Shown here piece after piece: positions 1 through 64,000 of a stretch of DNA of 64,000 bases (positions are counted from its first letter, which is position 1; every line of letters begins with the position of its first letter). The stretch lies in UHGV virus genome UHGV-0120889; one strand, given 5' to 3'. A model generated the notes under the pieces. That model worked only from the letters and a program-made list of their open reading frames with translations. It did not search any database and had not been told where the DNA came from. The position numbers were made by a program, and so were the translations under genes. This stretch comes from a virus.

Positions 1-791
1 TGGAAAGTTTTTGCCTTACTTAAGGTAACACCGTACTCTTTAGCGAAGGTTTGGAGTGCATCTTTTGAACCACTTTTGTCATCTTCGTTGTTAAGAGCTG
101 CGGCCTGTTTAAGGATTTCATCCTTATTCTCAACGGCTACAAATGAGGAAGAGGATACAGTCACATCTTGCGGATCTGCTACAGTAACTTCACCGTCACC
201 ACCAGGTTCAGTAGGACCTACAGGTGGCTCCGGCTCTGGTTCAGGCGGTGGAGCTATCGTAGAGACCAGTCCAAGATTTACAACCTGAGAACGTTTCTTA
301 GGCCACTCAATGGTGAAAGTTTGGGTATCTTCTTCATAAACAATGTTGCATTGCTCATCGTTTATGGTCACTTTTTTAGGCATACCTTCAGGGTCCCACA
401 GATGGCCCTCTGCCACGGAAACTTTGAAAGCAGCATCTACCTCTTTAAACACTGACGGAGTGAGTGTAATATTGACATCCCCGCTTTGCAGTGTTAAAGT
501 GCTTTCATCAAGGTTCTCTGTGAAGAACAGAAGAATAACACCCATACGAATAGTTGAGATACCAGTATCAATTGGCAGGCCTGTGTGTTTTGCAATCTTC
601 TCGAAGAAGTCTACAATCGTTCTGCACGGATAGTGAACACTGCCAATAACGAATTCTGTTGGTGGCAGCAGGGCTGATAAACCAACATTGATTTCTGGAT
701 TGTATTGTGATAAAAATTGATAAAAACTTAACTGATTGTTGAAAACTCTTAATAGAGGATCATACTCGACTGGATATACAGCTCTCTTCAC
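1..791 (-). CDS. hypothetical head/virion-associated protein, partial (runs off window start); Pro/Glu-rich linker PPPEPEPEPPVGPTEPGG
   Basis: Open frame on minus strand from GTG at 789-791 (AGGAG 6 nt upstream) to position 1 with no stop; absent from ORF track because incomplete. Lies directly downstream of the capsid gene. Start codon choice is inference. Confidence 0.45.
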   Translation of the reverse strand, partial: MKRAVYPVEYDPLLRVFNNQLSFYQFLSQYNPEINVGLSALLPPTEFVIGSVHYPCRTIVDFFEKIAKHTGLPIDTGISTIRMGVILLFFTENLDESTLTLQSGDVNITLTPSVFKEVDAAFKVSVAEGHLWDPEGMPKKVTINDEQCNIVYEEDTQTFTIEWPKKRSQVVNLGLVSTIAPPPEPEPEPPVGPTEPGGDGEVTVADPQDVTVSSSSFVAVENKDEILKQAAALNNEDDKSGSKDALQTFAKEYGVTLSKAKTF

Positions 792-871
792 GGGACACTC
801 CTGTTAAACCCTAATAAATAAAAAGGGGAGGGGAGAACCCCCTCCCCATATGGGATGAATCACCTTAGTGA

Positions 872-1879
872 TTATTCACTTTTCAGAGTTACTTTAACAA
901 CCAGCTCTGGACGGGTGTTAACTGCCAGCATAGAAGTTTCAGATTCAATCTTCTCTTCACGCAGGTATGCAGAGTGTTTATACCACATGTACAGTTCCTG
1001 TGCTGGAGTGTTTGCTTCGTTAACATCGTCTGCCGGAGCAAAGTGCAGCTGGAACATCTGATCAATACCCATCGGCAGAATGCGAGCTTCTTTCTTAGGA
1101 ATATTGCCAGAGATATCTTCGATAAAGGTGATACCTTTATGCTCAAACACACGGTATACGCTGTCTTGACCGCCAGCACCCAGACGGCGACGCAAAGGTT
1201 CCTGAGCAGAGCCGTAATAGGTGTATGCCAGTTCTACCAGCGGGTGATGAGTAACAGCACTGAAGAACTCCGGTGAGCACAGGGCTACAATGCGATAGCC
1301 AGCTGCGTTATCACCAGCTTGCAGTGCGATGTGCAGACGAGCTTCTTCCAGAACCTCCATAGGATCCTGATCTGCTTTTGCAGGGTCGATCTCAACAGAC
1401 TTCTGAGACACACCCCACAGAGTGTAGTAATCATACTGGCAGGTAGCGTCACCAGGTGCATAGGATTTACCCAGAATAGCCTGGAACAGCGCTTTCTCAC
1501 GCAGTGCTTCATGGGAAACACGGATACGGCGAACAACGCGGGTCACTACGTCCTGAACAGTTTTCGGAGCATCAGGGGTGAAGTAACGACGGAAGTTCTG
1601 GACATCTGCAGCAGTGATGCCTTTATCCAGAGGGAAGAACGGGATGTTCAGGTTTTTAACCTGAGCACGTTCATTACCAACGTAGTTACGCTCACCACCA
1701 CGACGGCGTGCTGGAATGTCGGTTACAACTTCATCAACACGCTCAATCTGAGCAATTGTTGAGGTGCCGAGACGAGTTTCGAACAGATCCATACCGGTAA
1801 TCAGGCGAAATTGACGCGGAACAAGGTCCAGAGTAGCACCTAAATCGACAATGCCAAATTCATCTTTACGAGTAATCAT
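872..1879 (-). CDS. major capsid protein (lambda gpE-like family)
   Basis: 335 aa ORF in head module between decoration-like gene and next structural gene; size and overall sequence character recall lambda E-type major capsid proteins; RBS-spaced ATG. Confidence 0.65.
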   Translation of the reverse strand: MITRKDEFGIVDLGATLDLVPRQFRLITGMDLFETRLGTSTIAQIERVDEVVTDIPARRRGGERNYVGNERAQVKNLNIPFFPLDKGITAADVQNFRRYFTPDAPKTVQDVVTRVVRRIRVSHEALREKALFQAILGKSYAPGDATCQYDYYTLWGVSQKSVEIDPAKADQDPMEVLEEARLHIALQAGDNAAGYRIVALCSPEFFSAVTHHPLVELAYTYYGSAQEPLRRRLGAGGQDSVYRVFEHKGITFIEDISGNIPKKEARILPMGIDQMFQLHFAPADDVNEANTPAQELYMWYKHSAYLREEKIESETSMLAVNTRPELVVKVTLKSE

Positions 1880-1931
1880 TTATTTCTCCAAAGTAAAACT
1901 TAAATATTTTTCCCGAACAATTTAGGGCTTA

Positions 1932-2318
1932 TTATTCACCAATAGTCTGGACGTGAACTTTGTTACCTAAAGCTTCCAACTTATCCAGAATTCTTTGGTC
2001 TGCTTTAGCTCCATCTGCACCTAACAGCATGTCTTTTGCAAAGGTGACACCATGGACGGCAACAACCAGGTTATAGGATTGTCCTACTTCTAACGGTTTT
2101 GCAAGATGAACCGTACCAGCATCTTTGACAAGAGCACGGTCAACAAGAACGCCGTACACATCAGAACCGTCTGCGTTAGCGATGGTCCCGGTTTTTGTTA
2201 CAACAGTGCCAGCGTGGTGATGCTCTGTCAGTGTTACCTTAATCTCTTTAAAATTGTAGCCAGCATCGCTAGAATCAACTTTGCCGAGCACGATATCAGA
2301 ATATTGAGCGGTAATCAT
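1932..2318 (-). CDS. head decoration protein (lambda gpD-like)
   Basis: 128 aa, Gly/Ala/Val-rich, immediately upstream of capsid gene as in lambda D-E arrangement. Confidence 0.5.
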   Translation of the reverse strand: MITAQYSDIVLGKVDSSDAGYNFKEIKVTLTEHHHAGTVVTKTGTIANADGSDVYGVLVDRALVKDAGTVHLAKPLEVGQSYNLVVAVHGVTFAKDMLLGADGAKADQRILDKLEALGNKVHVQTIGE

Positions 2319-2338
2319 TTATTTCCCCCGTTAATGTC

Positions 2339-3316
2339 TTATTTGTTAGATTCTGCACGTGCACGAGCAAGTGCTTTTGCAACGTTTTCAGCAAGAATTT
2401 CTTCTGCGGATTTTGCAATATCATCCACAACAGGTTCGCCATCATTACCATGTTCAGTGGTGGCAAACTCTTCTTTGGTTTTATGCACCTCTGCTTCCAG
2501 CTCTTCAATTTTTGCTTGAGCTTTCTCCAGCATAGCTACGATAGGTTCGTTAGCTTTTTCCAGCATGAAGTCAACTAGGGTTGCATGATCTTCTTCACCA
2601 ACAAAGCTTAAAGCTTGAGCCTTAGTCAGCATTTTAGCTTTTTCAACTTCAACCTGGGCCTTGATGATTTCTTCAGCTTTACTCTGGGTTGCTTTCAGCT
2701 CTTCTACTTGCTTCAGCAGATCCAGATACTCTTTAGTTTTGGTTACGTCCACCGGATTCTCCTCGGTATTTGCGGATTTTGCAACATCATCCACCTCGGC
2801 AGTTTTATCCACCTCAGCAGGTTCCTGTACCGCCTTGATCAGGTTCCCTTCTTTATCGAAGAGATCAGCGGTTACTTGTTCAAAAATCTGTTGTGTTTTT
2901 AACAGGCTGTACTGATCTACCACACTAAGCTGCTTACCTTCTTTTGCAGCTTTATGAATGGTCACGTTATCACAACGCTCTTCCAGCCATGCAATACAAG
3001 ACTCTGCGTCAGCTTGCGCCCATTCCCAATCAGGATGCTCTTTGGCCCAAGCCTCCTCTTCAATCTCAAAACCAAGCATGTGTGCAAGTGCTTTAGCATC
3101 ATCATACCACATATCGAAGAAACGACGCAGGTATTCTTCAAAACTAAGCTCCACAGTAACTTGGCGAAGTGCCTTAACAATATCGTCTGTTAACTGCTCA
3201 GGCTTAAGATCACTCTTCATCAAAAGAGATACAGGTCTGTTGTTAGCGCTATAGCCTTGCGCCTTATGGCACAGGGCAATCCCCTTCTCTTTAATAGTAA
3301 TCGTTTTTTCAGACAT
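2339..3316 (-). CDS. putative scaffolding protein
   Basis: 325 aa, highly charged and Ala/Glu/Lys-rich with predicted coiled-coil character, between portal-side genes and decoration/capsid genes. Confidence 0.45.
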   Translation of the reverse strand: MSEKTITIKEKGIALCHKAQGYSANNRPVSLLMKSDLKPEQLTDDIVKALRQVTVELSFEEYLRRFFDMWYDDAKALAHMLGFEIEEEAWAKEHPDWEWAQADAESCIAWLEERCDNVTIHKAAKEGKQLSVVDQYSLLKTQQIFEQVTADLFDKEGNLIKAVQEPAEVDKTAEVDDVAKSANTEENPVDVTKTKEYLDLLKQVEELKATQSKAEEIIKAQVEVEKAKMLTKAQALSFVGEEDHATLVDFMLEKANEPIVAMLEKAQAKIEELEAEVHKTKEEFATTEHGNDGEPVVDDIAKSAEEILAENVAKALARARAESNK

Positions 3317-3735
3317 TATTCATTGCCCTCTTCTACAACACTGATCCCGAAGTTTACGTTGGTAATTTCACCAGTTTCTTCATCAACATTACCTGTTGCC
3401 TGAATGCTTAGGCCACCAACAATGCCAGCCTTCTTAGCTTCCCATAATTCAGGATTATTGTATTTAACTTTAGCAACCCAAGAGCCAGCCTTGATGACCT
3501 GCTCAGTGCCAATTACTACAACATCAAACTCTTCTTGAATCCACGTCTTTTCAATAGTGAAAGCATCTGTAGAGGTCAAGTGAAAAAGGTTTTCAGAAAC
3601 TAGGCCTGCGGCGTATGCTGCGTCCCAGTTATCTTTAGCCTTTTTGATGGTGTCTTTACTCATCCACTCACCGTGAGCATCTTTAGTGTCAGGCTCGTAG
3701 ATGATTTCGTAGGAAATCATTTCTTCCTGTGGCAT
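3316..3735 (-). CDS. putative head morphogenesis/maturation protein
   Basis: ORF track extends to 3891 and overlaps portal; internal ATG at 3733-3735 (MPQEEMISYEI...) with GGGGAA upstream removes the overlap. Position between portal and scaffold is where head proteases usually sit; function is inference. Confidence 0.35.
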   Translation of the reverse strand: MPQEEMISYEIIYEPDTKDAHGEWMSKDTIKKAKDNWDAAYAAGLVSENLFHLTSTDAFTIEKTWIQEEFDVVVIGTEQVIKAGSWVAKVKYNNPELWEAKKAGIVGGLSIQATGNVDEETGEITNVNFGISVVEEGNE

Positions 3736-3802
3736 CTTATTCCCCATGTGGATTATTTTATCACGCCAAAGGAGGTTTTGCAACCCCCTGTGTTGATAAT
3801 TT

Positions 3803-5359
3803 TTAATTTTCCATGTTGGATATGGAATTATCTCTGGTTGATGACATCTTAGAAGTGCCGTTGCCAGTGGATCCTGCAGCCATTCCATCACCAGCCCTAC
3901 TGATGTCCTGGCCCAAGAGCTTCATCAGCTCTTCCTGATCCATGTCCTCGTCAAATCTTTCATCAAACCCGCCTACTTCAAGAATCTTATTAATTACTGC
4001 AGGAGTTTTTGGCAAGTAACCTACAGCACCGATCCTCTGGACAAACTTGGAGAAGCTCTCCATATCCACTTCTTCAATCAGACCAGGTTTCAGTTTAGGC
4101 ATATCATCATCTTCAAGGATGATACCATTCAATGCCAGAAGCTGCGGAATAAGATCTTTATTGAAGGCCTCAGTGATAATATCTATATCACGCTGAACAA
4201 AATGACCATGGATAGACTGTTTTGACTCAGACAGAGAGAAGGACCCAACGTTATCGTTACCGAGGTTAATAAAGCCAGCACCGAAACGGTCAAGAATCGC
4301 CTTCTTACGGGCATCAATCAAATCTTTAGTGGAATACTGCTTACCCATACCGTCAACCCCCTTCAGGGTCATGGAGTAAAGCTCTTTACCAGACTTATCT
4401 CTATCAGACGGAAGTATAAAGAAACTTTGCTCACCACTATGGGCGTTTGCTGCGTCAAGCATAAGGTCTGCAACCATTCTCCCTTCCATTGAATTCGGGT
4501 CAATGCTGGCCTTGTTCAAAATATTGGAAGGAATTTTCAGCTCAAGCACACCACCAAGGTCTTTGGAACAGCCAACAACCTCAAGGTTTTCAATCAGAAC
4601 TTTCTCACGGAAAGATCTGTAGCAACCTATCATCGGTGACACACCTGCAGGGTTAGATTCTGTTCCTGACAGGGTCATGAGCATAAGCTTTTTAGCAGGG
4701 ATGAAAATTTCAGGCTCATTAAAGCCTTTTGAAGGCATTGCAGCAAGAGGTCCAGCCCAGCGTGCATTCTGAGTGTTTAGAAATGCATTAGGTGATTGAT
4801 AAATACCTGTCAGTGTTCTACTATTCTTGTCAAAGACAAACGGCTCTGATCTGGACAAACTGGCCTGAGGTCGGAATGCAATTTTATCAATAAGAAGCAT
4901 CCCGGCATATTTACCTTCTTTCTCTCTGCGGTATACTTTCTCAAACAGTGAAAAACCATACTCGTTAAAGGTAGCTGCACTTCTTGCAATATCTCGAAGA
5001 GTTTGTTGGTTTGCCAAATTACGCAAAGAATACTCTATAAGCTCGGCAGCTTTCTTAGAGTCTTCACTTTTAACATTATAAAGGATCTTAAAATCATTAA
5101 ATGCTTTCGTGATGAAAACATATTTTGTATCTAAGGCAGTAGCAACTGTGGAATCACATTTCATAGTCTCCACTGTAGCAATCAGCTGAGGCCAACGCAA
5201 TTCCTCAACCATCATAGATTGCGATTCTGCCATAATTTGGGAAAGTGCGCCAGAACCGATCTCACTCATACGAACATTATGAGTTGGTGCGCCTGCGTTC
5301 CCAGATTTATTCACAGTTTTGGCTGTGGCGTTGTGTTTCCTGCGGTTCTTTTTGGACAC
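3803..5359 (-). CDS. portal protein
   Basis: 518 aa ORF immediately downstream of terminase large subunit on same strand; size and position typical of portal. Confidence 0.65.
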   Translation of the reverse strand: MSKKNRRKHNATAKTVNKSGNAGAPTHNVRMSEIGSGALSQIMAESQSMMVEELRWPQLIATVETMKCDSTVATALDTKYVFITKAFNDFKILYNVKSEDSKKAAELIEYSLRNLANQQTLRDIARSAATFNEYGFSLFEKVYRREKEGKYAGMLLIDKIAFRPQASLSRSEPFVFDKNSRTLTGIYQSPNAFLNTQNARWAGPLAAMPSKGFNEPEIFIPAKKLMLMTLSGTESNPAGVSPMIGCYRSFREKVLIENLEVVGCSKDLGGVLELKIPSNILNKASIDPNSMEGRMVADLMLDAANAHSGEQSFFILPSDRDKSGKELYSMTLKGVDGMGKQYSTKDLIDARKKAILDRFGAGFINLGNDNVGSFSLSESKQSIHGHFVQRDIDIITEAFNKDLIPQLLALNGIILEDDDMPKLKPGLIEEVDMESFSKFVQRIGAVGYLPKTPAVINKILEVGGFDERFDEDMDQEELMKLLGQDISRAGDGMAAGSTGNGTSKMSSTRDNSISNMEN

Positions 5360-5461
5360 AAGCTTTACCCCTCAAAACAGTATAACAAAATAGCCCTCGT
5401 GTTAGAGGGCTAGTATCTCCGATTACTCTATTCTACCACATCTAATTAAGATTGGCAACAC

Positions 5462-6583
5462 TTAGATAAAACGCTTGAACATAGAAGGTGATGAGATTGA
5501 TGGAATCACACAAGGAAGTGCTACTTCCTCTTTCTCCAGGAAATTAATAGCAGAAGCTACACAGTCAGCCCAGTCGTCTTTTCTGTTAAATGTTGATCTT
5601 TCCCCGTTGAATTTTTCAAGTTCAGTCAGAAATGCTTCCAGAGTATCAGGATGGAAACTGGATTTTACAATCCTCACCATTCCTTGTTGGGCAAGATTGG
5701 CAAAAGGTGAGAACCTTGTCAGTTTAGATTTGTTGGAAGGCATTGGGTCTTCTTCAACCCTAAACCCTTCGGCAAGCAAGGATCTGGAGGAGGTTAAGAA
5801 CTCACTCTTACCTGCCTGACCGGGGTCCACAGAGAATACGATTATACAATCATCACCATCAAACTGCGCCTGTTTCCTGATGATCACATCTCGTTCACCA
5901 GCCTTTTTACAGAACTTGCCTTCTAGACCTGTGGAATACCTCCCGTCATCCACGTTCTCAGGACAATAATCACCGGACAGGTAATAAAAGCCGTCGCTAT
6001 CTTTACTTACCTTAACACTGGCGGTAAAGTCAGGAAATTTATTACCGGAAGTTCTCTCGGTTCCTGCCTTATCCCATGCCCTGCAAGATACTGATCCAAG
6101 GGGTACTCTATCGGCATCACGAAGGAAAGATCTTTGAAAATAGTTTGCGCCCTCAGGCTTTGCAAACCAGTTACCATGAAGAAGCTGAGCTTTTTCCAGT
6201 TCCGGCAGACCTTCAAGGAAAGCAAGGTATTCTGGGTTGTCTCTTAAGCAAACAGGATTATCGAATATTGTTGCGCCTATAAACGAGAATGACAACGGTC
6301 TTGGCTTGATCTCCACACCAAGTCCGTTAACCGTGGTGTATTTCTCTATCAACTCTTCTTTAGAGTCCCCCCAGATAAATTCACCGTCGCGTCGGATAAA
6401 ATATCTTTTCTTACCGCATTTCTCCGGATCTGGATACCCTTCATCGTCCAACCACCACCTAACCAGTTTGGCAAGCATGTGTTCTGAATCGGGGTTACAG
6501 CTGATAACCATTCTTGATGGATACTTTGACTGAGATCGCAGACGAGACATCAGATAGTCTATCTGCTCCCATTCGAATTGTGT
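5462..6583 (-). CDS. terminase large subunit, exon 2 (C-terminal part of ATPase plus nuclease domain)
   Basis: Frame is open from 6583 (after in-frame TAA); begins TQFEWEQIDYLMSRLRSQ...MVISCNPDS, the expected continuation after Walker B. Exon start is placed at the proposed 3' splice site. Confidence 0.7.
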   Translation of the reverse strand, partial: TQFEWEQIDYLMSRLRSQSKYPSRMVISCNPDSEHMLAKLVRWWLDDEGYPDPEKCGKKRYFIRRDGEFIWGDSKEELIEKYTTVNGLGVEIKPRPLSFSFIGATIFDNPVCLRDNPEYLAFLEGLPELEKAQLLHGNWFAKPEGANYFQRSFLRDADRVPLGSVSCRAWDKAGTERTSGNKFPDFTASVKVSKDSDGFYYLSGDYCPENVDDGRYSTGLEGKFCKKAGERDVIIRKQAQFDGDDCIIVFSVDPGQAGKSEFLTSSRSLLAEGFRVEEDPMPSNKSKLTRFSPFANLAQQGMVRIVKSSFHPDTLEAFLTELEKFNGERSTFNRKDDWADCVASAINFLEKEEVALPCVIPSISSPSMFKRFI

Positions 6584-6899
6584 CGTTTATGTTCGGGCAA
6601 GGTCGCTAGTCTTGCCCCGCCATTTTCAGGCAGCTGCATGTCTCCATGCAGACCAGACTATATCTTATAAGCGACAACAACCGCTTATCCTCCCGTTTCG
6701 AATCGCTTGATTCTACGTCTTTCGACTAGTCGTTGAACGTTCATCCTCTCGGATGCTTCGCTGCGGATTATCTAAATTAACACACTGTTACCATACCTTC
6801 GATCTCTCTTCGAAGCCTCTATCATGTTACCATGACAGGTTGGTGGTATTAATAGTAAAGATTTCCCCGCAATTAGGGAGGTTTTACGAGAGCTACAAA
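6584..6899 (-). ncRNA. group I self-splicing intron (ORF-less) in terminase large subunit gene
   Basis: Minus-strand hallmarks in canonical order: exon ends GAGGGU then UAA; internal guide GCUCUC (plus 6888-6893) pairs with exon end; P-like AAUUGCGGGGAAA (plus 6863-6875); R-like GUUCAACGACUA (plus 6723-6738); S-like AAGAUAUAGUC (plus 6656-6666); terminal G at 6584. Confidence 0.7.
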
Positions 6900-6902
6900 T
6901 TA

Positions 6903-7328
6903 ACCCTCATCGAAGCAAACCATGGTGTACTCAAGCCCTTGATGGTTAAGCTTATCTTGTACATACTCCATGTGGCAGTATTTTACAACAGCTCCCTTTT
7001 TGCTTCTATCCCACTTGCCAGTGTTCGGATCAAACCGTGGAAAAATGAACTTATGATCCTTCTCTCTGAACTTTGGCTTAATGTTTTCAGGCAGATCACT
7101 ATAAATAGCTACCGCTTTAGGCCATAGTCCACCCTCACCTTCCAACTGCGGGGTTGTTCTTCGGAACATAACCACAGAGCTGTGGGGGTCATCAATAATT
7201 TTAAGTGGCATCAATTGCAAGAGGAACGACTTGCCAGACCCTGCGGCACCGCCGATTACCAAAATATCTGCATCGTTTTCGAGGATCATCTTCTGCTTTT
7301 CAGAACACGGTCCGTAAATCTTAGACAT
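6903..7328 (-). CDS. terminase large subunit, exon 1 (N-terminal ATPase: Walker A and B)
   Basis: Walker A VIGGAAGSGKSF and Walker B MVCFDEG; frame hits TAA (6900-6902) immediately after the Gly codon, which is the first codon of the intron. Confidence 0.75.
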
Positions 7329-7615
7329 TAACCGCTCTCCTTTGGAAACAGTGTTCTAATATAGTCTTGCAAAATGATCAATTTAGCTCTATCATTGCTA
7401 CAAGACAGATTATTATCCCTCATAATGCCAGAATTCACTGCATCTGGCGCACCTTTCTTCAAAGGCATAGCTTTAGCAGGTGGTTTCATGGCACCTTCCG
7501 GGGGTTTAACAATCAACCTTCCTACATCCGGAGGGTCAATCTTGTATTCTCTCTCAACGTTGGTTGCACACCCACATAATAACAAGCACACAATAAACAG
7601 TGTAGCAACTCTCAT
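7328..7615 (-). CDS. o-spanin-like outer-membrane lipoprotein (Rz1-like)
   Basis: N-terminal signal with LLLCGC lipobox-like motif, Pro-rich mature region; start overlaps stop of upstream TM/coiled-coil gene (ATGA). Confidence 0.5.
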   Translation of the reverse strand: MRVATLFIVCLLLCGCATNVEREYKIDPPDVGRLIVKPPEGAMKPPAKAMPLKKGAPDAVNSGIMRDNNLSCSNDRAKLIILQDYIRTLFPKESG

Positions 7616-8010
7616 CGATCCTCCTGATTGATACTCTCATTATAAATATCTATAAGCTGATCAGGGAGTGTTGACTTCTTGCCTTCAGGTGACTGGAGGT
7701 AGATAATCTGCTTTTCTTTACCTGCCTTCTCAGCCATATTTAATTTATCCTGCAGATCAGAAAGGGATTTTTCAAGGTTTTTAACCTCCTCTGCGTGGCC
7801 CATTTTAATTTTGTCGGCCTGCTTTTGTTGCTGATCAAGGATCCGTTCCCACTTTAACTCTGTTGCTGACACACCCTCTTGGTAGGCTTCATTAAGCTTA
7901 AAGTTAAACCAATATACGGCTCCAAGATAAGCTGTACCTAGCGCAGCTGCAAAAACTAAACCTTTTATGATCCCTCTATACCTACTCAGCCATGTTAAAA
8001 CTGAAATCAT
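7612..8010 (-). CDS. i-spanin-like protein (Rz-like; N-terminal TM plus coiled coil)
   Basis: N-terminal hydrophobic segment GLVFAAALGTAYLGAVYWF followed by charged coiled-coil-like region; paired with downstream lipoprotein. Confidence 0.5.
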   Translation of the reverse strand: MISVLTWLSRYRGIIKGLVFAAALGTAYLGAVYWFNFKLNEAYQEGVSATELKWERILDQQQKQADKIKMGHAEEVKNLEKSLSDLQDKLNMAEKAGKEKQIIYLQSPEGKKSTLPDQLIDIYNESINQEDR

Positions 8011-8115
8011 TTTAAGGCTCCAGAAACGAAAAAACCCCGCAGCTATACAGCTAACGGGGCGGGTTAAAATTGAGTAACCTAAATAGATCGAAACTAACTA
8101 AAAGGAGACTAATAC

Positions 8116-8385
8116 TTATCGAGGCACTCGGTGGATGATTCTAACAGTAACTGCATTTTCATTCATCAAGTATGCATCTACATCTCTGTAAATATAAAAC
8201 TTCTGCTCACTATCAACAACACAAGCTACCGCCCCTTCAGAGTTGTCTTCAAAAAAGACCACCACTGCATCGCAGCTGAGTTCATGATATGACTCTCGAA
8301 GATTTACAGCCAGAGGATTGAAATCGTCACGAAAATCTACGGTATGGGTTGGATTTACACGCTCTACAATTTTAAGTGTATACAT
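8116..8385 (-). CDS. hypothetical protein
   Basis: Track ORF trimmed to ATG at 8383-8385 (MYTLKIVERV..., AGGAAC upstream) because the longer form overlaps tRNA-Pro. Confidence 0.4.
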   Translation of the reverse strand: MYTLKIVERVNPTHTVDFRDDFNPLAVNLRESYHELSCDAVVVFFEDNSEGAVACVVDSEQKFYIYRDVDAYLMNENAVTVRIIHRVPR

Positions 8386-8431
8386 TTTAAAGGTTCCTTT
8401 TGTTTGTATATGTTTAAAGTATAACTGAAAG

Positions 8432-8508
8432 TGGTCTCCACGGAGTGATTCGAACACTCGACCTCCTGATCCCAAATCAGGCGCTCTACCAAGCTGAGCT
8501 ACGCGGAG
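8432..8508 (-). tRNA. tRNA-Pro (anticodon UGG)
   Basis: Hand-folded cloverleaf: acceptor CUCCGCG/CGUGGAG, D-arm GCUC..GAGC, anticodon stem CCUGA/UCAGG with loop UUUGGGA, T-arm GAGUG-UUCGAAU-CACUC, encoded CCA. Confidence 0.8.
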
Positions 8509-8519
8509 TATTTATTATT

Positions 8520-8594
8520 TGGTGGCCCTGGGTGGAATTGAACCACCGTCTGGCGATTATGAGTCGCTTGCTTGAACCTTCCAGCTACAGGGCC
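8520..8594 (-). tRNA. tRNA with anticodon CAU (Met or lysidine-modified Ile)
   Basis: Acceptor GGCCCUG/CAGGGCC, anticodon loop CUCAUAA, T-arm GGUGG-UUCAAUU-CCACC, encoded CCA; Met versus Ile2 cannot be told from sequence. Confidence 0.7.
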
Positions 8595-8595
8595 A

Positions 8596-8671
8596 TGGTG
8601 CTGATGGCAGGACTTGAACCTGCAACCTATTGATTACAAATCAATTGCACTACCAATTGTGCTACATCAGC
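8596..8671 (-). tRNA. tRNA-Thr (anticodon UGU)
   Basis: Acceptor GCUGAUG/CAUCAGC, D-arm GCAC..GUGC, anticodon stem AUUGA/UCAAU with loop UUUGUAA, T-arm GCAGG-UUCAAGU-CCUGC, encoded CCA. Confidence 0.8.
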
Positions 8672-8679
8672 AAAAAAGG

Positions 8680-8776
8680 TGCTAGGTGATGGAATCGAAC
8701 CACCTATGTATTCAACGACTACCTCGTCTATTTTCAGGATTAAAAATCCTCGCCCTTGCCAAAGGGCTTACCTAGC
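8680..8776 (-). tRNA. atypical long tRNA-like gene (about 97 nt), anticodon uncertain (candidate UUU) or pseudo-tRNA
   Basis: Perfect 7-bp acceptor GCUAGGU/ACCUAGC, D-arm GCCC-UUUGGCAA-GGGC and T-arm GGUGG-UUCGAUU-CCAUC, but about 30 extra nt between a short AGGA/UCCU stem (loop UUUUUAA) and the T-arm; no encoded CCA. Confidence 0.4.
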
Positions 8777-8874
8777 TCAGTATGTTGACCATGTTGCTAG
8801 TCGGCGATGACGACTGTAACATTTGATAATCCGGTTCTGCTTCCGGCTTTCGCTTAATTACAAGGTCAACAATA

Positions 8875-8965
8875 TGGCTGAGGGTAATGGAATCGAACCA
8901 TCATCGAGTCATCCTCAACGGGACGGTTTTCAAGACCGCTTGAGCACCATTGCTCCCTACCCTCA
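8875..8965 (-). tRNA. tRNA-Ser (anticodon UGA), long variable arm
   Basis: Acceptor UGAGGGU/ACCCUCA, anticodon stem GCGGU/ACCGU with loop CUUGAAA, long variable arm, T-loop UUCGAUU, discriminator G plus CCA. Confidence 0.7.
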
Positions 8966-9079
8966 TTTATAAACAATACTGATAATGACACTGATTTTCG
9001 AGCAGTTAGTGACTAGTATAAACGACGATAAATATCAATGCCATTATCTGTATGATTTATGCATTTAAAACTATAAATT

Positions 9080-9166
9080 TGGTGGGGAGTGGTGGAGTCG
9101 AACCACCCGAGTCGTAATGACAATAGATTTACAGTCTACACCGCTACCTCTACGGGATAACTCCCC
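9080..9166 (-). tRNA. tRNA-Tyr (anticodon GUA), long variable arm
   Basis: Acceptor GGGGAGU/ACUCCCC, anticodon stem GUAGA/UCUAU with loop CUGUAAA, T-arm GGUGG-UUCGACU-CCACC, encoded CCA. Confidence 0.75.
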
Positions 9167-9170
9167 AATT

Positions 9171-9245
9171 TGGCACCCCGTACTGGACTCGAACCAGTGT
9201 CAACGGCTTAGAAGGCCGCTGCTTTATCCACTAAGCTAACAGGGC
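9171..9245 (-). tRNA. tRNA-Arg (anticodon UCU)
   Basis: Acceptor GCCCUGU/ACGGGGU (two G.U), anticodon stem GCGGC/GCCGU with loop CUUCUAA, T-arm ACUGG-UUCGAGU-CCAGU, encoded CCA. Confidence 0.75.
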
Positions 9246-9341
9246 ACTGGGTGGCTTTCTTTTACACCTTAGCCGCCAGAAAAGGTGGGAGACCATGTTT
9301 ACAATATTACACTGTTAAGCAAAGTTTGTCAAGAAAATATT

Positions 9342-9680
9342 TTAGCTATTGCTAACAGGTTGTATTTCTGTGGTAAATGGCATAAAAGGTGCTGGTTTTT
9401 CAGCCTCTTCTACTACCACCTCTTCCTCTTCACCAAACATCTCATCATATTCTTCCTGCATTCGGTCTGCCTTATCAAGAACATACTCTGCAATGCTTTG
9501 ACGAATATTTTGTTTGGTTTTCGGGTCCAACATCAGCTCTCTTAGAACTTTGTGAGCTTCTGGAACCATCGCTATAAAAGATTCCTTCATATCGAGGATG
9601 TTCTTCTCTAGCTGAATGGCGTTGGACTCCTCTTTCAGAGGTCTGCCTCTACGGCGACGCTTTTTAGTTGTATCCGCCAT
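9342..9680 (-). CDS. small basic/acidic protein, possible DNA-binding (N-terminal KKRRRRGRP)
   Basis: Track ORF trimmed to ATG at 9678-9680 (MADTTKKRRRRGRPLKEE...) preceded by GGAGGA; acidic C-terminal tail. Confidence 0.4.
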   Translation of the reverse strand: MADTTKKRRRRGRPLKEESNAIQLEKNILDMKESFIAMVPEAHKVLRELMLDPKTKQNIRQSIAEYVLDKADRMQEEYDEMFGEEEEVVVEEAEKPAPFMPFTTEIQPVSNS

Positions 9681-10030
9681 GTTTCCTCCATTATCACGTG
9701 ATAGGTGGATTTTATCATAGCAAATACTGATTGTCAAGTTCGCCGCAGGGTGGTATTCCCTGCGACTTGTCCAGCGTCCTGGACCAGCAAGACCCAACAA
9801 GTGGGTTTTCCAGCTATACCCATTACCGCGCACAGGCTCGACCTTATTACAGGTTGGCTGGGGTCACATCGTCATGTGCTGGCTGCCCCTACCATTTTAA
9901 GTGTGGTGCACTATCAAGCCCTCTAAGGGGAACTCAGCTTTCTCCGAACCCTGTTTCAAAGCATCCGGAGATAAAAAGCCATCAAATTCATCTTTAAATT
10001 GGATATTCATCATGATACACGAAAACAACC

Positions 10031-10273
10031 TCATTGTAAAGCACAAATAAATAAAACATACTTGATTTGTTTGTTATCGGGCTCAGGGTAGAAGTAGAAG
10101 ATCTTGCTATCACCGATCTGAACACCACCATCCCAACAGCATAGCCCATAACCCGTATTCATACAAGCTAAGTCGTTGGCAAAATCTATTGCATCATCCA
10201 GTGCACGAAATTCACCTTCATCTTCTAAATAATCCTCATTCATGGAACGAAAAACGAGCTTAACCTTAAACAT
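10031..10273 (-). CDS. hypothetical protein
   Basis: 80 aa ORF co-oriented with neighbours; no recognised motif. Confidence 0.35.
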   Translation of the reverse strand: MFKVKLVFRSMNEDYLEDEGEFRALDDAIDFANDLACMNTGYGLCCWDGGVQIGDSKIFYFYPEPDNKQIKYVLFICALQ

Positions 10274-10349
10274 AGCATTACCTGTAGACCTCGTAAGTTA
10301 AAATTGTATCACATCATATTGCAGATCTTATCAGGTAACATTATTTTTG

Positions 10350-10559
10350 TCAACAGATTCCGGCCTTATCCCTCCTGTCTGCGTATTCTTTAATCGCAAC
10401 CTCATCTGCATTGGTGACTAAATCTTCAAAGTAACTCTCAAGCTCCTCGTCAATGTCAGGAAACCAACTCTTTTTCCTATCAGTGTGAATCGCAGACTTG
10501 TTGAATTTATTACAGTTCTTTGCTACCGGATTGTTCATTAATCGCCCCTCAGCGTTCAT
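10350..10559 (-). CDS. hypothetical protein
   Basis: 69 aa ORF, start overlapping upstream gene stop. Confidence 0.35.
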   Translation of the reverse strand: MNAEGRLMNNPVAKNCNKFNKSAIHTDRKKSWFPDIDEELESYFEDLVTNADEVAIKEYADRRDKAGIC

Positions 10560-11127
10560 AGTAAATCTTATTTAACATTACCTCATCCTTTGCAGAAAGA
10601 ATACCGAGATATGCATCACCGAACCTACCTGCAACAACCTCTACATGATACATAACTTCGTTAATATCGTCAAGAGTGATAACTGGATGACCGTACCTCT
10701 CTGAGTATTGTCTCAGAGTGCGATGTAGGGAATCATCATCGTAGGCAGACTTTTTAATATCACAAACACGACGAATAGCCTTGATGTCGAAAAACCCTGT
10801 GCGATACCAACCAAGAAAAAGGTTTCGTACAGTGTCAACACCTACATCAACACCGTCAAGAACCTTATCTACAAGATAGCTGTCATCCTTTGGACCTGCT
10901 TCCTTAGTTCGAATGTAGTTGCCATCTTTTCCTGGTGACAGCTCCTTCTCATCACCAACCTGAATGCCATCATTTGGCGGTGTTAACCACTTATCCGGAT
11001 GCTTACGATCACGAGCGTTAGAATGATTACGCTGGAAACCTGGCTTCCACTTGAAAGTTTTCTCCATCTGTTCTTCATTCTGATAACGTTTTGCAATCTT
11101 TTCACGGTCATCTTTGCGTGGACTCAT
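10549..11127 (-). CDS. hypothetical protein
   Basis: 192 aa ORF with plausible start; no recognised motif. Confidence 0.45.
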   Translation of the reverse strand: MSPRKDDREKIAKRYQNEEQMEKTFKWKPGFQRNHSNARDRKHPDKWLTPPNDGIQVGDEKELSPGKDGNYIRTKEAGPKDDSYLVDKVLDGVDVGVDTVRNLFLGWYRTGFFDIKAIRRVCDIKKSAYDDDSLHRTLRQYSERYGHPVITLDDINEVMYHVEVVAGRFGDAYLGILSAKDEVMLNKIYYER

Positions 11128-11634
11128 AGCTGCCTCCTCTTCAAGTTATAGAAAAACTCACTGTATCGCTTTGTAACGAGCTTTTCTATCAAACTGGTGC
11201 GATTGCCTTACCTGGTATAGTTTATATAGCTGTGGAGCGATTTAGGGGCCTTCTTGTCCGTTTCCACACATAAACTTCATCCAAGCTCGCGCGGGAGACT
11301 CTCAACCGACTCCTTACGGCGCTGGCAAGCTTTCGTCGGTGGTCCACATCAGTGCTCGGCCTTTGGCCTGCGCTATCGCTTCGCTCCCACACATGTTAAC
11401 AGACCTTCATGTATGCACTTCTGTTATTGTGTGCACCAAGGAGGCCCGGCATCTCGCCCCTCGTAGGCGAGTGCCAATGAAGGGCCGACACTACCTATAG
11501 TAAGTAATAAATTTAAAACATGGTACTTAGGATCTAGTATATTCTACATAAGTTAAGTATATGTACTTAGTACCATAAGTACTAGATCTTTTATTTTTTT
11601 TTTATTATTTAGTTATTTTAGTTATATTCTTTAT

Positions 11635-11717
11635 GTGTCCGTATCACGGACAGTTAGTGTCCGTATTACGGACAGATGTGTCCGCGTGACGGACAGTAGT
11701 GTCCGTATCACGGACAG
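11635..11717. repeat. array of four tandem palindromic 19-bp iterons GTGTCCG(T/C)NTNACGGACAG, period 21-22 bp, next to AT-rich tract 11589-11634
   Basis: Units start at 11635, 11657, 11678, 11699; each is an inverted repeat GTCCGT..ACGGAC. Direct observation. Confidence 0.85.
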
Positions 11718-11783
11718 TTACTAACCTCTGTTCCAGAGTGAACATAAAACATACGAATCCTTATAGTACAGATATTTAAGTTT

Positions 11784-12143
11784 TTACTGGTCTAACCAGT
11801 TGTTGACATTCGAATAACTTCTTCTGGTGGCAAAACTTTGGAAAATGTGCATCTTTTTACCTCTCCCTTGTGTGGATATTTCAACCACTCCTGCACATTC
11901 TAAAGTTTTAACGCACGCTGCTGCTTTTGTTTTCTTTATCCCAATATCTGCTGCAATTTTCCTTGTGCTGGGCGTGAAGCGTGAATTTCCTCCAAGCTTA
12001 TACCAGTTGTGCAGGTAGCAGTATACGATCTTGTCATATAAGTCAAGAACAACAACCTCACCAGTTGTGTCATTCAAAACTTTTGACATAGACAGTATTT
12101 CAAGGGGGACTTTAAGATATAGCAGCTTATCCCCATCTTTCAT
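11784..12143 (-). CDS. putative helix-turn-helix DNA-binding protein
   Basis: 119 aa; segment STRKIAADIGIKKTKAAACVKTLECAGVV resembles an HTH; gene ends 67 bp from the iteron array. Confidence 0.45.
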   Translation of the reverse strand: MKDGDKLLYLKVPLEILSMSKVLNDTTGEVVVLDLYDKIVYCYLHNWYKLGGNSRFTPSTRKIAADIGIKKTKAAACVKTLECAGVVEISTQGRGKKMHIFQSFATRRSYSNVNNWLDQ

Positions 12144-12190
12144 ATCTCCTGATTCTCCTTGTGTGGCAATTTTCTTTAAAATAGCAGGGA

Positions 12191-12745
12191 TTACTCCACG
12201 CTGTCAATAGCAAGACTCATTGCAATACGGTATGCCTCTTCTAATGGTAAGAGTCTCCCCCACACATCCCAACCGACATCAAACTGCCTGCCAAACAACT
12301 GCTGTGTGGTTCCGTGAGCATGACCGAACAGTTGGACCGATCCGTGAGGCTTTCTGTTCCACTTTGCAAACTGGTAATGGCTCATACAGATCAAATTCTT
12401 GTTGTGGCGAAGCTCGTAATAATCTACAACCTCATGACCGAACTCTTTCATAATTCTGACAGTCGTCCTTGTGTCATGGTTACCACGAACAAGAATAATA
12501 TGTCCGTTCAACATATTTAGAACATCTGGGAGCAATTTGTTAATATTCTTATCATTAGTGCACGCAATATCTCCTAAGTGAAACACAGTGTCTGCAGGTG
12601 ACACAACAGAGTTCCACTTGGTGATGATCCCCGCATTCATACTGTCAAGATTGTGATCATACTGAGATCTGTGTTTTTGACATGAGTCAAACTCCATGAC
12701 CCGCTGGTGGAGAAAGTGTGTGTCGCTTGTTACAAAGTATTTCAT
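12191..12745 (-). CDS. calcineurin-like metallophosphoesterase
   Basis: Motifs SDTHF, GDIACTND, GNHD, GHAHG; track ORF trimmed to ATG at 12743-12745 (MKYFVTSDTHF) to remove overlap with upstream kinase gene. Confidence 0.65.
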   Translation of the reverse strand: MKYFVTSDTHFLHQRVMEFDSCQKHRSQYDHNLDSMNAGIITKWNSVVSPADTVFHLGDIACTNDKNINKLLPDVLNMLNGHIILVRGNHDTRTTVRIMKEFGHEVVDYYELRHNKNLICMSHYQFAKWNRKPHGSVQLFGHAHGTTQQLFGRQFDVGWDVWGRLLPLEEAYRIAMSLAIDSVE

Positions 12746-12752
12746 ACATTCC

Positions 12753-13220
12753 TCATTTAAGTTTAATGCAGTTTTTAAGCTGGCGTTCCATACGATCCAC
12801 AACCCTGTCTGGAACATCATGAATGCTTTTACTACCATGGCGGTTTTCAACCACGATTACGGTATAACTATACCCATGACTGATCGCCATGTCAATATAT
12901 TCTTGCACATATTTTTCTTTTGTAAATGTATTACTTACCACGATACGGTCGTATCCCATACGCATCATATCTTCTACGTTATCTTTGCACCATTTTGCTG
13001 CAAGTGTTACTTTACTTGCATCCCAGTTGTAATTTCCATCATCGTCGTACCAGAACATGTCGTTCTCAAAATGTGGATACAGACCTTCTAAAGATAGCGC
13101 ACTTGCCAGTGTTGATTTGCCAGACCCTGGTAGACCACGCACGATATATAGCATTTTAGACATAGTAATCCTCCGTTTTAATTTCAACGATAGTATACCT
13201 AACTGTTTTGTTAATTTCAA
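12753..13220 (-). CDS. P-loop kinase (polynucleotide kinase-like)
   Basis: Walker A GLPGSGKST near N-terminus, 155 aa; operon partner of the metallophosphoesterase. Confidence 0.5.
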   Translation of the reverse strand: MKLTKQLGILSLKLKRRITMSKMLYIVRGLPGSGKSTLASALSLEGLYPHFENDMFWYDDDGNYNWDASKVTLAAKWCKDNVEDMMRMGYDRIVVSNTFTKEKYVQEYIDMAISHGYSYTVIVVENRHGSKSIHDVPDRVVDRMERQLKNCIKLK

Positions 13221-13263
13221 GTGTTGACACTAGGTTATTTGTGTGGCAGGATAGACTGACAAA

Positions 13264-14199
13264 ATGACAAATGAGGAACGTATGATGAAGTATTTTAATG
13301 CAGACGACCTAGTTGACAAAGGTCTTGTAACCAGCAGATATCACCCAGACCTTGGGTTAAAGATCTATAAATATGCCAGAAAAGTATTCTACAACAACTT
13401 ATGGCATTTGTCTCCTCGATTACTGGAGTGCCGAGGCATTGTTGTCGGTAATGAAGGAAATGTTGTGGCATGGCCCTTTACAAAAGTGTTTAACTTGGGA
13501 GAAAACTCCACCAACCTGCCTGACAATAAGCTTGTGACGGCGGTAGAGAAAAAGAACGGATTCCTTGGTGTGGTGTCATCTCATAAAGGTGAACTATTGT
13601 TCTCAACAACCGGGTCTCTTGATTCTCCATATTGTAACCTTGCAAAGGAAACCATCCAGGAGCAATGTGGTAATTTAGATCTTATCAAGAAGGTTATGGG
13701 CAATGAAAATATGACATTCATGTTTGAAATTTGTCACCCATCAGATCCGCATATTGTTCAGGAAGATCATGGCGCATATTTGATAGGTTGCAGATATAAT
13801 GATTCTGGAATAATGCTACCAGAAGCAGCTTTAGATTGGATTGCCAAATACCTTGGTGCAAAACGTCCTCACACTGTGCGTGAAATTCCGTTCAGTTATG
13901 CAAAAGAATTAGCTGCAGAAACAAGAGGTGAAGGGTATATGATTCGTAAGCCTTACTACCCTTATGATCTGCAGCTGAAGATTAAGTCTCCATACTATCT
14001 GGCACAGAAGGCCGTAATGAGGGGTAAAGCTTGGAAGATTTGGGATGATGATATCTTTAAACGTGTTGACGAAGAGTTTTACGGCATGGTAAACTTCATT
14101 CGTAACAACTACACAGAGGATGTATGGAACTGCCTCCTGGAGCAGGAACGCCGTGAGATACTCGATTACTATTTCCACAACGAGAACTATATGCAATGA
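13264..14199 (+). CDS. putative RNA ligase / covalent nucleotidyltransferase
   Basis: Motif-I-like VEKKNGFLGVV (KxNG); divergently transcribed from the kinase/phosphoesterase pair. RNA versus DNA ligase not resolvable by eye. Confidence 0.5.
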   Translation: MTNEERMMKYFNADDLVDKGLVTSRYHPDLGLKIYKYARKVFYNNLWHLSPRLLECRGIVVGNEGNVVAWPFTKVFNLGENSTNLPDNKLVTAVEKKNGFLGVVSSHKGELLFSTTGSLDSPYCNLAKETIQEQCGNLDLIKKVMGNENMTFMFEICHPSDPHIVQEDHGAYLIGCRYNDSGIMLPEAALDWIAKYLGAKRPHTVREIPFSYAKELAAETRGEGYMIRKPYYPYDLQLKIKSPYYLAQKAVMRGKAWKIWDDDIFKRVDEEFYGMVNFIRNNYTEDVWNCLLEQERREILDYYFHNENYMQ

Positions 14200-14546
14200 A
14201 GAAGTTGATTGTGTGGCTAGATGACTTGAGAGATCCGTCAAAGTACGGGCTCCAAGACGCTGTTTGGCTAAAGAATTCCTCCGAGTTTATAGATTTTATT
14301 AACGATAATAGAAAGCTCTACAGACGCGTTTCTGAGTGGCATATGGACAACGACCTTGGAGAGGTATTCGAAGGGTACGATTGCCTATCTATGTTGGAGG
14401 AAAAATTTGTATTTGGTAAGCCTCCTGTAGTTGACAACGTGAAGATTTTCGTGCATACTTCTAACCCATCAGCGGCTCGTAAATTCATGCTTGCAGCTGA
14501 CTCGTTTAAAAAGTTTGGAATAGAGATTAAACAAAACATCTACTGA
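14196..14546 (+). CDS. hypothetical protein
   Basis: 116 aa ORF, start overlapping ligase-like stop (ATGA), immediately upstream of the sirtuin-like gene. Confidence 0.4.
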   Translation: MKKLIVWLDDLRDPSKYGLQDAVWLKNSSEFIDFINDNRKLYRRVSEWHMDNDLGEVFEGYDCLSMLEEKFVFGKPPVVDNVKIFVHTSNPSAARKFMLAADSFKKFGIEIKQNIY

Positions 14547-14554
14547 GGACACTT

Positions 14555-15316
14555 ATGCGACGACTGATTATTATCTCCGGTGCTGGTTTGAGCGCTGAAT
14601 CTGGTATTCCCACTTTCCGATCTGGTAGCACTGCAATGTGGGAGAATTTCAGCATCGATGAGGTGTGCAACATCCACACCTTTGCCAAGAACTACTATAA
14701 GGTGCATGACTTTTACAATGCACGTCGTGTAGCTTTAGGCAGTGTTGAGCCTAACCTTGCACATCTTCGGATCGCTGAGTGGTATTCCCGCTGGTCTGGT
14801 CGTGTGATCAACCTTACCACCAATGTAGATGATTTGCTGGAGCGTGCTGGTGTAAAACATGAAGATATTTTACATGTCCACGGGTATTTGCCAGAAATAG
14901 TCTATGAGGACGATGAAGGAAGTGACGTCATTAAGGACATTGGATACTCTGAGGTAGACGCAGGAAAGTATACCTGGGTTAAGCCTAATGTGGTGTTCTT
15001 CGGAGAAGTAGCTCCGAAGTATACAGACATGTATGACCTGTTGACTTCTCTTACGAGCAATGATATGGTTATCCTTGTAGGGTGCTCCAACACAGTTATC
15101 AATTTTAACTGGGAGCTATTCCCTGCCTGCAATAAGGGAACCAAACTACTGATCGTTAATAAATACGACTCACAGCATCTAGAGGAGAATGGCATTTCAC
15201 GTAGTGATATTTACCAGTATGAGGATCGTGGCATCCCAGTTTGGTTTAACGGTGCGGTTGATGCCTTCTCTGATAAAACATTCATTGAGACTGTAGAAAA
15301 CTTTATGGAACTTTAA
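14555..15316 (+). CDS. Sir2 (sirtuin) family NAD-dependent protein
   Basis: N-terminal GAGLSAESGIPTFRS matches the sirtuin NAD-binding signature GAGIS..SGIP.FR; 253 aa. Confidence 0.7.
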   Translation: MRRLIIISGAGLSAESGIPTFRSGSTAMWENFSIDEVCNIHTFAKNYYKVHDFYNARRVALGSVEPNLAHLRIAEWYSRWSGRVINLTTNVDDLLERAGVKHEDILHVHGYLPEIVYEDDEGSDVIKDIGYSEVDAGKYTWVKPNVVFFGEVAPKYTDMYDLLTSLTSNDMVILVGCSNTVINFNWELFPACNKGTKLLIVNKYDSQHLEENGISRSDIYQYEDRGIPVWFNGAVDAFSDKTFIETVENFMEL

Positions 15317-15329
15317 AAGGAGACCTTTA

Positions 15330-16043
15330 ATGCTGAATACTAAATTAATTGACAACCTGGAAAAACTATCCCAACCTGAAAACTACCTTTGGTCTGCCAA
15401 CTGGGTGGAAAACTGGAACCGTGTGGCAGCTAAAGTGAAAAAATCATACACACCATTCGAATTACAGCTTAGCTTCATTAAGGAAGAGTTCAATGAAGTT
15501 TTGGAAGAGCTGGAGAAAGGTGATGGTGGAGATCACCTGCTAAAGGAGGCCTGCGATCTTCACGTTGTCACAAGTTATGCAGCTTATCTTGTTAATGACA
15601 ATCACGAAAAGTGGTCAAACCTGTTTGATAATCCACGAGGTCTTAAGTTCAAGATCGGTGAGTTCTATGACACACTGATCGCTGCGAAAAACACATCCAA
15701 GCAAAGAGCGTCAGCTTACCGTTTAGCGGAGTTGTCAACAGCTTTGCTGTTCCAGCTTCGCGGCGATGTGTGCGGGATGATGCGTAAGGTTCTCAAATCG
15801 AATGACAGCAAGTTTGCACGGGTCAACCATCTACGGTATTCACACGGTGCCAGTGCAGATATGCCTGCTGAACAACTCATAGAGTTGGAGATTAAAGATC
15901 TTGAGCGACGCTTTGATGGTCGATATGAAGGTTTTGTTGCTAAGGAAGAATTCTACAACGGTAATAAAGTTATCATATTCCTTGACAGTAAAGGTAAGAT
16001 CATGAAGCCTTCGAGCTTCAAGGATGTAGCAGAGTATATTTAA
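15330..16043 (+). CDS. hypothetical protein (possible MazG-like NTP pyrophosphohydrolase)
   Basis: Acidic motif FIKEEFNEVLEELEKGDGGDHLLKEACDL resembles MazG EExxE..E..D; weak. Confidence 0.35.
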   Translation: MLNTKLIDNLEKLSQPENYLWSANWVENWNRVAAKVKKSYTPFELQLSFIKEEFNEVLEELEKGDGGDHLLKEACDLHVVTSYAAYLVNDNHEKWSNLFDNPRGLKFKIGEFYDTLIAAKNTSKQRASAYRLAELSTALLFQLRGDVCGMMRKVLKSNDSKFARVNHLRYSHGASADMPAEQLIELEIKDLERRFDGRYEGFVAKEEFYNGNKVIIFLDSKGKIMKPSSFKDVAEYI

Positions 16044-16106
16044 CAACATGGCCGGGATTACCCGGCTTTACTTGTTGTGGAAAGTATGCAAGTGAGGCAG
16101 ATAGTT

Positions 16107-16415
16107 ATGTACAAGCACTCTAGAGATCTTGAAAACGATGCTGTGTTTGGGGATCAGATGAAAGAGTTGGTTAAACTTATAGGCAGGATAGAGGATAAGT
16201 TTGACACTAAGATCTACATCGACAGCAAAGTATTCAACCACAAAATATGGACAAATCTGTGTGTTGGACTACATGGAGATAAAGATGTGGTAAATTTAGT
16301 TGTAATTAAGTTCATAGTGTGGCAGAATAAAACTATAAATTATTACGATCCACACCTGCTTGTTTACCCAATAAAAGATCTATTAGATAAGGAGGACTGC
16401 AATGCCGTTATTTAA
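16107..16415 (+). CDS. hypothetical protein
   Basis: Track ORF trimmed to internal ATG at 16107. Confidence 0.35.
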   Translation: MYKHSRDLENDAVFGDQMKELVKLIGRIEDKFDTKIYIDSKVFNHKIWTNLCVGLHGDKDVVNLVVIKFIVWQNKTINYYDPHLLVYPIKDLLDKEDCNAVI

Positions 16416-16671
16416 TCTTGCTAAACCTGTAGAAGCACACCAGTTTGACGGAAGCTCTTCATCAGTATCTGATCTGCAACGGTGGATTGATACAGGTGTG
16501 TTTACATCGTCACCTGTTCGGACCAGAGATCTTCGTCGCATGTGTGAGCTTGTAGAGCCGTTTGGTAACCTAGTCTTGTACCAGGGTGATTGGCTTGTTG
16601 ATTTTATGGGGGACTGGTTGGTAATGAGTAAAGAAGAGATGTTTAAAATTTTTAAGGAAGAGGCCGAGTAA
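16402..16671 (+). CDS. hypothetical protein
   Basis: 89 aa ORF overlapping neighbours by a few nt. Confidence 0.35.
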   Translation: MPLFNLAKPVEAHQFDGSSSSVSDLQRWIDTGVFTSSPVRTRDLRRMCELVEPFGNLVLYQGDWLVDFMGDWLVMSKEEMFKIFKEEAE

Positions 16672-17954
16672 TGCATCAAATCAAAACAACACTGTACGCA
16701 CTGAACAAAGATGGCAGCTACCAACAGTGGAAAGTATTCACGGATGGTGATAAGGTTATCGTAGAGTTTGGCAAGCTTGATGGTAAACTGCAATACAAAG
16801 AGACGATCTGCACACCTAAGAACGTGGGTCGCGCCAATGAAACTACAGCTGAGCAACAGGCCGAGCTGGAAGCGATCAGTAAGTGGGAAAAACAGGTCCG
16901 ACTCGGGTACGTGGAAAGTATGGAAGATTGTGAGCAAGGTGTTGATCTTTTACCCATGTTGGTGCATGACTACCTGAAGCGTGGCAAGGCACTTAAATTA
17001 CCTTGCTGGATCTTGCGTAAGTTAGATGGCCTTCGTCTACTTGTTGTTTTCCAGAATGGTGAGCCTAAATTTATTTCCCGTGGTAATAAGTCCTACCCTA
17101 TTCAAGGAAAGCTTCTGGAGCAACTTCGCTCTTTCCACCTAACCACCGGGATTAAACAGCTCGACGGAGAGCTCTATATTCATGGTCTACCTCTGCAGAA
17201 AATAGTGTCTCTTGCTAAACGGTGGCGCACACAGGAAGAAATTCAGGCCGAGATCGATAAAGACTACAAGGCAGATAAAAAACGCCGTCAGGCTGCGATT
17301 AAAGCAGGTTTAGCAACATACAAAAACTTCAACAAGGTGGACATTCCTGTTGATGTTGAGCCTGTTCGTGATGATTTGCGTTACGGAGGGTACTGCAGCT
17401 ACGACTTAGAGTATCATATTTTCGATATTCCTAGCGATAAGGTGTGGTGGGATCCTGAAACAGAGTCTGGTCGCTGTAAGGATCTTATGGAGGCAAACGG
17501 TGCTATTACTTCTTTGATGCTTGATCATATTAAGGTTGTTGATGCAGAGCTTGCATATACGGTTGATCGGTGCGAAGAGTCTGTTGGTATATTTATGTCT
17601 GAAGGATATGAAGGTACCATTATGCGTAACTTCTGTGGTAAATATGAGTATGGTCAGCGAACATCTGAAGCATTGAAATGGAAAAAGTTCAACGACGCAG
17701 AGGTGAAAGTTATTGACGTTGAGAAAGATAAGAATGATGAAGGTGTTCTTATCTGTGTTGACAAGGAAGGTGTTGTTGTTAAAATGAAGATGAAAGGCAC
17801 GCACGAGGAGCGTAGCTATGACAGGATGCAGGAAATGATCGGCAAGTTTGTCACCTTCAAATATCAAGCAAGGACAGAAGACAACAACTACCAATTCCCT
17901 GTCGGTATCTGCGTCCGAAATGTTAACCCAGATACTTGGGAGGTTCTGGAATGA
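16671..17954 (+). CDS. lig: ATP-dependent DNA ligase
   Basis: Adenylation motif CWILRKLDGLRLLVV (KxDG active-site lysine); 427 aa. Confidence 0.7.
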   Translation: MHQIKTTLYALNKDGSYQQWKVFTDGDKVIVEFGKLDGKLQYKETICTPKNVGRANETTAEQQAELEAISKWEKQVRLGYVESMEDCEQGVDLLPMLVHDYLKRGKALKLPCWILRKLDGLRLLVVFQNGEPKFISRGNKSYPIQGKLLEQLRSFHLTTGIKQLDGELYIHGLPLQKIVSLAKRWRTQEEIQAEIDKDYKADKKRRQAAIKAGLATYKNFNKVDIPVDVEPVRDDLRYGGYCSYDLEYHIFDIPSDKVWWDPETESGRCKDLMEANGAITSLMLDHIKVVDAELAYTVDRCEESVGIFMSEGYEGTIMRNFCGKYEYGQRTSEALKWKKFNDAEVKVIDVEKDKNDEGVLICVDKEGVVVKMKMKGTHEERSYDRMQEMIGKFVTFKYQARTEDNNYQFPVGICVRNVNPDTWEVLE

Positions 17955-17981
17955 TGTAGGATGGTTTAGTAGGTAACGGTA

Positions 17982-18010
17982 GCCAATTGAATGATGGTTT
18001 TTCAATTGGC
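17982..18010 (+). repeat. perfect 10-bp inverted repeat hairpin GCCAATTGAA-N9-TTCAATTGGC
   Basis: Seen directly between ligase and endolysin genes; no U-tract follows, so a terminator role is uncertain. Confidence 0.5.
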
Positions 18011-18078
18011 ACCTACATAACCACACTATGCAGTGTTGTTGATCGGGTTAGTTATGAGCAAACTGGAGAGTATGAAAA

Positions 18079-18549
18079 ATGAAACTTGATAAAAATGTTC
18101 AACGAAAAGCTTTCTTGGATATGATCGCATATTCGGAAGGAACAGATAATGGTAGACAACCTACCAAGGATCGGGGGTACGATGTCATAGTCGGCGGCAA
18201 GCTGTTCAGCGATTACAGCAAGCATCCAGGTGTTTACGTTAAGCTAAATGCTAAACTTACCTCCTCCGCTGCTGGTCGTTACCAGGTTTTGGAGAAGTTT
18301 GCTAAACACTACATGAAACAGCTAGGATTACCAGATTTTGGCCCTGCCAGTCAGGACAAGATTGCGTTGCAACTGATCCGTGAGTGCAAGGCTCTCGCCG
18401 ACATTGACGAAGGGCGTATCCACGAAGCTATCCGCAAATGCCGTTCCCGCTGGGCTTCGTTACCCGGCGCTGGATATGGTCAGCATGAACAGAAGATCGA
18501 GAAGTTGATCGAGGTGTTTAAAAAGGCAGGCGGCATTGTCCTGGATTGA
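18079..18549 (+). CDS. endolysin, lambda R-like lytic transglycosylase
   Basis: Motifs QRKAFLDMIAYSEGTDNGRQ, GYDVIVGG, DYSKHP, AAGRYQ, WASLPGAGYGQHE closely track lambda R as recalled. Confidence 0.8.
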   Translation: MKLDKNVQRKAFLDMIAYSEGTDNGRQPTKDRGYDVIVGGKLFSDYSKHPGVYVKLNAKLTSSAAGRYQVLEKFAKHYMKQLGLPDFGPASQDKIALQLIRECKALADIDEGRIHEAIRKCRSRWASLPGAGYGQHEQKIEKLIEVFKKAGGIVLD

Positions 18550-18597
18550 TCATTGACATAACCACACGGACGTGGTATTGTTACCTCATAAAATGTT

Positions 18598-18819
18598 ATG
18601 GAGTGTTTAACCATGAAAGATTTTCTGTTGGCAATTTTGTTCATGGCAGCATGTCTGGCCTGTGGTGTCGTGTTTGCAGGTGAAACAGCGTATCTTGTCG
18701 ATGTGTATCGGGACAATGGTAAACGTATTTGCCTTTATGAGACAAGCCAAGGTGAGCTCTACGAGCTTGTGAAACAAGGCGAGGCAGGTTCCTGCCCTCG
18801 CACCCATTTCTTTGAATAA
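18598..18819 (+). CDS. small secreted or lipoprotein-like protein
   Basis: N-terminal hydrophobic signal LLAILFMAACLACGVVFAG with Cys residues. Confidence 0.4.
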   Translation: MECLTMKDFLLAILFMAACLACGVVFAGETAYLVDVYRDNGKRICLYETSQGELYELVKQGEAGSCPRTHFFE

Positions 18820-18828
18820 GGGGGATAC

Positions 18829-19293
18829 GTGGAAGACGGACGTTTAATGAGGTCTGAACGCAGGCTTATTGTGCAACTGATCCCAGAAACAGCTTGGTAT
18901 AATAACCTCCGAAACGCTGTGAAGAAGAGTGAGTGGGATAAGATCCGTAAGAAGTGCTACAGAGAGGCAAACTACACTTGCGAGGTGTGCGGCGGTAAAG
19001 GCAGCAAACATCCAGTGGAGTGTCATGAACTTTACACTTTCGAAGAGGGAGTGATCCGGCTTGTCGGACTGATAGCGTTGTGCCCAGATTGTCACACATC
19101 GGTACATCCTGGATTAGCAAATATCCGTGGAAAGTATGCTCAGGCAGTTAATCAGTTGGCTAAGGTGAATAAGATCACCAGAGGTATGGCAGAGGCGTAT
19201 TACCGAGACTGCTTTGCAGAGTGGCGCGAGCTTAGTAAAGTTCCAGAATGGAAGACTGACTTTTCGTGGATAGAGGGTTACCTTGATAGCTAA
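18829..19293 (+). CDS. zinc-finger protein, possible HNH-like nuclease
   Basis: CEVCGGKG...HPVECHELY...CPDCHTSVH resembles CxxC-H-H-CxxC spacing. Confidence 0.35.
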   Translation: MEDGRLMRSERRLIVQLIPETAWYNNLRNAVKKSEWDKIRKKCYREANYTCEVCGGKGSKHPVECHELYTFEEGVIRLVGLIALCPDCHTSVHPGLANIRGKYAQAVNQLAKVNKITRGMAEAYYRDCFAEWRELSKVPEWKTDFSWIEGYLDS

Positions 19294-19576
19294 GAGATCT
19301 GTAAAAGAGAAATTCGATAAGACAGCTTTTGTATTCGATACACCTCTGGACGATATCATCAGGGGTATGCAAGCCTTGTATCGGAAGGCTGAATCTGAGC
19401 AGTTGTCTGAATCAGAACTTTACTGGCTTGGTTGGTGGGAGTTAAACCTGCCTAAAGCTGAAAGCTCTTGTCTGAGAACTGTTAAAACGTGCGCCCAAGA
19501 AAACGCTGCACTTGGAATCTACCACAAAAGGAAAAGATCAACAAAAAGCTCTCCAAGAAAGACTAAAAAGTCTTGA
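19283..19576 (+). CDS. hypothetical protein
   Basis: 97 aa ORF. Confidence 0.3.
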   Translation: MIAKRSVKEKFDKTAFVFDTPLDDIIRGMQALYRKAESEQLSESELYWLGWWELNLPKAESSCLRTVKTCAQENAALGIYHKRKRSTKSSPRKTKKS

Positions 19577-19602
19577 CAAAAGTGTTATTAATCTGATATT
19601 AT
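19573..19602 (+). promoter_or_regulatory. sigma70-like promoter (TTGACA, 17-18 bp spacer, TATTAT)
   Basis: TTGACA at 19573-19578 and TATTAT at 19597-19602. Confidence 0.5.
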
Positions 19603-19635
19603 CGGTCAGATATCTATAAACTAGGAGAACTAGGT

Positions 19636-19944
19636 ATGCTTAAAATTTTTATTGTTGAAGATAAAGATATTGTCCAGTTGTATGCAAACGAGAATCATAA
19701 AGGTATGATTCTGAAGAAGGCAAGCAACCTTCATGAAAACACAATTCAACCTGGCGATGTAATTAAGATCTGTGGTTATATGATACCGGACTCCTTGATG
19801 AAAATAACCCACCACTGGGGGTCTAATCCGTTCCTTTTTGAAAAGTATTGGGATGTTGAGTCACTTATTGCAGGGAGTGATGATGCATTCCATTACAGCA
19901 TCCAACCATCTTGCAGAATAACTAACAGGAGGGTCTTTGAGTAG
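19636..19944 (+). CDS. hypothetical protein
   Basis: 102 aa ORF with RBS. Confidence 0.35.
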   Translation: MLKIFIVEDKDIVQLYANENHKGMILKKASNLHENTIQPGDVIKICGYMIPDSLMKITHHWGSNPFLFEKYWDVESLIAGSDDAFHYSIQPSCRITNRRVFE

Positions 19945-21076
19945 AGAATATCCACTTATTGAGTCCATAGATTGTCTGGCTGATCTTCTTGAACCTGACG
20001 CTATAGTTTATTATGACTTCGATCAGGTTGCATATCAAGCTGCAGCAAGTTGTGAAAAAAGGACAATTGAGGTAACACACAAAGCCTCCGGACGTAAGAA
20101 GATGTTTAAAACACGAACAGAGTTCTGGGGGCGGCAGAAGAACACCGTTGGTGGTTGGCTAAAAGCTGAGAATACCAACCGTGAAGCCGCATGTAAAAAG
20201 TCTGGTAAGGAGTTTATTCCGTGGACACGTGAAGATTTTGATGTCTTGGATATCCAAACACCTGACCCTGTAGAGAACTGCTTGCACACAATAAAATGTA
20301 AGGCAAATGCAGTTCTTAACTATCTTGGTATTCCGGAAGAGCGATGTGTCGGGGTGTTGGGAGGCACAGGTAACTTCAGACTAGATCTTCCAATGCCGGA
20401 AAGATACAAAGCCAACCGTAACAATACTCTTCGACCACTGCTGCTTGGAGATGCAAGACAGTATCTCCAAAAGCAGTATAATGCTCAAGTGATCAACGGT
20501 ATCGAGGCTGATGACTGGTTAGCTATCCAGCAATTTGAAGGTTGGAACCACTACCAAAAAACAGGTAAGTTCAACAAGTTTATTATCTCTATTGATAAGG
20601 ACCAAAGAACACTACCGGGGCTTGTGTTCGATCCCATGCGAAACGATAAGGGAGATTTTGTAAGGGAAACCCCTATGCTGATCGATAACGGTATGGGGAA
20701 CATCTTCATGAAGCCTAATGGAGAGGTTGGTGGTTACGGAATGCTGTTCTTCGGATACCAAATGCTGTGTGGTGACTCTGCTGACAACATCAAGCCGTAT
20801 CAAGGACTTATCGGTAAGGGTAAGTTCGGAGATGCCTCAGCATTCTACCTACTGTCTCAGTGCAGCACTCCAAAGGAGATGTGGGTGGCTATTATTGATC
20901 AGTACAAGAAGTGGTTCCCGAAAGGTGTTGTTAAGTATACTGACTTCAATGGTATTGATCGTAGAATCTCCGTAGGTCAATGGATGAGTATAATTTTTGA
21001 CTGTTTGTATATGAAGCGAACATTCAATGATCAAACAAAACTTGTTAACGTTCTTAGAAATGTTGGAGCAATTTGA
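19937..21076 (+). CDS. flap endonuclease / 5'-3' exonuclease
   Basis: Motifs YKANRN, NGIEADDWLA, CGDSADNI match the FEN/5'-3' exonuclease family. Confidence 0.65.
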   Translation: MSREYPLIESIDCLADLLEPDAIVYYDFDQVAYQAAASCEKRTIEVTHKASGRKKMFKTRTEFWGRQKNTVGGWLKAENTNREAACKKSGKEFIPWTREDFDVLDIQTPDPVENCLHTIKCKANAVLNYLGIPEERCVGVLGGTGNFRLDLPMPERYKANRNNTLRPLLLGDARQYLQKQYNAQVINGIEADDWLAIQQFEGWNHYQKTGKFNKFIISIDKDQRTLPGLVFDPMRNDKGDFVRETPMLIDNGMGNIFMKPNGEVGGYGMLFFGYQMLCGDSADNIKPYQGLIGKGKFGDASAFYLLSQCSTPKEMWVAIIDQYKKWFPKGVVKYTDFNGIDRRISVGQWMSIIFDCLYMKRTFNDQTKLVNVLRNVGAI

Positions 21077-21408
21077 TGACTAAAAATTCTGTAGATAACG
21101 CAATTATGGAAGCTGTTTTTGAGGATGATCACACAACAGGGACACTTAAAACAAAAAATACATTCGTTGTTGCCACAGGTATGTGGCGGTTGTATGAAGA
21201 TGACACCATTTCATACATCCTGTACACGGATGATTACGCAGATGACCGTGTATGGTCTGCTGTTTTAAAAGAGGATTGTGAGCTGATTGAGGGCGAGCGG
21301 TTATGCATGTTCACCAGTGTGGAAACAGATGTTAAGCTTTGCTCTCTCGTATTGTTCAAAGATAAGGCTTATGCTCCTGATGAAGGAGAGGAGGATGAGG
21401 AAGCATGA
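21073..21408 (+). CDS. hypothetical protein
   Basis: 111 aa acidic ORF. Confidence 0.35.
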   Translation: MMTKNSVDNAIMEAVFEDDHTTGTLKTKNTFVVATGMWRLYEDDTISYILYTDDYADDRVWSAVLKEDCELIEGERLCMFTSVETDVKLCSLVLFKDKAYAPDEGEEDEEA

Positions 21409-22034
21409 GAGAGCGTCTATTATCCATAGACCAGTCGTTGACACACACAGCTTGCGTTGTATGGGACGATGGAAAGCCTGTTCATAAGGTTGTGTTACGA
21501 ACTCAAAGCTCATCTGCAAAAGAGAAGAAACCAGGGACGGTTTCTTTTGCAACAGCTGCTGAGCGTATTGACTGGATCTGCAAACAGGTCAGATATTATA
21601 TCCACACGCACGGCGTTGACACTGTAGTTATGGAAGGGCTTTCCTTTGGATCACGCGGGGATGCCACACGTGAACTGGCTGGGTTGTTTTACGGTCTTGA
21701 AGTTATGCTTTGGGATGCCTTAGCTGATTGTGAAAATGACGGCCTGTTTAAGGTCCACACAGTGACACCAACAACTGCCAAAAAGTTTGCTCGTGGTCAT
21801 CTTCCTGAGGAACTTGCTTTCGAGGAGAAGAAAAAGCTTGACAAAAAGACAGGTAAAGAGCATACTGTGAAGAAACCTGTTACGATGGATAAAAAGTTGA
21901 TGGTTAAGGCCTGCGAAGTATCTGAACCTGGGTTCCTAGATGGGATCAATTTGGTACAAGGTAAGGCCGATCTCGCAGATGCTTATTGGATAGGCAGGGC
22001 GCATCTGGAGGGATTATCGCAAAGCGTAAAATAA
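21405..22034 (+). CDS. putative RuvC-like Holliday junction resolvase
   Basis: LSIDQSLTHTACVV, VVMEGLSF and DLADAYWIG resemble RuvC catalytic Asp/Glu motifs. Confidence 0.45.
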   Translation: MRERLLSIDQSLTHTACVVWDDGKPVHKVVLRTQSSSAKEKKPGTVSFATAAERIDWICKQVRYYIHTHGVDTVVMEGLSFGSRGDATRELAGLFYGLEVMLWDALADCENDGLFKVHTVTPTTAKKFARGHLPEELAFEEKKKLDKKTGKEHTVKKPVTMDKKLMVKACEVSEPGFLDGINLVQGKADLADAYWIGRAHLEGLSQSVK

Positions 22035-22591
22035 GAAAGAAAGCTGTCAAAGCCCCCGTTCATAACGGGTGGTTAAAAGATTCTAAGGACATAGCCAACT
22101 TTCGAAAAGAATTGTCAGAGGAGCAGGATGGTCTTGATCCTATCTTGTGCGAGCCACTTCGTAAGCCTTGTTTGGATCATGACCATCTGACTGGTCGTTG
22201 CAGGGGTGTTTTGTCCCAATGCACTAATACCTTTGAGGGGTATGTGCTTAAATACTGGATGAAATACTGTAACGAGTATACAGATTGCAGTTTATCAGAG
22301 GCGTTGCGCCGGATGGCTGACTATTTGGAGAAAGACTACAGCGACTTCCCGCTCCACAAAAACTACAGAGATGATATGACAAAGTTCTTGAGGAGATGCT
22401 CTAAAGCTACGATCATTGCACGAGCAGAATCAGATTTCAATCTTGTCATTAATCCGGAGTGCACCAAGCATGAGGCTATTGAGTTCTACATGCAGGAGTT
22501 TATAAAGAAAACTGAGGAGAGAGATTTCTATGGGGATGAAAAAGGTATTCAATCCTTGCGATTCAGTTCTGATCAGGATGAAATACCGTAA
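21986..22591 (+). CDS. endonuclease VII-like resolvase
   Basis: CEPLRKPCLDHDHLTGRCRGVLSQCTN matches the endonuclease VII zinc-binding motif; start uncertain. Confidence 0.6.
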   Translation: MDRQGASGGIIAKRKIRKKAVKAPVHNGWLKDSKDIANFRKELSEEQDGLDPILCEPLRKPCLDHDHLTGRCRGVLSQCTNTFEGYVLKYWMKYCNEYTDCSLSEALRRMADYLEKDYSDFPLHKNYRDDMTKFLRRCSKATIIARAESDFNLVINPECTKHEAIEFYMQEFIKKTEERDFYGDEKGIQSLRFSSDQDEIP

Positions 22592-22751
22592 CTGGAAAGG
22601 TGTTGTTGCAGATCGCTGCGTTACTGAGCCTAATTTATGGTTTGGCTCTACAGAGTATCATAAAGAAGAGCAATGGTTGATGCGTGCCTTCGATGTAGAC
22701 AAGGGCGAATATCGTGACTTCGCTTTAAAAGACATTCTTCAGTTTTACTAA
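22578..22751 (+). CDS. hypothetical protein
   Basis: Track ORF 22530-22751 trimmed to internal ATG. Confidence 0.3.
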   Translation: MKYRNWKGVVADRCVTEPNLWFGSTEYHKEEQWLMRAFDVDKGEYRDFALKDILQFY

Positions 22752-22763
22752 GGAATCTTAACG

Positions 22764-23747
22764 ATGATGACAAAGTTAACTCTTGAGCAAATTTTAACAC
22801 TAAAGCAACAGGGATACACTAATAGACAAATTGCTCGTGAATTTTTAGGCCGTGAGTCACGTGAGAGCTGGATCCGACTACAGCTTAAACGTGCACAAGA
22901 GAATATGTCAGAGATTCTAGGAGAAGCAACGGAGCGCTTCCTTGAAGAGCACAAAGGTGCTAAAGTTTGGGTGTATGATACAGAGACATCTCCAACAAAC
23001 GGCTGGTTCTTTGGGCACTATAAGACCAACATTCAAACCTGCGGTATTGAAATTATGCCCTACATGCTAACTTTCGCAGGTAAGTGGTTAGACAGTCCTA
23101 GTGTGGTTGACTGCGCTCTTCCTGATTACAAAATGTGGGATGAGGATATTCACAATGATCTCGAATTGATTCAGGATTTGTGGTATTATCTGGATAAATG
23201 TGATGTCGCAGTAGCCCACAATTCAGGTTTTGACTGTGGGTGGGCCAACCAACGATTTGCATTTCACGGATTGCCTCCAACAAGCCCCTACAAAGAGGTT
23301 GACACCCTTAAAATGATCAAGAAGGCATTCCGTTTGAATGCAAACACTTTGGAGTATGCATGCAAATACTTCCAACTTGCCCGACAGAAACTGATTGACC
23401 ACACATTTGAAATGTGGATCAAGTGTGTTCACGGTGATCTTGAGGCGTTTAAACAGATGCGGGAGTACAATGTTGGCGATATCCTATCTCTGGAAGGCCT
23501 GTATTTGCTGGCTCGCCCGTTTGCTAAGCAGCACCCCAACATGTCATTGTACTACCAGGATGAGGAGCCAAAAGTTCGTTGCCCACGCTGTGGTGGAGAA
23601 CACCTTCACGAGGAAGAAGCTTTGGCGTATACTCAACTGAGTGCATTTAAAACATACCGCTGCGAAGGTTGTGGATCTGTTGTTCGTGACCGTAACAACA
23701 TCCGCACCAGAGAAGAAATGAAAAATACCCTGATTCAGATAATCTAA
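22764..23747 (+). CDS. DnaQ-like 3'-5' exonuclease with N-terminal HTH and C-terminal zinc ribbon
   Basis: Exo I VYDTETS, Exo II VAHNSGFD, Exo III YNVGD; C-terminal CPRCGG...CEGCG. Confidence 0.5.
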   Translation: MMTKLTLEQILTLKQQGYTNRQIAREFLGRESRESWIRLQLKRAQENMSEILGEATERFLEEHKGAKVWVYDTETSPTNGWFFGHYKTNIQTCGIEIMPYMLTFAGKWLDSPSVVDCALPDYKMWDEDIHNDLELIQDLWYYLDKCDVAVAHNSGFDCGWANQRFAFHGLPPTSPYKEVDTLKMIKKAFRLNANTLEYACKYFQLARQKLIDHTFEMWIKCVHGDLEAFKQMREYNVGDILSLEGLYLLARPFAKQHPNMSLYYQDEEPKVRCPRCGGEHLHEEEALAYTQLSAFKTYRCEGCGSVVRDRNNIRTREEMKNTLIQII

Positions 23748-23762
23748 CAATTATAGGGAGGC

Positions 23763-24611
23763 TTGCGCCTCCCTTTTCCTTTTGGAGGAACTTTGAGCAA
23801 GAAAGAGTCCAACGACAAATACTACACAAACCCTGAGTATGCAGAATATCTTGTTGGTAAAGTAAAAGATAAGTATGGGAATTGTGCATACGTTGAGCCT
23901 TCTGCTGGAAGGGGTTCTTTTTCAAAACTATTTTCAGAGATACTGTCGTACGATTTAGTACCAGATCCTGAATTTGAAGGACCAACACCGTGCATTCAGG
24001 CAAACTTCTTGGAGGTGCATCCCAAGGCAGATGTCTTCATAGGTAACCCACCATTTGGCAAGAATTCATCCTTAGCTTGCAAATTCTTTAACCATTGTGC
24101 ATCATTGCTAGAGCTTGGAGGGGCTATAGCCTTCATCTTGCCACGGACATTTGAAAAAATATTTTTTGCAAACAAACTGGACATGTCGATGCACCTTGTC
24201 TACAGCGAAAGGTGCCCTAAGAATTCGTTTTTACTTAATGGCAAACCTTATGACGTGCCATGTGTTTTCCAAATTTGGGAGAAAAAGGCGTGCAATAGGG
24301 ATCCTGTAGAGATTGGAGAGAATAAGTTATTTTCTTTTAGCACACCAGATGACTACGACTTCTGTGTAAGACGTGTTGGGTATAATGCTGGAAAAGTATT
24401 GGGGGATGATGACCCAAAATCTGAAGAATCAACATATTTCATAAAATCTTTAGTTAACGGTGTTGACAGAGTGTTTGCTGAATGCTATTCTTCTTTTCAA
24501 GAAGAAGCAGGTAAGACTGCTGGAATGAAGAGTATAGGTAAGAAAGAACTACAATACATTTTGGAGACCAGGTATGATCAAAAGCATAGACTTGACCAAA
24601 GAACTTACTGA
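23763..24611 (+). CDS. DNA N6-adenine methyltransferase
   Basis: Motif I-like EPSAGRGSF and motif IV IGNPPFGK. Confidence 0.55.
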   Translation: MRLPFPFGGTLSKKESNDKYYTNPEYAEYLVGKVKDKYGNCAYVEPSAGRGSFSKLFSEILSYDLVPDPEFEGPTPCIQANFLEVHPKADVFIGNPPFGKNSSLACKFFNHCASLLELGGAIAFILPRTFEKIFFANKLDMSMHLVYSERCPKNSFLLNGKPYDVPCVFQIWEKKACNRDPVEIGENKLFSFSTPDDYDFCVRRVGYNAGKVLGDDDPKSEESTYFIKSLVNGVDRVFAECYSSFQEEAGKTAGMKSIGKKELQYILETRYDQKHRLDQRTY

Positions 24612-25032
24612 TGCAAAAGCTTTTGGTGAGACAGCGGTACAAAGAGGACAGGCGATGGGACTGGCACTACCTTTCGTCTTAAAAGAGCACTTTACAGATT
24701 TTCAACTTATCAAAGGTGATAAGGGAATGCTTATCCTGGAGCATAAGTTGAGTAAGAAACGCTATAAAGTCGTTTTTAATTCTAAAGCTCCAACAAAACT
24801 GGGATTCAGAACTTACAATCTTAACCCATCCTACACTAAGGGTGTTGGAAGGGTAGAACAACAGCATTTCAGTGCCAGAGCTTCTTTAGCCCCTTTGATG
24901 CTAAATTTCTCAGGGGTGGCTTTAGGATACCTTGATAAGAAAAGGGTTCTTCATGTTCGTTTCACAGACTTTGTAACGCTTTTAGCTAACAACGAGGTTG
25001 ATGAGAAGGGACGTGTAAAAACAAACTTCTAA
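24574..25032 (+). CDS. hypothetical protein
   Basis: 152 aa ORF. Confidence 0.35.
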   Translation: MIKSIDLTKELTDAKAFGETAVQRGQAMGLALPFVLKEHFTDFQLIKGDKGMLILEHKLSKKRYKVVFNSKAPTKLGFRTYNLNPSYTKGVGRVEQQHFSARASLAPLMLNFSGVALGYLDKKRVLHVRFTDFVTLLANNEVDEKGRVKTNF

Positions 25033-25047
25033 TAACGCATAGTATGA

Positions 25048-25251
25048 TTGGAGACCGAAATGACACTAGAGTTAACAATTCCAGACAGCTTTTCAGAAAA
25101 CTTTATCCCAGAAATGATGAGTAAGATGCGATCATTGCTTGATCAGATTGAGGAGGCTGTTTGGGAAGACGATGCTGTAGTGGCTAACGAGCTGGTAGAT
25201 AAGTGTAAAAGTATTATTGATGCAGTTGAAGAATACCACGGAGGTTTTTAA
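25048..25251 (+). CDS. hypothetical protein
   Basis: 67 aa acidic ORF. Confidence 0.35.
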   Translation: METEMTLELTIPDSFSENFIPEMMSKMRSLLDQIEEAVWEDDAVVANELVDKCKSIIDAVEEYHGGF

Positions 25252-25868
25252 TGGATATTATTGTTCTTAACGCCCCACCCAGCAGTGGTAAGGATCACAT
25301 TGCAGATCTCTTGTTGGAAGCTATTCCTAACTCACACCACCGTGAGGTTAAGGAAATGCTCTTCAGTGTGGCAATTAAGGCAGCTGGTGTAACTCCTCAA
25401 CTCTGGAATGCACTTTATGACGACCGCCACTACAAAGAAGAGCCTTGCCCTTTCTTAATGATAGACGGCAAGCATGTTTCTCCGCGAGAATGGATGATCC
25501 ATTGTAGTGAAAATCTGATTAAACCTATCTTTGGTGAAGATGCTTTCGGTAAAGCCGCAGTCGCATCTTTGAAGAAAGATTTCCCTGAAGGTAAAGGGGT
25601 TATTGTTTACTCCGATGGGGGATTCAAAGAGGAGCTGGCATGCCTTAGCGAGTACGCATACAGCACAGGTGGAGATCTGTTGTTGTTCCGTATTCACCGT
25701 GTAGGATATGACTGGGGAAATGATTCCAGAACCTATCTAAGTCTGGAAAAGAACGGAATAAAAGGGGTTGAGTTTGATGTTGTAAACCCTGAAGGTGCAC
25801 CTTGGGAGTGTGCATCGGAGATTGTGTGCAAGTATATTGATGCTAAAGAGGCCCAAGAAGAATGTTAA
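25251..25868 (+). CDS. putative deoxynucleoside monophosphate kinase
   Basis: N-terminal P-loop LNAPPSSGKDHIADLL resembles phage dNMP kinase SGKD motif. Confidence 0.45.
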   Translation: MDIIVLNAPPSSGKDHIADLLLEAIPNSHHREVKEMLFSVAIKAAGVTPQLWNALYDDRHYKEEPCPFLMIDGKHVSPREWMIHCSENLIKPIFGEDAFGKAAVASLKKDFPEGKGVIVYSDGGFKEELACLSEYAYSTGGDLLLFRIHRVGYDWGNDSRTYLSLEKNGIKGVEFDVVNPEGAPWECASEIVCKYIDAKEAQEEC

Positions 25869-26455
25869 TCGGAATTGATGTAGATCTGACACTGGTAGAT
25901 TCAGGAACAGCATGGTGGGAGTGGTTGGAGCGTTTGTATGGTCCAGCCAGTAAGACAGTAGCTAAACCTTCTAATGGGCTAATGTATTACGATCTGTCAA
26001 AGTATTGGCCTGATCGTCCCAAAGAAAACATCATAGGACCTTTTGATTTCTGGAGTGATCCGTTCCTCTACGACTTCCTTAAGCCTGAAGAGGGGGCTAT
26101 TGAGGTTATGAAAGATTTGGTGGCTCGTGGTCACAAGCTTGCATTTATCTCGGTATGCAAGAAAGGTCACCTTGCATCTAAATCAAGGTTCTTAAAGCGT
26201 TGGACCAGTGATTTTATGGATCTGGACGATCACACCCAGGGCCACGGCTTCTACGCCACACATTTCAAAGGGAATGTGGCTGTAGATGTTATAATTGACG
26301 ACAGGCATGAATACCTGAACCAATTCGCTTCACGACCTGAAGTTATTAAAATCCTAAAAGATACGCCTTATGAGCAATTCGAGGAGTTAAAGGTCAGTGT
26401 TGACTATACCGCTAATAGCTGGTATAAAATAGGAAAATTTTTAGAAGGTATTTGA
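25862..26455 (+). CDS. HAD-family phosphatase, likely 5'-deoxyribonucleotidase
   Basis: N-terminal IGIDVDLTLVDS (DxDxT) and later VIIDDR. Confidence 0.5.
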   Translation: MLIGIDVDLTLVDSGTAWWEWLERLYGPASKTVAKPSNGLMYYDLSKYWPDRPKENIIGPFDFWSDPFLYDFLKPEEGAIEVMKDLVARGHKLAFISVCKKGHLASKSRFLKRWTSDFMDLDDHTQGHGFYATHFKGNVAVDVIIDDRHEYLNQFASRPEVIKILKDTPYEQFEELKVSVDYTANSWYKIGKFLEGI

Positions 26456-26456
26456 A

Positions 26457-26657
26457 ATGGGCAGATGTTCTAAAGGTGGCGATCCTGTAGTCAGATACGG
26501 TGACTGGCTAGAGGTGTATGATCTAGGAGGTAAGCTAGTGTATGCCTCTAGGATCACCCAAGATATGTGCTCTGACATGTTCAACAGATACCTTGCATTT
26601 AAGGCCAACATAAACCCAGACGAAATTTCCAAAATTAAAACAAGGAGAGCTAAATAA
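26457..26657 (+). CDS. hypothetical protein
   Basis: 66 aa ORF. Confidence 0.35.
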   Translation: MGRCSKGGDPVVRYGDWLEVYDLGGKLVYASRITQDMCSDMFNRYLAFKANINPDEISKIKTRRAK

Positions 26658-27640
26658 TGCTAAAACTGTGCACTGCAAAGATTATTGCTGACAGCATTTC
26701 CGAGAAAGGTAAGCGTATCACCACTTTTGAACTAGAGTATCCTCGAATTATTCACTCAGAGCTTATGACGCACCGAGTGTTCAGCCGAAACGCCATGTCT
26801 TCCCGTGCAGTGCCTGTCGGCAAGATGCTGCAACAGATTGTGGAGAATCCGGCAATGCCAGTTCGCTTCGGTGTAAATAAGCGAGGAATGGAAGATGGTG
26901 GGGAACACGATCAAAAGATCCGTGTAGAGTACACTGACATGGAGCTAACTCCTGAAGAGTTTTGGAAAGAAGCTGCAAAAAACGCCGCTTGGCATGCAGA
27001 GAAGTTCGCCCTTGCTGGTTACCATAAGCAAGTATGTAACCGCTTAGTGGAGCCGTTCCAGCGCATGAAAACAGTTGTAACAAGCACCGAGTGGAATAAT
27101 TTTTTCCACCTCCGTTGCTGGCACGATGCGGATCCTACGATTCAGATGTTAGCTAATTGTATGTGGGAGGCTCTTGAGAATAGCACTCCTGAAATCCTTA
27201 AACCGGGTCAATGGCACACCCCATATGTAGAGCACGTTTATTTGGACGGAGAGTTTAACTACGCTGTACGTGACACAGAAGGAAAGCTCTGCATTCTCGA
27301 TACTAAAGAAGCTCTGTCTATCAGTGCTAGTTGCTGTGCACAAGTATCTTATCGAAATATTGACAGCACGTTTGAAAAGGCAGATAGTGTGGCTAAAAAA
27401 TTGATTGGTGGGGATCGTATTCATGCAAGCCCTTACGAGCACCAGGCAACACCTATGGATCACGATAACGCAATGGAACGTTTAAACTACTACCTGTCTT
27501 CATGTGAAATCACACAAGACATCAGTACTTGGCAGGAAGGTGTAACCCATCAAGACCGTGATGGTAAATTCTGGTCTGCCAACTTTTGTGGGTGGGTTCA
27601 GCACAGACAACTGCTTAATAACCACTTCGTGAAAGGTTAA
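26657..27640 (+). CDS. thyX: flavin-dependent thymidylate synthase ThyX
   Basis: THRVFSRNAMSSRAV matches ThyX RHRxxSxxxxSxR signature; 327 aa is longer than typical. Confidence 0.6.
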   Translation: MLKLCTAKIIADSISEKGKRITTFELEYPRIIHSELMTHRVFSRNAMSSRAVPVGKMLQQIVENPAMPVRFGVNKRGMEDGGEHDQKIRVEYTDMELTPEEFWKEAAKNAAWHAEKFALAGYHKQVCNRLVEPFQRMKTVVTSTEWNNFFHLRCWHDADPTIQMLANCMWEALENSTPEILKPGQWHTPYVEHVYLDGEFNYAVRDTEGKLCILDTKEALSISASCCAQVSYRNIDSTFEKADSVAKKLIGGDRIHASPYEHQATPMDHDNAMERLNYYLSSCEITQDISTWQEGVTHQDRDGKFWSANFCGWVQHRQLLNNHFVKG

Positions 27641-27669
27641 TCCTATCACAGCGATAGGTAACTTTTGTG

Positions 27670-27698
27670 TTGACTAATAGTATTAGATAATCTATAAT
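27670..27698 (+). promoter_or_regulatory. sigma70-like promoter (TTGACT-N17-TATAAT)
   Basis: TTGACT at 27670-27675, TATAAT at 27693-27698; preceded by hairpin CCTATC-ACAGC-GATAGG just after thyX stop. Confidence 0.55.
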
Positions 27699-27699
27699 A

Positions 27700-28200
27700 A
27701 TGGCTCACTTTGTTGGTGAGCCAGAAATGGAGACAGATATGAGTAATGTTATGATTCCTAAAAAGACATTTATTTCAGTTACTTTAGATTTTCTATCTAC
27801 CGTCCCAGGGTTTAACGTTCGCACACGAAACGGTCTCCGAGCTGCACTCTTTGCCGTAGGGTTTGATTTAAAAAGTATTGATGTTCTTCGTGGAAAAAAC
27901 GTTCGATGCAAAAATAAGCCAACACATTATCGAAAGGCAGATGTATTTGCTGGTGTCATGCGTGCAGACTTTAGATACCCACAAATGTATAACGGTGTAG
28001 ATATTTTAGATGTAGATAAAGCACCTGGTGAGGCAATGCTTGTTCAAGATCTCCCGTATGATATCCCTGTAGAGGATCGTGTTAATGTAAGAAAGTATAC
28101 AAAACAATCTGAAAAGGCTGAAGATATTCATATTGTTGATGAACCTTTCAATTTTGAAGATCTGCATCGCCTGGAAAAATTATTCGGTATTGAAAGCTAA
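27700..28200 (+). CDS. hypothetical protein
   Basis: 166 aa ORF downstream of promoter. Confidence 0.4.
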   Translation: MAHFVGEPEMETDMSNVMIPKKTFISVTLDFLSTVPGFNVRTRNGLRAALFAVGFDLKSIDVLRGKNVRCKNKPTHYRKADVFAGVMRADFRYPQMYNGVDILDVDKAPGEAMLVQDLPYDIPVEDRVNVRKYTKQSEKAEDIHIVDEPFNFEDLHRLEKLFGIES

Positions 28201-28210
28201 GGTGGTGAAG

Positions 28211-28441
28211 ATGAGTCATAACTCCAAGTGGAAGGATCTTGGTTTTGCAAGTCGGGCAGAGTATGTTGGTTGGCTTTGGTTCAATGGCCTGACAAACGAT
28301 ATTAAAATGTATGATGATGTCTATTATGACGAGTATACAGGTAAAATTATAAATATCTCTGTAGAAGAGGATACTTTTATCCAGCAAGATACTGATACCT
28401 GCCTTGATAAATACGTTAGTGAAGTGGAGGAAGCAAATTGA
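28211..28441 (+). CDS. hypothetical protein
   Basis: Track ORF trimmed to ATG 28211 after RBS AAGGTGGTGAAG. Confidence 0.35.
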   Translation: MSHNSKWKDLGFASRAEYVGWLWFNGLTNDIKMYDDVYYDEYTGKIINISVEEDTFIQQDTDTCLDKYVSEVEEAN

Positions 28442-30753
28442 TCACCAAGGTAATTAAAAGCAACGGATGTGAAGTGGCATTCGATCCAGAACGTTTAAAT
28501 AAGGCAGCTATTTTCGGTGACGATGGTAACGGCAATTGGTCACATATTGCACTGGATGCCTACAAGCGGTTGTATGATGGATGTACAACCAAAGAAGTTA
28601 ACCAAGCTATTATAGACTCTTGTGTTAGCCGTAAAGACGAAGCACATTCCCGTATGGCTGGTCGTGTTCTTATTGGTCAGATCTATAAAGAGGCTTTTGG
28701 AGGGTTTACAAAGATCCCTTCCTTACCATCATTTTACAATGACATGGTTGAGAAAGGTTATTGGGAGGATATGGGTTATAGCTTTACCGAGCTGAACACT
28801 TTAGACGCTGTTATTGACCACAGTAAAGATCTCGGTTATGGCTATGCAGTCCTTAAACAGTTTCGCGACAAATACGGGATCAAGGATACTCTTAAAGACA
28901 CCTTGTTTGAATCTCCCCAGATGATGTTTATGGGGATAGCAATGGCTGTCATGAAGAATATGCCGAAAGAACGTCGTATCAACGATGTTGTAAAATTATA
29001 CACTTATCTGTCCGACTTAAAGATCAATGCCCCAACACCGTACTTAAACGGGCTGCGTACAGGTAAGACAGGGTATGCATCTTGTTGTGTAATAAAAGCT
29101 GACGATACAGCAAAATCTATTGGTGTGGCACGTGAAGTTGCGTACACAATGACGGTTAACCAAGCAGGTATCGGCTACTACTTATCCTCAAGATCTGCAG
29201 GCGATGGTGTTCGTGGTAACACTATTAAACATATGGGTAAGATTCCATATTATCGAGGTATTGATGCTGGGGTTAAGGAGAACAGACAACAATCACGTGG
29301 TGGTTCTGCAACAGTATCATTCCTTGCACTGGACCCGCAGATTGATGAGCTAATCCGTTTGAGAAACCCTATGACTGTTGCTTCAAAAAGAATCAACACC
29401 ATGGACTACTCCATCGGTATTAATAGGTCGTTTATCAACCGTGTGGCTAAGAATTTAGATTGGATGCTTGTTTCTTATAAGCACGCGCCTCAACTGCATG
29501 AGGGTATCTTCACCATGTCTATGGAGGAGTTTGATGCAGAGGTTGATCGTATTGCTAAAGATGACAGTATTCCTAAAACATGGATCCGAGCCAGAGATCT
29601 TGCTGTTGAACTGATCACGCAGCGTACTGAGGTGGGAAGGCTGTATGTATACTGGACAGATGAGATGAATAGGCATACACCTTTTAAAGATGTGATCTAT
29701 TCAAGCAACCTGTGTGCAGAAATAGCCCTCCCGACAAAAGGCTATTCAGATATGCGTAATATCTTCAAGTACGATGTTGATGATGGTGAGGTTGCATTGT
29801 GCTTCCTGTCATCTCTTGTAGCTGGAAGGGTTACCCCAGAGGAGTATGAGGATGTTGCATACTACACGGTGCTTATGATTGACAATGTTATGGAAATCAT
29901 GACATATCCGTATGAAAATATGGAGAGCACTGTTAAAAAACGCAGATCCATCGGGGTTGGCCTTACCAATGTTGCACATTTTATTGCCAGCCACAAGGTT
30001 ACTTACGGATCTCCTGAAAGTAAACAGCTCGTTCACGATCTTGCAGAACTTCACAGCTACAGCTTGCATAAGGCAAGTTTACGGTTGGCAAAAGAGCGTG
30101 GTGTCTGCGAGTGGATGCATAAAACAAAATATCCAGAAGGTTGGTTACCAATCGACACCTATAACAAAGAGGTCGATAGCGTGGTGAAAGATCCTTCTCT
30201 TAAACAGGATTGGGAAGGGTTACGTAAAGAAATCATTGAGAATGGTGGGCTACGTAATAGCGTTCTTGAAGCATATATGCCTAATGAAAGCTCTTCGCTG
30301 GCAACAAACACCACTAACGGGGTTTATCCTGTCCGTGAGCACATTATCTTTAAAAAGTCGCCACAAGGGCAGGTGCTGTTTATCGTTCCTGACTATGATG
30401 AGTTGAAAGAGTATTACACCTCGGCTTGGGACGTTGATACTAACGACATGATCGATATGTATGCCGTGATTCAAAAATTCACAGGTCAGGCAATCAGCGC
30501 GGATTTATACATAGACTACACCAAGTTGAAAGATGGTAAAATTTCAATGAAGGAGCAGTTAGGGTACCTTATCCGTGCCACTAAATTCGGGATGAAGACA
30601 TGGTATTATTTAAACTCTAGGGTTGGTGCTGGTGACTCCTTGGCAGAGGAACTTCATGCCAAGAAACAGGCTGAAGATGAAACCAGAAAGAACTATCCTT
30701 TGATTGCAGATAGTTCAGTTGAAGATCCGTATTGCGAAAGCTGTGCACTATAA
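28438..30753 (+). CDS. nrdA: ribonucleotide reductase class Ia, alpha subunit NrdA
   Basis: 771 aa; conserved NLCAEIALPTKG and C-terminal CESCAL redox tail; TTG start overlapping upstream stop. Confidence 0.85.
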   Translation: MITKVIKSNGCEVAFDPERLNKAAIFGDDGNGNWSHIALDAYKRLYDGCTTKEVNQAIIDSCVSRKDEAHSRMAGRVLIGQIYKEAFGGFTKIPSLPSFYNDMVEKGYWEDMGYSFTELNTLDAVIDHSKDLGYGYAVLKQFRDKYGIKDTLKDTLFESPQMMFMGIAMAVMKNMPKERRINDVVKLYTYLSDLKINAPTPYLNGLRTGKTGYASCCVIKADDTAKSIGVAREVAYTMTVNQAGIGYYLSSRSAGDGVRGNTIKHMGKIPYYRGIDAGVKENRQQSRGGSATVSFLALDPQIDELIRLRNPMTVASKRINTMDYSIGINRSFINRVAKNLDWMLVSYKHAPQLHEGIFTMSMEEFDAEVDRIAKDDSIPKTWIRARDLAVELITQRTEVGRLYVYWTDEMNRHTPFKDVIYSSNLCAEIALPTKGYSDMRNIFKYDVDDGEVALCFLSSLVAGRVTPEEYEDVAYYTVLMIDNVMEIMTYPYENMESTVKKRRSIGVGLTNVAHFIASHKVTYGSPESKQLVHDLAELHSYSLHKASLRLAKERGVCEWMHKTKYPEGWLPIDTYNKEVDSVVKDPSLKQDWEGLRKEIIENGGLRNSVLEAYMPNESSSLATNTTNGVYPVREHIIFKKSPQGQVLFIVPDYDELKEYYTSAWDVDTNDMIDMYAVIQKFTGQAISADLYIDYTKLKDGKISMKEQLGYLIRATKFGMKTWYYLNSRVGAGDSLAEELHAKKQAEDETRKNYPLIADSSVEDPYCESCAL

Positions 30754-30791
30754 TTTTAAAGGGGCTTCGGCCCCATTTTAGAGGTAGAATA

Positions 30792-31880
30792 ATGGCTGTA
30801 TTTAATGCTGAGAACACCGCTCATAAAACTGGTGACTATCCGCTGTTTCTGGGACAGCAAATGGGTATGTACGACTCTATCAACAAAAAATATCCACAAC
30901 TGTTTGAACTATACAAAAAACAAAAAGAGCAAGATTGGGCAGAGGATGAAGTGGATTTGTCGCAATCTATTTCAGATTTTGTAACATGCTCAAAATCAAC
31001 TTATGACGTGATGGTGCAGACCTTGATGTGGCAATGGGAGGCTGATAGCGTTGCGGCAAGATCGATCATCTGCCTCTTTTCACCATTCATCACTAATAGT
31101 GAGCTTTTCACTCTATTGATGAAACAGTCAGAGATTGAAGTTCTTCACGCACTAACTTACTCAGAGATTGTTAGACAATGCCTCCCCAATGCCCGTGAGA
31201 TTATAGAAGAGATTCAGGAAAACCAAAACGTTCTGAGCAGATCCGGCGTTATTGTCAAATACATGCAAGAGCTTGAGGTTATTGGTGCAAAATACCGCCT
31301 GGATCCTTCTAGTGTTGAAGAAGATATTGTGCGGAAATGCATTCTTAGAGCGCTTTTTGCGCTTTTAGCTCTGGAAAGTATTGAGTTTATTGCAAGTTTT
31401 GCATGCACTTTCGCAGTAGCTGAACAGGGTATCTTTGTTCAGGTGGCGCAGCTTGTTCAAAAAATCATGCTTGACGAAATGCTACATTCGAAAGGTGATT
31501 TTGCCATCATTGATATCTTGCTTAATGATCCCGCATGGGAGAAAAGCTTCCTTGAGATAAAGGGGGAGTTAAAAGAGATTCTTGATGAAGTACGAACCAA
31601 AGAGTACGGTTGGAGTGACTATATTTTCAGCGAAGGAAGAGCGATTATAGGTCTTAACTCACCGTTGCTTAAAGAGTGGGTTGACTATAACTGCTCACCG
31701 ATTTATGATTACTACGACATCGACAAAGACTTTGTGCCGCCAACAAAGGACCCGCTACCGTTTATGCAGGTGTGGATGAAACCTTCATTACAACAGACGG
31801 CGAACCAAGAAATGTCGAACACTGACTACCGCGTCAACACAACTGTTAACGACGCTGAAGAAGAAATTTGGGAGTTTTAA
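30792..31880 (+). CDS. nrdB: ribonucleotide reductase class Ia, beta subunit NrdB
   Basis: Trimmed to ATG 30792 (MAVFNAENTAHK..., RBS GAGGTAG); 362 aa downstream of nrdA. Confidence 0.8.
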   Translation: MAVFNAENTAHKTGDYPLFLGQQMGMYDSINKKYPQLFELYKKQKEQDWAEDEVDLSQSISDFVTCSKSTYDVMVQTLMWQWEADSVAARSIICLFSPFITNSELFTLLMKQSEIEVLHALTYSEIVRQCLPNAREIIEEIQENQNVLSRSGVIVKYMQELEVIGAKYRLDPSSVEEDIVRKCILRALFALLALESIEFIASFACTFAVAEQGIFVQVAQLVQKIMLDEMLHSKGDFAIIDILLNDPAWEKSFLEIKGELKEILDEVRTKEYGWSDYIFSEGRAIIGLNSPLLKEWVDYNCSPIYDYYDIDKDFVPPTKDPLPFMQVWMKPSLQQTANQEMSNTDYRVNTTVNDAEEEIWEF

Positions 31881-31883
31881 TAT

Positions 31884-32162
31884 ATGAGCTGCGAAAAATC
31901 TTTTTTCATCATCATTTACGGTAAGGATAACTGCCCACATTGTGTCAGAGCAAAAGAATTTGCAATCAGCAAAGGTCTGCCTTTTGTATATAAGACACTT
32001 GGCGAGGGCTACACAAAAGAAGAGCTTATTGAGAAGTGCAGTCCAATCGTCCCCCGAACGTTGCCGCAGATCTTCTTAGAAAGCGATCTTGACAGTATCC
32101 ATATAGGCGGTGCCGACGATTTCATCTCTTTTGTTAAGAATGGTTTTGGAGAGAAAAAGTGA
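31884..32162 (+). CDS. glutaredoxin-like protein (NrdH/Grx family)
   Basis: 92 aa with CPHC redox motif, between nrdB and nrdD. Confidence 0.6.
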   Translation: MSCEKSFFIIIYGKDNCPHCVRAKEFAISKGLPFVYKTLGEGYTKEELIEKCSPIVPRTLPQIFLESDLDSIHIGGADDFISFVKNGFGEKK

Positions 32163-33019
32163 AAGTTGTAAAACGGGACGGTAGAGAAGAGTTCTATAAC
32201 GGAATTAAGGTGATCAAGGCGGCAGAGTCCGCCTTACTTGAGTCTGGACATACTGAAGAAGAAGCTTACCGGATCGCTTGTGCGGTTAATGAAGTTGTTG
32301 CTAACAATCTGCCAACCGACCAGTGCACGATCTCTGTAAAAAATATCCATATCCTTGTTGAAGATGCTCTTATGGATATGGGTTTAAAATGTGCAGCCAG
32401 AGAATACATCCAGTATAGACAGACAAGAGATAATAACAGAGAGGCAGGTGGAAAACTACTTGCAGATATTAGTGGCTTCTTGGATCGAACTTGTGATGAA
32501 TTTACAAAAGAAAACGCAAATAAGCCCACTAATCATGTACACACTCATCGTGACCTGCTTGCAGGCATCCTTAGCAAACACCTTGCATCAACACAGATCC
32601 TGCCAGACCGTGTTTCAGAAGAGCACAATAAAGGCTTCATCCATGTGCATGATCTTGACTACTTGATCAGTCCGTTAACAAACTGTTGTTTGGTAAATTA
32701 TCCAGATATGTTGGAAAACGGATTCAACATTGGCAACGCCCATGTCAGTAAGCCGAAGTCAATAGGGGTTGCAACAACAATCCTTAGTCAAATCTCTAGC
32801 GCGGTAGCTAGTGCTCAATATGGTGGTCAGACTATGAGCCATATTGATCATTATCTGGCACAGTATGCTGAAGCAACCTATGAGAAGAACCTTAAATTTT
32901 GCCAGGAACATTGGTTGCCGGATGCTGAAACTGTTGCAATGCAAATGACAGATAAAGATGTATTTGACAGCATGCAGACTTTGCTCTATCAAATCAATAC
33001 GTTAACCTCTGTCAACGGT
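32159..33019 (+). CDS. nrdD: anaerobic ribonucleotide reductase NrdD, exon 1
   Basis: Ends ...YQINTLTSVNG matching NrdD (E. coli EYEVNTLHTANG as recalled); frame hits TAA at 33020-33022, the first intron codon. Confidence 0.8.
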
Positions 33020-33173
33020 TAACAAACTGGCCGTTGTAAAACTCTCCTAACCTCATAAGAGGGGTCGGTAAATCCGGCTAACGGGGAACGCTAAGGCGAA
33101 AGCTATGCCAATCCCGTGACTAGTTCTTACAGGAGTTGGAACGGTTGTAACGACTAACGAAAGGCAGAGATGC

Positions 33174-33202
33174 TTGACAAACATTTCTGAACCAAGTAGT
33201 GT
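33174..33202 (+). promoter_or_regulatory. sigma70-like promoter inside nrdD intron, upstream of HNH ORF (TTGACA-N17-TAGTGT)
   Basis: TTGACA at 33174-33179, TAGTGT at 33197-33202. Confidence 0.4.
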
Positions 33203-33243
33203 AGGGGTTAGTTGAAATACTAACTTCGAAATGGAGAGGCTCT

Positions 33244-33777
33244 ATGAAAAAGATCATTCTTAATGGTGAAGAATCGAACTATGTGATTGATGAGGTTGGA
33301 AACGTATACGGAAAACGTGGAATGCTACACCCAATATTGTGGGGAGGTTATGGAAAAGGTAACAAGCATGTTAAACGCCGTTATATGTACTCTTTCAACC
33401 ACAAAGGTAAAAAGATTCGAATCCAAACCTCAAGGGTTGTTGCCTTGTATTGTTTGCCAGATGTCCCAGAAGACCCTGAAAACTGGGAAGTGAATCATAA
33501 AGATGGCAATACATTGAATGATCATCCGTCTAACCTAGAGTGGGTTTTGCCGGAAGATAATAAGAGACATGCTTTCCGAACAGGACTTTGTCCAGGTAAG
33601 TGCTATAGGAAAGTGCAGGCATACAAAGGGAAAATCTTGGTGGGTGAATATCCTTCACTCTATGCCTGTGCAAAAGCCTTAAATTTGAACGTAGGTAACG
33701 TTCACAGGGCTATCGAAGGAAATGCCGAAGGTAAGCATCTCACAATAAAGGGTTATTATCTTATTGAAGTAGAGTAA
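33244..33777 (+). CDS. HNH homing endonuclease (intron-encoded)
   Basis: EVNHKDGNTLNDHPSNLEWV is a classic HNH motif; 177 aa inside the intron. Confidence 0.75.
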   Translation: MKKIILNGEESNYVIDEVGNVYGKRGMLHPILWGGYGKGNKHVKRRYMYSFNHKGKKIRIQTSRVVALYCLPDVPEDPENWEVNHKDGNTLNDHPSNLEWVLPEDNKRHAFRTGLCPGKCYRKVQAYKGKILVGEYPSLYACAKALNLNVGNVHRAIEGNAEGKHLTIKGYYLIEVE

Positions 33778-33816
33778 GAGATAGTCTGGCCCTGTGGAAA
33801 CACAGGGAGGAGACAG

Positions 33817-35079
33817 CAGACTCCATTCATCACATTAAGTTTAGGACTAGATACCTCGGTCTTTGGTAGAATGATTACCAAAAACTACTTGAAAGTCCAC
33901 AAAATGGGTCTTGGTGAAGAACGTATCACACCTGTGTTCCCTAAAGTGCTGTTCTTCCTGGAAGAGGGTGTCAACATGAACCCTGGGGATCCTAACTATG
34001 ATTTGAAACGATTAGCTCTGGAATGCTGTGCAGAACGTATCTATCCTGACTTCGTATCTGTACCACTAAATAGAAAAGTGACAGGCTCGACAGATGGCAA
34101 AGTAACTAGCATGGGTTGCAGGAGTTTTCTTAGCAAATACAATGACTTGGAAACAGGCGAGGAGAAATACCTTGGCAGATTTAACTTAGGCGTTGTTAGC
34201 CTTAACCTGCCAATGATTGCGGCAAAAGCTAAAACGGAAGGTGTTGATTTCTTTGCAGTTCTTGACGAATACCTGGATCTTGCATACGAGGCTCACCTTG
34301 TAAGGGTTAATCGTCTAAAAGGGACAAAGGCAGGGCAGAACCCTATCATGTGGTGTGAAGGCGCTCTTGCTCGCCTGGACCCTGAAGAGAGTATTGATAA
34401 ACTCTTCTATGACGGGTACGCTTCCATCAGTATTGGGTATATTGGTGTGTATGAAACCTGTCAGATTTTGGGCAGAGAGGGTGACAAGGCTTTAGCTCTT
34501 GGAATCCTTCAGCACATGAGAGATGCTTGTGAGCGACACAAGAAGGAAAGTAGACTAGCGTTTAGCTTGTACGGCACCCCTTCTGAGAGTCTATGCTATA
34601 AAGCTGCAACCTGTCTGGATCGTGAATATCCTGAAGTGTTGAAGCACGAGCATGAATATCTCACCAACAGTTTCCATCAGCCAGTATGGATCAATAGCTC
34701 TCCTTTTGATAAGTGGGAGTATGAGGAAGGTTTTGCTATGATCTCCTCTGGTGGCAACATCGGATACGTAGAGACACCAAATCTGAAAAACAACTTAGAT
34801 GCTTTGGAAGCTCTTGTTGATTTCGGATATAAACACATTATGTATTTTGGTATTAACCAACCTGTGGATAAATGTCTCAAGTGTGGTTTCTCTGGTGAGT
34901 TCAGTGCAACAGCTAAAGGCTTTGTATGCCCAGAGTGTGGAAACCATGAAGAGGGAACGATCAGTGTAATTCGACGTGTGTCTGGATACCTTTCCAGTCC
35001 TAACTCCCGTCCTTACAATAAAGGTAAGCAAGCGGAAGTTATCGAGCGAGTTAAGCACTACGGAAGTTGTGGTTGCTGA
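33817..35079 (+). CDS. nrdD: anaerobic ribonucleotide reductase NrdD, exon 2
   Basis: Starts QTPFITLSLGLDTSVFGR...ITPVFPKVLFF...GDPNYDLKRLALECC, continuing NrdD; C-terminal glycyl-radical/zinc region; spliced protein about 707 aa. Confidence 0.8.
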   Translation, partial: QTPFITLSLGLDTSVFGRMITKNYLKVHKMGLGEERITPVFPKVLFFLEEGVNMNPGDPNYDLKRLALECCAERIYPDFVSVPLNRKVTGSTDGKVTSMGCRSFLSKYNDLETGEEKYLGRFNLGVVSLNLPMIAAKAKTEGVDFFAVLDEYLDLAYEAHLVRVNRLKGTKAGQNPIMWCEGALARLDPEESIDKLFYDGYASISIGYIGVYETCQILGREGDKALALGILQHMRDACERHKKESRLAFSLYGTPSESLCYKAATCLDREYPEVLKHEHEYLTNSFHQPVWINSSPFDKWEYEEGFAMISSGGNIGYVETPNLKNNLDALEALVDFGYKHIMYFGINQPVDKCLKCGFSGEFSATAKGFVCPECGNHEEGTISVIRRVSGYLSSPNSRPYNKGKQAEVIERVKHYGSCGC

Positions 35080-35142
35080 TTCTTGACAAAAGCCACAAGA
35101 ATGTGGCATATTATTGACACACAGTGAGCTAGGAGGTGCAGT

Positions 35143-35259
35143 ATGTCATCAGGTATTTATAAAATTTGCAAGTGCGGCTGTAGTTGTAATCTTCGTTGGT
35201 GCAAGGCACTAGACGATTTTATTTGGCATTGCCCTAAATGTGATGCGGAGTATCTATGA
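35143..35259 (+). CDS. small Cys-rich zinc-ribbon protein (38 aa)
   Basis: MSSGIYKICKCGCSCNLRWCKALDDFIWHCPKCDAEYL; RBS AGGAGG; stop overlaps nrdG start (ATGA); below track size cutoff. Confidence 0.4.
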   Translation: MSSGIYKICKCGCSCNLRWCKALDDFIWHCPKCDAEYL

Positions 35260-35729
35260 ACATTGCTGGATACACAGAAATATCTTACACCGAAGGACCA
35301 GGTATTAGAACTGCCTTGTGGGTATCTGGGTGCCCACACGCTTGCCCTGGTTGCTTTAATCAGGCATTTTGGTCAAAAGATAAGGGGAGGAAGTTCACTG
35401 AAGAAGACTTGCAAAAAATCTTGTCAGATTTAGATAACCCGTCTGTGTGCGGTATCTCTCTACTAGGTGGAGAACCCTTAGCATACTATAATGAGCCAGA
35501 TATTATTAGCCTGATGGAGAAAATTAAGGAAAAATTTGGTGACAAGAAAACTATTCTTGTATATACTGGGTTCACATTTGACCATATCTCTAGTGATGTT
35601 CTTAAACTGGCTGATATCATCATTGACGGTAAGTATGTAAAAGATTTACCAACCAAGAAACCGTTCCGAGGCAGTGATAACCAAAGAATGTTTAAAAAAG
35701 TATCAGGCGGTTGGGTTCAGGTAGACTAG
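35256..35729 (+). CDS. nrdG: anaerobic RNR activating enzyme NrdG (radical SAM)
   Basis: Cys motif CPHACPGC; 157 aa downstream of nrdD. Confidence 0.8.
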   Translation: MNIAGYTEISYTEGPGIRTALWVSGCPHACPGCFNQAFWSKDKGRKFTEEDLQKILSDLDNPSVCGISLLGGEPLAYYNEPDIISLMEKIKEKFGDKKTILVYTGFTFDHISSDVLKLADIIIDGKYVKDLPTKKPFRGSDNQRMFKKVSGGWVQVD

Positions 35730-35732
35730 TTG

Positions 35733-35762
35733 TTGACAAAGCTTTGTTGAGTTGGTTATAAT
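35733..35762 (+). promoter_or_regulatory. sigma70-like promoter (TTGACA-N18-TATAAT)
   Basis: TTGACA at 35733-35738, TATAAT at 35757-35762. Confidence 0.6.
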
Positions 35763-35791
35763 TGCCGTAATGAAAGCAGAGGAGGTGCCAA

Positions 35792-35905
35792 ATGGCTAAA
35801 AAAGCCTTGAAGAAGGCGTACAAGAAAGAGATTGCGCTTGAGCTTAAGAAAAAACACAAGCGTGAAAAGAAACATCATGAAGATGAAGAGGGGGTGCAAC
35901 AGTGA
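35792..35905 (+). CDS. small highly basic protein (37 aa)
   Basis: MAKKALKKAYKKEIALELKKKHKREKKHHEDEEGVQQ; RBS GAGGAGG; stop overlaps GTG start of next ORF. Confidence 0.4.
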   Translation: MAKKALKKAYKKEIALELKKKHKREKKHHEDEEGVQQ

Positions 35906-36252
35906 CACAAGAACGTATCGATTTGGCTAATAAGTTTGTAGATCTCATTTTGCCACGGTTAGTTACTCAACATGCAGATGCTATTTCTACTAATCTTGAT
36001 GGCTTACGCCTAATGCTGAATCGCACAGATGACCCTCGTATTCGGGCTGATTTAGAAGCCTCTGCCAACAAACTGGAAAAGTTCTTGCAAGTAGACACGC
36101 AAGAAGCCTTGCACAAGATTATGGTGGAAGGTTTCTCTAAAGAATTTACCATTAAAGAGCTTAAGGAGCTGATCCACCAAGAAGAGATGAATATCCGAGT
36201 TCAGGCTGTTGCAAGCAGCATGGAAGCGGCTATTGAAAAACTGTTGCAGTAA
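35902..36252 (+). CDS. hypothetical protein
   Basis: 116 aa ORF with GTG start. Confidence 0.4.
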   Translation: MTQERIDLANKFVDLILPRLVTQHADAISTNLDGLRLMLNRTDDPRIRADLEASANKLEKFLQVDTQEALHKIMVEGFSKEFTIKELKELIHQEEMNIRVQAVASSMEAAIEKLLQ

Positions 36253-36290
36253 AAGTACTTGGCACATCTCAATCTGAAAGGAGTCCCAAC

Positions 36291-37079
36291 ATGGGTCGAG
36301 CTAAAGAAACAAAACGCATGCGTGATGAAGCTAGAGAGGCTCGCAAATCTGATCGCCTGCGTAAGGCTGCTGAGAAATTTGCTGACGAAAGAGAGCACAC
36401 CGCTCCAGCTCTCCGACCAATGAATAAGAAGCAGCAAAAGTATCTTGATTATCTAGGGTCACGTAAGATTATTATTGTAAACGGTGTGTTTGGATCTGGT
36501 AAGACATTCATGGCATCTGCATATGCAGGTGATCTTCTGCGTAAGAACGAGATTGATAAGATTATTGTTGCACGTCCTTACGTTCAGACAGGAAAGACTT
36601 CAGGATTTAAACCTGGAAATGCAATGCAGAAACTGTGGCCCTATCTTCGAAGCATGATGGACACGATTTGTCGTCGTGTTGGCAAAGGTGCTTTTGCCGC
36701 AATGCTGGGAGACGGTCAGAACAGCCGTATCGAGATTTGTGAAGTTGAAAGCATTCGTGGTCGTAGTTTCGATGAGCGATGCTTTGTCCTGATTGACGAG
36801 GCACAGCAAACTAACCCTGAAGAAATGTTGTCAATTATCACAAGGATCTCTGATCAAGCCACCCTTGTAATTATGGGTGATAATAGCCAACGTGACATCC
36901 CTGGTAAATCTGGCCTTGCATGGGTGACGGATTTCTTTACTCGTCATCCAGATCCTGAGGTTGGAATGATCAGCTTTGATAGTCCAGACGATGTCGTTCG
37001 TTCTGGGTTGGGTCGTCAGATCGCACTCAATCTTATTGAGGATCGTGCAAATCATATTTGGACCCCTGTTTCCGAGTAA
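36291..37079 (+). CDS. phoH: PhoH-like ATPase
   Basis: P-loop GVFGSGKTF and downstream LIDEAQ, IMGDNSQRD motifs typical of PhoH. Confidence 0.75.
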   Translation: MGRAKETKRMRDEAREARKSDRLRKAAEKFADEREHTAPALRPMNKKQQKYLDYLGSRKIIIVNGVFGSGKTFMASAYAGDLLRKNEIDKIIVARPYVQTGKTSGFKPGNAMQKLWPYLRSMMDTICRRVGKGAFAAMLGDGQNSRIEICEVESIRGRSFDERCFVLIDEAQQTNPEEMLSIITRISDQATLVIMGDNSQRDIPGKSGLAWVTDFFTRHPDPEVGMISFDSPDDVVRSGLGRQIALNLIEDRANHIWTPVSE

Positions 37080-37123
37080 TACAGAAGGGTGGTTATTCCA
37101 CCCTTAAATATCTAAAACAGTTG

Positions 37124-37152
37124 TTGACAAATAGGTAAGCTTTAGATATTAT
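37124..37152 (+). promoter_or_regulatory. sigma70-like promoter (TTGACA-N17-TATTAT)
   Basis: TTGACA at 37124-37129, TATTAT at 37147-37152; preceded by hairpin AAGGGTGG-TTATT-CCACCCTT (37085-37105). Confidence 0.55.
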
Positions 37153-37180
37153 TATCGGACAAAACAGAGAGAAGGACAGT

Positions 37181-37492
37181 ATGGCTACAATACAAGAGAA
37201 ACTGAATAAAATATACTGCCTGTTTGTCTATAACGGCGAGACAATTTTGGCAAATAAAGGATCCAAGAATGTGTGGACCAAGGACAGTGGTGGTAATATA
37301 ATTAACTTAGCGTTGCTACGTGAGCGCCGACACAGATTCTTTATCGAGTCTCGAATTATTGAAAGCAGCACTTGCTACAGAACAGGCGATAAAGTAATTG
37401 TTGACAATGATACGTGGTATGTGGTAGACTGGCAATCATTGAGTTGTGATGCTTCTGACAATCGTAAGTATTCCCTAGTGATTGCTAAATAA
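37181..37492 (+). CDS. hypothetical protein
   Basis: 103 aa ORF downstream of promoter. Confidence 0.4.
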   Translation: MATIQEKLNKIYCLFVYNGETILANKGSKNVWTKDSGGNIINLALLRERRHRFFIESRIIESSTCYRTGDKVIVDNDTWYVVDWQSLSCDASDNRKYSLVIAK

Positions 37493-37552
37493 AGGTAAAT
37501 GTGAATCAGGTTTAAATAAATAGCTTTCAACTTCCAATATTAAGGATTTCTC

Positions 37553-38602
37553 ATGAATTTAACACCTCGCAGCACCATGGTACACGGCATGAAAGAAAAA
37601 CAGAACGGTTTCGAACCTATGAGTAATAAAATGTTTGGTATGCCGGGTGGTATTATGGAAACATACAGCTACCCAACACCTGTTGTTGACCACGTTCTTT
37701 ATATCGACGATTTGGAAGACCTGCAGGATCATATGTCTCGTCTGCAGACGATCCGTATGGCTCAGCCGGAAGAAAGCATTCGGGTGATCATCAATAGCCC
37801 TGGGGGTTGCGTGAACATTGCAATGGCTTATCTACAGGCATTCCGCGAGTCTCAGGCAAGCGTTGTTGCACATGCTGAAGGGATGTGCTGCTCTGCGGGA
37901 ACAATCTTATGGCTGGGTTGTAAAGAACGCACTGTGGCTCCGGACACAGAATTTATGTTCCACTACTATCAAGGTGGCACCTATGGTAATGGTGTGAACA
38001 TGAATACTCAGGTCAGCTACTGGAAAAAACGTTTTGAACGCCTGATCGAAAAATACTACGGTGGGGTGCTGACAGAAGATGAGATCGCATCCATCACAGC
38101 TGGTGGTGAAGTGTGGTTGGACGGAGAGGAGCTGGCAGCTCGAACTGGAGCCATCGTTCTGGATGAAGGCAACATACAGCGCATCCAGAACGGACAAAAA
38201 CCTAAAAAGCTTTTGGCAAAAGGTGATGAAGAAGGTGTGCTAGGTGAAGCAGGTCTTCCGGAGATTCACCAGTGCACCTCTTTAGATGAGCTAGTTCATG
38301 CTGTTGAATCTGCAAAAGCGGGTGGTTCGAAAGGTGATGTTCACACTGTGTTCCTGAACCTGCAGATGGAAAGTGGTGAGACCGTTAAGATTGCCTTAGG
38401 CGAGATTACCTCAGAAGATCTGCAGCGATTCTCTGTCGTTGAACTTCAAGACATTCTGTCCCAATTGAAGACAACCCTGAACGGCGGTGAAGAGGTTAAG
38501 GTAAAAGATAAGACTCGCAAGCGTCTGGTGGACAATATTATTAAAACAGCAAAAGAGCTCAATGAAAAAATCCTGGGTGCAGGAATTGTCGAAGAAGCTT
38601 AA
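37553..38602 (+). CDS. ClpP-family serine protease-like protein with C-terminal extension
   Basis: VIINSPGGCVNIAMAYLQAF and MCCSAGTILWLG resemble ClpP motifs; 349 aa, so about 150 extra C-terminal residues. Confidence 0.55.
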   Translation: MNLTPRSTMVHGMKEKQNGFEPMSNKMFGMPGGIMETYSYPTPVVDHVLYIDDLEDLQDHMSRLQTIRMAQPEESIRVIINSPGGCVNIAMAYLQAFRESQASVVAHAEGMCCSAGTILWLGCKERTVAPDTEFMFHYYQGGTYGNGVNMNTQVSYWKKRFERLIEKYYGGVLTEDEIASITAGGEVWLDGEELAARTGAIVLDEGNIQRIQNGQKPKKLLAKGDEEGVLGEAGLPEIHQCTSLDELVHAVESAKAGGSKGDVHTVFLNLQMESGETVKIALGEITSEDLQRFSVVELQDILSQLKTTLNGGEEVKVKDKTRKRLVDNIIKTAKELNEKILGAGIVEEA

Positions 38603-38613
38603 ACATTAATTCT

Positions 38614-38636
38614 AAAGCCCTCTTCGGAGGGCTTTT
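38614..38636 (+). terminator. rho-independent terminator
   Basis: Hairpin AAAGCCCTC-TTCG-GAGGGCTTT followed by T-run. Confidence 0.65.
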
Positions 38637-38653
38637 ATGATCTGGAGATTTGC

Positions 38654-39187
38654 ATGACTTGTGCTCGAAAACCTGATGAACAACGTAACGCCTACGATGA
38701 GTATGTGACACCGGAGTGGTGTGCAGAAGGGCTGTACGACCTTATTCCGTTCCCAGAAGACTGGACCTACTTAGAGCCTTGCAGGAATAGTGCCTCAGGT
38801 GTGTTCTACTCCCGTATGCCGTTAGGATCTGCATGGGGAGAAATCCAAGAAGGTGTTGACTATCTGAATACAGAATACAACCATGTTGACTGTATTATCA
38901 CCAACCCACCATACAGTTTGGCTCGTGAGTTTGTAGACAAGGCGTTGAAAGATGCTGACGTAGTTATTATGCTTTTGCGTCTTAATTTTCTGGAAAGCAA
39001 AGCCAGATTTGAATGGTGGCTTGATAATGCACCTACCACTGTGATCACAATATCTAAGCGTCCATCTTTTCAATCAAATGGCAGAACTGACGGGCAAGCA
39101 TATGCATATTTTGTGTGGGATAAGAAAAACCGTTTAGGCTTGCCGCCATTTATGTGGTTGGCACCCCCAGAGGTAGACCTGAAATGA
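38654..39187 (+). CDS. DNA N6-adenine methyltransferase (small Dam-like)
   Basis: Motif IV IITNPPY; 177 aa. Confidence 0.5.
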   Translation: MTCARKPDEQRNAYDEYVTPEWCAEGLYDLIPFPEDWTYLEPCRNSASGVFYSRMPLGSAWGEIQEGVDYLNTEYNHVDCIITNPPYSLAREFVDKALKDADVVIMLLRLNFLESKARFEWWLDNAPTTVITISKRPSFQSNGRTDGQAYAYFVWDKKNRLGLPPFMWLAPPEVDLK

Positions 39188-39468
39188 AAATGAGTGCTAA
39201 GGACAAATTACACCAGCTAGCGCTAAAACGCCCTGTAACGCTCCCTGACGAGCTTAACTCCATTTATGATGCGATTGTAGGGGAGATACAAAATAAAGCG
39301 TTAGCAGGCTTTCTGGGGTGCGGATTTTCGATAAATCTACCCTCGCATCTCTCAGATTACTTCCCGCACATTGTTGGAGATTTAAGGGCAGGAGGTCTGC
39401 AGGTAGATGTTGTTGGCATCTCCCCAGAGAAAAATAATACGGTTGCCTACTTGACAGTAACCTGGTAG
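39184..39468 (+). CDS. hypothetical protein
   Basis: Track ORF trimmed to ATG 39184 overlapping upstream stop. Confidence 0.35.
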   Translation: MKMSAKDKLHQLALKRPVTLPDELNSIYDAIVGEIQNKALAGFLGCGFSINLPSHLSDYFPHIVGDLRAGGLQVDVVGISPEKNNTVAYLTVTW

Positions 39469-39744
39469 TTGTGTATTGTTGTTTTCAACAAGAGGGGGTC
39501 ATTTATGTACAAGTCATTTTCAATCTACTCAAGACAGGCGAAACACTACACAGAGATCCTGATCACTCAGAAAAAATTTGTGGAAGGTGAGTGGGAATAT
39601 CACCATAAAATGTTGCGTCCAGACTGGGTTTTTGATAGACTTATTGCTATGATCCCTCTCGGAGAAGTATACCCTCTGACAGCCCATCGCGATGCTTGGG
39701 ATTTAATTGATTACATAGATTCATTTAAGGAGCCTAGATTATGA
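39469..39744 (+). CDS. hypothetical protein
   Basis: 91 aa ORF. Confidence 0.35.
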   Translation: MCIVVFNKRGSFMYKSFSIYSRQAKHYTEILITQKKFVEGEWEYHHKMLRPDWVFDRLIAMIPLGEVYPLTAHRDAWDLIDYIDSFKEPRL

Positions 39745-40139
39745 AGATTGAGATTACTAAAGAAGGTAAGAAAGTGTCCGGCAACTATGCAACAGTAATT
39801 CGGGATTTAATGTTTGAAGCCACCAAGATCGGTACATCTAAAGTTGGTCAAACTGTTAGTGTGAAAAGTAATATCTCCACAGGAGAGAAGGTATTCATTG
39901 TGGTCAAAGGGCAGGATCCCGTGGAAGGAACAGTGGGCCGAGGTGGCTACCTGTGCATTTCTGAAGAGCCGCGTATGTTAGTGGCTGACGCTACTATGGG
40001 TGGGAAACGTGTGTGCGAGGCGGATGAGGTAATGATTATCCAACCTGTTGATCCAGATGACCCAGCAACTTGGGTGGTAGGAAATGAAATCTTCTCTTTA
40101 GAAGAGTTATCCTTCCCAGCACCGCGCTCTGTTCAGTAA
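39741..40139 (+). CDS. hypothetical small protein (N-terminus MKIEIT)
   Basis: 132 aa; shares N-terminal MK(I/V)EIT with several downstream ORFs. Confidence 0.4.
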   Translation: MKIEITKEGKKVSGNYATVIRDLMFEATKIGTSKVGQTVSVKSNISTGEKVFIVVKGQDPVEGTVGRGGYLCISEEPRMLVADATMGGKRVCEADEVMIIQPVDPDDPATWVVGNEIFSLEELSFPAPRSVQ

Positions 40140-40176
40140 TAATTTATCTTACCAGGGACGGTAGGTAGGAGGTAGC

Positions 40177-40410
40177 ATGAAAGTTAAATTTCTTACAGAT
40201 TTAGGGTACCCTTCCTTGGTTGACTGTGTTGGTAAAATTGTGGAAGCAAAACGGCTATCTGCAAACGAGAATGTTGTCCTGGTTAAAGGGAAGGATTTAC
40301 TAGCTGCAGGTGCAGAGTCTGGCAGGATCTCTCCTGATTATATGTATTACCTATCTTTAAGTAATCTGCCAGAGCGAGGCGGTAAAGGCCTTGAAGTTGT
40401 GGAGGAGTGA
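40177..40410 (+). CDS. hypothetical small acidic protein (C-terminus LEVVEE)
   Basis: 77 aa; family member. Confidence 0.4.
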   Translation: MKVKFLTDLGYPSLVDCVGKIVEAKRLSANENVVLVKGKDLLAAGAESGRISPDYMYYLSLSNLPERGGKGLEVVEE

Positions 40411-40940
40411 CAGGTATGCTTCTGATTAACTGGGAAGACCTCTATGGGGACAAAGACCCTGTTGCGTTTGTTGATCGTAGGTGGAGATACACTGAAGAAC
40501 AACTGGCGGCAAAAAATTTAACTGCAAAACGCAGAAAGATCATCCAGTGCAAGTACAAATACGCACAGTTTGCTGCAAAAGTGTCTCCACAAATCGAGAG
40601 CTTTGTGCTTAAATTGTATGACGAGTACCTCAAATTCAAATTGGATTTTGTGCAGGTGTACCGTGCACAGGTACGACCAGATACCAACATATGTAGATGG
40701 AAGGTTGTTTGTGACGGTAAAGATTTGCCGCTCAGCTTGACAATTGAGTGGCGTTATGGGTATCATGAGTGTGGTCTGTATGATATTTGGGATGTCATTG
40801 TAGATCCTGCTAAGCACCTGAACACAGAGGAGCTGGAATATATCAATAAGATTATTCTTGATATGTTTTTCAGCTACACCCGTGAAAACTCTGGGAAAGA
40901 ACGGGATAATTTTCTTGACACCCTCAGCGACCATTTGTAG
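40407..40940 (+). CDS. hypothetical protein
   Basis: 177 aa ORF. Confidence 0.4.
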   Translation: MTGMLLINWEDLYGDKDPVAFVDRRWRYTEEQLAAKNLTAKRRKIIQCKYKYAQFAAKVSPQIESFVLKLYDEYLKFKLDFVQVYRAQVRPDTNICRWKVVCDGKDLPLSLTIEWRYGYHECGLYDIWDVIVDPAKHLNTEELEYINKIILDMFFSYTRENSGKERDNFLDTLSDHL

Positions 40941-40970
40941 TATACAATTTAACCTACAAAGGGAGGCCCA

Positions 40971-41198
40971 ATGAGTATAAATGTTGTGCTAATAGGTTAC
41001 CTGGTAATATCCGTTATAACAGCGGTATTCTTGACAGGTATATGCATCGTGTCCAGACGAAGGGTGAAGTTTGATGATTTTATCACCATCATCACTGCTG
41101 CGCCTTTTTGGCCTGTTGTTATCTTCATCGTAATAATGTGCCTAGTTGATTACTACAAGAATATCCGGAAGGAGAGTAGGGATGGAGACCACACCTAA
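40971..41198 (+). CDS. small membrane protein (two predicted TM helices)
   Basis: Two hydrophobic segments VLIGYLVISVITAVFLTGICIV and AAPFWPVVIFIVIMCLV. Confidence 0.4.
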   Translation: MSINVVLIGYLVISVITAVFLTGICIVSRRRVKFDDFITIITAAPFWPVVIFIVIMCLVDYYKNIRKESRDGDHT

Positions 41199-41334
41199 AA
41201 CTGTTTATACTGTTCTTAAAGAGATTGCGTTCTACGCAGATCTTAGCCAGGCACCTTTATGGGAAAAGAGCATGTATTTAAAATGGTGCGTTAATTTAGG
41301 GAGACCTTCCAGTGTTTCAAGCCATGTTTATTGA
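41182..41334 (+). CDS. hypothetical protein
   Basis: Trimmed to ATG 41182 (RBS GGAAGGAGAG). Confidence 0.3.
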   Translation: METTPKTVYTVLKEIAFYADLSQAPLWEKSMYLKWCVNLGRPSSVSSHVY

Positions 41335-41417
41335 GATGCTATCTGGGGTATTGTTACTGGTAGCCATCTTAGGTGGTGCAGTTCTGATGTATAACTATCT
41401 TGAAAAAGGAGACAGCA

Positions 41418-41603
41418 ATGGCAAAAAATAAATCTTTAGAGCAGGCTGAAAACCTTCTCCACGAGCTGGTAAAGGAGTGGAAAGTTGAATACTCAGATTT
41501 TAATGCACGAGAGGGTGAAGATTATTGGCCTACGGAGCGCTCAGAGGGCGAATGGTATCAAGATTTTATAGAGTGGTTATATCAGACGTGCGATGAGGGG
41601 TGA
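41418..41603 (+). CDS. hypothetical protein
   Basis: Trimmed to ATG 41418 (RBS AAGGAGA). Confidence 0.35.
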   Translation: MAKNKSLEQAENLLHELVKEWKVEYSDFNAREGEDYWPTERSEGEWYQDFIEWLYQTCDEG

Positions 41604-42061
41604 CGATGTTTGTTAAATATGTAAAAACGTGCCTCAACAGTCTTGGCAGAGAGCATTGGTACACCTTACTTGAAAAAGGAGAAATTTTAACAAAATCTGG
41701 AAAGATAACTTTGATACCCTTGGACGATAAAGACCCGTCACTCCTTGTCATAGATGATTACGTTACAGGTGTGTCGTACGAGGTCTCTGTGGAGAGGTTA
41801 ATACGCAGAGCTGGCGGCCCTTATGACCGAAGAGAGTATATTTTCGATTCTGTTACAGAGAAGGAAGATCCGTCTCTAATGTTCAGGATGGTAATCAGGG
41901 ATATGAAATCATCTATAAATAGGATCGTAAAGGACATTAAGGAGCCTTTTAGGGTAAAAGTTAAGAAGTTTTTTGATTCTAAGATTAACATACTTGCCGT
42001 TGTGCTAGGCGTAATTCAACTTCTGTTAATTTTGCACTATCTTGAACTGTTGTTTAAGTAG
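41600..42061 (+). CDS. hypothetical protein with C-terminal TM segment
   Basis: 153 aa; C-terminal ILAVVLGVIQLLLILHYL. Confidence 0.4.
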   Translation: MTMFVKYVKTCLNSLGREHWYTLLEKGEILTKSGKITLIPLDDKDPSLLVIDDYVTGVSYEVSVERLIRRAGGPYDRREYIFDSVTEKEDPSLMFRMVIRDMKSSINRIVKDIKEPFRVKVKKFFDSKINILAVVLGVIQLLLILHYLELLFK

Positions 42062-42121
42062 TGTGCAATAAGGCACAAAGGATGTGCCATAACTAAATAA
42101 ACTAAGAAAGAGGTAGAGAGA

Positions 42122-42469
42122 ATGCCAAAGATTAAATCGATATTAATGTGGGTAGCTGTTGTAGCTTTTGTAGGATACTGGACTTGGGAAACTGAATTAA
42201 AAGATATTGGATATACTAGTTTTGAGAGCAAGGCGTGCATTGGTATAACCGATGCGTTCAGGCAAAATGCTATGGATCACGAATGTGTTGATGCAGATAT
42301 AGATGAGAAACTGTCTAAGGACAAAGATTTTTACCATGGGCATGCTTTGCTTGATAGTGGTGATACTGTAGAGTTCTGGTCGTGGTTCCGTGAAGATGGA
42401 ACAATAAAAACAGCAGTAAAGATCTCTAACAAAGAGTTAATGCTGTTGCAGCAGAAGGAGGCTCAATGA
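42122..42469 (+). CDS. hypothetical protein with N-terminal signal/TM
   Basis: 115 aa; N-terminal ILMWVAVVAFVGYWTW. Confidence 0.4.
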   Translation: MPKIKSILMWVAVVAFVGYWTWETELKDIGYTSFESKACIGITDAFRQNAMDHECVDADIDEKLSKDKDFYHGHALLDSGDTVEFWSWFREDGTIKTAVKISNKELMLLQQKEAQ

Positions 42470-42753
42470 TCTGGATATCCTATGCTGATGGCACCATGCT
42501 GTATACTGCAGGTACCAGATATGAAGTTCAGGAGAACGATAAAAAATTTATCGTAAGAACATTTGACAAGGACGACAACCTTTTGCTAGAATTGACTTAC
42601 AAGGTTGGAGAGGTATCCAATATCCAATTGGATTGTGGTCATAAAGATAATCCACTCAAAAAACCTGGAATAGGCAAGGCTTCAGAAGAACGTTTGTCTC
42701 GTATTGCAGAAAGCGTTTCTACACAAAAATCTAAGAAGGGGACTAGAAAATGA
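42466..42753 (+). CDS. hypothetical protein
   Basis: 95 aa. Confidence 0.4.
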   Translation: MIWISYADGTMLYTAGTRYEVQENDKKFIVRTFDKDDNLLLELTYKVGEVSNIQLDCGHKDNPLKKPGIGKASEERLSRIAESVSTQKSKKGTRK

Positions 42754-42944
42754 AAAACTTACGTTTTAACACTTATTACTACAACACATTGAATGATTTG
42801 TACTATATTGTTCGAAGTAAAAGTCCTGAAACAGTCCTATTCTGCCGTGAACCTTTCAAAGGGGAGGAAGTAGAGTCTGAGATGAATGTTAGCCAAATCA
42901 CCTCTTTGTTGCTCTCAGGCGCAATGGAAGAAGCAATATTCTAA
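42750..42944 (+). CDS. hypothetical protein
   Basis: 64 aa. Confidence 0.35.
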   Translation: MKNLRFNTYYYNTLNDLYYIVRSKSPETVLFCREPFKGEEVESEMNVSQITSLLLSGAMEEAIF

Positions 42945-42962
42945 ACCGGGCGGGAGGGTTTT

Positions 42963-43148
42963 ATGAAGCACTATTGCCTGTCTGGTAGAATGGGTGCAGA
43001 TTGTGATTGGGTTTTCTTAAAACTTGTCAGCATTCGAGAGTTCATCCCAGAGGAAGAGCAAGAAAGCGAGCTGATGTCATGGATCAACCATTATGGTAAC
43101 ACTTTTCGACATGTTAAGGTAGAAGAGTTGCCAAGCGAGGCTGATTGA
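42963..43148 (+). CDS. hypothetical protein
   Basis: 61 aa. Confidence 0.35.
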   Translation: MKHYCLSGRMGADCDWVFLKLVSIREFIPEEEQESELMSWINHYGNTFRHVKVEELPSEAD

Positions 43149-43243
43149 CTATGATTGCATCAATATTAACGTTTATGGGTGGCGTGGCATTCGGATTCAT
43201 TGTTTGCCTGTTTATAGTGATTATGTCTATGCGAGGCTGAATT

Positions 43244-43540
43244 ATGAAACTTTTTGAGTGGTTTAAAAAGTTTAAATATAAAGCTGTAGCCATCGTGCCG
43301 TGGTCAATTCAGTGGGTTGATGAAGGTGGTCTACCAATACCTGGTGACAAAGATACTGGGTACTGGATTATGATGGAGAACGGGTTTGGAAAGCGAAAGT
43401 ATACGTGCACAAACTCTACTCGATCTGCACTTAATAGAGTGCCTGGTTACAAACTTATGGTTGTGTGGAAAATGTCAGGCGTCCCTCCAGCCAATGCTCA
43501 ATTTCTTACTGACAATCCTACCACGGTAGAGGAAGATTGA
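43244..43540 (+). CDS. hypothetical protein
   Basis: 98 aa. Confidence 0.4.
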   Translation: MKLFEWFKKFKYKAVAIVPWSIQWVDEGGLPIPGDKDTGYWIMMENGFGKRKYTCTNSTRSALNRVPGYKLMVVWKMSGVPPANAQFLTDNPTTVEED

Positions 43541-43824
43541 TAATGAAAAAGATTAACAGTAGTGAAGTCGAGTTTAAACTTGTCGGAAAAGGCACTTACT
43601 GGGAAGTTCGTCAAAAGGTATATTTGTTCGGTCTTATTCCTTACTGGTCTAAATTCTACTGGGGAGCTAACGAGTGGGGAAGATACGCCACCAAATCAAT
43701 GGCACTTATTGGTATAGCAGAGTACATTGCAGCCAGAGATAGGGTTGGAGACACTTATTACTATACTGCGGACGATATTCGTAACAGTGTTTACGTCCCA
43801 CAACCACCTGATAGAGACCGTTGA
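43537..43824 (+). CDS. hypothetical protein
   Basis: 95 aa. Confidence 0.4.
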   Translation: MIMKKINSSEVEFKLVGKGTYWEVRQKVYLFGLIPYWSKFYWGANEWGRYATKSMALIGIAEYIAARDRVGDTYYYTADDIRNSVYVPQPPDRDR

Positions 43825-44047
43825 TGAAAGTTAAAGTTTTAGATTCAAGCTTCTATATTGGTCAGGAGCCCTTAGTGGGGAAGTGTTTACTGCTGTCCCT
43901 AACGAAGATTACCCCGACCTTTTAAAAATAAAAGGAGCAGACCTGATCACCGCTGGTGCACCTGAATATTATTTCGGGGAAGAGTCCTATTATACCTTTG
44001 GGGTAGGGTCAGATGCAGATATTGTAGAGCTGTGATGGGTAACCGTT

Positions 44048-44446
44048 GTGAAAAATAAACTGTTCAAAGTTACAATGAAAATTCGCGGAGCTTGGAGCGT
44101 AAAGCAAGGGCGTATTCCAGAATTTGAGAAAGACTTCTACGTAGTCTCCACCTCGGAGGAGGCTGCATGCTGGCAAGCTGGCTATGCCTATGCAAGAACC
44201 TGGTACGAAGGATACCAGACTGGGGGCTATGACGGAGAAATTATCAGCAAGGGTGTAGAAGAAATTAATGTGTTGACAAGTGAAAAAGTTTTTGTTATAG
44301 TGCATCCAGATTCCAGAGTGAAGCATTACTGGAATGCCAGAACAAAAACTTGGACACCGTTTGCAGATTCTGCTACGCCACTTTTAAACCAGAAAGCTCT
44401 TGACTCTGCCCCAAGTTATGGGGTTGTTGAAGAAAAGCTAAACTGA
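44048..44446 (+). CDS. hypothetical protein, paralogue of 46253-46648
   Basis: Shares FV(I/M).HP.S...YW and (T/E)WTP with 46253-46648. Confidence 0.45.
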   Translation: MKNKLFKVTMKIRGAWSVKQGRIPEFEKDFYVVSTSEEAACWQAGYAYARTWYEGYQTGGYDGEIISKGVEEINVLTSEKVFVIVHPDSRVKHYWNARTKTWTPFADSATPLLNQKALDSAPSYGVVEEKLN

Positions 44447-44463
44447 AACAGTGAGGTGCCACT

Positions 44464-44754
44464 ATGATGGATTTAGTTCTGAATATTGATAACGCAGGAG
44501 AGCTTAAAGACGATGGTGTAACAAGCATGGACAAACCCTGCTCTGCCGAGGTTGACTCAAAATGGACCTACAAGTTTGACGGAGAGATCTTCGCAAATGA
44601 TGAGAAGGTTGTAGATGCTGCAGCCATTTTGAACGCTTTAGGGTACGACCCTGTGAATTCTTTGATCAAGGATCCTGTTGAGTTTGCAGAGTATGTTCGA
44701 AAAATGGCAGATCTTGCTGTGGATATTTTAAAAACTATCGATAACAAGCTGTAA
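44464..44754 (+). CDS. hypothetical protein
   Basis: 96 aa acidic. Confidence 0.4.
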   Translation: MMDLVLNIDNAGELKDDGVTSMDKPCSAEVDSKWTYKFDGEIFANDEKVVDAAAILNALGYDPVNSLIKDPVEFAEYVRKMADLAVDILKTIDNKL

Positions 44755-44760
44755 AAACTG

Positions 44761-44789
44761 TTGACACAACGCTTCAGATTTAGTATCAT
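44761..44789 (+). promoter_or_regulatory. sigma70-like promoter (TTGACA-N17-TATCAT) upstream of HPF-like gene
   Basis: TTGACA at 44761-44766, TATCAT at 44784-44789; followed by leader hairpin AGAGGG-TTTGGTT-CCCTCT plus TCTTT (44799-44822). Confidence 0.55.
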
Positions 44790-44836
44790 TGTTTTCAAAG
44801 AGGGTTTGGTTCCCTCTTCTTTAAAAGGAACACGTT

Positions 44837-45154
44837 ATGCAAATTGAAATCACTGGCAACGTAGAAATCACTGAAGGTATGGTGTCTTTCATTTCCCACA
44901 AAATGTCTAAGCTGGAGCGTTTGCACCCCTCTGCCAACTATGCACGTGTGAGTGTAAAAGTTGAAAATGATCACCAGGAAGTTATGGCGTTCATTTTTGA
45001 CAATTCCGGAAAAGAAGTTATTGCCAAAGCTAAAGGTAGCGATGCTTACGAGGCAACTGACCGTATGGTAGATGTTGCAGCACGTCAGCTGGCTAAATGT
45101 GGTGGAAAGAAAGGTAAGGGGAAAGGCAAAGTAAAGATTGACTTTGTAGAATGA
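44837..45154 (+). CDS. hpf: ribosome hibernation promoting factor homologue (HPF/YfiA/RaiA family)
   Basis: MQIEITGNVEITEGM...KLER...VSVKVEN...AKGSDAYEATDRMVDVAARQLAK tracks E. coli HPF (MQLNITGNNVEITEAL...KLEQ...LKVEK...AEGQDMYAAIDGLIDKLARQLTK) as recalled; Lys/Gly-rich tail. Confidence 0.7.
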   Translation: MQIEITGNVEITEGMVSFISHKMSKLERLHPSANYARVSVKVENDHQEVMAFIFDNSGKEVIAKAKGSDAYEATDRMVDVAARQLAKCGGKKGKGKGKVKIDFVE

Positions 45155-45291
45155 GGTGCTACAATGAGCGTGATTAAGAAATTAGTCCCAAATGTAGAGA
45201 TTGCATGCTTTGAAATTATGTTTGCAATCGCAGTTGTAGTTAATGTGTTAGGTTACGGCTATTAATATCAAATAATTGAGGAGACCTCTAA

Positions 45292-45561
45292 ATGAAAATT
45301 AAATTATTCAAAACTGAGCTGGCAGACAAAAACTGTGGACTGGTTGAAGGCATGATTGTTGAAGCACAACCAGTGGACTATATGAAGGTGGTTCGTGATG
45401 CCCTGGGTGAAGGTTTTGATCTGATGGAGCCAGCTCTGCGAGAAGATGTTATCGAGATGGCTAAAAAGCACACACCTGAGGGTTTGGTGGTGTTTGTTGC
45501 ACCTGGTAATGGAGAAGAGTTGATTGTAACTCCTGATGTGTATGAGATTGTAGAGGAATAA
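45292..45561 (+). CDS. hypothetical small acidic protein (MKIKL..., C-terminus YEIVEE)
   Basis: 89 aa; family member. Confidence 0.4.
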   Translation: MKIKLFKTELADKNCGLVEGMIVEAQPVDYMKVVRDALGEGFDLMEPALREDVIEMAKKHTPEGLVVFVAPGNGEELIVTPDVYEIVEE

Positions 45562-45652
45562 TCCTGCTTGGATTAGCATACTTCCTCGCTAAGGAAGATT
45601 TGTAATTATTTGTGGGAAAGGAATCCCAATCTCTTACCAGAGGTGATACTAT

Positions 45653-45916
45653 ATGATTGTTTATTTTAAAACTTCAGGTGGATACCCTGATTCTCAAAGC
45701 TTGATCGGAAAAACGTGCACAGCATACTCACCTCTTGATGAGGAGGTAAGTGATATTCTACGAAATATGTATCGGATTGACCCCCAAGAAGCTTTTGATC
45801 AAAACCTTGTATTTGTCAAGGGCTCAGACATGAAGTCTTTGGGAGCATTCCCTGAAGCAGATGATGATGCCGTTTATTCGTTCATGACTCCTTTTGAAGC
45901 TATGGTTGTTGGGTGA
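45653..45916 (+). CDS. hypothetical small acidic protein
   Basis: 87 aa. Confidence 0.4.
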   Translation: MIVYFKTSGGYPDSQSLIGKTCTAYSPLDEEVSDILRNMYRIDPQEAFDQNLVFVKGSDMKSLGAFPEADDDAVYSFMTPFEAMVVG

Positions 45917-45920
45917 TAAT

Positions 45921-46253
45921 ATGAAAGTACGCTTTATTGGTGAAACAATTCCTGTGCATCTCCGGTCTCCTGAGGATTCTGCAGATCTTGCATCTCAAAA
46001 GGCGAGAGGTTATGATAAGAAAGTAACCTCAACTGATGTAGTGCTTGAGGCTACTAGTCTACCTGACCCTGCTGCATTCTTTAATCATTATGGGTACTAT
46101 TTCAGCAATCTGATGAATATCGGTGAGCTTGTGTTTATTAGTGGTGGAGAGATTGTTAGCAAGCTTGGCGGCGATCCGGATGTCTTTCATGAAACCTGTC
46201 CTTTTGCATTTGTGGTAGGTTCAGATGTGGAAGTTATTGAGGAGGTGCGGTAA
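45921..46253 (+). CDS. hypothetical small acidic protein (C-terminus VEVIEEVR)
   Basis: Trimmed to ATG 45921 (MKVRFIGE...). Confidence 0.4.
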   Translation: MKVRFIGETIPVHLRSPEDSADLASQKARGYDKKVTSTDVVLEATSLPDPAAFFNHYGYYFSNLMNIGELVFISGGEIVSKLGGDPDVFHETCPFAFVVGSDVEVIEEVR

Positions 46254-46648
46254 TGGTAAGCCTATACCGTGTTGAGTATAGCTCAGATACTGTATACAAC
46301 GTAAGAAGCAAAGATCGCAGCGACAGAGTGCAAGAAATGTATGTTCTTGCCGACAGTCCGTTATCTGCAGCGTTCAAGGCAGGGGCTCTTGCATCTCGTT
46401 GGAAATTTGAAGGCGGATCTTTCTATGAAGAAACCCTTGAAGATTCTGTTGTTATTTCTTCTGTAGAGGTTTCAGATGACTACGAAGGGAAAAAGTTCGT
46501 AATGCGGCACCCACACAGCAACATTGCGTACTACTGGGATGTTCTGAACAACGAGTGGACCCCAGATCTTCAGAAGGCTACTGTGCTAACACCGTTTTTG
46601 GCAGATAAGTTCCCACCAGAAGGTAATTTATCCGCACTGTTTCAGTAA
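46253..46648 (+). CDS. hypothetical protein, paralogue of 44048-44446
   Basis: 131 aa; KKFVMRHPHSNIAYYWDVLNNEWTP versus KVFVIVHPDSRVKHYWNARTKTWTP. Confidence 0.45.
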   Translation: MVSLYRVEYSSDTVYNVRSKDRSDRVQEMYVLADSPLSAAFKAGALASRWKFEGGSFYEETLEDSVVISSVEVSDDYEGKKFVMRHPHSNIAYYWDVLNNEWTPDLQKATVLTPFLADKFPPEGNLSALFQ

Positions 46649-46724
46649 TTTTCTTGCACACAGGTGTTGACAACGCCAACCCTGTGTGAAATAATACCTT
46701 CATCTTAACAAGACAGGAGACCGA

Positions 46725-46985
46725 TTGATGAAGATTAAATTGAAAAACCTTGAAACGGCAGAGATTCAGGACGGTGTTGATTTCCGTTCTAAAGATGGTG
46801 ACATCTTAGAGGTAAATATTCCAACCTACGAGCTGATTAAAGGTTTTGGCAACGTTCCGGAAGAGGATATTACAGAAATTCTTATGATGTTGATTCTTGA
46901 CGGAACTGTGTTTGTAGGTGAAGGTGAGAACGCTATTGCAATCCCAGGCCATTTTTATGAAGTAGTTGACGAAGAGGTGCTGTAA
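46725..46985 (+). CDS. hypothetical small acidic protein (MMKIKL..., C-terminus YEVVDEEVL)
   Basis: 86 aa; preceded by TTGACA 46667-46672 and AATAAT -10. Confidence 0.4.
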   Translation: MMKIKLKNLETAEIQDGVDFRSKDGDILEVNIPTYELIKGFGNVPEEDITEILMMLILDGTVFVGEGENAIAIPGHFYEVVDEEVL

Positions 46986-47336
46986 ATGAAAGTAGAAATT
47001 ACTGGTTTTGATGTTAATGTGGTTCCGGAAGATATTTTAGCTAAACTTCCGGAAGGTTTTGGTAACGGTGTTGTGGTGGATGCTGTTCCTCCTACTAAAG
47101 ACATTCTGCTGCAGTATGGTGTAGCAGAGGAAGATGTCGATAAAGTTCTTACAATGATGGCAATCGATCGTGTTGTCGTTGTTAAAGGTCTCGATAATTT
47201 TGAGAGTGATCCACTGATTATTCGTGGAGATGACTACAAAATCATCGATAATGAAGGCCAAGAGTTCTATGAGCCTTGTGCAGAAGATATTCTTAACTTA
47301 TTACTGGAAGCAGGCACCGAAGAGGAGGACGAATAA
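46986..47336 (+). CDS. hypothetical small acidic protein (MKVEITG...)
   Basis: 116 aa; N-terminus resembles the HPF-like ORF. Confidence 0.4.
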   Translation: MKVEITGFDVNVVPEDILAKLPEGFGNGVVVDAVPPTKDILLQYGVAEEDVDKVLTMMAIDRVVVVKGLDNFESDPLIIRGDDYKIIDNEGQEFYEPCAEDILNLLLEAGTEEEDE

Positions 47337-47665
47337 TGAAGATTGACCCGTTACTGAAGGCTCGTGCAGAAAAAGCGTACACCATTAAGTTGACCAACTT
47401 GGTTCCTACTTGTCATCCGGATGTAGGTTGGCCCGAAGGTTTGGTGGAGGGAACTGTAACAGCTGCATACCTTCCTAACATCAAATACCTCATGGAAATC
47501 TTGGAGCTGGATGAGGAAACGGCAGAAGAGTTCCAGTTGGACATGAAACAAAGTGGGACTCTGGTTATTCACGGGTGGTACAATACTAAAGATGTAGAAG
47601 ACCCTCTGGTAACTTCTAATCTGGCATATGAAATCTTAGGGCCTTTGAACCTGGAGGAAGACTAA
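47336..47665 (+). CDS. hypothetical small acidic protein (C-terminus YEILGPLNLEED)
   Basis: 109 aa. Confidence 0.4.
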   Translation: MKIDPLLKARAEKAYTIKLTNLVPTCHPDVGWPEGLVEGTVTAAYLPNIKYLMEILELDEETAEEFQLDMKQSGTLVIHGWYNTKDVEDPLVTSNLAYEILGPLNLEED

Positions 47666-47952
47666 TGAAAGATCTGGTTAAGATTAAGATTAAAGATACC
47701 AATGGAGAACTCAGCCATTTTGGAATTAATGATGGTGACGAGCTGATCGCACACCTGCCTACCAAGGAGGTTGTAAGCAAAGCAGTTGCCGGAGAAGAAG
47801 CTGCAATGCAGGCTGCAGGTGTGGATGAAAACTATGTAGCTATGTGCATGTGCCGAGATCAGGTTGTTCTGTATAAAGCGTATCGACCAAACGGAGCCAC
47901 GGAGTGGCTTGTATTCCGACCCGAAGGATATGAAATCTTAGAGGCACTATGA
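47665..47952 (+). CDS. hypothetical small acidic protein (C-terminus EGYEILEAL)
   Basis: 95 aa. Confidence 0.4.
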   Translation: MKDLVKIKIKDTNGELSHFGINDGDELIAHLPTKEVVSKAVAGEEAAMQAAGVDENYVAMCMCRDQVVLYKAYRPNGATEWLVFRPEGYEILEAL

Positions 47953-48032
47953 TAAATCTTGCCAAGGTTGCAACGGCACTGTTAATTATTTGCTGGTCAG
48001 TAACCTTAACACTGTGTCTTGTATTTCAGTGA
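47949..48032 (+). CDS. micro-ORF encoding 27-aa hydrophobic peptide
   Basis: MINLAKVATALLIICWSVTLTLCLVFQ; ATG overlaps upstream stop (ATGA); below track cutoff. Confidence 0.3.
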   Translation: MINLAKVATALLIICWSVTLTLCLVFQ

Positions 48033-48041
48033 GGTGCTTGT

Positions 48042-48305
48042 ATGAACATCCTGATGTGGGTTATAGCAGTGGCGTTTGTTGCATGTTTTTGCTGCTGGGT
48101 TGCGGTGAGGATTTCTGTAGCTACCCTTCGGAAGTTGGGGTTCTCAGAATGGGATATTAATATCCTTTCTTTTCGCAATGAAACAATCTCAGCCGCCCTG
48201 CTTTGTAAGAAATTTAAGTGGGAACCTTGTGAGGTCATGAGCTATCTAAGAACAGGCGATATCCCTGAAAGATTTAAAAAAGTTCTTGACGGCAAGGATA
48301 AATGA
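48042..48305 (+). CDS. small membrane protein
   Basis: N-terminal ILMWVIAVAFVACFCCWVAV; 87 aa. Confidence 0.4.
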   Translation: MNILMWVIAVAFVACFCCWVAVRISVATLRKLGFSEWDINILSFRNETISAALLCKKFKWEPCEVMSYLRTGDIPERFKKVLDGKDK

Positions 48306-48460
48306 CAGTATAGTGACTAACAAGAGGTGAGGGGTGACTGATTTTACTGAAGCTTTAATGATGGCCTTGTCTGTTTTAGCGCTATCGGTGTGTTTTGGGG
48401 CGTTATTCACATCTCTGGTTAAAGTTTTACATACAGTATTATTACCCAAGGAGCGCAGTA

Positions 48461-48712
48461 ATGACGAAGATTGACTTGAATGCTGGTGATCATGTTGTTG
48501 TCAAATGCGTTGGAGATTATCTTGGATTCACAATCGGCAATACTTACGAGGCGGTAGTGGCGAAGGTTTATCATGATAAAGTCCTCAGTCTTGTATTTGA
48601 CTGTGATGATGACGGAGATGACCGTTACGTCTGTGAGGTGCTGGCTCGTGACGATAGTGAAGACCAGAAATTCCTGGTTATTGAACTGAACGGTATTTTT
48701 GTAGAACGTTAA
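48461..48712 (+). CDS. hypothetical protein
   Basis: Trimmed to ATG 48461 (RBS AAGGAG). Confidence 0.4.
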   Translation: MTKIDLNAGDHVVVKCVGDYLGFTIGNTYEAVVAKVYHDKVLSLVFDCDDDGDDRYVCEVLARDDSEDQKFLVIELNGIFVER

Positions 48713-48740
48713 TTTAAAACAACATAAGGAGACTCTTACT

Positions 48741-49046
48741 ATGGCTAAATCTAAAGTTGAACTGTTCACCTCTCTTCCTTCTGACACTGCAGAACGTGAT
48801 CGCCTTCGCAAAACAATTGAAGAACTGGTGGAACTCCAGCTTCAGATTAAAGATTTGAAAGATGCCATCAAGGATATCATTCTTGTTGAGAAGCAGGATC
48901 ATCTGTATTCTCCTAAATTCATCAAATCTTTGGTGGCTACAGAGTTTGATATCCGCTACGAAGCTGAAAAACGTCGCGCTAAGATTGAAGAAGAGGTTGA
49001 GCACATGTCTGAGGCAGACATTCTGTTCAAACGCTCTGTAGAATAA
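48741..49046 (+). CDS. hypothetical protein (charged, coiled-coil-like)
   Basis: 101 aa. Confidence 0.4.
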   Translation: MAKSKVELFTSLPSDTAERDRLRKTIEELVELQLQIKDLKDAIKDIILVEKQDHLYSPKFIKSLVATEFDIRYEAEKRRAKIEEEVEHMSEADILFKRSVE

Positions 49047-49047
49047 T

Positions 49048-49419
49048 ATGGCAGAGGGGCCCCTCTTTCACTATTTGCAAAAGGAACCAGCTATGAGAAT
49101 GCCAATCACTGTGAAAGAGCTAAATGAACGTGATGCAGGTGGTCTATGGCCTGCACGAAAAATCCGCTGCGTCTATATGAAAGAGAATCTTGAACATCTT
49201 GATCAACAGATCAAGGTCGGTGATATTTTCGAGGTCTTCTATTCCAATCGTCGCAACTGGGAAACCATTCAGCCTTCTGGTTTTGTTCTTGCCAAACTTG
49301 ACACTGGAGAAGTGATTATTCCTGGGTTGGATATTGTCTTCGAAATTATCCAGGAGTGGGATCCGGATAAGATTAGATATGAAGAGTTATTCGGTGAAGG
49401 TATTATCAAACCTGTGTGA
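49048..49419 (+). CDS. hypothetical protein
   Basis: 123 aa; true start may be internal ATG (MRMPITV). Confidence 0.4.
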   Translation: MAEGPLFHYLQKEPAMRMPITVKELNERDAGGLWPARKIRCVYMKENLEHLDQQIKVGDIFEVFYSNRRNWETIQPSGFVLAKLDTGEVIIPGLDIVFEIIQEWDPDKIRYEELFGEGIIKPV

Positions 49420-49727
49420 GGTGGATTATGTCTACAAAGGCGGCTAAATACTCCTATATGCCATCAACCTCTGCAGAGGTAGACTTTAGTTTCGATGTGT
49501 TTCCACTGTTTGAGGTGGTTCTGGCATACCCAACAATACTATCTACTCCTGAATCACTTGTGCCTGTTAAGTTGCAGAACGCTATGCATTCCATGCACTA
49601 CAACAACAAATGTAGGCACAGATGGTGTCAGGACGAGGAAAAAGATTTGGATAGTTTGAGAGATTTTGACAGTCACCTTTTGACACCTTTCAGCTACTCC
49701 AACCTTGATAAGCCCTCGTGGGTATAG
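49416..49727 (+). CDS. hypothetical protein
   Basis: 103 aa. Confidence 0.35.
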   Translation: MRWIMSTKAAKYSYMPSTSAEVDFSFDVFPLFEVVLAYPTILSTPESLVPVKLQNAMHSMHYNNKCRHRWCQDEEKDLDSLRDFDSHLLTPFSYSNLDKPSWV

Positions 49728-49751
49728 CAAAATATCAAATTTAAGACACCT

Positions 49752-49779
49752 AGGACGCTCTGTGGCGTCCTTTTCTTTA
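49752..49779 (+). terminator. rho-independent terminator
   Basis: Hairpin AGGACGC-TCTGTG-GCGTCCT followed by TTTCTTTAT. Confidence 0.65.
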
Positions 49780-49940
49780 TCTGGTGCACGATTGCATACC
49801 TTGGGTAGTTAATCTCATTACAGAGCGTTTAAGAGCTCCCTACAAACAACTCCATATTTCGAGCGTAGCGAGAACGCACGTCCGTTTTGACCCAAATCAC
49901 CATACGCTCGGATTTTAACCAAACCCTCGCGGCGTTTCTG

Positions 49941-49969
49941 TTGACACATTGCCGATCCAGTGATAGTAT
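49941..49969 (+). promoter_or_regulatory. sigma70-like promoter (TTGACA-N17-TAGTAT)
   Basis: TTGACA 49941-49946, TAGTAT 49964-49969. Confidence 0.45.
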
Positions 49970-50001
49970 CCACACATAGTTTGTAGAATATGGAGTACAC
50001 A

Positions 50002-50091
50002 ATGAGAACATTGTCCGAAGTTTTAGTGGTGATCCTGATGATCATTACGTCCATAGTGGCTGTTGCCGGAATACTCACGGGTGGAACATGA
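50002..50091 (+). CDS. micro-ORF encoding 29-aa hydrophobic peptide
   Basis: MRTLSEVLVVILMIITSIVAVAGILTGGT; stop overlaps next start (ATGA). Confidence 0.3.
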   Translation: MRTLSEVLVVILMIITSIVAVAGILTGGT

Positions 50092-50300
50092 TAAACACAC
50101 ATGCATCTGAAGAGACATCCAAAGGAGTGACTATATGTCCCTTGACTGAGCCAGTGAAAGAGGAAAACTTCGATTCTGAAGATTCTCCATCTTCGCTCCA
50201 GGTAGATCCTGAGGTTGATGACCTAACGTGGGAGGACATCGTAGATATCTGGTTCTCTATTATGCCTGAGCACGAAGAGTTCAGGGGCGGCAGACTATGA
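50088..50300 (+). CDS. hypothetical acidic protein
   Basis: 70 aa. Confidence 0.35.
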   Translation: MINTHASEETSKGVTICPLTEPVKEENFDSEDSPSSLQVDPEVDDLTWEDIVDIWFSIMPEHEEFRGGRL

Positions 50301-50422
50301 AGCACCGAGCCCACACAGGTTCCTCATGCTAAAGCATGGCCTGAAGAGGCAAACGTGCATAATTCCAGCGTATTGGAACGCATAAAACCCTGTTCACACT
50401 CTCATTTTCCAGAGGAGATTTC

Positions 50423-50638
50423 ATGAAGATAGAAATATTTGGTGGAGCTGACAACACTCGTGGCCTGATTTACCTTGAATTCGAGGAATCATACCTGCCA
50501 GAGGTGTTAAATATAGACTCTGTTGCTGAGGCTTTGGGAGTAAACCCTAAAGAACTCCACTCTTGTGCTGAGATCGATGGTTGGGAAGAGACCATGAACA
50601 TTGATTTCAGTGAAGTAGAGGATGAACCGCTGGACTGA
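50423..50638 (+). CDS. hypothetical small acidic protein (MKIEIFGG...)
   Basis: 71 aa; family-like N-terminus. Confidence 0.4.
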   Translation: MKIEIFGGADNTRGLIYLEFEESYLPEVLNIDSVAEALGVNPKELHSCAEIDGWEETMNIDFSEVEDEPLD

Positions 50639-53102
50639 CACACAATTAGCTGCCCGGCTAAAGTGCTGGAAGCACCTATAACACATCTTTCAACTAAATT
50701 TCCTACCACCACAATCACTTACCTCCCACACATGACTGTTTGCTTGTTTAGTGAGCAGTCATGCCTTGACATTCTTGCCTATCTTGATAAAATTAAGTTC
50801 TTCTCTTTTCTTTTACCGAGTAATTCGGGTTTTCTGTTCTCTTCGGTTTGAAGGGGTATGGAGATACACCTGAGTGAACAGGGTGAACAACCGAACCTTT
50901 GGCTATGGCATTAGCATGGCGAAGCGGACGGGTGACGAAAGAGGGGCCGGAGGACACCAGTCACTGCCATATGATATATGGGTGATAACCTGAAGAGTCT
51001 GAATAAGTGTTTAAGTACCAGTCAGAGGAAAAGGTGAATGGTAGCCGAAGGGGGAGGGGGGTTTCTTGTATCTTTAATTTGTATATTATGTATACACTTG
51101 TAAACCAACACCATCTGAATTTGTTTACCACAGAAAGCGGATAGAGACAAATATTACCTATTAAACTTGAATTATTTATAGAAAATACCACAACACCACT
51201 TAAGTATTTGATTTTACACATAAATCCTACAGATATTCACCCTCCATATTTAACATACTTGTAACATATTCCATACTCTACCTGTCTGATCAATTTCCCC
51301 AACTACACCCACCATATTTTCCCTGTCTGTACCACCCCTGACCCGCCGGGAGTCCCGTCATATCTGGCTTTCCAGCAAATATCACACCCACAAATATCAT
51401 TGCCTGAAGAGGGTTTCATCCCATAATACATGCCTTACCTGAAGAGCGCTTCATACACCACGTAAATTTTTTAATTGACCCCCTCCCCGCCGCCGGAGAG
51501 GTTGTCTTTTCCCACACAGACCTGAAGAGTCAGTCAGAAATATCTGAATGGACCCAATTCTGCCCTGTCATGAGCGGTAGCGACTGGAGTGCTGCCAGGC
51601 GGACGAAATGGGAATACTTCTCATTCTTATAATAATTCTCAAATATCGAGGCAGTGAGGAAAATTAATAGGTGAGGCCGTTCACACAGTGGCACAACATT
51701 TGCAACCTATCTTGTGGGGGTGAATGAGAATACCTATCATTGTGAGAATAGTTATCATTACGGGCAATTTAACATAATACCCATTATGCGCACCACTGGC
51801 GATCCATACAGGGATTGATAACATGAGTTACAGTTTACGCATATAACAATCATATTTCTTACTATTTGTGTGGGATATAGTTAGCAGCCGATAGATTAGA
51901 TATTGACCTGTGGACTTCCAACCATCTAGACGTCTAAACGCCCACACAACAAGGATTATACATACATTACTGAATGTAAACAGGGCCGCAAAAATGCTAC
52001 CATACCAGTTTGTAAATTTTTCATGCAGCACTTGACAAAGAGGAGGAAAACTTGTCTGACATAATGTGACCTAACTGACACAACATGACACTTTTACACA
52101 CCTATTAGTTTACACACTGGATTGTTTACATTCCTGATTGTTCACATGCTAACCATTTACATGATTGACTGTTTACACACCGATAATCAGCCATGCCATT
52201 CGTTTGCATGACAATAATTATACATGACAATAATCGCACTGATTATAATTAGCATGACATAATATAAAAGCAGGGCAACTATTAGCAGATCTATAGTTGC
52301 CTTGCTTGTCATGTCATGATTAACTAAATACAAGGCAACTATGATCTGATTAATAGTTTGCAGACAAACTATCACGGGGGTGATGGTTACTGCTTTTATA
52401 TTATGTCGCGACTCCGTCGCGCCATGCCATTCGTTTGCATAGTTGCCTTATTGTTACAGGTAAAATAATTGTATTGTTAATTATTTCTTATCTTTCTATT
52501 AGTCATCTAATGATTCCAGTTAGTATAGTAACGTACAGTAAACATTAGACGACTAAAGATTTCTCTGCTTATGATAACCTAACGTGACAATTTCAGACTG
52601 TTTACGAAAAATGTTGACACCTGAGCTGATTTATGTTATGCAGTTTACACGAATAATTATTTTATGCAGGTATTGACTATTCCGTTATTCTATGGTTGGA
52701 ATAAATACTTAGCAGACTATAGAATGGTGAGCGTACGTAAATTCTGAGATCTGTCGGCTATAGTTATACTCGATTTTTCACGTAGAACACGCTTTTTGGT
52801 TTGTGTAAGTGTATGACTTATAAAGATTTTTAGTTGTTGACAAGATATTGGAGATGTGCATCAGATTAAATTTTGTGCAATAGCTACATTACGTGCACTT
52901 TTGGAAGAAAAAACGTGTAAAAATGGCCCTGCTACCACACAATGAAAGATTATGCAATAGTTATTTTATATGTATATTTGTACAGTGTGTGGGATTAATG
53001 GCTAGTCAATTATTCCACTTGCCAGGTAGGGCCGTTTATGGTAGGAGAAGAGCAGACAAAAAGAAAGGGGCCTTTAAGCCCCTTGATAATTCAATTAAGA
53101 AA

Positions 53103-53522
53103 TTATAATGATTCGTATATTTCAAAAATCCGATTTGCCAGGTCGTTACGGTAGCGGAATTTTTCATCACGCTTGATCATTAAATCCTTATAGCCGTACT
53201 CTTTAAGCACTTCATTAACTTTATGGCGGCATACCTGCATATTATCTTGAGCGTCACCAATAAATCTGTTGCTATGGTGCATGGCTTTAATTTCTTCTTC
53301 CAGGACCAGGGCAACTATGCGGACCGGATCAAGCTGATAGGCGGTAACATCCATGCGGCATTGTAAACGGCTTTTTACGTCTGCCACCGGATATACTGCA
53401 ACCTCTTCCCCGTCAACATTGACAATAATTAGTTTACCATCGATTTCGAATCCTTTCGCCGCCGGACCGTGACAAAAAGCGTTATCAAAGCTATATGCCG
53501 GATTATTAGATTTAATGTTCAT
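53103..53522 (-). CDS. hypothetical protein
   Basis: 139 aa; first gene of minus-strand block. Confidence 0.4.
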   Translation of the reverse strand: MNIKSNNPAYSFDNAFCHGPAAKGFEIDGKLIIVNVDGEEVAVYPVADVKSRLQCRMDVTAYQLDPVRIVALVLEEEIKAMHHSNRFIGDAQDNMQVCRHKVNEVLKEYGYKDLMIKRDEKFRYRNDLANRIFEIYESL

Positions 53523-53666
53523 GGTGTTTTTACCTCTTAGTTAATTTTCTTACAACTTCCCTTCAAAAAAGAATATAGCAAAACTGCCGATCCCTGTCAA
53601 CCAGGGATAGCATAATTTTTATGTGATCAAGGGGCTTTATTGCCCCTGACCATGTAACTTGTTGTA

Positions 53667-53930
53667 TTATTTGTTGCTCATCCAGTTTTCCCAAGCTGCC
53701 TGATAATCTGCCTCACTACGGCGGATCTCTTCTTGCTCTTCAAGGCGGATCTCTTCTTCCAGGTACCCCAAGATGTCAGCCTTTTTAGTCTGGCGTAGCA
53801 TCCAGTCATCTTTTTTGCGAGTGAAGATCTTATAAGCTTTCTCGCAAACCTCTTTTTTGCTACCTTTCTGGACTTCAAGAACACGATAAGCCATATATTG
53901 AACTAATTTGAGCTGATCAAGACGTTTCAT
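53667..53930 (-). CDS. hypothetical protein
   Basis: 87 aa charged. Confidence 0.4.
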   Translation of the reverse strand: MKRLDQLKLVQYMAYRVLEVQKGSKKEVCEKAYKIFTRKKDDWMLRQTKKADILGYLEEEIRLEEQEEIRRSEADYQAAWENWMSNK

Positions 53931-53990
53931 GATGTTTACCTCTTTGTGCGGTTCTGATTAGTGGGCCTTTTGGCCCGTGTCATTATCTTA

Positions 53991-54263
53991 TTACTTATGA
54001 CGGCAGAGTTCAAGCGTTTTTAATTGATAATCTTCCTCAGCTTGGAGTACGACCGCCTCGATCATTTCGTTGGCATTGTTAAAGCCATAACCTTTAGCGA
54101 ACTCATCCGCGCCACCTTCGTGATCATGTTCTGCGTTCATCGCTTCCACAAAATGGAATTCCAAATTGTTGAGGTAGGGGCTTGATGTTCCGTCCTCTTT
54201 TTCGATGAGATCCCAAATAGCATTAAAACGTGATTCGACTTCTTGATTAATCCAGCTTGACAT
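53991..54263 (-). CDS. hypothetical protein
   Basis: 90 aa acidic. Confidence 0.4.
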   Translation of the reverse strand: MSSWINQEVESRFNAIWDLIEKEDGTSSPYLNNLEFHFVEAMNAEHDHEGGADEFAKGYGFNNANEMIEAVVLQAEEDYQLKTLELCRHK

Positions 54264-54480
54264 AGTGTTTTCCTCTCTCCTGGTTGTTGTGTGGGCACTT
54301 TTGCCCCTTCAAGATAAATGTTACCTCACCCCATGGCAGATGTCAACGGTTTTTATAGTTCTTATATGACAGGCAGGCCCGGTGATTGTCTCCCCCTGTT
54401 CCCAAGTGCCGCCCGTTTAATAAGAATAGCAAAAGGGGCCGAACAAGTCAACCCCAAAATCAGTACCAAAACACTTTTAT

Positions 54481-54792
54481 TTATACGGTCCGATCATTGG
54501 CCTTTGTCCAGGACCTGGCGATCCGTTTCCCGGTCACCTGGAACGGAGGCTGCATTGTGTGTAATGAGTCCAGAGTAAGGGAGGACCGTTTACGGCGTAT
54601 CTTCAGGATCGCTAACGTATTGTCCATCTCACGGCCAGGTCCTGGGCGGTATGGTGTGCCTCCAGCGTTAAGGTTGATGATCTCATGTATTGAGATCCGG
54701 CGTTGTTTTGCTTCCGCATCTTTGAAGATAGCCAGCGGAGGCGCTATGCGTTGCCGATACCAATCTAAAACGGTTGGCGTAATAGCGATCAT
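54481..54792 (-). CDS. hypothetical protein (coding status uncertain; GC-rich locus)
   Basis: ATG overlaps stop of upstream gene (ATGA), but region also carries 11-bp inverted repeats CCAGGACCTGG/CCAGGTCCTGG (54507-54517 and 54631-54641). Confidence 0.3.
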   Translation of the reverse strand: MIAITPTVLDWYRQRIAPPLAIFKDAEAKQRRISIHEIINLNAGGTPYRPGPGREMDNTLAILKIRRKRSSLTLDSLHTMQPPFQVTGKRIARSWTKANDRTV

Positions 54793-54980
54793 ATTTTACC
54801 CCCTATGTAGTCCGGTCGGTTTTTCTCTGTCATACGCTTAAGCAATTCTTGCATGTTGCTTATGGCTTGTAGTGTATCCTCTTCAAGGGATGAATCAAGA
54901 TAATCAGGATCATTCTTCACCTTGCAATGATTATGATAACGCAGTACCGCCAGTACTTTTTTAACTTCTTCCGCTGTCAT
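54789..54980 (-). CDS. hypothetical protein
   Basis: 63 aa. Confidence 0.35.
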   Translation of the reverse strand: MTAEEVKKVLAVLRYHNHCKVKNDPDYLDSSLEEDTLQAISNMQELLKRMTEKNRPDYIGGKI

Positions 54981-54988
54981 TATCGCGC

Positions 54989-55123
54989 CTAAAACAATGA
55001 GTTAATATATAACACCAGATCGCTGACTACCAGGACAACATTAATCAGCACATACCTAACCATAAAGGGAAAGATCGCCAACATTGCCGCCACGATCCCC
55101 ATGGTAATAATTATCTTTCTCAT
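54989..55123 (-). CDS. micro-ORF encoding 44-aa hydrophobic peptide
   Basis: MRKIIITMGIVAAMLAIFPFMVRYVLINVVLVVSDLVLYINSLF; starts 2 nt after upstream stop. Confidence 0.3.
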   Translation of the reverse strand: MRKIIITMGIVAAMLAIFPFMVRYVLINVVLVVSDLVLYINSLF

Positions 55124-55125
55124 GG

Positions 55126-55410
55126 TTAACGGTTCACGTAAGTTTTCCCGTTTACGGTTATCGGCAGATCCTCCAGGTCTGGATCTTCTTTAAGGTCGTG
55201 AGCAAGTTCACCGCACCGAACGCCCTCGAATCCGTAGTACTCTGTCGTGCCATCCTGGAAAGTTTTAGCGGCAAGGCATAGGCGATAAGTAACACCGATT
55301 TGATTGACGGCATGGATATCAGTTAGATCTACCTCTTTTGCCAGCTCTTTGGCCATTACAGGCGCATTAAGTCCAACAACCAGGGCAACCACTGCGATCA
55401 TCTTTTTCAT
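55126..55410 (-). CDS. secreted/periplasmic protein
   Basis: N-terminal signal peptide MKKMIAVVALVVGLNAPVMA. Confidence 0.45.
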   Translation of the reverse strand: MKKMIAVVALVVGLNAPVMAKELAKEVDLTDIHAVNQIGVTYRLCLAAKTFQDGTTEYYGFEGVRCGELAHDLKEDPDLEDLPITVNGKTYVNR

Positions 55411-55541
55411 TGTATCTATCCTCTTTCTGCTACGTTTAAGGCGGCGGCAACCGCCTGTTTATGCTTTGTTGGTTAATTTTCGGGTATCGGTATAAATTAA
55501 ACTATGCTGTACGCTCAACTATAACAACGGCTTGAGGGATC

Positions 55542-55718
55542 TCACCTTCCACCACTATCAAGGCTTTTTTTCTGCGTAATGGATATCTTTACCCGCTTCA
55601 GCGTGGCGGTAAAGTCTTTCATTTCGTCGCGTGGTGTTTTAGTGCAATGCCAGATCTCAGGCTTACCTATTTGCAAGCCGCGTAAAAATTCTGTTTTTCC
55701 TGTTTTGTTAGTGATCAT
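55542..55718 (-). CDS. hypothetical small protein (58 aa)
   Basis: Hand-translated minus-strand ORF MITNKTGKTEFLRGLQIGKPEIWHCTK...; below track cutoff. Confidence 0.3.
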   Translation of the reverse strand: MITNKTGKTEFLRGLQIGKPEIWHCTKTPRDEMKDFTATLKRVKISITQKKSLDSGGR

Positions 55719-55727
55719 TTGCCAACC

Positions 55728-55832
55728 TCACCCGATACCGTTGGAAGACAAGATCACATTAGCCATGGTTGCAATCAGGCCAATACCCAGGGTAATAACC
55801 AGGATCACCGCATCAATTAATTTCTGTTTCAT
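55728..55832 (-). CDS. micro-ORF encoding 34-aa hydrophobic peptide
   Basis: MKQKLIDAVILVITLGIGLIATMANVILSSNGIG with RBS AGAGGAA. Confidence 0.3.
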   Translation of the reverse strand: MKQKLIDAVILVITLGIGLIATMANVILSSNGIG

Positions 55833-55922
55833 TTTGTTTTCCTCTTCTTGTTCCAGGTGGCGGACCATTCCACCGCCTTATGTATTATGCTTTGTAAGAT
55901 GGTTGTTTGTTTTCAAACTATT

Positions 55923-56102
55923 TTAACGATAATCATCGTACGCTTTATTAACCTGGCGAATATAACATTCAAAAGCCAGATCAATAGATTTATATTCACG
56001 GATATACTCACCATAGGAAACCACATACATTTCTATAGCTTCCTCATATGCGAGGAGAATAGAATCCAAGCCTACGATCTCAGTCTTTGCAATAATAGCC
56101 AT
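55923..56102 (-). CDS. hypothetical small protein (59 aa)
   Basis: MAIIAKTEIVGLDSILLAYEEAIEMYVVSYGEYIREYKSIDLAFECYIRQVNKAYDDYR with RBS AAGAGGA. Confidence 0.4.
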   Translation of the reverse strand: MAIIAKTEIVGLDSILLAYEEAIEMYVVSYGEYIREYKSIDLAFECYIRQVNKAYDDYR

Positions 56103-56173
56103 GATTTTTATCCTCTTTGTGGTTGGTGGGGCTTGCCCCTTTGATTTATATACTACAGTCTTATATGGTCATG

Positions 56174-56407
56174 TCAACTATTTTCAAAAAATTTTTCTGC
56201 TGTGATATTTTTCCCGGTCGGATTTGCTACTTTCAAAATTCTATCATGAACCGGACGCCCGAAAGAATAAGATCCGTATACAGTAAACCAATAATCGCCG
56301 TCAGGTTGTACTATTACCGCCGCATATGGTACGCCTTTTTCGTTTTTGCTGACAAAATAGATCACATTGCCATTAATAGCCTCAGCGCGTTTAATTTGTT
56401 CCATCAT
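56174..56407 (-). CDS. hypothetical protein
   Basis: 77 aa. Confidence 0.4.
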   Translation of the reverse strand: MMEQIKRAEAINGNVIYFVSKNEKGVPYAAVIVQPDGDYWFTVYGSYSFGRPVHDRILKVANPTGKNITAEKFFENS

Positions 56408-56461
56408 GATGATTTACCTCTCTTTATTTTCATAATTGGGGCCGAAAAGGCCCCACCAGGT

Positions 56462-56746
56462 TTATTTATTGATAGCGTGCAGCGGGAAAGGTACTCCAGG
56501 TTGATAGATAACTTTTACAACCTCATCAGGGCAAAAGAAATTGCAGAATTCACCCTGATAAGCCTCATCCTCTTTCAATTCTTCATCAACATACTCAAAA
56601 AAGTAGTCGATGCTTGGATAATCCTGGCCGGGATTATAGTCTACCATCGTTAATAACAATTCTTGATCATTCCGTAGGATATGCATACCCGCTTTTAAGT
56701 ATTTTGCTTCCATTTCCACTACATCGCCAACGGTGACAATAGCCAT
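56462..56746 (-). CDS. hypothetical protein
   Basis: 94 aa acidic. Confidence 0.4.
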   Translation of the reverse strand: MAIVTVGDVVEMEAKYLKAGMHILRNDQELLLTMVDYNPGQDYPSIDYFFEYVDEELKEDEAYQGEFCNFFCPDEVVKVIYQPGVPFPLHAINK

Positions 56747-56947
56747 GATTTTAACTCCTATCTATCCGGTTAATGATTGGGGGCCGCCCCCCTGACACGT
56801 CCTATTATCCATATTGTAGGACTTGATGCAAGTACTTCTTTAAAAATTTTTTAAGCGCCTTGGGGCCGCTGTAACGCTAAAATAATAAAGGCCATGCAAC
56901 CGCATAGCCTTTATGTGATTATATCGCTGCAGGCCCTGCCTGGGGCC

Positions 56948-57298
56948 TTATTTTGCATTCTTGCCTGTATTGCCGCCACGGTACCAGCGTTTGCGGTGAA
57001 AATGGTAATAATCACCCTCGGCATTAAACATCAGATGATTTTCAATAACCAGCTTACGAAGGTGGGCCGGATCTTGTTCCATTCTTGCCAGATTCCGGCG
57101 GCTGTTACGTAAGCGTATAAATTCCATATTCAGGCCGTTGATTGCAGCATGGATGTCAAAGTAACCCCCTTTGAGACGTTCACGCATGGCGTTAAGCTCA
57201 ACACAATATGCAGATTTCTCACAAATCAAGGTATTAGCCAGGGCGCGGACCTGGGCAAGGGGGTTAAGCTCATTAAGGTAATATAGTTTGACTTTCAT
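56948..57298 (-). CDS. hypothetical protein
   Basis: 116 aa basic. Confidence 0.4.
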   Translation of the reverse strand: MKVKLYYLNELNPLAQVRALANTLICEKSAYCVELNAMRERLKGGYFDIHAAINGLNMEFIRLRNSRRNLARMEQDPAHLRKLVIENHLMFNAEGDYYHFHRKRWYRGGNTGKNAK

Positions 57299-57315
57299 AA
57301 AATCACCTGCTGAAA

Positions 57316-57636
57316 TTAGTTTGAGAAAACATCGTTCACAATAGCGATCACAATGCCGCCCACCTTGTCACGGTCAACAATGCACAAATCGCCATGGATC
57401 ATGCGGTAGTCTGGATGATCTTTCACAGAATAGTCAATAAGTGTTTTCTTGTCGTCCAGCTTCGTAACTTCCATTCTCATAACGATATGAGAATCATCAA
57501 AGGCATTATTCCGAAAAGTCATAACCTGACCGCCAGGGCACCCGGTGATCTCCACTTCCACGCCGTCTACGATCTGACCATCAAAGAAATAAAGATTATT
57601 AGCCTGGATAAACATGATCATTACTCCTTTTTGCAC
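57316..57636 (-). CDS. hypothetical protein
   Basis: 106 aa; lies downstream of 44-bp element copy A. Confidence 0.4.
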   Translation of the reverse strand: MQKGVMIMFIQANNLYFFDGQIVDGVEVEITGCPGGQVMTFRNNAFDDSHIVMRMEVTKLDDKKTLIDYSVKDHPDYRMIHGDLCIVDRDKVGGIVIAIVNDVFSN

Positions 57637-57659
57637 TGATTATTTTAACAGGGTTTAAA

Positions 57660-57703
57660 TTTACTTTATTGATGGCCCTGGAGTCAAGGCCATCTAAAAA
57701 TAA
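57660..57703 (-). repeat. conserved 44-bp intergenic element, copy A (palindrome GATGGCC-N10-GGCCATC around TTGACT)
   Basis: Plus-strand TTTACTTTATTGATGGCCCTGGAGTCAAGGCCATCTAAAAATAA; identical to 61405-61448. Confidence 0.85.
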
Positions 57704-57706
57704 ATT

Positions 57707-57907
57707 TTACAGGCCTACAATCTCTTTAATTCGTTTTACTGCTGCCTCAGCGCCTTGAGGGTAAAAATTATGGTAACCAATCACGCGAGTGATACTAATC
57801 GCCGTTTGATGATCTTCATAATACCCCTTGAATATTTCTTGACCATCAACCAGCACAGCAATTTTTTCTTCTTTTTTGAAGTTAATAACGCGGATATTGT
57901 TGCTCAT
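57707..57907 (-). CDS. hypothetical protein
   Basis: 66 aa. Confidence 0.35.
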   Translation of the reverse strand: MSNNIRVINFKKEEKIAVLVDGQEIFKGYYEDHQTAISITRVIGYHNFYPQGAEAAVKRIKEIVGL

Positions 57908-58192
57908 TTTGTTTCCCCTTCTGGAACTTTGTCTGTGTGGTGGGGAGTGTCTCCCCGTTGATTGTTATTATCCATATTCAGGACCGGATTGCAACACCCC
58001 GGAAGAAAAATTTTTTGAAAAAAGTTAGGCCCCCAGGGATCGGGGGCCGTTATCAGTTACTTACAGAGATAAAATACATCCCTACTCCTAACAATATTTC
58101 AAGGGCGATGATCTCAAGCCATACCATAACACGGCGCACCTTATCAGCGCATGGCTTATCCTTGGTTGTCATCGTCTCCCCCTTCCCTCCTG

Positions 58193-58414
58193 TTAGTAGT
58201 GACGTGGTTTACAATGGCCCCCAGGAGTCCTATCACCACGCACACCACAAGAAAAATTATCTCCGCTGTTGTTCGATCCATTGTTATAAAATTCCTCAAG
58301 ATCAGGCCTGAAAATAAAGCGTTCGTTATTGAATCCGTCACGCCAGGCGGCTGGCTTCAAATCTTCACTAAAGGGATTAATTAACGTGGCGTTATTTAAA
58401 CGGCTGGTCCACAT
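58193..58414 (-). CDS. hypothetical protein (overlaps an alternative-frame TM ORF 58156-58341)
   Basis: Two overlapping candidate frames; cannot choose by eye. Confidence 0.25.
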   Translation of the reverse strand: MWTSRLNNATLINPFSEDLKPAAWRDGFNNERFIFRPDLEEFYNNGSNNSGDNFSCGVRGDRTPGGHCKPRHY

Positions 58415-58763
58415 ATTTTCTATTCCTCTCAAATAGGCGATCCGCCTCAGTTAAACATATCTCATGGGCTTGGTCTCTGGTTTTAGCCTCATCAAAAACC
58501 TGTTGTGCCAGGCTGCAGCGTAGGGAGACTGGAAGATCACTATAATAGGCGTTGACAAACGTTTGTGCGTCATACAGGTCGGAAAACACTTTACCCTTTC
58601 TATTATCGCCCTTGTCAACAATTGCAAGGATAACCAATACAATAGTTGCAACCACTCCCAGGAAAATAGATATAACAAACCATAGAAAAGCGGATCTACC
58701 TATCTTGCCAGCGATCCAGGCGTTGAACAAGGCAACTACTACAGCCAAAATAATAAATTCCAT
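58392..58763 (-). CDS. membrane protein (two predicted TM helices)
   Basis: Trimmed to ATG 58761-58763 (MEFIILAVVVALFNAWIAG...FLWFVISIFLGVVATIVLVILAIV). Confidence 0.45.
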   Translation of the reverse strand: MEFIILAVVVALFNAWIAGKIGRSAFLWFVISIFLGVVATIVLVILAIVDKGDNRKGKVFSDLYDAQTFVNAYYSDLPVSLRCSLAQQVFDEAKTRDQAHEICLTEADRLFERNRKYVDQPFK

Positions 58764-58827
58764 TCTATGTACCTCTTTTGCAGTTCTGTTTAACAATAAG
58801 GCGGCAAATATGCCGCCTGTTACCTGA

Positions 58828-59208
58828 TTAAAAATTATCGCCGTAAATCTTTCCGCTTTCTGCCCACACCACCACGCGGGGCATGTTATCCCATACATCT
58901 TGTTTCAGATTTAACGCGTGCAATTCTTCGGTGGTGCTCATACCAGGCACGGGCTGATTGTATACTGCAAAACGACCACCTGCATAATCATAGGCCAGAG
59001 TTAAATCACACTGAATCATCTTTTTGATCATGGCGTTAAGCATAGCGTTAGCCGCATACTGGTCACGTTTTAAAGGCAACTCTTTGATTAGTTTGCGATA
59101 GTTTTCGATATGGTCGCACACTGTTTCACGTGGAAGATCTTTCATATCTTCACGGAATGTAACCAGGTTAAACATAACGGTGTCAATAGCTTTAGTAGTG
59201 TTTTTCAT
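58828..59208 (-). CDS. hypothetical protein
   Basis: 126 aa. Confidence 0.4.
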   Translation of the reverse strand: MKNTTKAIDTVMFNLVTFREDMKDLPRETVCDHIENYRKLIKELPLKRDQYAANAMLNAMIKKMIQCDLTLAYDYAGGRFAVYNQPVPGMSTTEELHALNLKQDVWDNMPRVVVWAESGKIYGDNF

Positions 59209-59298
59209 GATGTTTTCCTCTTTGTTTTGTGTGGGGGCAAACGTCTTGCCCCCTTGAGTTTTAATATAGCAGGTTTTTAGGTTATTGCAACACTTTAT

Positions 59299-59922
59299 TT
59301 ATGAAAAAGTCATCTCACCATATTCATCTACATCAAACCGCCAATCATTGGCCTCGATAAGGCCGATCAGGTTTTCTGCGGTGAACTGTTCTAGATAGGC
59401 CTCCTCCAGGTCTACGTAAACCTTGCGGGATAGCTCCCGTACCGTCTCGGTGATCAGTTCTTCCAGGTCTTCCACTTTGTTTTCTTGTTTGGCGGTCAGA
59501 TCTAGCCAAGTGGTATCAATGTACCCGCTTACAGTGTTTTCATGGCTGTAATGGCTGTACTTGTCGCGTTCAACACTGGCTGATAACTCGCCATCGTGCA
59601 TTGTGCCGAACAAGTGACGAATTGATCGGAACTTGGTCAGGGCCTTTACTTTACGCAAAAATTTTTCTAAATCCACGTTTTCAGCACTGATTGACGCGCC
59701 GTCACCCTGGCACCAAAAGCCGGACCAATGTACTTCGGTATCTTCAAGGCCGTACTCTGGAAAGATATATTCTTTGTAGTGTTCAATTACACTTTCTGCA
59801 AAAAAGTCATCCCCGCTGTGTTCTTCTCTTTCGCGTACCATTTCAATGGCTTTTTCTTTTTGTTCGTCGGTCAGCACGTCGAAAGATAAATTGTAACCTG
59901 TGGTAATGTTAACGGTGGTCAT
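59299..59922 (-). CDS. hypothetical acidic protein
   Basis: 207 aa; largest ORF of the block; no recognised motif. Confidence 0.45.
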   Translation of the reverse strand: MTTVNITTGYNLSFDVLTDEQKEKAIEMVREREEHSGDDFFAESVIEHYKEYIFPEYGLEDTEVHWSGFWCQGDGASISAENVDLEKFLRKVKALTKFRSIRHLFGTMHDGELSASVERDKYSHYSHENTVSGYIDTTWLDLTAKQENKVEDLEELITETVRELSRKVYVDLEEAYLEQFTAENLIGLIEANDWRFDVDEYGEMTFS

Positions 59923-59996
59923 GATATTTTCTCCTGTTTTCTTTGTTAGTGGCGGTAAGTTTTCCCGCCTGTGTGTTTAATTATACTTATTGAGAT

Positions 59997-60257
59997 TTAC
60001 TTGTCAACACTATTTTTTAAATTATTGTGGCGCAAAATGTTTAAAATCTCCTCAACGTCATCAACACGGCGGCAATTTTTAAACGCTACCAATTGCCCCA
60101 TGATTTTAATCACTGGGCGGCCTTGCCAGTGCCCCTGGAGAAAGCGCGCCTTGACTTTATCGGTGGAACTATCACGCCACCAAATGGCCTTGTTGTTGCA
60201 GTAGTAAAAATTATTCAGGACAACATCAACTTTATCAAAATTTTTTAATTTACGCAT
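59997..60257 (-). CDS. hypothetical protein
   Basis: 86 aa. Confidence 0.4.
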   Translation of the reverse strand: MRKLKNFDKVDVVLNNFYYCNNKAIWWRDSSTDKVKARFLQGHWQGRPVIKIMGQLVAFKNCRRVDDVEEILNILRHNNLKNSVDK

Positions 60258-60498
60258 GGCGTTTACTCCTTTCTCTCTTTGATGTGGTTAGTATAGCTAA
60301 CCTGTTTAAGATGTCAAGCTTTAAATAAAATCACTGTCAATGATATTTTTAACGCCATAAAACGGCCCTAAGCGATGTTTTCAGGTTAAAGGGGGGCGAT
60401 TGCATAGGTGGGGCCTTTTTGGCGCTTACAGGGCCAACCAGGGGCGCTATTCGTAGGATAGAAATAAAAAGCCCCGCACAATGGCGGGGCGTTGGTTG

Positions 60499-60696
60499 TT
60501 ATTTGTCTTTATGGCGGTATCGTTCTGCCTGTCGTTCACGTTCCAAAAGTAGGCCAGGCAATTTACGATCATAATGATTTCGCCAGATCTTTCCAAATCT
60601 TTTTGGCTTATTCAGTTTATTGTTACGCTGGCGTCGTTCCGGCAGCTCTTCGGAATCATGAGATCGCTTTACAATCTTCTCAAAATTAATCTTCAT
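60499..60696 (-). CDS. hypothetical basic protein
   Basis: Trimmed from track ORF 60499-60720. Confidence 0.3.
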   Translation of the reverse strand: MKINFEKIVKRSHDSEELPERRQRNNKLNKPKRFGKIWRNHYDRKLPGLLLERERQAERYRHKDK

Positions 60697-61057
60697 ATAT
60701 TCCCCCCTTGCTAACTTCAATATTGGCCTGAATAGCCCGGATACGCCGTTTTATAACCTCCTGATCCTTGCAATCATATCCCCAAAAGTCTACGATTTTT
60801 GCGCCTCCAGCCTTTAGGCGGTATAGTGTTTCTTGCATCTTGTAGGCCGGGATCGGTCGCGGTGTTACCTGGTCGCCCTTCTCATTCTTGTACTTGATAA
60901 TGTAGTCTTCATTGTCGTTGAATATCCAAAATGGGTATTCTGTGAGCGCGTTGCTCTCTTTTTCGTTTTTAGATTGGATCTTGTTTACAATTAAAGCCGT
61001 AGCAATAGCGCCAATAATAAAACTTGCCCCACTGATCATGTTACTTTCTCCTTTCAT
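60686..61057 (-). CDS. hypothetical protein with N-terminal TM anchor
   Basis: N-terminal ISGASFIIGAIATALIV. Confidence 0.4.
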   Translation of the reverse strand: MKGESNMISGASFIIGAIATALIVNKIQSKNEKESNALTEYPFWIFNDNEDYIIKYKNEKGDQVTPRPIPAYKMQETLYRLKAGGAKIVDFWGYDCKDQEVIKRRIRAIQANIEVSKGGIYED

Positions 61058-61115
61058 TGTATTGATAAACTATCTTTATAGATGGCCCTGCTACCAGGAC
61101 CACCGAAAAAACAGT

Positions 61116-61361
61116 TTATTTGACGATACCGACAAAACAGATCCCGCCTTCCCCTATATAGGCAATATCGGTAATTTTATAATTTGTCAAGATCCGCGTG
61201 TTCAGCTCATTAATAAAATCTGTCATCGCGTTGGTGTAGTTGTCTTCCGTGTCTAAGGCATAATCCCAGGTGTAAACCTTTTTACGTCCGAAGCCTTTTA
61301 CCATGATACGGGCGCTTTTGGTGTTGGTAGGGGCATAATATTTGGTGATTAGTGCTGCCAT
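61116..61361 (-). CDS. hypothetical protein
   Basis: 81 aa; downstream of element copy B. Confidence 0.4.
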   Translation of the reverse strand: MAALITKYYAPTNTKSARIMVKGFGRKKVYTWDYALDTEDNYTNAMTDFINELNTRILTNYKITDIAYIGEGGICFVGIVK

Positions 61362-61404
61362 GGTTTTAACTCCTATGCATTAGTTCAGTGTTAACAGTAT
61401 AAAG

Positions 61405-61448
61405 TTTACTTTATTGATGGCCCTGGAGTCAAGGCCATCTAAAAATAA
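61405..61448 (-). repeat. conserved 44-bp intergenic element, copy B
   Basis: Identical to copy A. Confidence 0.85.
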
Positions 61449-61450
61449 TC

Positions 61451-61792
61451 TTACTCGTTTTCTTCCAGCTCCGCAAGCTCTTCTTTTGCTTCTTCTAACT
61501 CTGTCTGTAATTCCTGGTATTCTTCATCGTCCTCAATATCCAGGCTGTCGATGTAGTCGCTAAATCCGCAGCGGTAAGCGATAGGATCTAGCTCCTTGAG
61601 GATACGCGACGGAAGAAAAGAAATGTTTCCGATCATGATTTCGCCGTAGATCTCGTCTAACCATTCATCATAGTTTTCGTCGTACTTGTCCTCGTCGATT
61701 TCAAAGGTATCGATCTTGTTCTCAAGGTCTGCGATCTGTTTTTTCAGTGCGGCAACCTGAATAGCTTTTTCTGCGGCGGTCATAGTAGTCAT
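61451..61792 (-). CDS. hypothetical acidic coiled-coil protein
   Basis: 113 aa. Confidence 0.4.
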   Translation of the reverse strand: MTTMTAAEKAIQVAALKKQIADLENKIDTFEIDEDKYDENYDEWLDEIYGEIMIGNISFLPSRILKELDPIAYRCGFSDYIDSLDIEDDEEYQELQTELEEAKEELAELEENE

Positions 61793-62015
61793 GGTGTTTT
61801 CTCCTTTTGTGTGTTCTGGGAAGTTTTCCCGTTTACGGGTTTAAGTATACCGATCTAAGTTAGCTTGTCAATTAAAAATTTAAGAAAAATTTTGCAAAAC
61901 TGTTAGCGCTACTCATTAACATTTGCGCCAGGATGTAACCGACAACGCAGACGATAATAGTTACCTTTGTGTATTGGCGTGTAGTGCCCATCTTAAAGCC
62001 CCCTTTTTCGCTTAA

Positions 62016-62059
62016 CTGAGATTAGTTTACTTTATCGATGGCCCTGGAGTCAAGGCCAT
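62016..62059 (-). repeat. conserved 44-bp intergenic element, copy C (one mismatch)
   Basis: TTTACTTTATCGATGGCCCTGGAGTCAAGGCCATCTAAAAATAA. Confidence 0.85.
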
Positions 62060-62071
62060 CTAAAAATAAAC

Positions 62072-62476
62072 TCAATAAGTTTTTAGTACTTTCCCGTCCA
62101 ACCTGTCTAGCTGGATCTCAATGGCTGCAGAAAACCTATTATAAACCACGTCGCCCATGGAATCCAACCAGTCTATGACGTTATACACTTGCTCTTTGTT
62201 CTTGCAGGTCCGGATCCGTTTCATGATGTAAGCCGGATCAATATTGGTACTCTCGTTGGTGTTCCCCTGTACCTGGTTTGCCGTATTAGCTACATCTTTA
62301 ATGGCCTTTACCACCACCTGGAAGGGCTTTAAGGTGCCTTTTGCGTTCATCTCACGCGCTTTTGCGGCGCGGTTGTTATAGGTTACACAACGGCGGCAAA
62401 TGTTCACTAAGTGCATGTCAATAATTTTTTCATCGTTTGCCAGTTCGTTCATGATGCGGCGTACGTTCTTATTCAT
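62072..62476 (-). CDS. hypothetical protein
   Basis: 134 aa. Confidence 0.4.
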   Translation of the reverse strand: MNKNVRRIMNELANDEKIIDMHLVNICRRCVTYNNRAAKAREMNAKGTLKPFQVVVKAIKDVANTANQVQGNTNESTNIDPAYIMKRIRTCKNKEQVYNVIDWLDSMGDVVYNRFSAAIEIQLDRLDGKVLKTY

Positions 62477-62558
62477 GATCTTTTTCCTTTGTGCTGGCGG
62501 GAAACATTCCCGCCTTTTGTGTCTAGTTTACTTAAATTTTGCAGCGTGTCAATGATTT

Positions 62559-62957
62559 TTATTCGTGGGCGCATGTCACAATGTGCTTTTTATAGCCCAG
62601 GTGGTCAGCAAGTGCCGACAAAAACTCTTCTTCGTAGATCCAGCCGTCGGCAGTGATCCCCATAGCATTTAATGCACTCTCAAGTGCTGCGTTAGCTTTA
62701 TCGTAACCGTGACCGCTCGCCTTGCCGCCAGTATAACCGTACTTATTGTTCTTGTTGTCGTGAATCCAAAACACGCAGTAGTGAGTGTTACCACTGGCGG
62801 CGGCATAATACCGGATCTCAGCTACTTCGTGCAAATTATTGTCATCGTCCAGGCCCACCAGATTATAAGCCTTGTAAAATCCACGATCACGGCGGCAGTT
62901 CTTGACATCAGAAAAAGAAAAGTCCGCATTATCAAAATTAAAGGTAGTGGTTTTCAT
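62559..62957 (-). CDS. hypothetical protein
   Basis: 132 aa. Confidence 0.4.
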   Translation of the reverse strand: MKTTTFNFDNADFSFSDVKNCRRDRGFYKAYNLVGLDDDNNLHEVAEIRYYAAASGNTHYCVFWIHDNKNNKYGYTGGKASGHGYDKANAALESALNAMGITADGWIYEEEFLSALADHLGYKKHIVTCAHE

Positions 62958-63020
62958 GATTTTATCCTCTTAGTGTCTTTTGCGATTTCAGTGTATTTTG
63001 TGTCAGACCATATGTCAACA

Positions 63021-63218
63021 TTATTTTTTATTAAACCAGTGGTTGATCTGACCTTTTGTCAGGGCGCAACGGTTAAGCTGTTGCAGGGTATAGCTATGAC
63101 CGCGACGAAATTTATAAAGGCCTTGCCCGTTGTTGATGGTTACATCCACCCGGCAAATCACTTGATTGGTGACCACCTGGCGAGTGTTGCGACGTACTTT
63201 AATTCCGTAGGCGTTCAT
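63021..63218 (-). CDS. hypothetical basic protein
   Basis: 65 aa. Confidence 0.35.
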   Translation of the reverse strand: MNAYGIKVRRNTRQVVTNQVICRVDVTINNGQGLYKFRRGHSYTLQQLNRCALTKGQINHWFNKK

Positions 63219-64000
63219 GATTTTTTATCCTCTCTGTTAATTGGTGTGGTGTTGTTCACCTTGCGAGGATAAGAATAACAAGAACTGTCCGAGCTGTCAA
63301 CCATTAGTTAAAATTATTTTTTGGGTAGAATTCTCCAGCCGCCGCCCCTGCCAGGTTAACCATCATTTTTCGTACTCTTCTTTATGTTCCAACGCTCCCG
63401 CCATAGCCTTTTCAACCAGGGCGATAGCCTCAGCGTCATTAATAGCTACATTTTCCAGGTGGATCATATTACCTTCCATTTTTGTACCTCCTCTTCAATT
63501 GTTACCTATCCTATAGCATAGGCCCACCAGGTTTGCAAGCCTTCATTCTCTCCTACCTGGTCAGTTAGGCCCTGCCAGGCTGGCCCCGCCAGGTTGCAGC
63601 GGTCAGCGCATCAGGTTAGAATTTTTTTTTTTTTTGAAAAGTGTTGACAGCGGCCCCGCCAGGTGGCAAAATATACCTATCGAAAGGACGGCAGGCACCG
63701 GTGACGGGGGAGACAATCACCGGGCCTGCCCGTTATTCTGCAAACGAGAATGATTATCATTCAAAATTCTAAATGAGAACTCCTCGCATTTAATAAATTT
63801 AATTAGCACGCTAATTACCCTCCGTAACAATTTCCTATAAAATAGTATCCACTAAAATATTCCCATATAGAAATTTTAAAAATCCATTTCTGAAAACGAA
63901 AAATCGATTTCGTCCCCAAAAATTTCAGGTCGAGAGCCGGAACGATTTCCAGAAAATCCGATTCAGAAAACGAAAAACAGATCGAGTACTGAGAAATTTA

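Follow-up and report, generated by a model that had tools for sequence, protein, structure and literature searches.

A GC-rich ORFan gene with a probably incidental inverted repeat, and an adjacent conserved non-coding element, in an rV5-like coliphage

In T4-type phages, ORFans flanked by promoter-early stem-loop (PeSL) motifs are reshuffled through recombination (Arbiol et al. 2010, PMC2839356; Comeau et al. 2014, PMC4122927). The locus described here resembles these motifs in several ways. It has a GGGG...CCCC stem-loop terminator fused to a sigma70-like early promoter (both of which are consensus pattern matches only), it lies in a plastic early region amid small ORFans, and close relatives differ cleanly in having or lacking the ORFan next to it. 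However, the locus belongs to Vequintavirinae rather than to T4-type phages, its -35 element lies inside the hairpin, and a conserved core beside the cassette has no counterpart in the PeSL description. The likeness is one of function, and we do not claim membership of the PeSL group.

Two other components of the locus are related to annotated features. A promoter downstream of the ORFan is equivalent to promoter P168 of phage rV5 (record annotation; rV5 paper, PMC3606486). The ORFan itself belongs to the protein family phrog_13681, examples of which are RudolfGeigy bas52_0127 (QXV84206.1), nimi_72, CR9_171 and KaOmega gp175, all of them hypothetical proteins without an assigned function. The gene is the same gene as in these members, with no difference, and it is already known, dozens of phage records carrying it as a hypothetical protein. 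The explanation of the GC-rich stretch is mundane and the finding itself of low interest, and only the adjacent core may repay experiments, as a modest lead.

The window, by which we mean the whole stretch of 64,000 nucleotides that was analysed, was compared with deposited phage genomes. Over the 1.3 kb around the gene it shares 99.7% identity with Escherichia phage RudolfGeigy (Bas52), and over the same 1.3 kb its identity to many other Vequintavirus (rV5-like) phages is 92-99%. Judging from these identities, the source phage is a Vequintavirus, an rV5-like coliphage. The locus in the records of relatives is an unbroken array of small minus-strand genes annotated as hypothetical proteins. 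GenBank records of the series MG0656xx (e.g. MG065646 and MG065647), which are labelled 'Campylobacter phage' with C. jejuni as host, are 98-100% identical to the E. coli Vequintavirus locus and look like mislabelled or contaminant coliphage genomes.

The features at the locus are as follows.

54789..54980, minus strand: upstream gene of 63 aa, phrog_9599; its stop codon and the ATG of the 103-aa gene overlap (ATGA), sequence ...GGGGGTAAAATATGATCGC
54481..54792, minus strand: protein-coding gene of 103 aa, a phrog_13681 ORFan (open reading frame, PHROG match, homologues, CDS in relatives)
54425..54455, minus strand: hairpin resembling an intrinsic terminator, GGGGTTGACTTGTTCGGCCCC followed by the T-tract TTTTGCTATT, directly after the 103-aa gene
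54423..54451, minus strand: sigma70-like promoter overlapping the terminator (consensus match only, 9/12, TG present)
54318..54346, minus strand: sigma70-type promoter TTGACA-17-TAACAT (10/12 matches), the equivalent of rV5 P168
54293..54307, minus strand: small GC hairpin GGGGCAAAAGTGCCC in the 5' leader of the next gene, just upstream of its ribosome-binding site; conserved in rV5
53991..54263, minus strand: next downstream gene, 90 aa, phrog_7287, corresponding to rV5 ORF167
54386..54841, plus strand: antisense open reading frame of 151 aa, spurious; the frame is open only in the lineage of the window
54318..54578, plus strand: open reading frame of 86 aa, spurious; stops in relatives

A GC-rich gene on the minus strand

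The preliminary description singled out positions 54300-54800 as more GC-rich than their neighbours, which is borne out (0.522 against a window mean of 0.427). GC content in 300-bp windows peaks at 0.52 at 54500-54799, between flanks of 0.40-0.45. The 103-aa open reading frame (312 bp) has a GC content of 0.522 and a GC3 of 0.558, where the means for 116 greedy non-overlapping open reading frames are 0.427 +/- 0.033 and 0.429 +/- 0.060, respectively. By this local check of GC and codon positions, the gene lies about 2.9 SD above the mean GC of open reading frames, and a GC content this high is reached in only 0.46% of 312-bp windows. Thus, the suggestion of a gene with atypical composition holds, in that this is a genuine minus-strand gene and an outlier for its genome in both GC and GC3. 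Elsewhere in the window, the plus-strand segment 11254-11466 is the sole segment of this size class, that of an open reading frame, with a higher GC content (0.559) than the 103-aa gene.

The high GC content is carried by codons rich in Arg, Ala, Pro and Gly, together with the high GC3. Homologues of the gene have GC contents of 0.54-0.57, whether their surroundings are at 0.40 (Klebsiella phage FKP3) or at 0.48-0.50 (Certrevirus). Because the gene is GC-rich even within GC-poor relatives, the high GC content is intrinsic to the gene. It may stem partly from the very basic protein and its Arg/Ala/Pro/Gly-rich sequence, and partly from past residence in Certrevirus-like genomes with a GC content of about 50%.

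As the preliminary description had stated, open reading frames are present on both strands, but the ambiguity of coding status that it saw there is settled in favour of the minus strand by codon-position bias and an open frame. Nine diverged homologues were collected, from Cronobacter phages CR3, CR8, CR9 and PBES02, Pectobacterium phages DU_PP_I and P7_Pc, Klebsiella phages FKP3 and KaOmega, and Enterobacter phage F1M1E, and their amino-acid identity to the protein encoded in the window is 64-77%. When these are taken together with the window gene (n=10), the minus-strand frame is open in every sequence at a length of 102-104 aa, and the sole length difference is an in-frame indel of two codons, while the remaining five frames contain stops. 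Pairwise nucleotide differences at codon positions 1, 2 and 3 number 738, 569 and 1210, and the codon changes comprise 766 that are synonymous and 939 that are non-synonymous. Positions 54481-54792 thus show an open frame, third-position bias and an in-frame indel, all of which mark protein-coding sequence.

The start codon of the gene overlaps the stop codon of the upstream 63-aa gene and is preceded by a GGGGG Shine-Dalgarno sequence, and the overlap implies translational coupling with the upstream gene. The open reading frame is also annotated as a CDS (hypothetical protein) in the records of relatives. We are highly confident from the comparison of homologues that the gene is the one on the minus strand at 54481-54792 and that the plus-strand open reading frames are antisense artefacts. 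The overall reading that we prefer, and consider very likely, is that of a real minus-strand accessory gene in which the inverted repeat discussed below is incidental.

The 103-aa protein matches the phrog_13681 HMM with an E-value of 2.4e-57, its residues 1-103 aligning with positions 1-101 of the 102-position profile, and it is 100% identical to deposited proteins of at least 13 phages. The family is small, with 15 clusters in a search of 5.8 billion proteins and 21 representatives in an exhaustive HMMER search, wherein identity falls to about 30%. Two distant members could be traced to their contigs. Both are of the same length and lie within arrays of small early phage genes, and in one of them (L032) the gene again overlaps the preceding gene. 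There is no match to the 103-aa protein in Pfam, NCBIfam, PADLOC or PDB sequences, and no relative with a known function was found by sequence or by fold. The PADLOC defence models, which give no match to the 103-aa protein, give a single match of 11.6 bits (E 0.03) to a distant member.

All 27 aligned family members are strongly basic, with a pI of 10.1-12.0 and a net charge of +9 to +18, and the window protein has a pI of 11.2 and a net charge of +10. AlphaFold with a deeper alignment predicts an all-helical protein of six helices with a mean pLDDT of 72, in which a C-terminal unit of three helices (residues 54-101) is modelled with confidence at a pLDDT of about 90. A helix-turn-helix like that of sigma70 region 4 was considered for the C-terminal half and is unsupported, as neither a match to an HTH profile nor a fold match was obtained. 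The most likely role for the protein, which we put forward tentatively as a candidate, is that it binds nucleic acid or an acidic host factor in host take-over. Large lytic phages encode small, basic early proteins for host take-over, and the 103-aa protein shares with this class a size of about 100 aa, a very basic composition, an early ORFan setting and its dispensability in relatives. However, it has no sequence or structural similarity to the characterised proteins of this kind, and the likeness is one of class only.

A gene and terminator that come and go together

In rV5, a different terminator comes immediately after the stop codon of the upstream gene, and the 103-aa open reading frame is missing in its entirety, along with its own terminator. 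Of the two break-points in the alignment of rV5 with the window, one coincides with the upstream stop codon and the other falls inside the terminator/promoter motif. A tblastn search finds the protein in 55 phage records, of which 36 show at least 95% identity and 19 show 60-80%, whereas the adjoining intergenic DNA is common to 256 records. Most Vequintavirus records match only positions 54264-54434 of the window. Wherever the gene is present, its neighbours and the ATGA overlap are identical. On these comparisons, the gene and its terminator are a precise presence/absence cassette that rV5 and most relatives are without, a pattern compatible with gain or loss. The earlier proposal of an acquired segment therefore stands in the weaker sense of such a cassette, and gain and loss are inseparable from these comparisons.

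The terminator-like hairpin (54455..54435) was recognized in a consensus scan and has eight pairs, five of which are G-C, and a loop of five nucleotides. The same hairpin lies 3' of the gene in the Certrevirus homologues. Overlapping it, the promoter-like site at 54423..54451 places TTGACT inside the hairpin, followed by a spacer of 17 nt and the extended -10 sequence TGcTATTCT. An equivalent promoter is kept in rV5, Certrevirus and Stephanstirmvirinae despite their differing hairpins. The second promoter, at 54318..54346, is predicted from its match to the consensus and to P168 to drive the next gene.

One might instead doubt that the GC-rich segment is a resident phage gene and view it as a recent foreign or mobile import, whether a moron, a homing cassette or a transposable one. 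The composition of the gene, about 2.9 SD above the mean of open reading frames, is what such an import would be expected to show, as is its absence from rV5 and from most Vequintavirus records, and its closest diverged copies sit in Certrevirus phages of about 50% GC. However, three lineages (Vequintavirus, Certrevirus and Klebsiella phage FKP3) have identical synteny, in that the upstream gene, the ATGA overlap, the downstream hairpin and the core are all the same. This fits an old resident that has been repeatedly lost or exchanged by homologous recombination. The flanks of the cassette carry no direct or terminal inverted repeats, the cassette encodes no nuclease, integrase or transposase domain that would mark it as a mobile element or homing cassette, and the gene is GC-rich within GC-poor relatives as well. 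We therefore regard a recent import as unlikely.

In the preferred reading of a resident accessory gene, transcription would take place early, by host RNA polymerase acting from the upstream array of sigma70 promoters. The gene would be dispensable, and homologous recombination may swap it in and out, with exchange between the conserved core and terminator/promoter motifs bordering early ORFans. This proposed mechanism of exchange is the one described for PeSL cassettes in T4-type phages. A clean ORFan cassette beside a composite terminator/promoter in rV5-like therapeutic phages would extend the PeSL picture beyond the T4-type phages.

The inverted repeat and the antisense frames

The GC-rich stretch contains an inverted repeat of 11 bp, as had been reported, although at slightly different coordinates. 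The left arm CCAGGACCTGG is located at 54508-54518 rather than at 54507-54517, and the right arm CCAGGTCCTGG at 54635-54645 rather than at 54631-54641, which amounts to offsets of 1 and 4 nt. At its full length the repeat is a perfect 12 bp, with arms separated by 114 nt.

54508..54519: left arm, CCAGGACCTGGC; the coding strand encodes A-R-S-W in a conserved stretch of the protein
54634..54645: right arm, GCCAGGTCCTGG; the coding strand encodes R-P-G-P-G in a loop that is variable in length and sequence

The loop that contains the right arm is replaced and shortened in CR9, CR3 and PBES02. Each arm has the form CCWGG-N-CCWGG and is thus nearly its own reverse complement. CCWGG is the Dcm site. 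Such sites are concentrated in the 312-bp open reading frame, which has five, and at 2.0 per kb the window as a whole shows no avoidance of them. RudolfGeigy encodes a Dcm-like C5 cytosine methyltransferase at a position that falls outside the window (MZ501102, 66858-67622), and the presence of this enzyme in a close relative means that the CCWGG sites may be methylated.

An inverted repeat of at least 11 bp occurs in 31 of 2000 dinucleotide shuffles of 54300-54800 (1.6%) and in 61 of 3000 synonymous-codon permutations of the open reading frame (2.0%). There are seven loci with inverted repeats of at least 11 bp in the 64-kb window, against 3.2 +/- 2.0 in shuffled sequences. With about three expected per window, one eye-catching case somewhere is to be expected. 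Repeats are denser in another part of the window, 52187-52450, which is AT-rich (GC about 0.34) and carries a perfect inverted repeat of 18 bp (52256-52273 / 52390-52407) in addition to inverted repeats of 11-12 bp (52293/52332 and 52332/52439).

Perhaps the repeat marks a structured RNA, such as a riboregulator or an element for mRNA stability or processing, that lies within the open reading frame or takes its place, and the GC content reflects structural selection. The predicted fold of the mRNA is dominated by the 12-bp helix, which closes the minimum-free-energy structure of a 166-nt segment (-59.1 kcal/mol, z -3.26, with none of 200 shuffles as stable), the fold of the whole open reading frame has a z-score of -2.8, and the repeat is locally rare by chance. 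However, the helix is missing from all nine diverged homologues. At the corresponding position, all of them lack inverted repeats of at least 10 bp, and their longest repeats (7-9 bp) are located elsewhere. Their folding z-scores range from -2.4 to +1.0, with seven of the nine folding no better than shuffled sequence, and the two that fold somewhat better, DU_PP_I (z -1.9) and P7_Pc (z -2.4), do so via other pairings. A helix conserved among the nine homologues is thus not found. Rfam 15 gives nothing at gathering score at the locus, and with permissive settings over 54200-54850 it gives only a chance match of 13.5 bits (E=9). In addition, one arm encodes part of a protein loop whose length varies and the other covers conserved codons, the substitutions across the region are clearly biased by codon position, and repeats of this kind are expected by chance in a window of this length. 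A structured RNA, which the preliminary description had also offered for the repeat-bearing region, is therefore very unlikely.

The inverted repeat is most likely incidental, or at most a lineage-specific mRNA helix. It may have arisen as a by-product of two codon strings that are built of CCWGG, and although it is eye-catching it is confined to the lineage of the window and is not a conserved feature.

That the plus-strand 151-aa frame is a real gene, or that both strands are coding, merits practically no credence, since this frame, which is the longest at the locus and would be selected by a naive longest-ORF rule, has one to three stops in all nine other homologues, lies antisense to an all-minus gene array where it partly covers two minus-strand genes and also crosses the terminator and two promoters, and is annotated in none of the relatives' records examined.

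A conserved non-coding core beside the cassette

Two copies of a conserved non-coding element are present in the window.

54359..54417, minus strand: conserved non-coding element between the two promoters and 3' of the 103-aa gene, with its core GGCACTTGGGAACAGGGGGAGACAATCACCGG at 54379-54410
63687..63743, plus strand: second copy of the core, on the opposite strand, with a TTGACA promoter-like site upstream and a stretch free of open reading frames downstream

The core, GGAGACAAnCACCGG, spans 30-60 nt and is far more conserved than its surroundings. It is nearly invariant in Vequintavirinae, it occurs as the slight variant GAAGATAATCACCGG in Stephanstirmvirinae, and it is also found in Certrevirus. 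The 56 nt at 54379-54434 are 84-89% identical in the Stephanstirmvirinae phages PaulScherrer, ESCO13, PHB05 and Serratia KKP_3264, which have genomes of about 150 kb and in which the flanks are unalignable. The core is present in unclassified phage contigs that have almost no megablast-level DNA similarity to known phages, and in one enterobacterial contig, which also carries SdsR/RyeA. A long-core pattern gave no match in one genome each of 185,579 bacterial and archaeal species.

There are two or three copies of the core per genome. A sequence-only model (R1) based on 20 copies detects exactly two loci in a full genome equivalent, 54359-54417 on the minus strand (63 bits, E 2e-18) and 63687-63743 on the plus strand (57.5 bits, E 1e-16), and RudolfGeigy has two tandem copies at the locus that matches the latter. 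Further loci are found in contigs L035 (11374-11564), L033 (2157 and 5587), L032 (4380), L040 (7345) and L021 (8463-8492). In every copy, the core starts roughly 20-35 nt past a good sigma70-like -10 hexamer. Another hexamer, TATTCT-like in most copies, is located exactly 10 nt after the core (11 nt in rV5).

RudolfGeigy has an annotated CDS of 29 aa, bas52_0128, over the core (window 54343-54432, minus strand). This open reading frame is probably spurious because it contains a 1-nt indel in rV5 and because PaulScherrer uses another frame. A search of the locus, the related loci and the second copy against Rfam, at gathering and at permissive thresholds, gives nothing relevant. The rV5 and Certrevirus papers make no mention of the core, and a literature search found no rV5-group transcriptome, no Fur box in lytic phages and no description of the core.

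A conserved 5' hairpin before the core (CYTG-GNRA-CRGG and variants) was considered. Its folding energies are no better than those of shuffled sequences (mean z -0.26), and the covariation that is apparent by eye amounts in RNAalifold to only seven pairs with a covariation energy of -0.45. We therefore do not claim this hairpin. The whole 66-nt element folds with a mean z-score of -1.2 over 20 lineages (p 0.004) and of -0.9 in antisense, with inconsistent registers, and its two copies in the window have z-scores of -2.9 and -4.7. A sigma54 promoter (GG-N10-GC), an ops element and a ykkC-III-like RNA were each rejected for the core, by eye, on spacing or sequence.

The Fur box, with the consensus GATAATGATAATCATTATC, is a mark of Fur-regulated promoters. 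Palindromes that resemble it, as judged by eye against the consensus, are found past the core at a fixed distance in most lineages, as with TGATAATCATTATCA in L033 and GAGAATGATTATCATTC at 63746-63762 of the window. In L039, L042 and L038 the palindrome lies about 25 nt after the core. Near-perfect versions (AATGATAATCATTATC; ATGAGAATGATTCTCAT) occur in several unrelated phage lineages (L033 at 2185-2205, L039/L042/L038, and L035 at about 11480). No such palindrome follows the core copy at 54359-54417. The likeness to a Fur box is seen at the second core copy and in relatives, and it concerns the core and not the 103-aa gene. It suggests putative iron- or Fur-linked control of a phage promoter.

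The surroundings of the second copy, window 63520-64000, are poor in open reading frames on the strand opposite to the surrounding genes. They include a run of 13 T residues, a TTGACA promoter-like site at 63644, the core copy with its palindrome, and then scattered motifs resembling GAAAACGAAAAA that continue to the end of the window. Tandem Repeats Finder detects no array in this region, which might represent an origin or a gene for a small RNA.

From its conservation across these phages, the core is a real, conserved and unannotated non-coding element. That it is specifically an undescribed regulatory element of phages is a possibility we raise with less than even confidence. The core could serve as a 5' leader or small RNA, as a specialised and possibly iron- or Fur-responsive promoter, or as the promoter of a transcription-primed replication origin, and none of these candidate roles is described for it in Rfam or in the papers on the rV5 group. 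As a candidate for a regulatory or origin element that has so far gone unrecognised, it is concrete and testable, and it is shared by two subfamilies of large coliphages that are used in phage-therapy collections.

Two RNA features unrelated to the core are present near the other end of the window. A group I intron (Rfam RF00028, 84 bits) is located at 6634-6912 on the minus strand. A cluster of seven tRNA genes lies at 8432-9245 on the same strand, and it includes a 99-nt ARAGORN call at 8678-8776 with a 4-base anticodon loop, which is possibly an intron-bearing or degenerate tRNA.

Follow-up and report, generated by a model that had tools for sequence, protein, structure and literature searches.

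Locus and Gene Context

The window analyzed here is the whole 64,000-nt stretch of UHGV virus genome UHGV-0120889. It is 95–99% identical to Vequintavirus genomes, and its source is an rV5-like coliphage; such phages are widely isolated and are used in biocontrol and therapy against pathogenic E. coli. The genes surrounding the feature of interest are encoded on the minus strand, and none of those that flank it has a recognizable function. Between them lies a 44-nt repeat, TTTACTTTAT(T/C)GATGGCCCTGGAGTCAAGGCCATCTAAAAATAA on the plus strand, which is present in three copies (Table 1) and gave no matches in dinucleotide-preserving shuffles of the window. Identity among the three copies continues to 46–49 nt.

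An earlier note on this DNA had reported the three near-identical copies, and all are there, although the third, which it placed at 62016 (with the finding ending at 62059), was given 10 nt too low and actually starts at 62026. Similarly, the repeats do begin just past stop codons, as it said, by 2–3 nt (ORFs 57707..57907, 61451..61792, and 62072..62476), but the next start codons (57615, 61361, and 61991) follow after a gap of 34–44 nt and not 40–70 bp.

Two degenerate relatives had also been proposed. The one near 61070–61100 is real: it corresponds to E′, a family member that has diverged and lacks the −35; E′ keeps the family frame and has a folding energy of −28.2 kcal/mol (z −7.9). The one at 52921–52940 comes down to a 14-nt fragment that matches E′ but has no 5′ arm and no hairpin, and goes undetected by the covariance model; lying outside the gene block, it is probably the remnant of an element.

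Table 1. Coordinates of the elements, their parts, and associated features in the window
Feature	Extent	Strand	44-bp repeat	Hairpin	Upper stem-loop	−35	−10	Stop codon (upstream gene)	Covariance model (bits)	Remarks
E1	57654..57709	−	57660–57703	~57657–57707	57671–57694	TTGACT 57687–57682	TAAATT 57663–57658	TAA 57709–57707, in helix base (66 aa)	75.3	Extent from covariance model
E2	61399..61454	−	61405–61448	~61402–61452	61416–61439	TTGACT 61432–61427	TAAACT 61408–61403	TAA 61453–61451 (113 aa)	74.0	
E3	62020..62075	−	62026–62069	~62023–62073	62037–62060	TTGACT 62053–62048	TAAACT 62029–62024	TGA 62074–62072 (134 aa)	73.2	
E′	61064..61119	−						TAA 61118–61116, in lower stem (81 aa)	64.1	Diverged, no −35; upper stem GGUGGUCCUG/CAGGGCCAUC with two G.U pairs; lower stem 13 bp
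14-nt fragment	52923..52936	−								GGTAGCAGGGCCAT; identical to E′ loop and 3′ arm
E3–E2 interval	61449..62025	−								39-aa gene, canonical promoter, 113-aa gene
39-aa gene	61872–61991	−
Canonical promoter	61871–61844	−								TTGACA-16-TATACT with 5′-UTR hairpin
113-aa gene	61451–61792	−

Family Distribution and Conservation

The note had advised searching related phage genomes for the element. When this was done, it was found in 348 places in 121 phage records, with ~3 copies per genome in ~120 sequenced relatives. The covariance model finds exactly four members within the window and none in either the rest of a close relative's early region or PVP-SE1, a phage of a different genus; an Rfam scan at the elements gave no match at E values up to 1. 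These elements form a small family, not described before, in rV5-like coliphages, with the 44-bp repeat as its core; the family as a whole is older and has diverged, and the three near-identical window copies are its young members.

The conserved features described below were read from diverged copies in uncultured relatives. Selection on the element is suggested by its variable columns, which number 4 of 44 in E1 and 2 of 44 in E2, compared with 19–26% in the mostly coding flanks. Position relative to the upstream gene is regular: among the 39 members with an ORF upstream, 36 have its stop codon ending 10–12 nt before the upper stem, and these ORFs are unrelated to each other. The distance from the element to the next start codon varies among members, from 21 to 56 nt.

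The diverged family, the stop codon within the helix, and the copies as recombination points are all matters beyond the reach of a single window.

A Two-Tier Hairpin on the Sense Strand

On the gene-sense strand, covariation shows ~51 nt to fold as a two-tier hairpin. The lower stem is A/U-rich and 11 bp long, and its first pairs contain the stop codon of the upstream gene. Above a conserved 2 × 3-nt internal loop stands a G/C-rich upper stem of 7–10 bp (down to 6–7 bp in some members), which carries an unpaired apical loop of anywhere from 3 to 16 nt across the family. Conservation of sequence centers on the internal loop and stem base (UUUU-A/C-G...C-N-AU-AAAG), and the apex is variable. The 7-bp palindrome noticed earlier is correct for the DNA of the window copies; the stem in sense-strand RNA is longer, with 10 bp, one of them G.U, and pairing extends to the A/T flanks.

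Several lines of evidence support this fold. A hand-specified structure was tested on 17 diverse members, with slid partners as the control, and 97% of cells paired against 38–54% when slid. RNAalifold independently gives the same fold and carries the lower stem through the stop codon; in this extended structure 95.2% of cells pair (35–54% in slid controls), seven pairs show compensatory change on both sides, and the covariation score is 0.335 versus at most 0.084, a value reached by 0 of 500 shuffles. G.U exceeds A.C by ~82 to 6 over the whole hairpin: the lower stem has 38 against 5 and the upper stem, as read from per-position counts, ~44 against 1, spread across no fewer than 10 positions. 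In addition, the covariance model scores ~75 bits in sense and ~37 in antisense, and diverged members folded singly adopt the same shape (z −4.3 to −7.9). It is important to remember that the strand asymmetry is not strict proof of RNA folding, because G.T is also tolerated in single-stranded DNA. The RNA hairpin that the note had suggested is nevertheless upheld by the covariation, by the excess of G.U over A.C, and by its persistence in members without the −35, and together these support a sense-strand RNA hairpin at the end of the upstream gene.

A Probable Promoter Within the Element

On the transcribed (minus) strand, the window copies read TTGACT and then, after 18 nt, TAAACT or TAAATT, just as first described. 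Stem top and loop together contain the −35, the lower stem contains the −10, and the spacer between them corresponds to the 3′ arm. TTGAC(A/T) occurs in the loop of only some members, the three window copies among them. Wherever it does occur, in all 19 distinct cores, a spacer of 17–18 nt separates it from TAA(A/C)(C/T)T (TAAACC in one core), and this spacing stays constant across four loop architectures with 4, 9, ~10, and 16 unpaired nt. Diverged members have TTGACA-17-TAA(A/C)CT, and one loop carries both TTGACA and a full canonical A-tract. T-A at the first two −10 positions (−12/−11) is never seen in lineages that lack TTGAC; this association of −35 with −10 draws on few truly independent lineages, ~4 versus 5. 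The hexamers match only 9 of 12 consensus positions with the 18-nt spacer, a grade of match that chance often produces here: it occurs 48 times in the region, where 33 are expected.

As TTGAC always stands 17–18 nt from TAA(A/C)(C/T)T, the copies that bear it very likely double as sigma-70 promoters for the next gene. Early transcription in rV5-like phages has so far been predicted by consensus scans only, which overlooked the element, and we found no transcriptomics for this phage group in the literature. The −10 covaries with the region adjoining the stop codon. The element would make a clear case of two overlapping constraints on one sequence, in which RNA pairing and promoter hexamers use the same bases.

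Gain, Loss, and Exchange of Gene Cassettes

Genome comparisons show the element copies to be sites at which gene cassettes have evidently been gained, lost, and exchanged; being near-identical over 44–49 bp, they act as crossover points. The E3–E2 interval and one element copy make up a 621-bp unit that is absent, exactly, from phiWec189 and magaca, where a single chimeric element takes its 5′ side from E3 and its 3′ side from E2. This difference is compatible with either deletion or insertion. KKE7M (Justusliebigvirus, Stephanstirmvirinae) has 474 bp at 93.9% identity to the window sub-module 61399–61872, and the region of homology begins exactly at the canonical promoter's TTGACA and ends exactly at the −10 of the element. 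This promoter-gene-element module contains the sole family member in 50 kb of the KKE7M genome, and it points to a cassette recently transferred between phages of two subfamilies, with boundaries exact to the base. Other rearrangements in the early-gene region end elsewhere than at elements.

Proposed Model

The earlier note treated promoter and RNA hairpin as alternatives. We see no need for an exclusive choice and favor a combination of both. In our judgment the element is probably, though far from certainly, a dual-purpose intergenic cassette specific to rV5-like phages, uniting an RNA hairpin, a promoter, a role at the 3′ end of the upstream message, and recombination.

Under this model, transcripts reading through from the upstream early gene would fold their ~51 nt into the two-tier hairpin. 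For the window copies, the −35 (TTGACT) would at the same time come from the loop together with the top of the upper stem, and the −10 (TAAAYT), 18 nt downstream, from the 3′ strand of the lower stem, with an A/T run upstream of the 5′ arm; on duplex DNA, the host sigma-70 polymerase should therefore find here a promoter for the next gene. Transcripts initiated at this promoter would lack the hairpin. The hairpin may in turn set and protect the 3′ end of the upstream message, which is the least certain step. Most likely it would either block 3′ exonucleases or serve as a single-cut processing signal of the RNase III type, and 3′-end protection or RNase III-type processing is our best guess for the role of the hairpin. 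With the promoter restarting transcription, each small gene cassette would be insulated, and recombination between near-identical copies would allow promoter-gene-hairpin cassettes to be deleted, inserted, or exported.

If this is true, the early genes of these phages come with a testable unit: promoter, 5′ hairpin, small gene, and 3′ hairpin with nested promoter. There is also a practical gain, namely a covariance model for genome annotation and safe junctions for engineering early-gene cassettes.

Alternative Explanations

The best-surviving alternative, which we hold to be possible but unlikely, is that the hairpin is an RNase III signal of the T7 type. Host RNase III would cut read-through early transcripts once in the internal loop, so that the cistrons are separated and the upstream message ends in the upper stem-loop, which protects its 3′ end. 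Escherichia coli RNase III substrates typically span two helical turns and may stack shorter helices, internal loops confine cleavage to one strand, and the 3′ hairpins that remain block 3′-5′ exonucleases (PMC1540722). The element offers a helix of ~21–23 bp (11–13 plus 10 bp) interrupted by a small, asymmetric internal loop, it is intercistronic within an early block transcribed by host polymerase, and its sequence is kept around the internal loop and stem base while the apex varies. The upper stems of only 6–9 bp in some distant members do not fit as well, and sequence-specific conservation at the stem base is atypical for an enzyme thought to be without positive sequence determinants (PMC1540722). 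This explanation is compatible with the main model and would sharpen its 3′-end step.

Improbable, in our view, is the proposal that the conserved frame of stop codon, lower stem, internal loop, and stem base is the recognition site of a dedicated factor. This could be an endonuclease or RNA-binding protein, whose access would depend on the terminating ribosome, given that the stop codon lies within the helix; early-gene translation would then be coupled to the processing or decay of its own message. Alternatively, it could be a structure-specific recombination system, making the promoter-gene-hairpin units a true mobile cassette system across phage subfamilies, as the KKE7M transfer hints.

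A terminator or attenuator of upstream early transcription, possibly working with a phage factor, seems to us quite improbable. An intrinsic (Rho-independent) terminator is a G/C-rich hairpin followed immediately by a U-tract. The element has a stable G/C stem and sits where terminators usually do, a few nt past the stop codon; the canonical terminators at 58048, 58818, and 60490 begin 4–9 nt after stops. However, the stem is followed by AAUAAAGUAAAC, and the U run is upstream of it. The earlier remark that no U-run follows the hairpin was right: the tail reads AAUAAAGU in sense and UAAAAAUA in antisense, and the hairpin is therefore not a canonical terminator. A terminator scan likewise left the element uncalled while calling the canonical terminators nearby. 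In favor of this explanation, the promoter-early stem-loops (PeSLs) of T4-type phages have stem-loops that have been reported as transcription-terminating (PMC2839356).

We consider it very unlikely that the element is a sigma-70 promoter and nothing else, with the palindrome either incidental or a duplex-DNA operator overlapping the −35 for a dimeric regulator. The conserved hexamer spacing is what such a promoter would show, and PhagePromoter called the element a promoter in phage Gotham. Yet members without the −35 (E′, the CCCUGGCGGGG type, and the GAUGUGAAA type) retain the hairpin and its flanks, and pairing is preserved through compensatory changes and G.U, which duplex DNA binding does not need; moreover, the helix takes in the stop codon of the upstream gene. 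With 3–16 unpaired nt between the arms there is no fixed half-site spacing, and the element is therefore incompatible with a fixed dimeric site on duplex DNA. Hence, of the promoter with built-in operator that was first suggested, the promoter is supported, by its constant spacing among members, and the operator is not.

Least likely is a folded DNA hairpin serving a structure-specific recombinase or transposase that moves cassettes (cf. integron attC, REP/RAYT): the imperfect palindrome directly after an ORF, with conserved base and variable apex, the cassette loss and transfer boundaries exactly at the element, and the tolerance of G.T pairs would suit it, but no recombinase or HUH transposase was found (a “transposase-like” protein, 19283–19576, has no Pfam domain), the flanking genes have no recognizable function, 44–49 bp of identity suffices for ordinary phage homologous recombination, and the KKE7M module has a promoter, not a hairpin, at its second boundary.

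Comparison with Known Systems

The closest known concept to the dual-purpose cassette is the PeSL of T4-type phages (Arbiol et al. 2010, PMC2839356; Comeau et al. 2014, PMC4122927), and the element family is a variant of that kind. Both are short repeated intergenic cassettes with a stem-loop, a sigma-70-like early promoter (for the element, predicted from sequence and comparison), and an A/T-rich tract. Both are clustered in blocks of small genes of unknown function, have copies at the junctions of indels and replacements between related phages, and include “half” elements that have lost promoter parts. PeSLs belong to T4-like phages and the element to Vequintavirus. The PeSL stem-loop is upstream of, and separate from, its promoter, whereas in the element the stem-loop contains the −35, the 3′ arm is the spacer, and a second stem below it provides the −10 on its 3′ strand. 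The element also differs in its sequence-conserved stem base and flanks, stop codon included, in having no U-tract, and in its few copies, about 4–6 per genome. Terminator activity and mini-circles have been demonstrated for PeSLs. Our findings would widen the idea of regulatory cassettes as recombination linkers beyond the T4-like phages.

The RNase III signals of T7 early mRNA (for example, R1.1) are, like the element, irregular intercistronic hairpins of about two turns with an internal loop, located in early transcripts of the host polymerase, and through them the upstream message acquires a 3′ hairpin that protects it (PMC1540722). Unlike them, the element may carry a promoter at its apex and includes a stop codon in its helix, and there is no sequence similarity between the two.

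Finally, enterobacterial REPs share with the element an imperfect palindrome in transcribed intergenic regions, just past stop codons. REPs within ~15 nt of a stop codon reportedly affect the terminating ribosome, a finding credited to Liang, Rudd and Deutscher in 2015. REPs are chromosomal, number in the hundreds, are associated with RAYT transposases, and lack a promoter. They form a structured barrier to 3′ exonucleases, such that RNase R or PNPase is required to degrade mRNAs that contain them (PMC12320835). The hallmarks of REP/RAYT systems are high copy number, a GTAG/CTAC consensus, and a Y1 transposase; the element has a different sequence and four copies in the window genome.

Copies of the Element and Their Gene Setting

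A sequence search placed the 44-nt intergenic repeat at three positions of the window (E1, E2, and E3 in the table), and dinucleotide-preserving shuffles gave no match to it. The identity shared by the three copies reaches 46–49 nt. The surrounding genes are all on the minus strand; each repeat begins 2–3 nt past a stop codon and ends 34–44 nt short of the next start. An earlier note had the repeat beginning a few nucleotides after the stop, as it does, but gave 40–70 bp for the gap to the next start, and its values for the third copy (62016) and for the end of the whole finding (62059) were both 10 nt too low. On the minus strand all three copies carry the TTGACT, 18-nt spacer, and TAAACT or TAAATT that it described, and there is indeed no U-run after the hairpin, on either strand. 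One of its “degenerate relatives” turned out to be a 14-nt fragment that exactly matches part of the fourth copy (E', a diverged member) and has no second arm.

Coordinates of the element copies and of other features in the window
Feature	Position	Strand	Remark
E1, 44-nt repeat	57660-57703	read on +	sequence search
E2, 44-nt repeat	61405-61448	read on +	sequence search
E3, 44-nt repeat	62026-62069	read on +	sequence search
Fourth copy (E')	61068-61116		65% identity
14-nt fragment	52923-52936	-	given as 52921-52940 in the earlier note
Early promoters	63300, 63018, 62552, 61871, 60317, 60007, 59290, 57994	-	near-consensus, TTGACA-16/17-TATAAT type
UTR hairpins	55132-55157, 61813-61838		repeats of one another
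T7 gene 1.1-like protein gene	60499-60696	-	65 aa; PF08200, E 2e-11
Terminator	60471-60490		strong, bidirectional-looking
Gap without genes	60320-60470		about 150 nt, relatively G/C-rich
“Transposase-like” gene	19283-19576		so annotated in PVP-SE1 and rV5
Segments missing from rV5_ev146	54387-60551, 61979-62490		first about 6.1 kb
Tandem 21–22-nt units	11635-11720		four units
47-nt direct repeats	63879-63999		two, 74 nt apart, at the window edge

Some features of the neighborhood may be recorded here. Each of E1, E2, and E3 comes after the first gene behind a near-consensus early promoter, and a G/C-rich 5'-UTR hairpin lies within about 10–20 nt after each of the eight early promoters listed. 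Only one gene near the elements has a product with any Pfam match: it codes for a small protein, and the family is that of the phage T7 gene 1.1 protein. Between the terminator at 60471-60490 and the early promoter at 60317 there is a gap in which a small RNA or other signal could conceivably reside.

Distribution and Annotation

In this part of the window, identity to rV5-like coliphages (genus Vequintavirus) is 95–99%. The 44-mer was found at 348 places in 121 phage records, mostly three per genome, and is nearly always left unannotated; the Gotham record has an automatic PhagePromoter call on it. It is not among the 33 promoters and 20 terminators tabulated in the rV5 genome paper, Rfam has no match at the elements, and we found no transcriptomic study of the rV5-like group in the literature. 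Please note that 17 records titled “Campylobacter phage” (e.g., MG065655) also carry the element; with an identity of at least 94% to the present E. coli phage region they are, judged by sequence, rV5-like coliphages.

Two wider scans were made. The first searched IMG/VR for the two 7-bp arms, whatever the loop between them, and gave 74 matches of which about 70 were unrelated chance occurrences, the relevant ones being only rV5-like contigs and a distant relative (L079). The second used the frame TTTTMGRTGG...CCAYCNATAAAG on IMG/VR and a metagenome collection; most of the metagenome loci that it returned fail the covariance model, which was built from 17 members, and the true members there lie only on rV5-like contigs of 130–138 kb. 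Between them, the scans found diverged members on several uncultured contigs of 124–140 kb, which share synteny with the window and have proteins about 50% identical to its own. The three window copies are young members of an older family, collected here as 40 distinct sequences.

Run on the window, the covariance model picks out E1, E2, E3, and E' and nothing else. It has no hit in the remainder of a close relative's early region or anywhere in the genome of PVP-SE1 (Seunavirus, another genus in the same subfamily), and over 50 kb of KKE7M, a Justusliebigvirus phage, it yields a single, imported copy. BLAST with the diverged variants matched, among isolates, only Vequintavirus. Decaying copies also occur, such as a third copy in Gotham with a 5-nt deletion and one in the record L160 in which TTGACT has become TTTACT. 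The element family is real, under selection, and previously undescribed, and it is confined to Vequintavirus and its close uncultured relatives.

A Hairpin on the Sense Strand

It is very likely that a sense-strand structure is what selection maintains, and that this structure is tied to the upstream stop codon. Throughout the family the stem base and its flanks, YUUUU(A/C)G-(A/G)UGG ... CCAUC-N-AUAAAG, are invariant, and the stem top and the unpaired loop, of 3 to 16 nt, vary. With a structure specified by hand, 97% of cells are paired, against 38–54% when partners are slid by 1–3 columns. RNAalifold, supplied with no structure, returned the same two-tier fold with the lower stem lengthened to 11 bp, so that the end of the -10-like hexamer is paired with the upstream stop codon's final two bases. 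In its structure 95.2% of cells are paired (35–54% when slid), seven pairs have changes on both sides, and the covariation score is 0.335, with controls at 0.084 or below and none of 500 shuffles as high.

The strand that folds can be read from the wobble pairs, since what pairs as G.U on the sense strand becomes an A.C mismatch on its complement. In the lower stem G.U exceeds A.C by 38 to 5 (alignment-free parse, 40 sequences); in the upper stem the ratio, taken from per-position counts in that parse, is about 44 to 1, with G.U at 10 or more different positions. The sense strand is therefore the folding strand. The covariance model scores it at about 75 bits and the antisense strand at about 37, and the diverged members, when folded singly, take the same shape every time, with z-scores of -4.3 to -7.9.

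An upstream ORF is present in 39 members; in 36 of these its stop codon ends 10–12 nt before the upper stem, and the ORFs are mutually unrelated. The downstream start codon follows the element at anything from 21 to 56 nt. A stop codon at near-fixed distance and a start at variable distance place the element with the 3' end of the upstream gene. Among 7–9 Vequintavirus genomes this non-coding element is less variable than its flanks, which are mostly coding: variable columns number 4/44 against 78/300 for E1 and 2/44 against 58/300 for E2.

A Probable Nested Promoter

There is good comparative evidence, drawn from a small number of independent lineages, for a predicted promoter nested in some members, including E1–E3. 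TTGAC stands in the loop in 19 distinct sequences. By the number of unpaired loop nucleotides (4, 9, about 10, or 16) these form four architectures, and in all 19 sequences 17–18 nt separate TTGAC from TAA(A/C)(C/T)T (TAAACC in one). The 16-nt loop holds AAAAAAATAGTTGACA, that is, an A-tract and -35 as in the canonical early promoters of these phages. No lineage without TTGAC (E', the CCCUGGCGGGG type with at least three sites, the GAUGUGAAA type, and the record L092) has T-A at the first two -10 positions, and in these lineages pairing of the lower stem is kept by compensating bases beside the stop codon. As the lower stem still pairs there, the same bases serve the -10 and the lower stem, and the two evolve jointly. 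The hexamers agree with the consensus at 9 of 12 positions, and in this region such a score often arises by chance (48 found against 33 expected).

Recombination and Cassette Exchange

The copies of the element are almost certainly points of recombination. Phages phiWec189 and magaca lack the 621-bp stretch from E2 to E3, which carries a canonical promoter and genes for 39 and 113 aa. In both, the homology blocks to the left and right overlap on a single remaining element, and this has its stop-codon side from E3 and its -10 side from E2. KKE7M, of another subfamily (Stephanstirmvirinae), shares 474 bp with the window at 93.9% identity, bounded exactly by the TTGACA of the interval's canonical promoter and the -10 of E2. 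There is no similarity beyond these bounds, and the family occurs nowhere else in 50 kb of that genome. Around its elements, L079 has genes in an order unlike that of the window.

Deletions in rV5_ev146 (an rV5 derivative with one copy), ECML-10, and V18 have their ends away from the elements. The longer segment absent from rV5_ev146 belongs to the early block and shows about 13 nt shared at the junction; the shorter takes E3 with it. These losses indicate that the phage can grow without much of the early block, two of the three elements included.

Proposed Mode of Action

As a whole, we regard it as probable that the element fuses a hairpin that defines and protects a 3' end, possibly via RNase III, to a restart promoter; the specific RNA function of the hairpin is a more tentative proposal. 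On DNA, E1–E3 would serve as host sigma-70 promoters for the following gene, and transcripts begun there would carry no hairpin. Where transcripts from the strong canonical promoter, which lies one gene upstream, read through, the hairpin would form at that gene's end.

Without a U-tract, the hairpin is not a canonical terminator. It comprises two helical turns broken by a small asymmetric internal loop. In E. coli RNase III substrates, internal loops restrict cleavage to one strand and leave an exonuclease-protective 3' hairpin, and the dimensions of the element fit the structural requirements stated for them (PMC1540722). A terminating ribosome must open the lower stem, because this encloses the stop codon, and it might thereby couple translation to processing.

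Known Systems and Rejected Readings

The element is best filed as a form of stem-loop/promoter cassette. The closest concept is the PeSL (promoter-early stem-loop) of T4-type phages, in which a stem-loop, an A/T tract, and an early promoter are repeated between small genes and mediate modular shuffling (PMC2839356, PMC4122927). The element works alike but is no member of the PeSL family: it belongs to another phage lineage, its promoter is nested inside the hairpin whereas that of PeSL follows it, its stem base and flanks are conserved in sequence, stop codon included, and it has no U-tract. T7 RNase III signals and bacterial REP elements resemble it in position and shape but share no sequence with it. 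The architecture and the base-exact transfer of cassettes are neat and testable, the general principle being already known from T4-like phages.

Other readings fared less well. An attC-like site was considered and support for it was not found. A hairpin-specific transposase found no support: the “transposase-like” gene is some 40 kb distant, and no Pfam domain is recognized in its product. A mini-ORF running ATG...TAA (MALTPGPSIK) has no Shine-Dalgarno sequence, and in members whose loop differs in length the reading frame through the conserved nucleotides shifts (MAWILTPGHL, MVGC*). The operator that the earlier note had built into its promoter does not fit the variable spacing of the arms.

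Other Repeats in the Window

Two further sets of repeats were seen. The tandem units (GTGTCCGTATCACGGACAGTTA and variants) each contain an 8-bp palindrome like GTGTCCGT/ACGGACAC, and have the look of arrayed binding sites or small hairpins. At the window edge, the first of the 47-nt direct repeats (AAAATCCATTTCTGAAAACGAAAAATCGATTTCG...) overlaps a long A/T-rich hairpin.

What the first reader, a model, noticed from the sequence alone, without database searches (positions are those of the whole stretch)
63300..64000. Repeat-rich right end: five CCC(C/T)GCCAGG motifs, a T14 run, a compound hairpin and GAAAACGAAAAA direct repeats
Seen: CCCNGCCAGG-like motifs at about 63341, 63523, 63572, 63585 and 63653; a run of 14 T at about 63624-63637 followed by TTGACA; a long interrupted hairpin ACGGCAGGC-ACCGGTGA-loop-TCACCGG-GCCTGCCCGT (about 63689-63735); and two copies of CTGAAAACGAAAAA about 95 bp apart in an AT-rich stretch. 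No ORF. Inference: protein-binding site array or genome terminus/packaging region.
Basis: partly seen in the sequence, partly recalled or inferred. Interest (0 to 1): 0.5.

Follow-up and report, generated by a model that had tools for sequence, protein, structure and literature searches.

The report
Essential non-coding control region, rV5-like phage
The repeat-rich "right end" is not a genome end but a window cut through a conserved non-coding control region of rV5-like phages, which holds a strong host-type promoter, a host iron-repressor (Fur) binding site and AT-rich repeats, cannot be disrupted by transposons, and is most likely the phage's replication origin or, less likely, its packaging signal.

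Summary
The window is part of a ~137-kb rV5-like Vequintavirus genome, 99.6% identical to Bas54/MaxBurger here. Relatives continue past position 64000, and the family is circularly permuted, so this is no terminus. Most observations are real: four exact CCCYGCCAGG copies (0.1 expected) plus one variant, a T14 run and 12-nt direct repeats. The "compound hairpin" is real but private. A 134-bp deletion, absent from the 30 best relatives, fused two paralogous units, and intact units fold no better than shuffles. "No ORF" is wrong for 63363-63479. The T-run lies just upstream of a conserved rightward sigma-70 promoter whose spacer holds motif copy 5. Downstream lie an invariant core GAGACAATCACC, then 35 nt on a Fur operator (22/23 identical to the ryhB operator in its consensus form), then indel-free AT-rich repeats. 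The same layout occurs in six other genera. Published transposon data for Bas54 score window 63815-63919 as essential (0/11 TA sites hit) and 63616-63760 as a strong fitness defect, while flanking genes are dispensable. The ORFs called there are not credible genes. Best reading: a cis-acting, transcription-activated replication origin (0.4). Rivals: pac site, ncRNA locus.

The parts
63344..63356 (+). GC motif copy 1 (GCCCCTGCCAGGT)
   Evidence: 12 of 13 columns invariant in 8 Vequintavirus genomes. It lies in the 3' tail of the small ORF in Bas54, but after the stop codon in the window because of a 1-nt T-run indel.
63363..63479 (-). Small ORF, 38 aa here (58 aa in Bas54 as bas54_0103), with a GAGGAGG Shine-Dalgarno at 63487-63493
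   Evidence: Tolerates transposon insertions in Bas54: 12 of 14 TA sites hit, call 'Intermediate'.
63510..63538 (-). Weak leftward sigma-70-like site TTGCAA-N17-TATAGG, with motif copy 2 (63521-63532) in its spacer
   Evidence: Read from the sequence; the promoter scan did not call it. Not conserved: the -35 is altered in rV5 and the segment is deleted in HMD6, FV3, DrSchubert and Mangalyan. Only 28 of 102 columns of 63480-63581 are invariant.
63568..63594 (+). GC motif copies 3 (63568-63580) and 4 (63582-63594), in tandem 14 nt apart
   Evidence: Copy 4 is invariant in 13 of 13 columns. Copy 3 is lost by repeat-to-repeat deletions in several phages.
63622..63635 (+). T14 run; an A/T tract at about -22 to -9 nt upstream of the -35 hexamer, at the position of an UP element
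   Evidence: The length varies from T6 to T18 among relatives, so it is a slippage-prone homopolymer and its exact length is not critical.
63644..63672 (+). Strong rightward sigma-70 promoter: TTGACA, 17-nt spacer, TG-extended CAAAAT. GC motif copy 5 (63652-63664) fills its spacer. Predicted start ~63679.
   Evidence: 10 of 12 matches plus TG. 27 of 29 columns invariant. Promoters at the equivalent position with GC-rich GGCCC...GGG spacers occur in other genera. It points against all flanking genes.
63688..63733 (+). Chimeric 'compound hairpin' made by the 134-bp deletion (junction within GGGAGACAA, ~63706-63714). Contains the invariant core GAGACAATCACC at 63710-63721.
   Evidence: z = -4.2; one search shows the native units are not unusually stable. 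The core is conserved in seven genera. Further copies: two in tandem in relatives, one at window ~54381 on the minus strand.
63740..63759 (.). Fur operator: GCAAACGAGAATGATTATC (14 of 19 to the classical Fur box); 7-1-7 palindrome CGAGAATGATTATCA at 63745-63759; exactly 35 nt after the core
   Evidence: The consensus form found in HMD6 and other genera (TGCAAATGAGAATGATTATCATT) is 22/23 identical to the ryhB operator and 19/19 to the mntH upstream site. Both are strong Fur clusters in PMC2189734. Invariant in Vequintavirus.
63774..63788 (.). Second, degenerate box TGAGAACTCCTCGCA, 29 bp after the first
   Evidence: The same 29-bp period of 2-4 boxes is seen in Phapecoctavirus, Certrevirus, Seunavirus and Mydovirus.
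63815..63919 (.). AT-rich segment that cannot be disrupted (equivalent of the 'ORF' bas54_0101)
   Evidence: 0 of 11 TA sites hit, call 'Essential'. The mapping is verified by identical TA counts. The ORF has in-frame stops in 3 of 9 genomes. No indel column across 63789-64000. The equivalent part of the relative's genome holds the second-lowest GC of any 150-bp window.
63866..63996 (+). Two of three ~57-nt imperfect direct repeats, holding GAAAACGAAAAA (63892, 63966), AAATCC(A/G)(T/A)TT, and the iterons TCGAGA (63930) and GATCGAG (63980)
   Evidence: ATCGAG: 3 of the genome's 20 + strand copies lie within 0.58 kb, all in one orientation. TCGAGA-type iterons recur at the equivalent position in Certrevirus, Seunavirus, Mydovirus and a divergent Vequintavirus-like contig.

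Best explanation
This is an internal, cis-acting control region of rV5-like phages, most likely the replication origin, of the transcription-activated kind. Proposed mechanism, with steps marked. (1) Early in infection, host RNA polymerase fires rightward from the UP-tract/TTGACA/TG-CAAAAT promoter at 63644-63672, against the flow of all neighbouring genes. The promoter's quality and conservation are shown; its activity is inferred. (2) The transcript crosses the unit with the invariant core GAGACAATCACC and, 35 nt further, a Fur operator. The sequence is shown; Fur binding, and hence iron-dependent gating of read-through, is inferred. (3) Transcription then enters the AT-rich, indel-free, iteron-bearing DNA at 63790-64000 and beyond, where it opens or primes the duplex for the phage's T7-like DNA polymerase and primase-helicase (inferred). 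(4) The GGCCCYGCCAGGT copies are reiterations of the promoter's GC-rich spacer and would act as operator-like sites for a still unknown regulator of that promoter (inferred). Only the two copies nearest the promoter are constrained. The long hairpin plays no part: it is a side-product of a private deletion between two tandem units.
For: The region is internal and conserved: 113 phage records cover at least 80% of the 1.1-kb query around it, and the same layout sits inside a 0.4-0.9 kb unannotated gap in six other genera of two subfamilies. That layout is promoter(s), core, Fur box(es) at fixed spacing, then AT-rich repeats. It is essential but non-coding. In Bas54, 0 of 11 and 5 of 15 TA sites are hit in the two 'ORFs' that cover it, against 18/21, 12/14 and 13/13 in the neighbours (mapped). 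Those ORFs carry stops or frameshifts, lack a Shine-Dalgarno and show only non-synonymous change. Polar effects are unlikely because insertions in the downstream genes are tolerated. Origin-like anatomy: a strong promoter aimed into very AT-rich DNA, one-orientation iterons about 37-fold enriched, and no indels in the AT-rich part. T7-like DNA polymerase and helicase/primase genes lie 9-14 kb away, and no initiator protein is annotated. A GC/AT-skew change-point falls at the locus inside a block of co-oriented genes. The rV5 authors could not locate the origin (PMC3606486).
Against: No replication data exist. The skew step has the opposite sign to the classical bacterial origin pattern, and a boundary between transcription units would also explain it. 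In T7 and T4, single origins are dispensable, so strict essentiality fits a pac site at least as well. A second transposon-free intergenic region (~2 kb, window ~50.2-52.8 kb) could be the origin instead. No initiator protein or DnaA boxes were identified. Fur operators are not a known part of phage origins. The transposon evidence comes from a preprint's per-gene table; per-site counts for this locus were not available.
Confidence: 0.4

Rival explanations
1. It is the pac site. Terminase recognises the one-orientation iterons and AT-rich, possibly bent DNA, with Fur as a host accessory factor, and starts headful packaging series here.
For: The family packages by headful with (partial) circular permutation (PMC3606486, PMC3475682, PMC13211470), so a pac site should exist and would be strictly essential in cis. 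That matches 0/11 TA hits. Short reiterated motifs flanking AT-rich DNA resemble the P1 and SPP1 pac sites (established knowledge). A strong Fur operator lies ~25 bp from a lambda-type cosN in lambdoid prophages, and PMC2189734 lists strong Fur clusters upstream of nohA and nohB. Two unverified circularised assemblies are opened inside this locus.
Against: The locus is ~57 kb from the terminase genes, whereas pac sites usually lie in or beside terS. The conserved, strong, outward-facing promoters have no obvious role in packaging. The two assembly break points may reflect the polymorphic T-run and repeats rather than physical ends. No pac coordinate is published.
Confidence: 0.22
2. It is a locus of small non-coding RNAs. 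The promoter-plus-core units (two in tandem in relatives, one here, one more at ~54.4 kb) each make a short RNA acting in trans on host or phage targets, possibly opposed by a Fur-repressed antisense promoter (TTGAAT-N18-CAGAAT across the Fur box).
For: Promoter function is conserved while promoter sequence diverges across genera. There is a stand-alone third copy with its own promoter in a 218-bp intergenic gap. The invariant 12-nt core could be a seed or a protein-binding loop. The Fur operator is of the ryhB type.
Against: No Rfam family matches. RNAalifold gives no consensus fold. Native units are no more stable than shuffles on either strand. The CC/GG variation in unit 2 is uncompensated. 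There is no clear terminator. The most insertion-intolerant part is the AT-rich repeat DNA, which is not conserved in sequence between genera, as expected for protein-binding DNA rather than an RNA.
Confidence: 0.15
3. It is an ordinary intergenic regulatory region (promoters, terminators, operators) for the neighbouring early genes, and the transposon intolerance is indirect.
For: There is a compositional step at the locus consistent with a boundary between transcription units. A terminator-like AT-rich hairpin lies on the minus strand at 63923-63886. GC-motif near-copies elsewhere sit at terminator- or promoter-like intergenic sites.
Against: Neighbouring genes on both sides tolerate insertions, so there is no essential gene to regulate nearby and no sign of polarity. 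The only strong conserved promoters point away from all coding sequence. ~0.9 kb of non-coding DNA conserved across two subfamilies is far more than ordinary punctuation needs.
Confidence: 0.1
4. It is a physical genome terminus or terminal repeat.
For: Only the position at the end of the window and the repeat richness.
Against: All relatives examined continue through it. The family is circularly permuted. None of the motifs recurs at the other end of the window.
Confidence: 0.02

Closest known systems
Phage T7 primary origin (tandem promoters phi1.1A/1.1B followed by an AT-rich segment) and T4 oriF/oriG (promoter plus downstream unwinding element)
   Same: One or two tandem promoters aimed into very AT-rich DNA. 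The replisome is of T7 type (family A polymerase, gp4-like primase-helicase). No dedicated initiator gene is evident.
   Different: The promoters are host sigma-70 type, not phage-polymerase or MotA-dependent. A Fur operator and a conserved 12-nt core sit between the promoter and the AT-rich DNA. The locus appears indispensable, whereas T7 and T4 origins are individually dispensable. Replication initiation here is untested.
Lambda ori (four palindromic 19-bp iterons, then an AT-rich segment, activated by transcription)
   Same: An array of 2-4 palindromic ~19-bp boxes at a regular period (29 bp), next to AT-rich DNA and downstream of a promoter.
   Different: The boxes are host Fur operators, invariant across genera, rather than phage-specific initiator sites. 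The region is not inside an initiator gene, and no O-like protein is known.
Fur operator of the E. coli ryhB promoter, and of mntH
   Same: 22/23 and 19/19 identity to the consensus form of the phage box. Both are among the strong Fur clusters of E. coli (PMC2189734).
   Different: In ryhB the operator overlaps the -10 of the regulated promoter. In the phage no good promoter overlaps it; it lies ~60 nt downstream of a transcription start. The window's copy has C for T at the first palindrome position.
P1 and SPP1 pac sites; lambdoid cos with an adjacent Fur site (nohA/nohB/nohD prophages)
   Same: Short reiterated motifs around AT-rich DNA, a host-factor site, and a strict cis requirement. A Fur box sits beside a packaging site in lambdoid prophages.
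   Different: The locus is far from the terminase genes. No end or cleavage data exist. Strong promoters are part of the conserved module.
phiTE pseudo-ToxI ncRNA locus (a non-coding locus in an rV5-like phage)
   Same: A non-coding, repeat-containing locus in a related phage whose repeats expand and contract by slippage or recombination.
   Different: It is not the same locus. phiTE has this module, but no ToxI-like sequence lies within 8.9 kb of it (best 20/36).

Membership tests
Physical genome terminus / terminal repeat | The sequence ends here in related genomes, or is repeated at the other genome end | tested here: not met
   Relatives run through the region. The motifs are absent from the rest of the window and of a complete genome. 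The family is reported to be circularly permuted.
Fur operator (Fur box) | Match to the 19-bp consensus GATAATGATAATCATTATC and the 7-1-7 inverted repeat TGATAATnATTATCA | tested here: met
   Window: 14/19 and 13/15 specified positions of the 7-1-7. Consensus form in other genera: 15/19 with one 7-1-7 mismatch (sequence).
Fur operator (Fur box) | Identity with experimentally verified operators | tested here: met
   22/23 to the ryhB operator (RyhB confirmed by Rfam at 83 bits) and 19/19 to the mntH upstream site. Both are in Table 4 of PMC2189734, and ryhB is gel-shift confirmed.
Fur operator (Fur box) | Overlaps the promoter it represses | tested here: inconclusive
   No good rightward promoter overlaps it. 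A leftward TTGAAT-N18-CAGAAT with the box in its spacer is present in most genera but is weak and absent from Phapecoctavirus.
Fur operator (Fur box) | Bound by Fe-Fur | not testable with these tools
   Needs EMSA, footprinting or ChIP.
Transcription-activated phage origin (T7 / T4 oriF type) | Promoter directed into an AT-rich unwinding element | tested here: met
   (GC 0.25 per 150 bp, second lowest in the genome).
Transcription-activated phage origin (T7 / T4 oriF type) | Required in cis and non-coding | tested here: met
   HIDEN-SEQ table, mapped. The ORFs are not credible. Cis versus trans action itself is not resolved.
Transcription-activated phage origin (T7 / T4 oriF type) | DNA synthesis starts here | not testable with these tools
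   Needs marker-frequency analysis, 2D gels or origin cloning.
Transcription-activated phage origin (T7 / T4 oriF type) | Strand-composition switch at the site | tested here: inconclusive
   The change-point is at the locus, but its polarity is opposite to the bacterial pattern and it is confounded by transcription units.
pac site | Lies in or next to the small-terminase gene | tested here: not met
   The terminase genes are ~57 kb away in LR694610.
pac site | Preferred DNA end or read-start pile-up in virion DNA | not testable with these tools
   There is only anecdotal opening of two unverified assemblies inside the locus.
Structured small RNA / known RNA family | Match to a curated family, a fold more stable than shuffles in homologues, and covariation | tested here: not met
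   No Rfam hits. z is about -1.5 to +1 for native units. No consensus fold. Changes are uncompensated.
Type III antitoxin mimic (pseudo-ToxI) | Tandem 36-nt repeats similar to ToxI | tested here: not met
   Best 20-21 of 36 matches, which is chance level, in phiTE, CB7, the rV5-like loci and the window.
Sigma-70 promoter with UP-like tract | -35, 17-bp spacer, -10, TG extension and an upstream A/T tract, conserved across relatives | tested here: met
   (27/29 invariant). Analogous promoters occur in other genera. Activity was not tested.

The most novel reading that the evidence does not exclude
Vequintavirinae and Stephanstirmvirinae share an indispensable cis element (origin or packaging signal) that is driven by host RNA polymerase and gated by the host iron repressor Fur through a ryhB-type operator placed between the promoter and the AT-rich iteron DNA. 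In that case these strictly lytic phages would couple genome replication or packaging to the host's iron status.
Probability: 0.15. Interest if true: 0.8.

Novelty: new variant of a known kind. Interest (0 to 1): 0.6.

Why it matters
rV5-like phages are widely used as therapy and biocontrol candidates, yet neither their replication origin nor their packaging signal is known. The rV5 authors searched for the origin by skew analysis and failed. This locus is a concrete, testable candidate. It also shows that two "essential hypothetical proteins" in a published essentiality map (bas54_0101 and bas54_0102) are almost certainly a non-coding element, which matters for annotation and for choosing safe insertion sites when engineering these phages. 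A canonical Fur operator conserved in an indispensable non-coding region of lytic phages across seven genera, and also sitting beside cosN in lambdoid prophages, suggests a link between host iron sensing and phage DNA transactions. I found no mention of such a link in the library searched.

Tried and rejected
(1) Known RNA families: permissive Rfam searches of the window's last 14.5 kb and of three related loci gave only chance-level hits elsewhere. (2) A conserved RNA hairpin: RNAalifold found no consensus fold, shuffle controls showed only the window's chimeric hairpin is exceptional, and the CC/GG variation is uncompensated. (3) phiTE pseudo-ToxI: a different locus. (4) A resemblance between window ~54.55 kb and the first structured segment of other genera falls inside a 103-aa ORF and was dropped. 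(5) Collecting homologues by scanning viral contigs for the box returned at least 120 unrelated contigs. The box is a generic Fur-type motif, which was useless for alignment but informative. (6) The leftward promoter for the small ORF (TTGCAA-17-TATAGG) is not conserved and is often deleted. (7) The ORFs called in the region by some annotators (rV5 ORF198, bas54_0100 to 0102) were rejected as genes. (8) Tandem Repeats Finder sees only a minor 12-nt array; the repeats are dispersed and imperfect. (9) Per-TA-site HIDEN-SEQ counts for this locus are not in the stored supplement. (10) Literature searches for an origin, a pac coordinate or a transcriptome of this phage group found nothing usable. 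(11) By eye I found no convincing DnaA box conserved among relatives: TATCCAC at ~63847 is lost in MaxTheCat.

Full report
IDENTITY AND CONTEXT. The last 1.1 kb of the window matches 122 phage records, and 113 of them cover at least 80% of it at 90-99% identity. All are rV5-like myoviruses (genus Vequintavirus, genomes ~135-140 kb). In annotated relatives the region lies inside a long block of small minus-strand genes, and the non-coding stretch runs ~370 bp beyond window position 64000 before the next gene. The "right end" is therefore where the window was cut. rV5, PVP-SE1 and phiTE are described as circularly permuted and terminally redundant (PMC3606486, PMC3475682). PhageTerm on another Vequintavirus inferred headful packaging (PMC13211470). 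The rV5 authors tried to locate the origin by skew analysis and could not.

CHECK OF THE OBSERVATIONS. CCCYGCCAGG occurs 4 times, at 63346, 63570, 63584 and 63654, all on the + strand, against 0.1 expected. The full motif is GGCCCYGCCAGGT. The T-run is T14 at 63622-63635, and TTGACA follows at 63644. The hairpin at 63688-63733 is real (z = -4.2). GAAAACGAAAAA occurs at 63892 and 63966, 74 bp apart, and nowhere else in a complete relative genome. "No ORF" is wrong for 63363-63479, where a 38-codon minus-strand ORF with a strong Shine-Dalgarno is annotated in relatives.

THE HAIRPIN IS A PRIVATE DELETION PRODUCT. All 30 best relatives, the 12 best for a junction-spanning query and 8 diverse Vequintavirus genomes carry 134 extra bases between two direct repeats GGGAGACAA(C/T)CACCGGG. 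They have two tandem units, each made of a promoter, a ~60-nt segment with the core GAGACAAnCACC, and a palindromic box. The window's genome has recombined the two units into one, joining the 5' arm of unit 1 to the 3' arm of unit 2. Only this chimera is unusually stable (z = -4.3 as RNA on both strands). Native units in relatives and in six other genera have z mostly between -1.5 and +1. RNAalifold finds no consensus fold, and a CC/GG difference in unit 2 is uncompensated. No Rfam family matches. What is conserved is primary sequence, not a helix.

ANATOMY, LEFT TO RIGHT. (a) 63344-63594 holds GC-motif copies 1-4. Footprinting shows copy 4 is invariant (13/13 columns). The segment with copies 2-3 and a weak leftward promoter is deleted in HMD6, FV3, DrSchubert and Mangalyan, and copies 3 and 4 are fused in assembly C2, with break points inside the motif copies. 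This part is recombinationally plastic and largely dispensable. (b) The T-run varies from T6 to T18. It sits just upstream of the -35, where an UP element would be. (c) 63644-63672 is a strong sigma-70 promoter (TTGACA, 17 nt, TG-CAAAAT), 27/29 invariant, pointing right against all flanking genes. Motif copy 5 fills its spacer. The equivalent promoters in other genera also have GC-rich GGCCC...GGG spacers, so the upstream copies look like reiterations of this spacer element. (d) The core GAGACAATCACC (63710-63721) is conserved in seven genera. (e) Exactly 35 nt downstream in every genus lies a palindromic box, followed by 1-3 more at a 29-bp period. In the window these are 63745-63759 and a degenerate one at 63774-63788. 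(f) From ~63790 onwards comes very AT-rich DNA with ~57-nt imperfect direct repeats and one-orientation (A/G)TCGAG iterons. This part has substitutions but no indel column among 8 genomes.

THE BOX IS A FUR OPERATOR. A search of 5,426 complete E. coli genomes with the consensus form of the box found two informative intergenic matches. One is 22/23 identical and lies immediately upstream of the RyhB sRNA gene (Rfam RF00057, 83 bits). The other is 19/19 identical and lies ~45 bp upstream of mntH. PMC2189734 ranks the ryhB Fur cluster at 25.2 bits (position -15, gel-shift confirmed) and mntH at 19.9 bits. The pattern also hits at least 120 unrelated viral contigs, as expected for a generic host operator. 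The box is invariant across phage genera that infect different Enterobacterales, whereas the right-hand iterons differ between genera. That argues the box is read by a conserved host factor and the iterons by phage proteins (inference). A third E. coli match is a Fur box ~25 bp from a lambda-type cosN and ~215 bp upstream of the terminase small-subunit gene nohD. This fits the strong Fur clusters listed upstream of nohA and nohB.

THE REGION IS INDISPENSABLE BUT NON-CODING. Bas54 of the HIDEN-SEQ preprint (10.1101/2025.11.20.689424) is MaxBurger MZ501093, 99.6% identical to the window here. My TA-site counts per feature (21, 3, 11, 15, 14, 13) reproduce the paper's table exactly, which confirms the mapping. 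The results, are: bas54_0101 (window 63815-63919), 0 of 11 TA sites hit, "Essential"; bas54_0102 (window 63616-63760 plus the deleted 134 bp), 5 of 15, "Strong fitness defect"; bas54_0100 (63925 onwards), 1 of 3; flanking genes 18/21, 12/14 and 13/13, dispensable. The "ORFs" are not credible. The 34-codon one has in-frame stops in 3 of 9 genomes. The 91-codon one starts inside the Fur box without a Shine-Dalgarno, ends in the variable T-run, shows only non-synonymous differences, and is frameshifted by the window's own deletion. Insertions in the downstream genes are tolerated, so polarity does not explain the result. The indispensable entity is therefore cis-acting DNA or an RNA. The authors remarked only on a different ~2-kb insertion-free intergenic region, which corresponds to window ~50.2-52.8 kb. 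That region is repeat-poor and has no Rfam match.

INTERPRETATION. A strong, conserved, outward-facing host promoter (two or three in tandem in relatives and other genera) aimed into very AT-rich, iteron-bearing, spacing-constrained DNA that is required for propagation fits a transcription-activated origin best. These phages have a T7-type polymerase and primase-helicase and no known initiator. A GC/AT-skew change-point coincides with the locus inside a co-oriented gene block: -0.071 to the left, -0.125 to the right. Its sign is not the classical one, and a transcription-unit boundary would also explain it. The main rival is a pac site. It would explain strict essentiality better and has the lambdoid Fur/cos parallel, but the locus is ~57 kb from the terminase genes and the promoters would be unexplained. 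A trans-acting small-RNA locus is weakened by the lack of any structural signal and by the fact that the most intolerant part is genus-specific AT-rich DNA. I put the origin at 0.40, pac at 0.22, an ncRNA locus at 0.15, ordinary regulatory DNA at 0.10 and a terminus at 0.02.

VERDICT. What is there is a conserved, indispensable, non-coding module with a ryhB-type Fur operator. It is a new variant of known cis-acting phage control regions and a concrete candidate for the long-missing origin (or pac site) of rV5-like phages.

Noticed in passing
window ~50230-52790: A ~2.5-kb stretch with no annotated gene, between the + strand and - strand gene blocks; GC is 0.34 at 52-53 kb. The equivalent gap in Bas54 (bas54_0134/0135) received no transposon insertions (HIDEN-SEQ preprint). 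It is repeat-poor: one 20-nt repeat 231 bp apart and an 18-nt perfect inverted repeat at 52256/52390. It has two Fur-box-like sites at 51627 and 51743 and no Rfam match. It is an alternative candidate for the origin or pac site.
   Followed up: partly
window 54360-54450, minus strand: A third copy of the promoter-plus-core unit: TTGACT-17-TATTCT, then AAACGGGCGGCAC...GAGACAATCACCGGGCCTGCCTGT. It lies in a 218-bp gap between two minus-strand ORFs and is followed by another promoter (TTGACA-17-TAACAT, 54346-54318). No Fur box or iterons are attached.
   Followed up: partly
window 63368-63372 (T5 versus T6 in relatives): A 1-nt homopolymer indel shortens the small ORF from 58 aa (Bas54) to 38 aa. 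rV5 and HMD6 share the short form, so the C-terminal tail that contains GC-motif copy 1 is translated in some phages and not in others.
   Followed up: yes
window 56449-56461 and 56932-56944: Two further near-copies of the GC motif, in the same orientation, at intergenic sites of the early block. The first forms the 5' arm of a terminator-like hairpin on the minus strand (GGGGCC-TTTTC-GGCCCC). The second is a GGCCC-N6-GGGCC dyad just upstream of a TATAAT.
   Followed up: partly
L142 2425-2517 (E. coli O68:H12 prophage); also the nohA and nohB entries of PMC2189734: A near-perfect Fur box (GCAAATGATAATGATTATCATTTGC) lies ~25 bp from a lambda-type cosN and ~215 bp upstream of the terminase small-subunit gene nohD. 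So strong Fur operators sit beside the packaging site of lambdoid prophages. I found no discussion of this.
   Followed up: partly
L003 2330-2470, L005 2320-2455, L006 985-1115 (other genera; not in the window): In Phapecoctavirus, Certrevirus, Seunavirus, Mydovirus and Henunavirus the first rightward promoter is followed by a ~100-nt GC-rich segment conserved across genera (GCCACCCCACGGCGAAAAGGCGGGGCTAAC...GGAAGGTGGATCGCCGGTAGTTCG). It has no Rfam match and is absent from Vequintavirus. It may be an undescribed structured RNA.
   Followed up: no
GenBank MG065635-MG065682 ('Campylobacter phage' D#, C9, C12, A112b, C2 and others): Seventeen unannotated records, of which the two inspected are marked UNVERIFIED, are named Campylobacter phages but are 95-99% identical to rV5-like coliphages. 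Two of them (A112b and C2) are circular assemblies opened inside this locus, at window ~63553 and ~63684.
   Followed up: partly
Bas54 / MaxBurger bas54_0100 to bas54_0102 (window 63616-64000 and beyond); rV5 ORF198: ORFs annotated across the non-coding module are very probably spurious. Two of them are scored 'Essential' or 'Strong fitness defect' as hypothetical proteins in the HIDEN-SEQ tables.
   Followed up: yes
A3 columns ~1000-1180 (L001 ~5290-5470, beyond the window end): A ~180-bp stretch inside the same non-coding gap is far more variable among Vequintavirus genomes than its surroundings, and the differences show no codon periodicity. It is flanked by highly conserved AAATCCATTTTAG repeats.
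   Followed up: no
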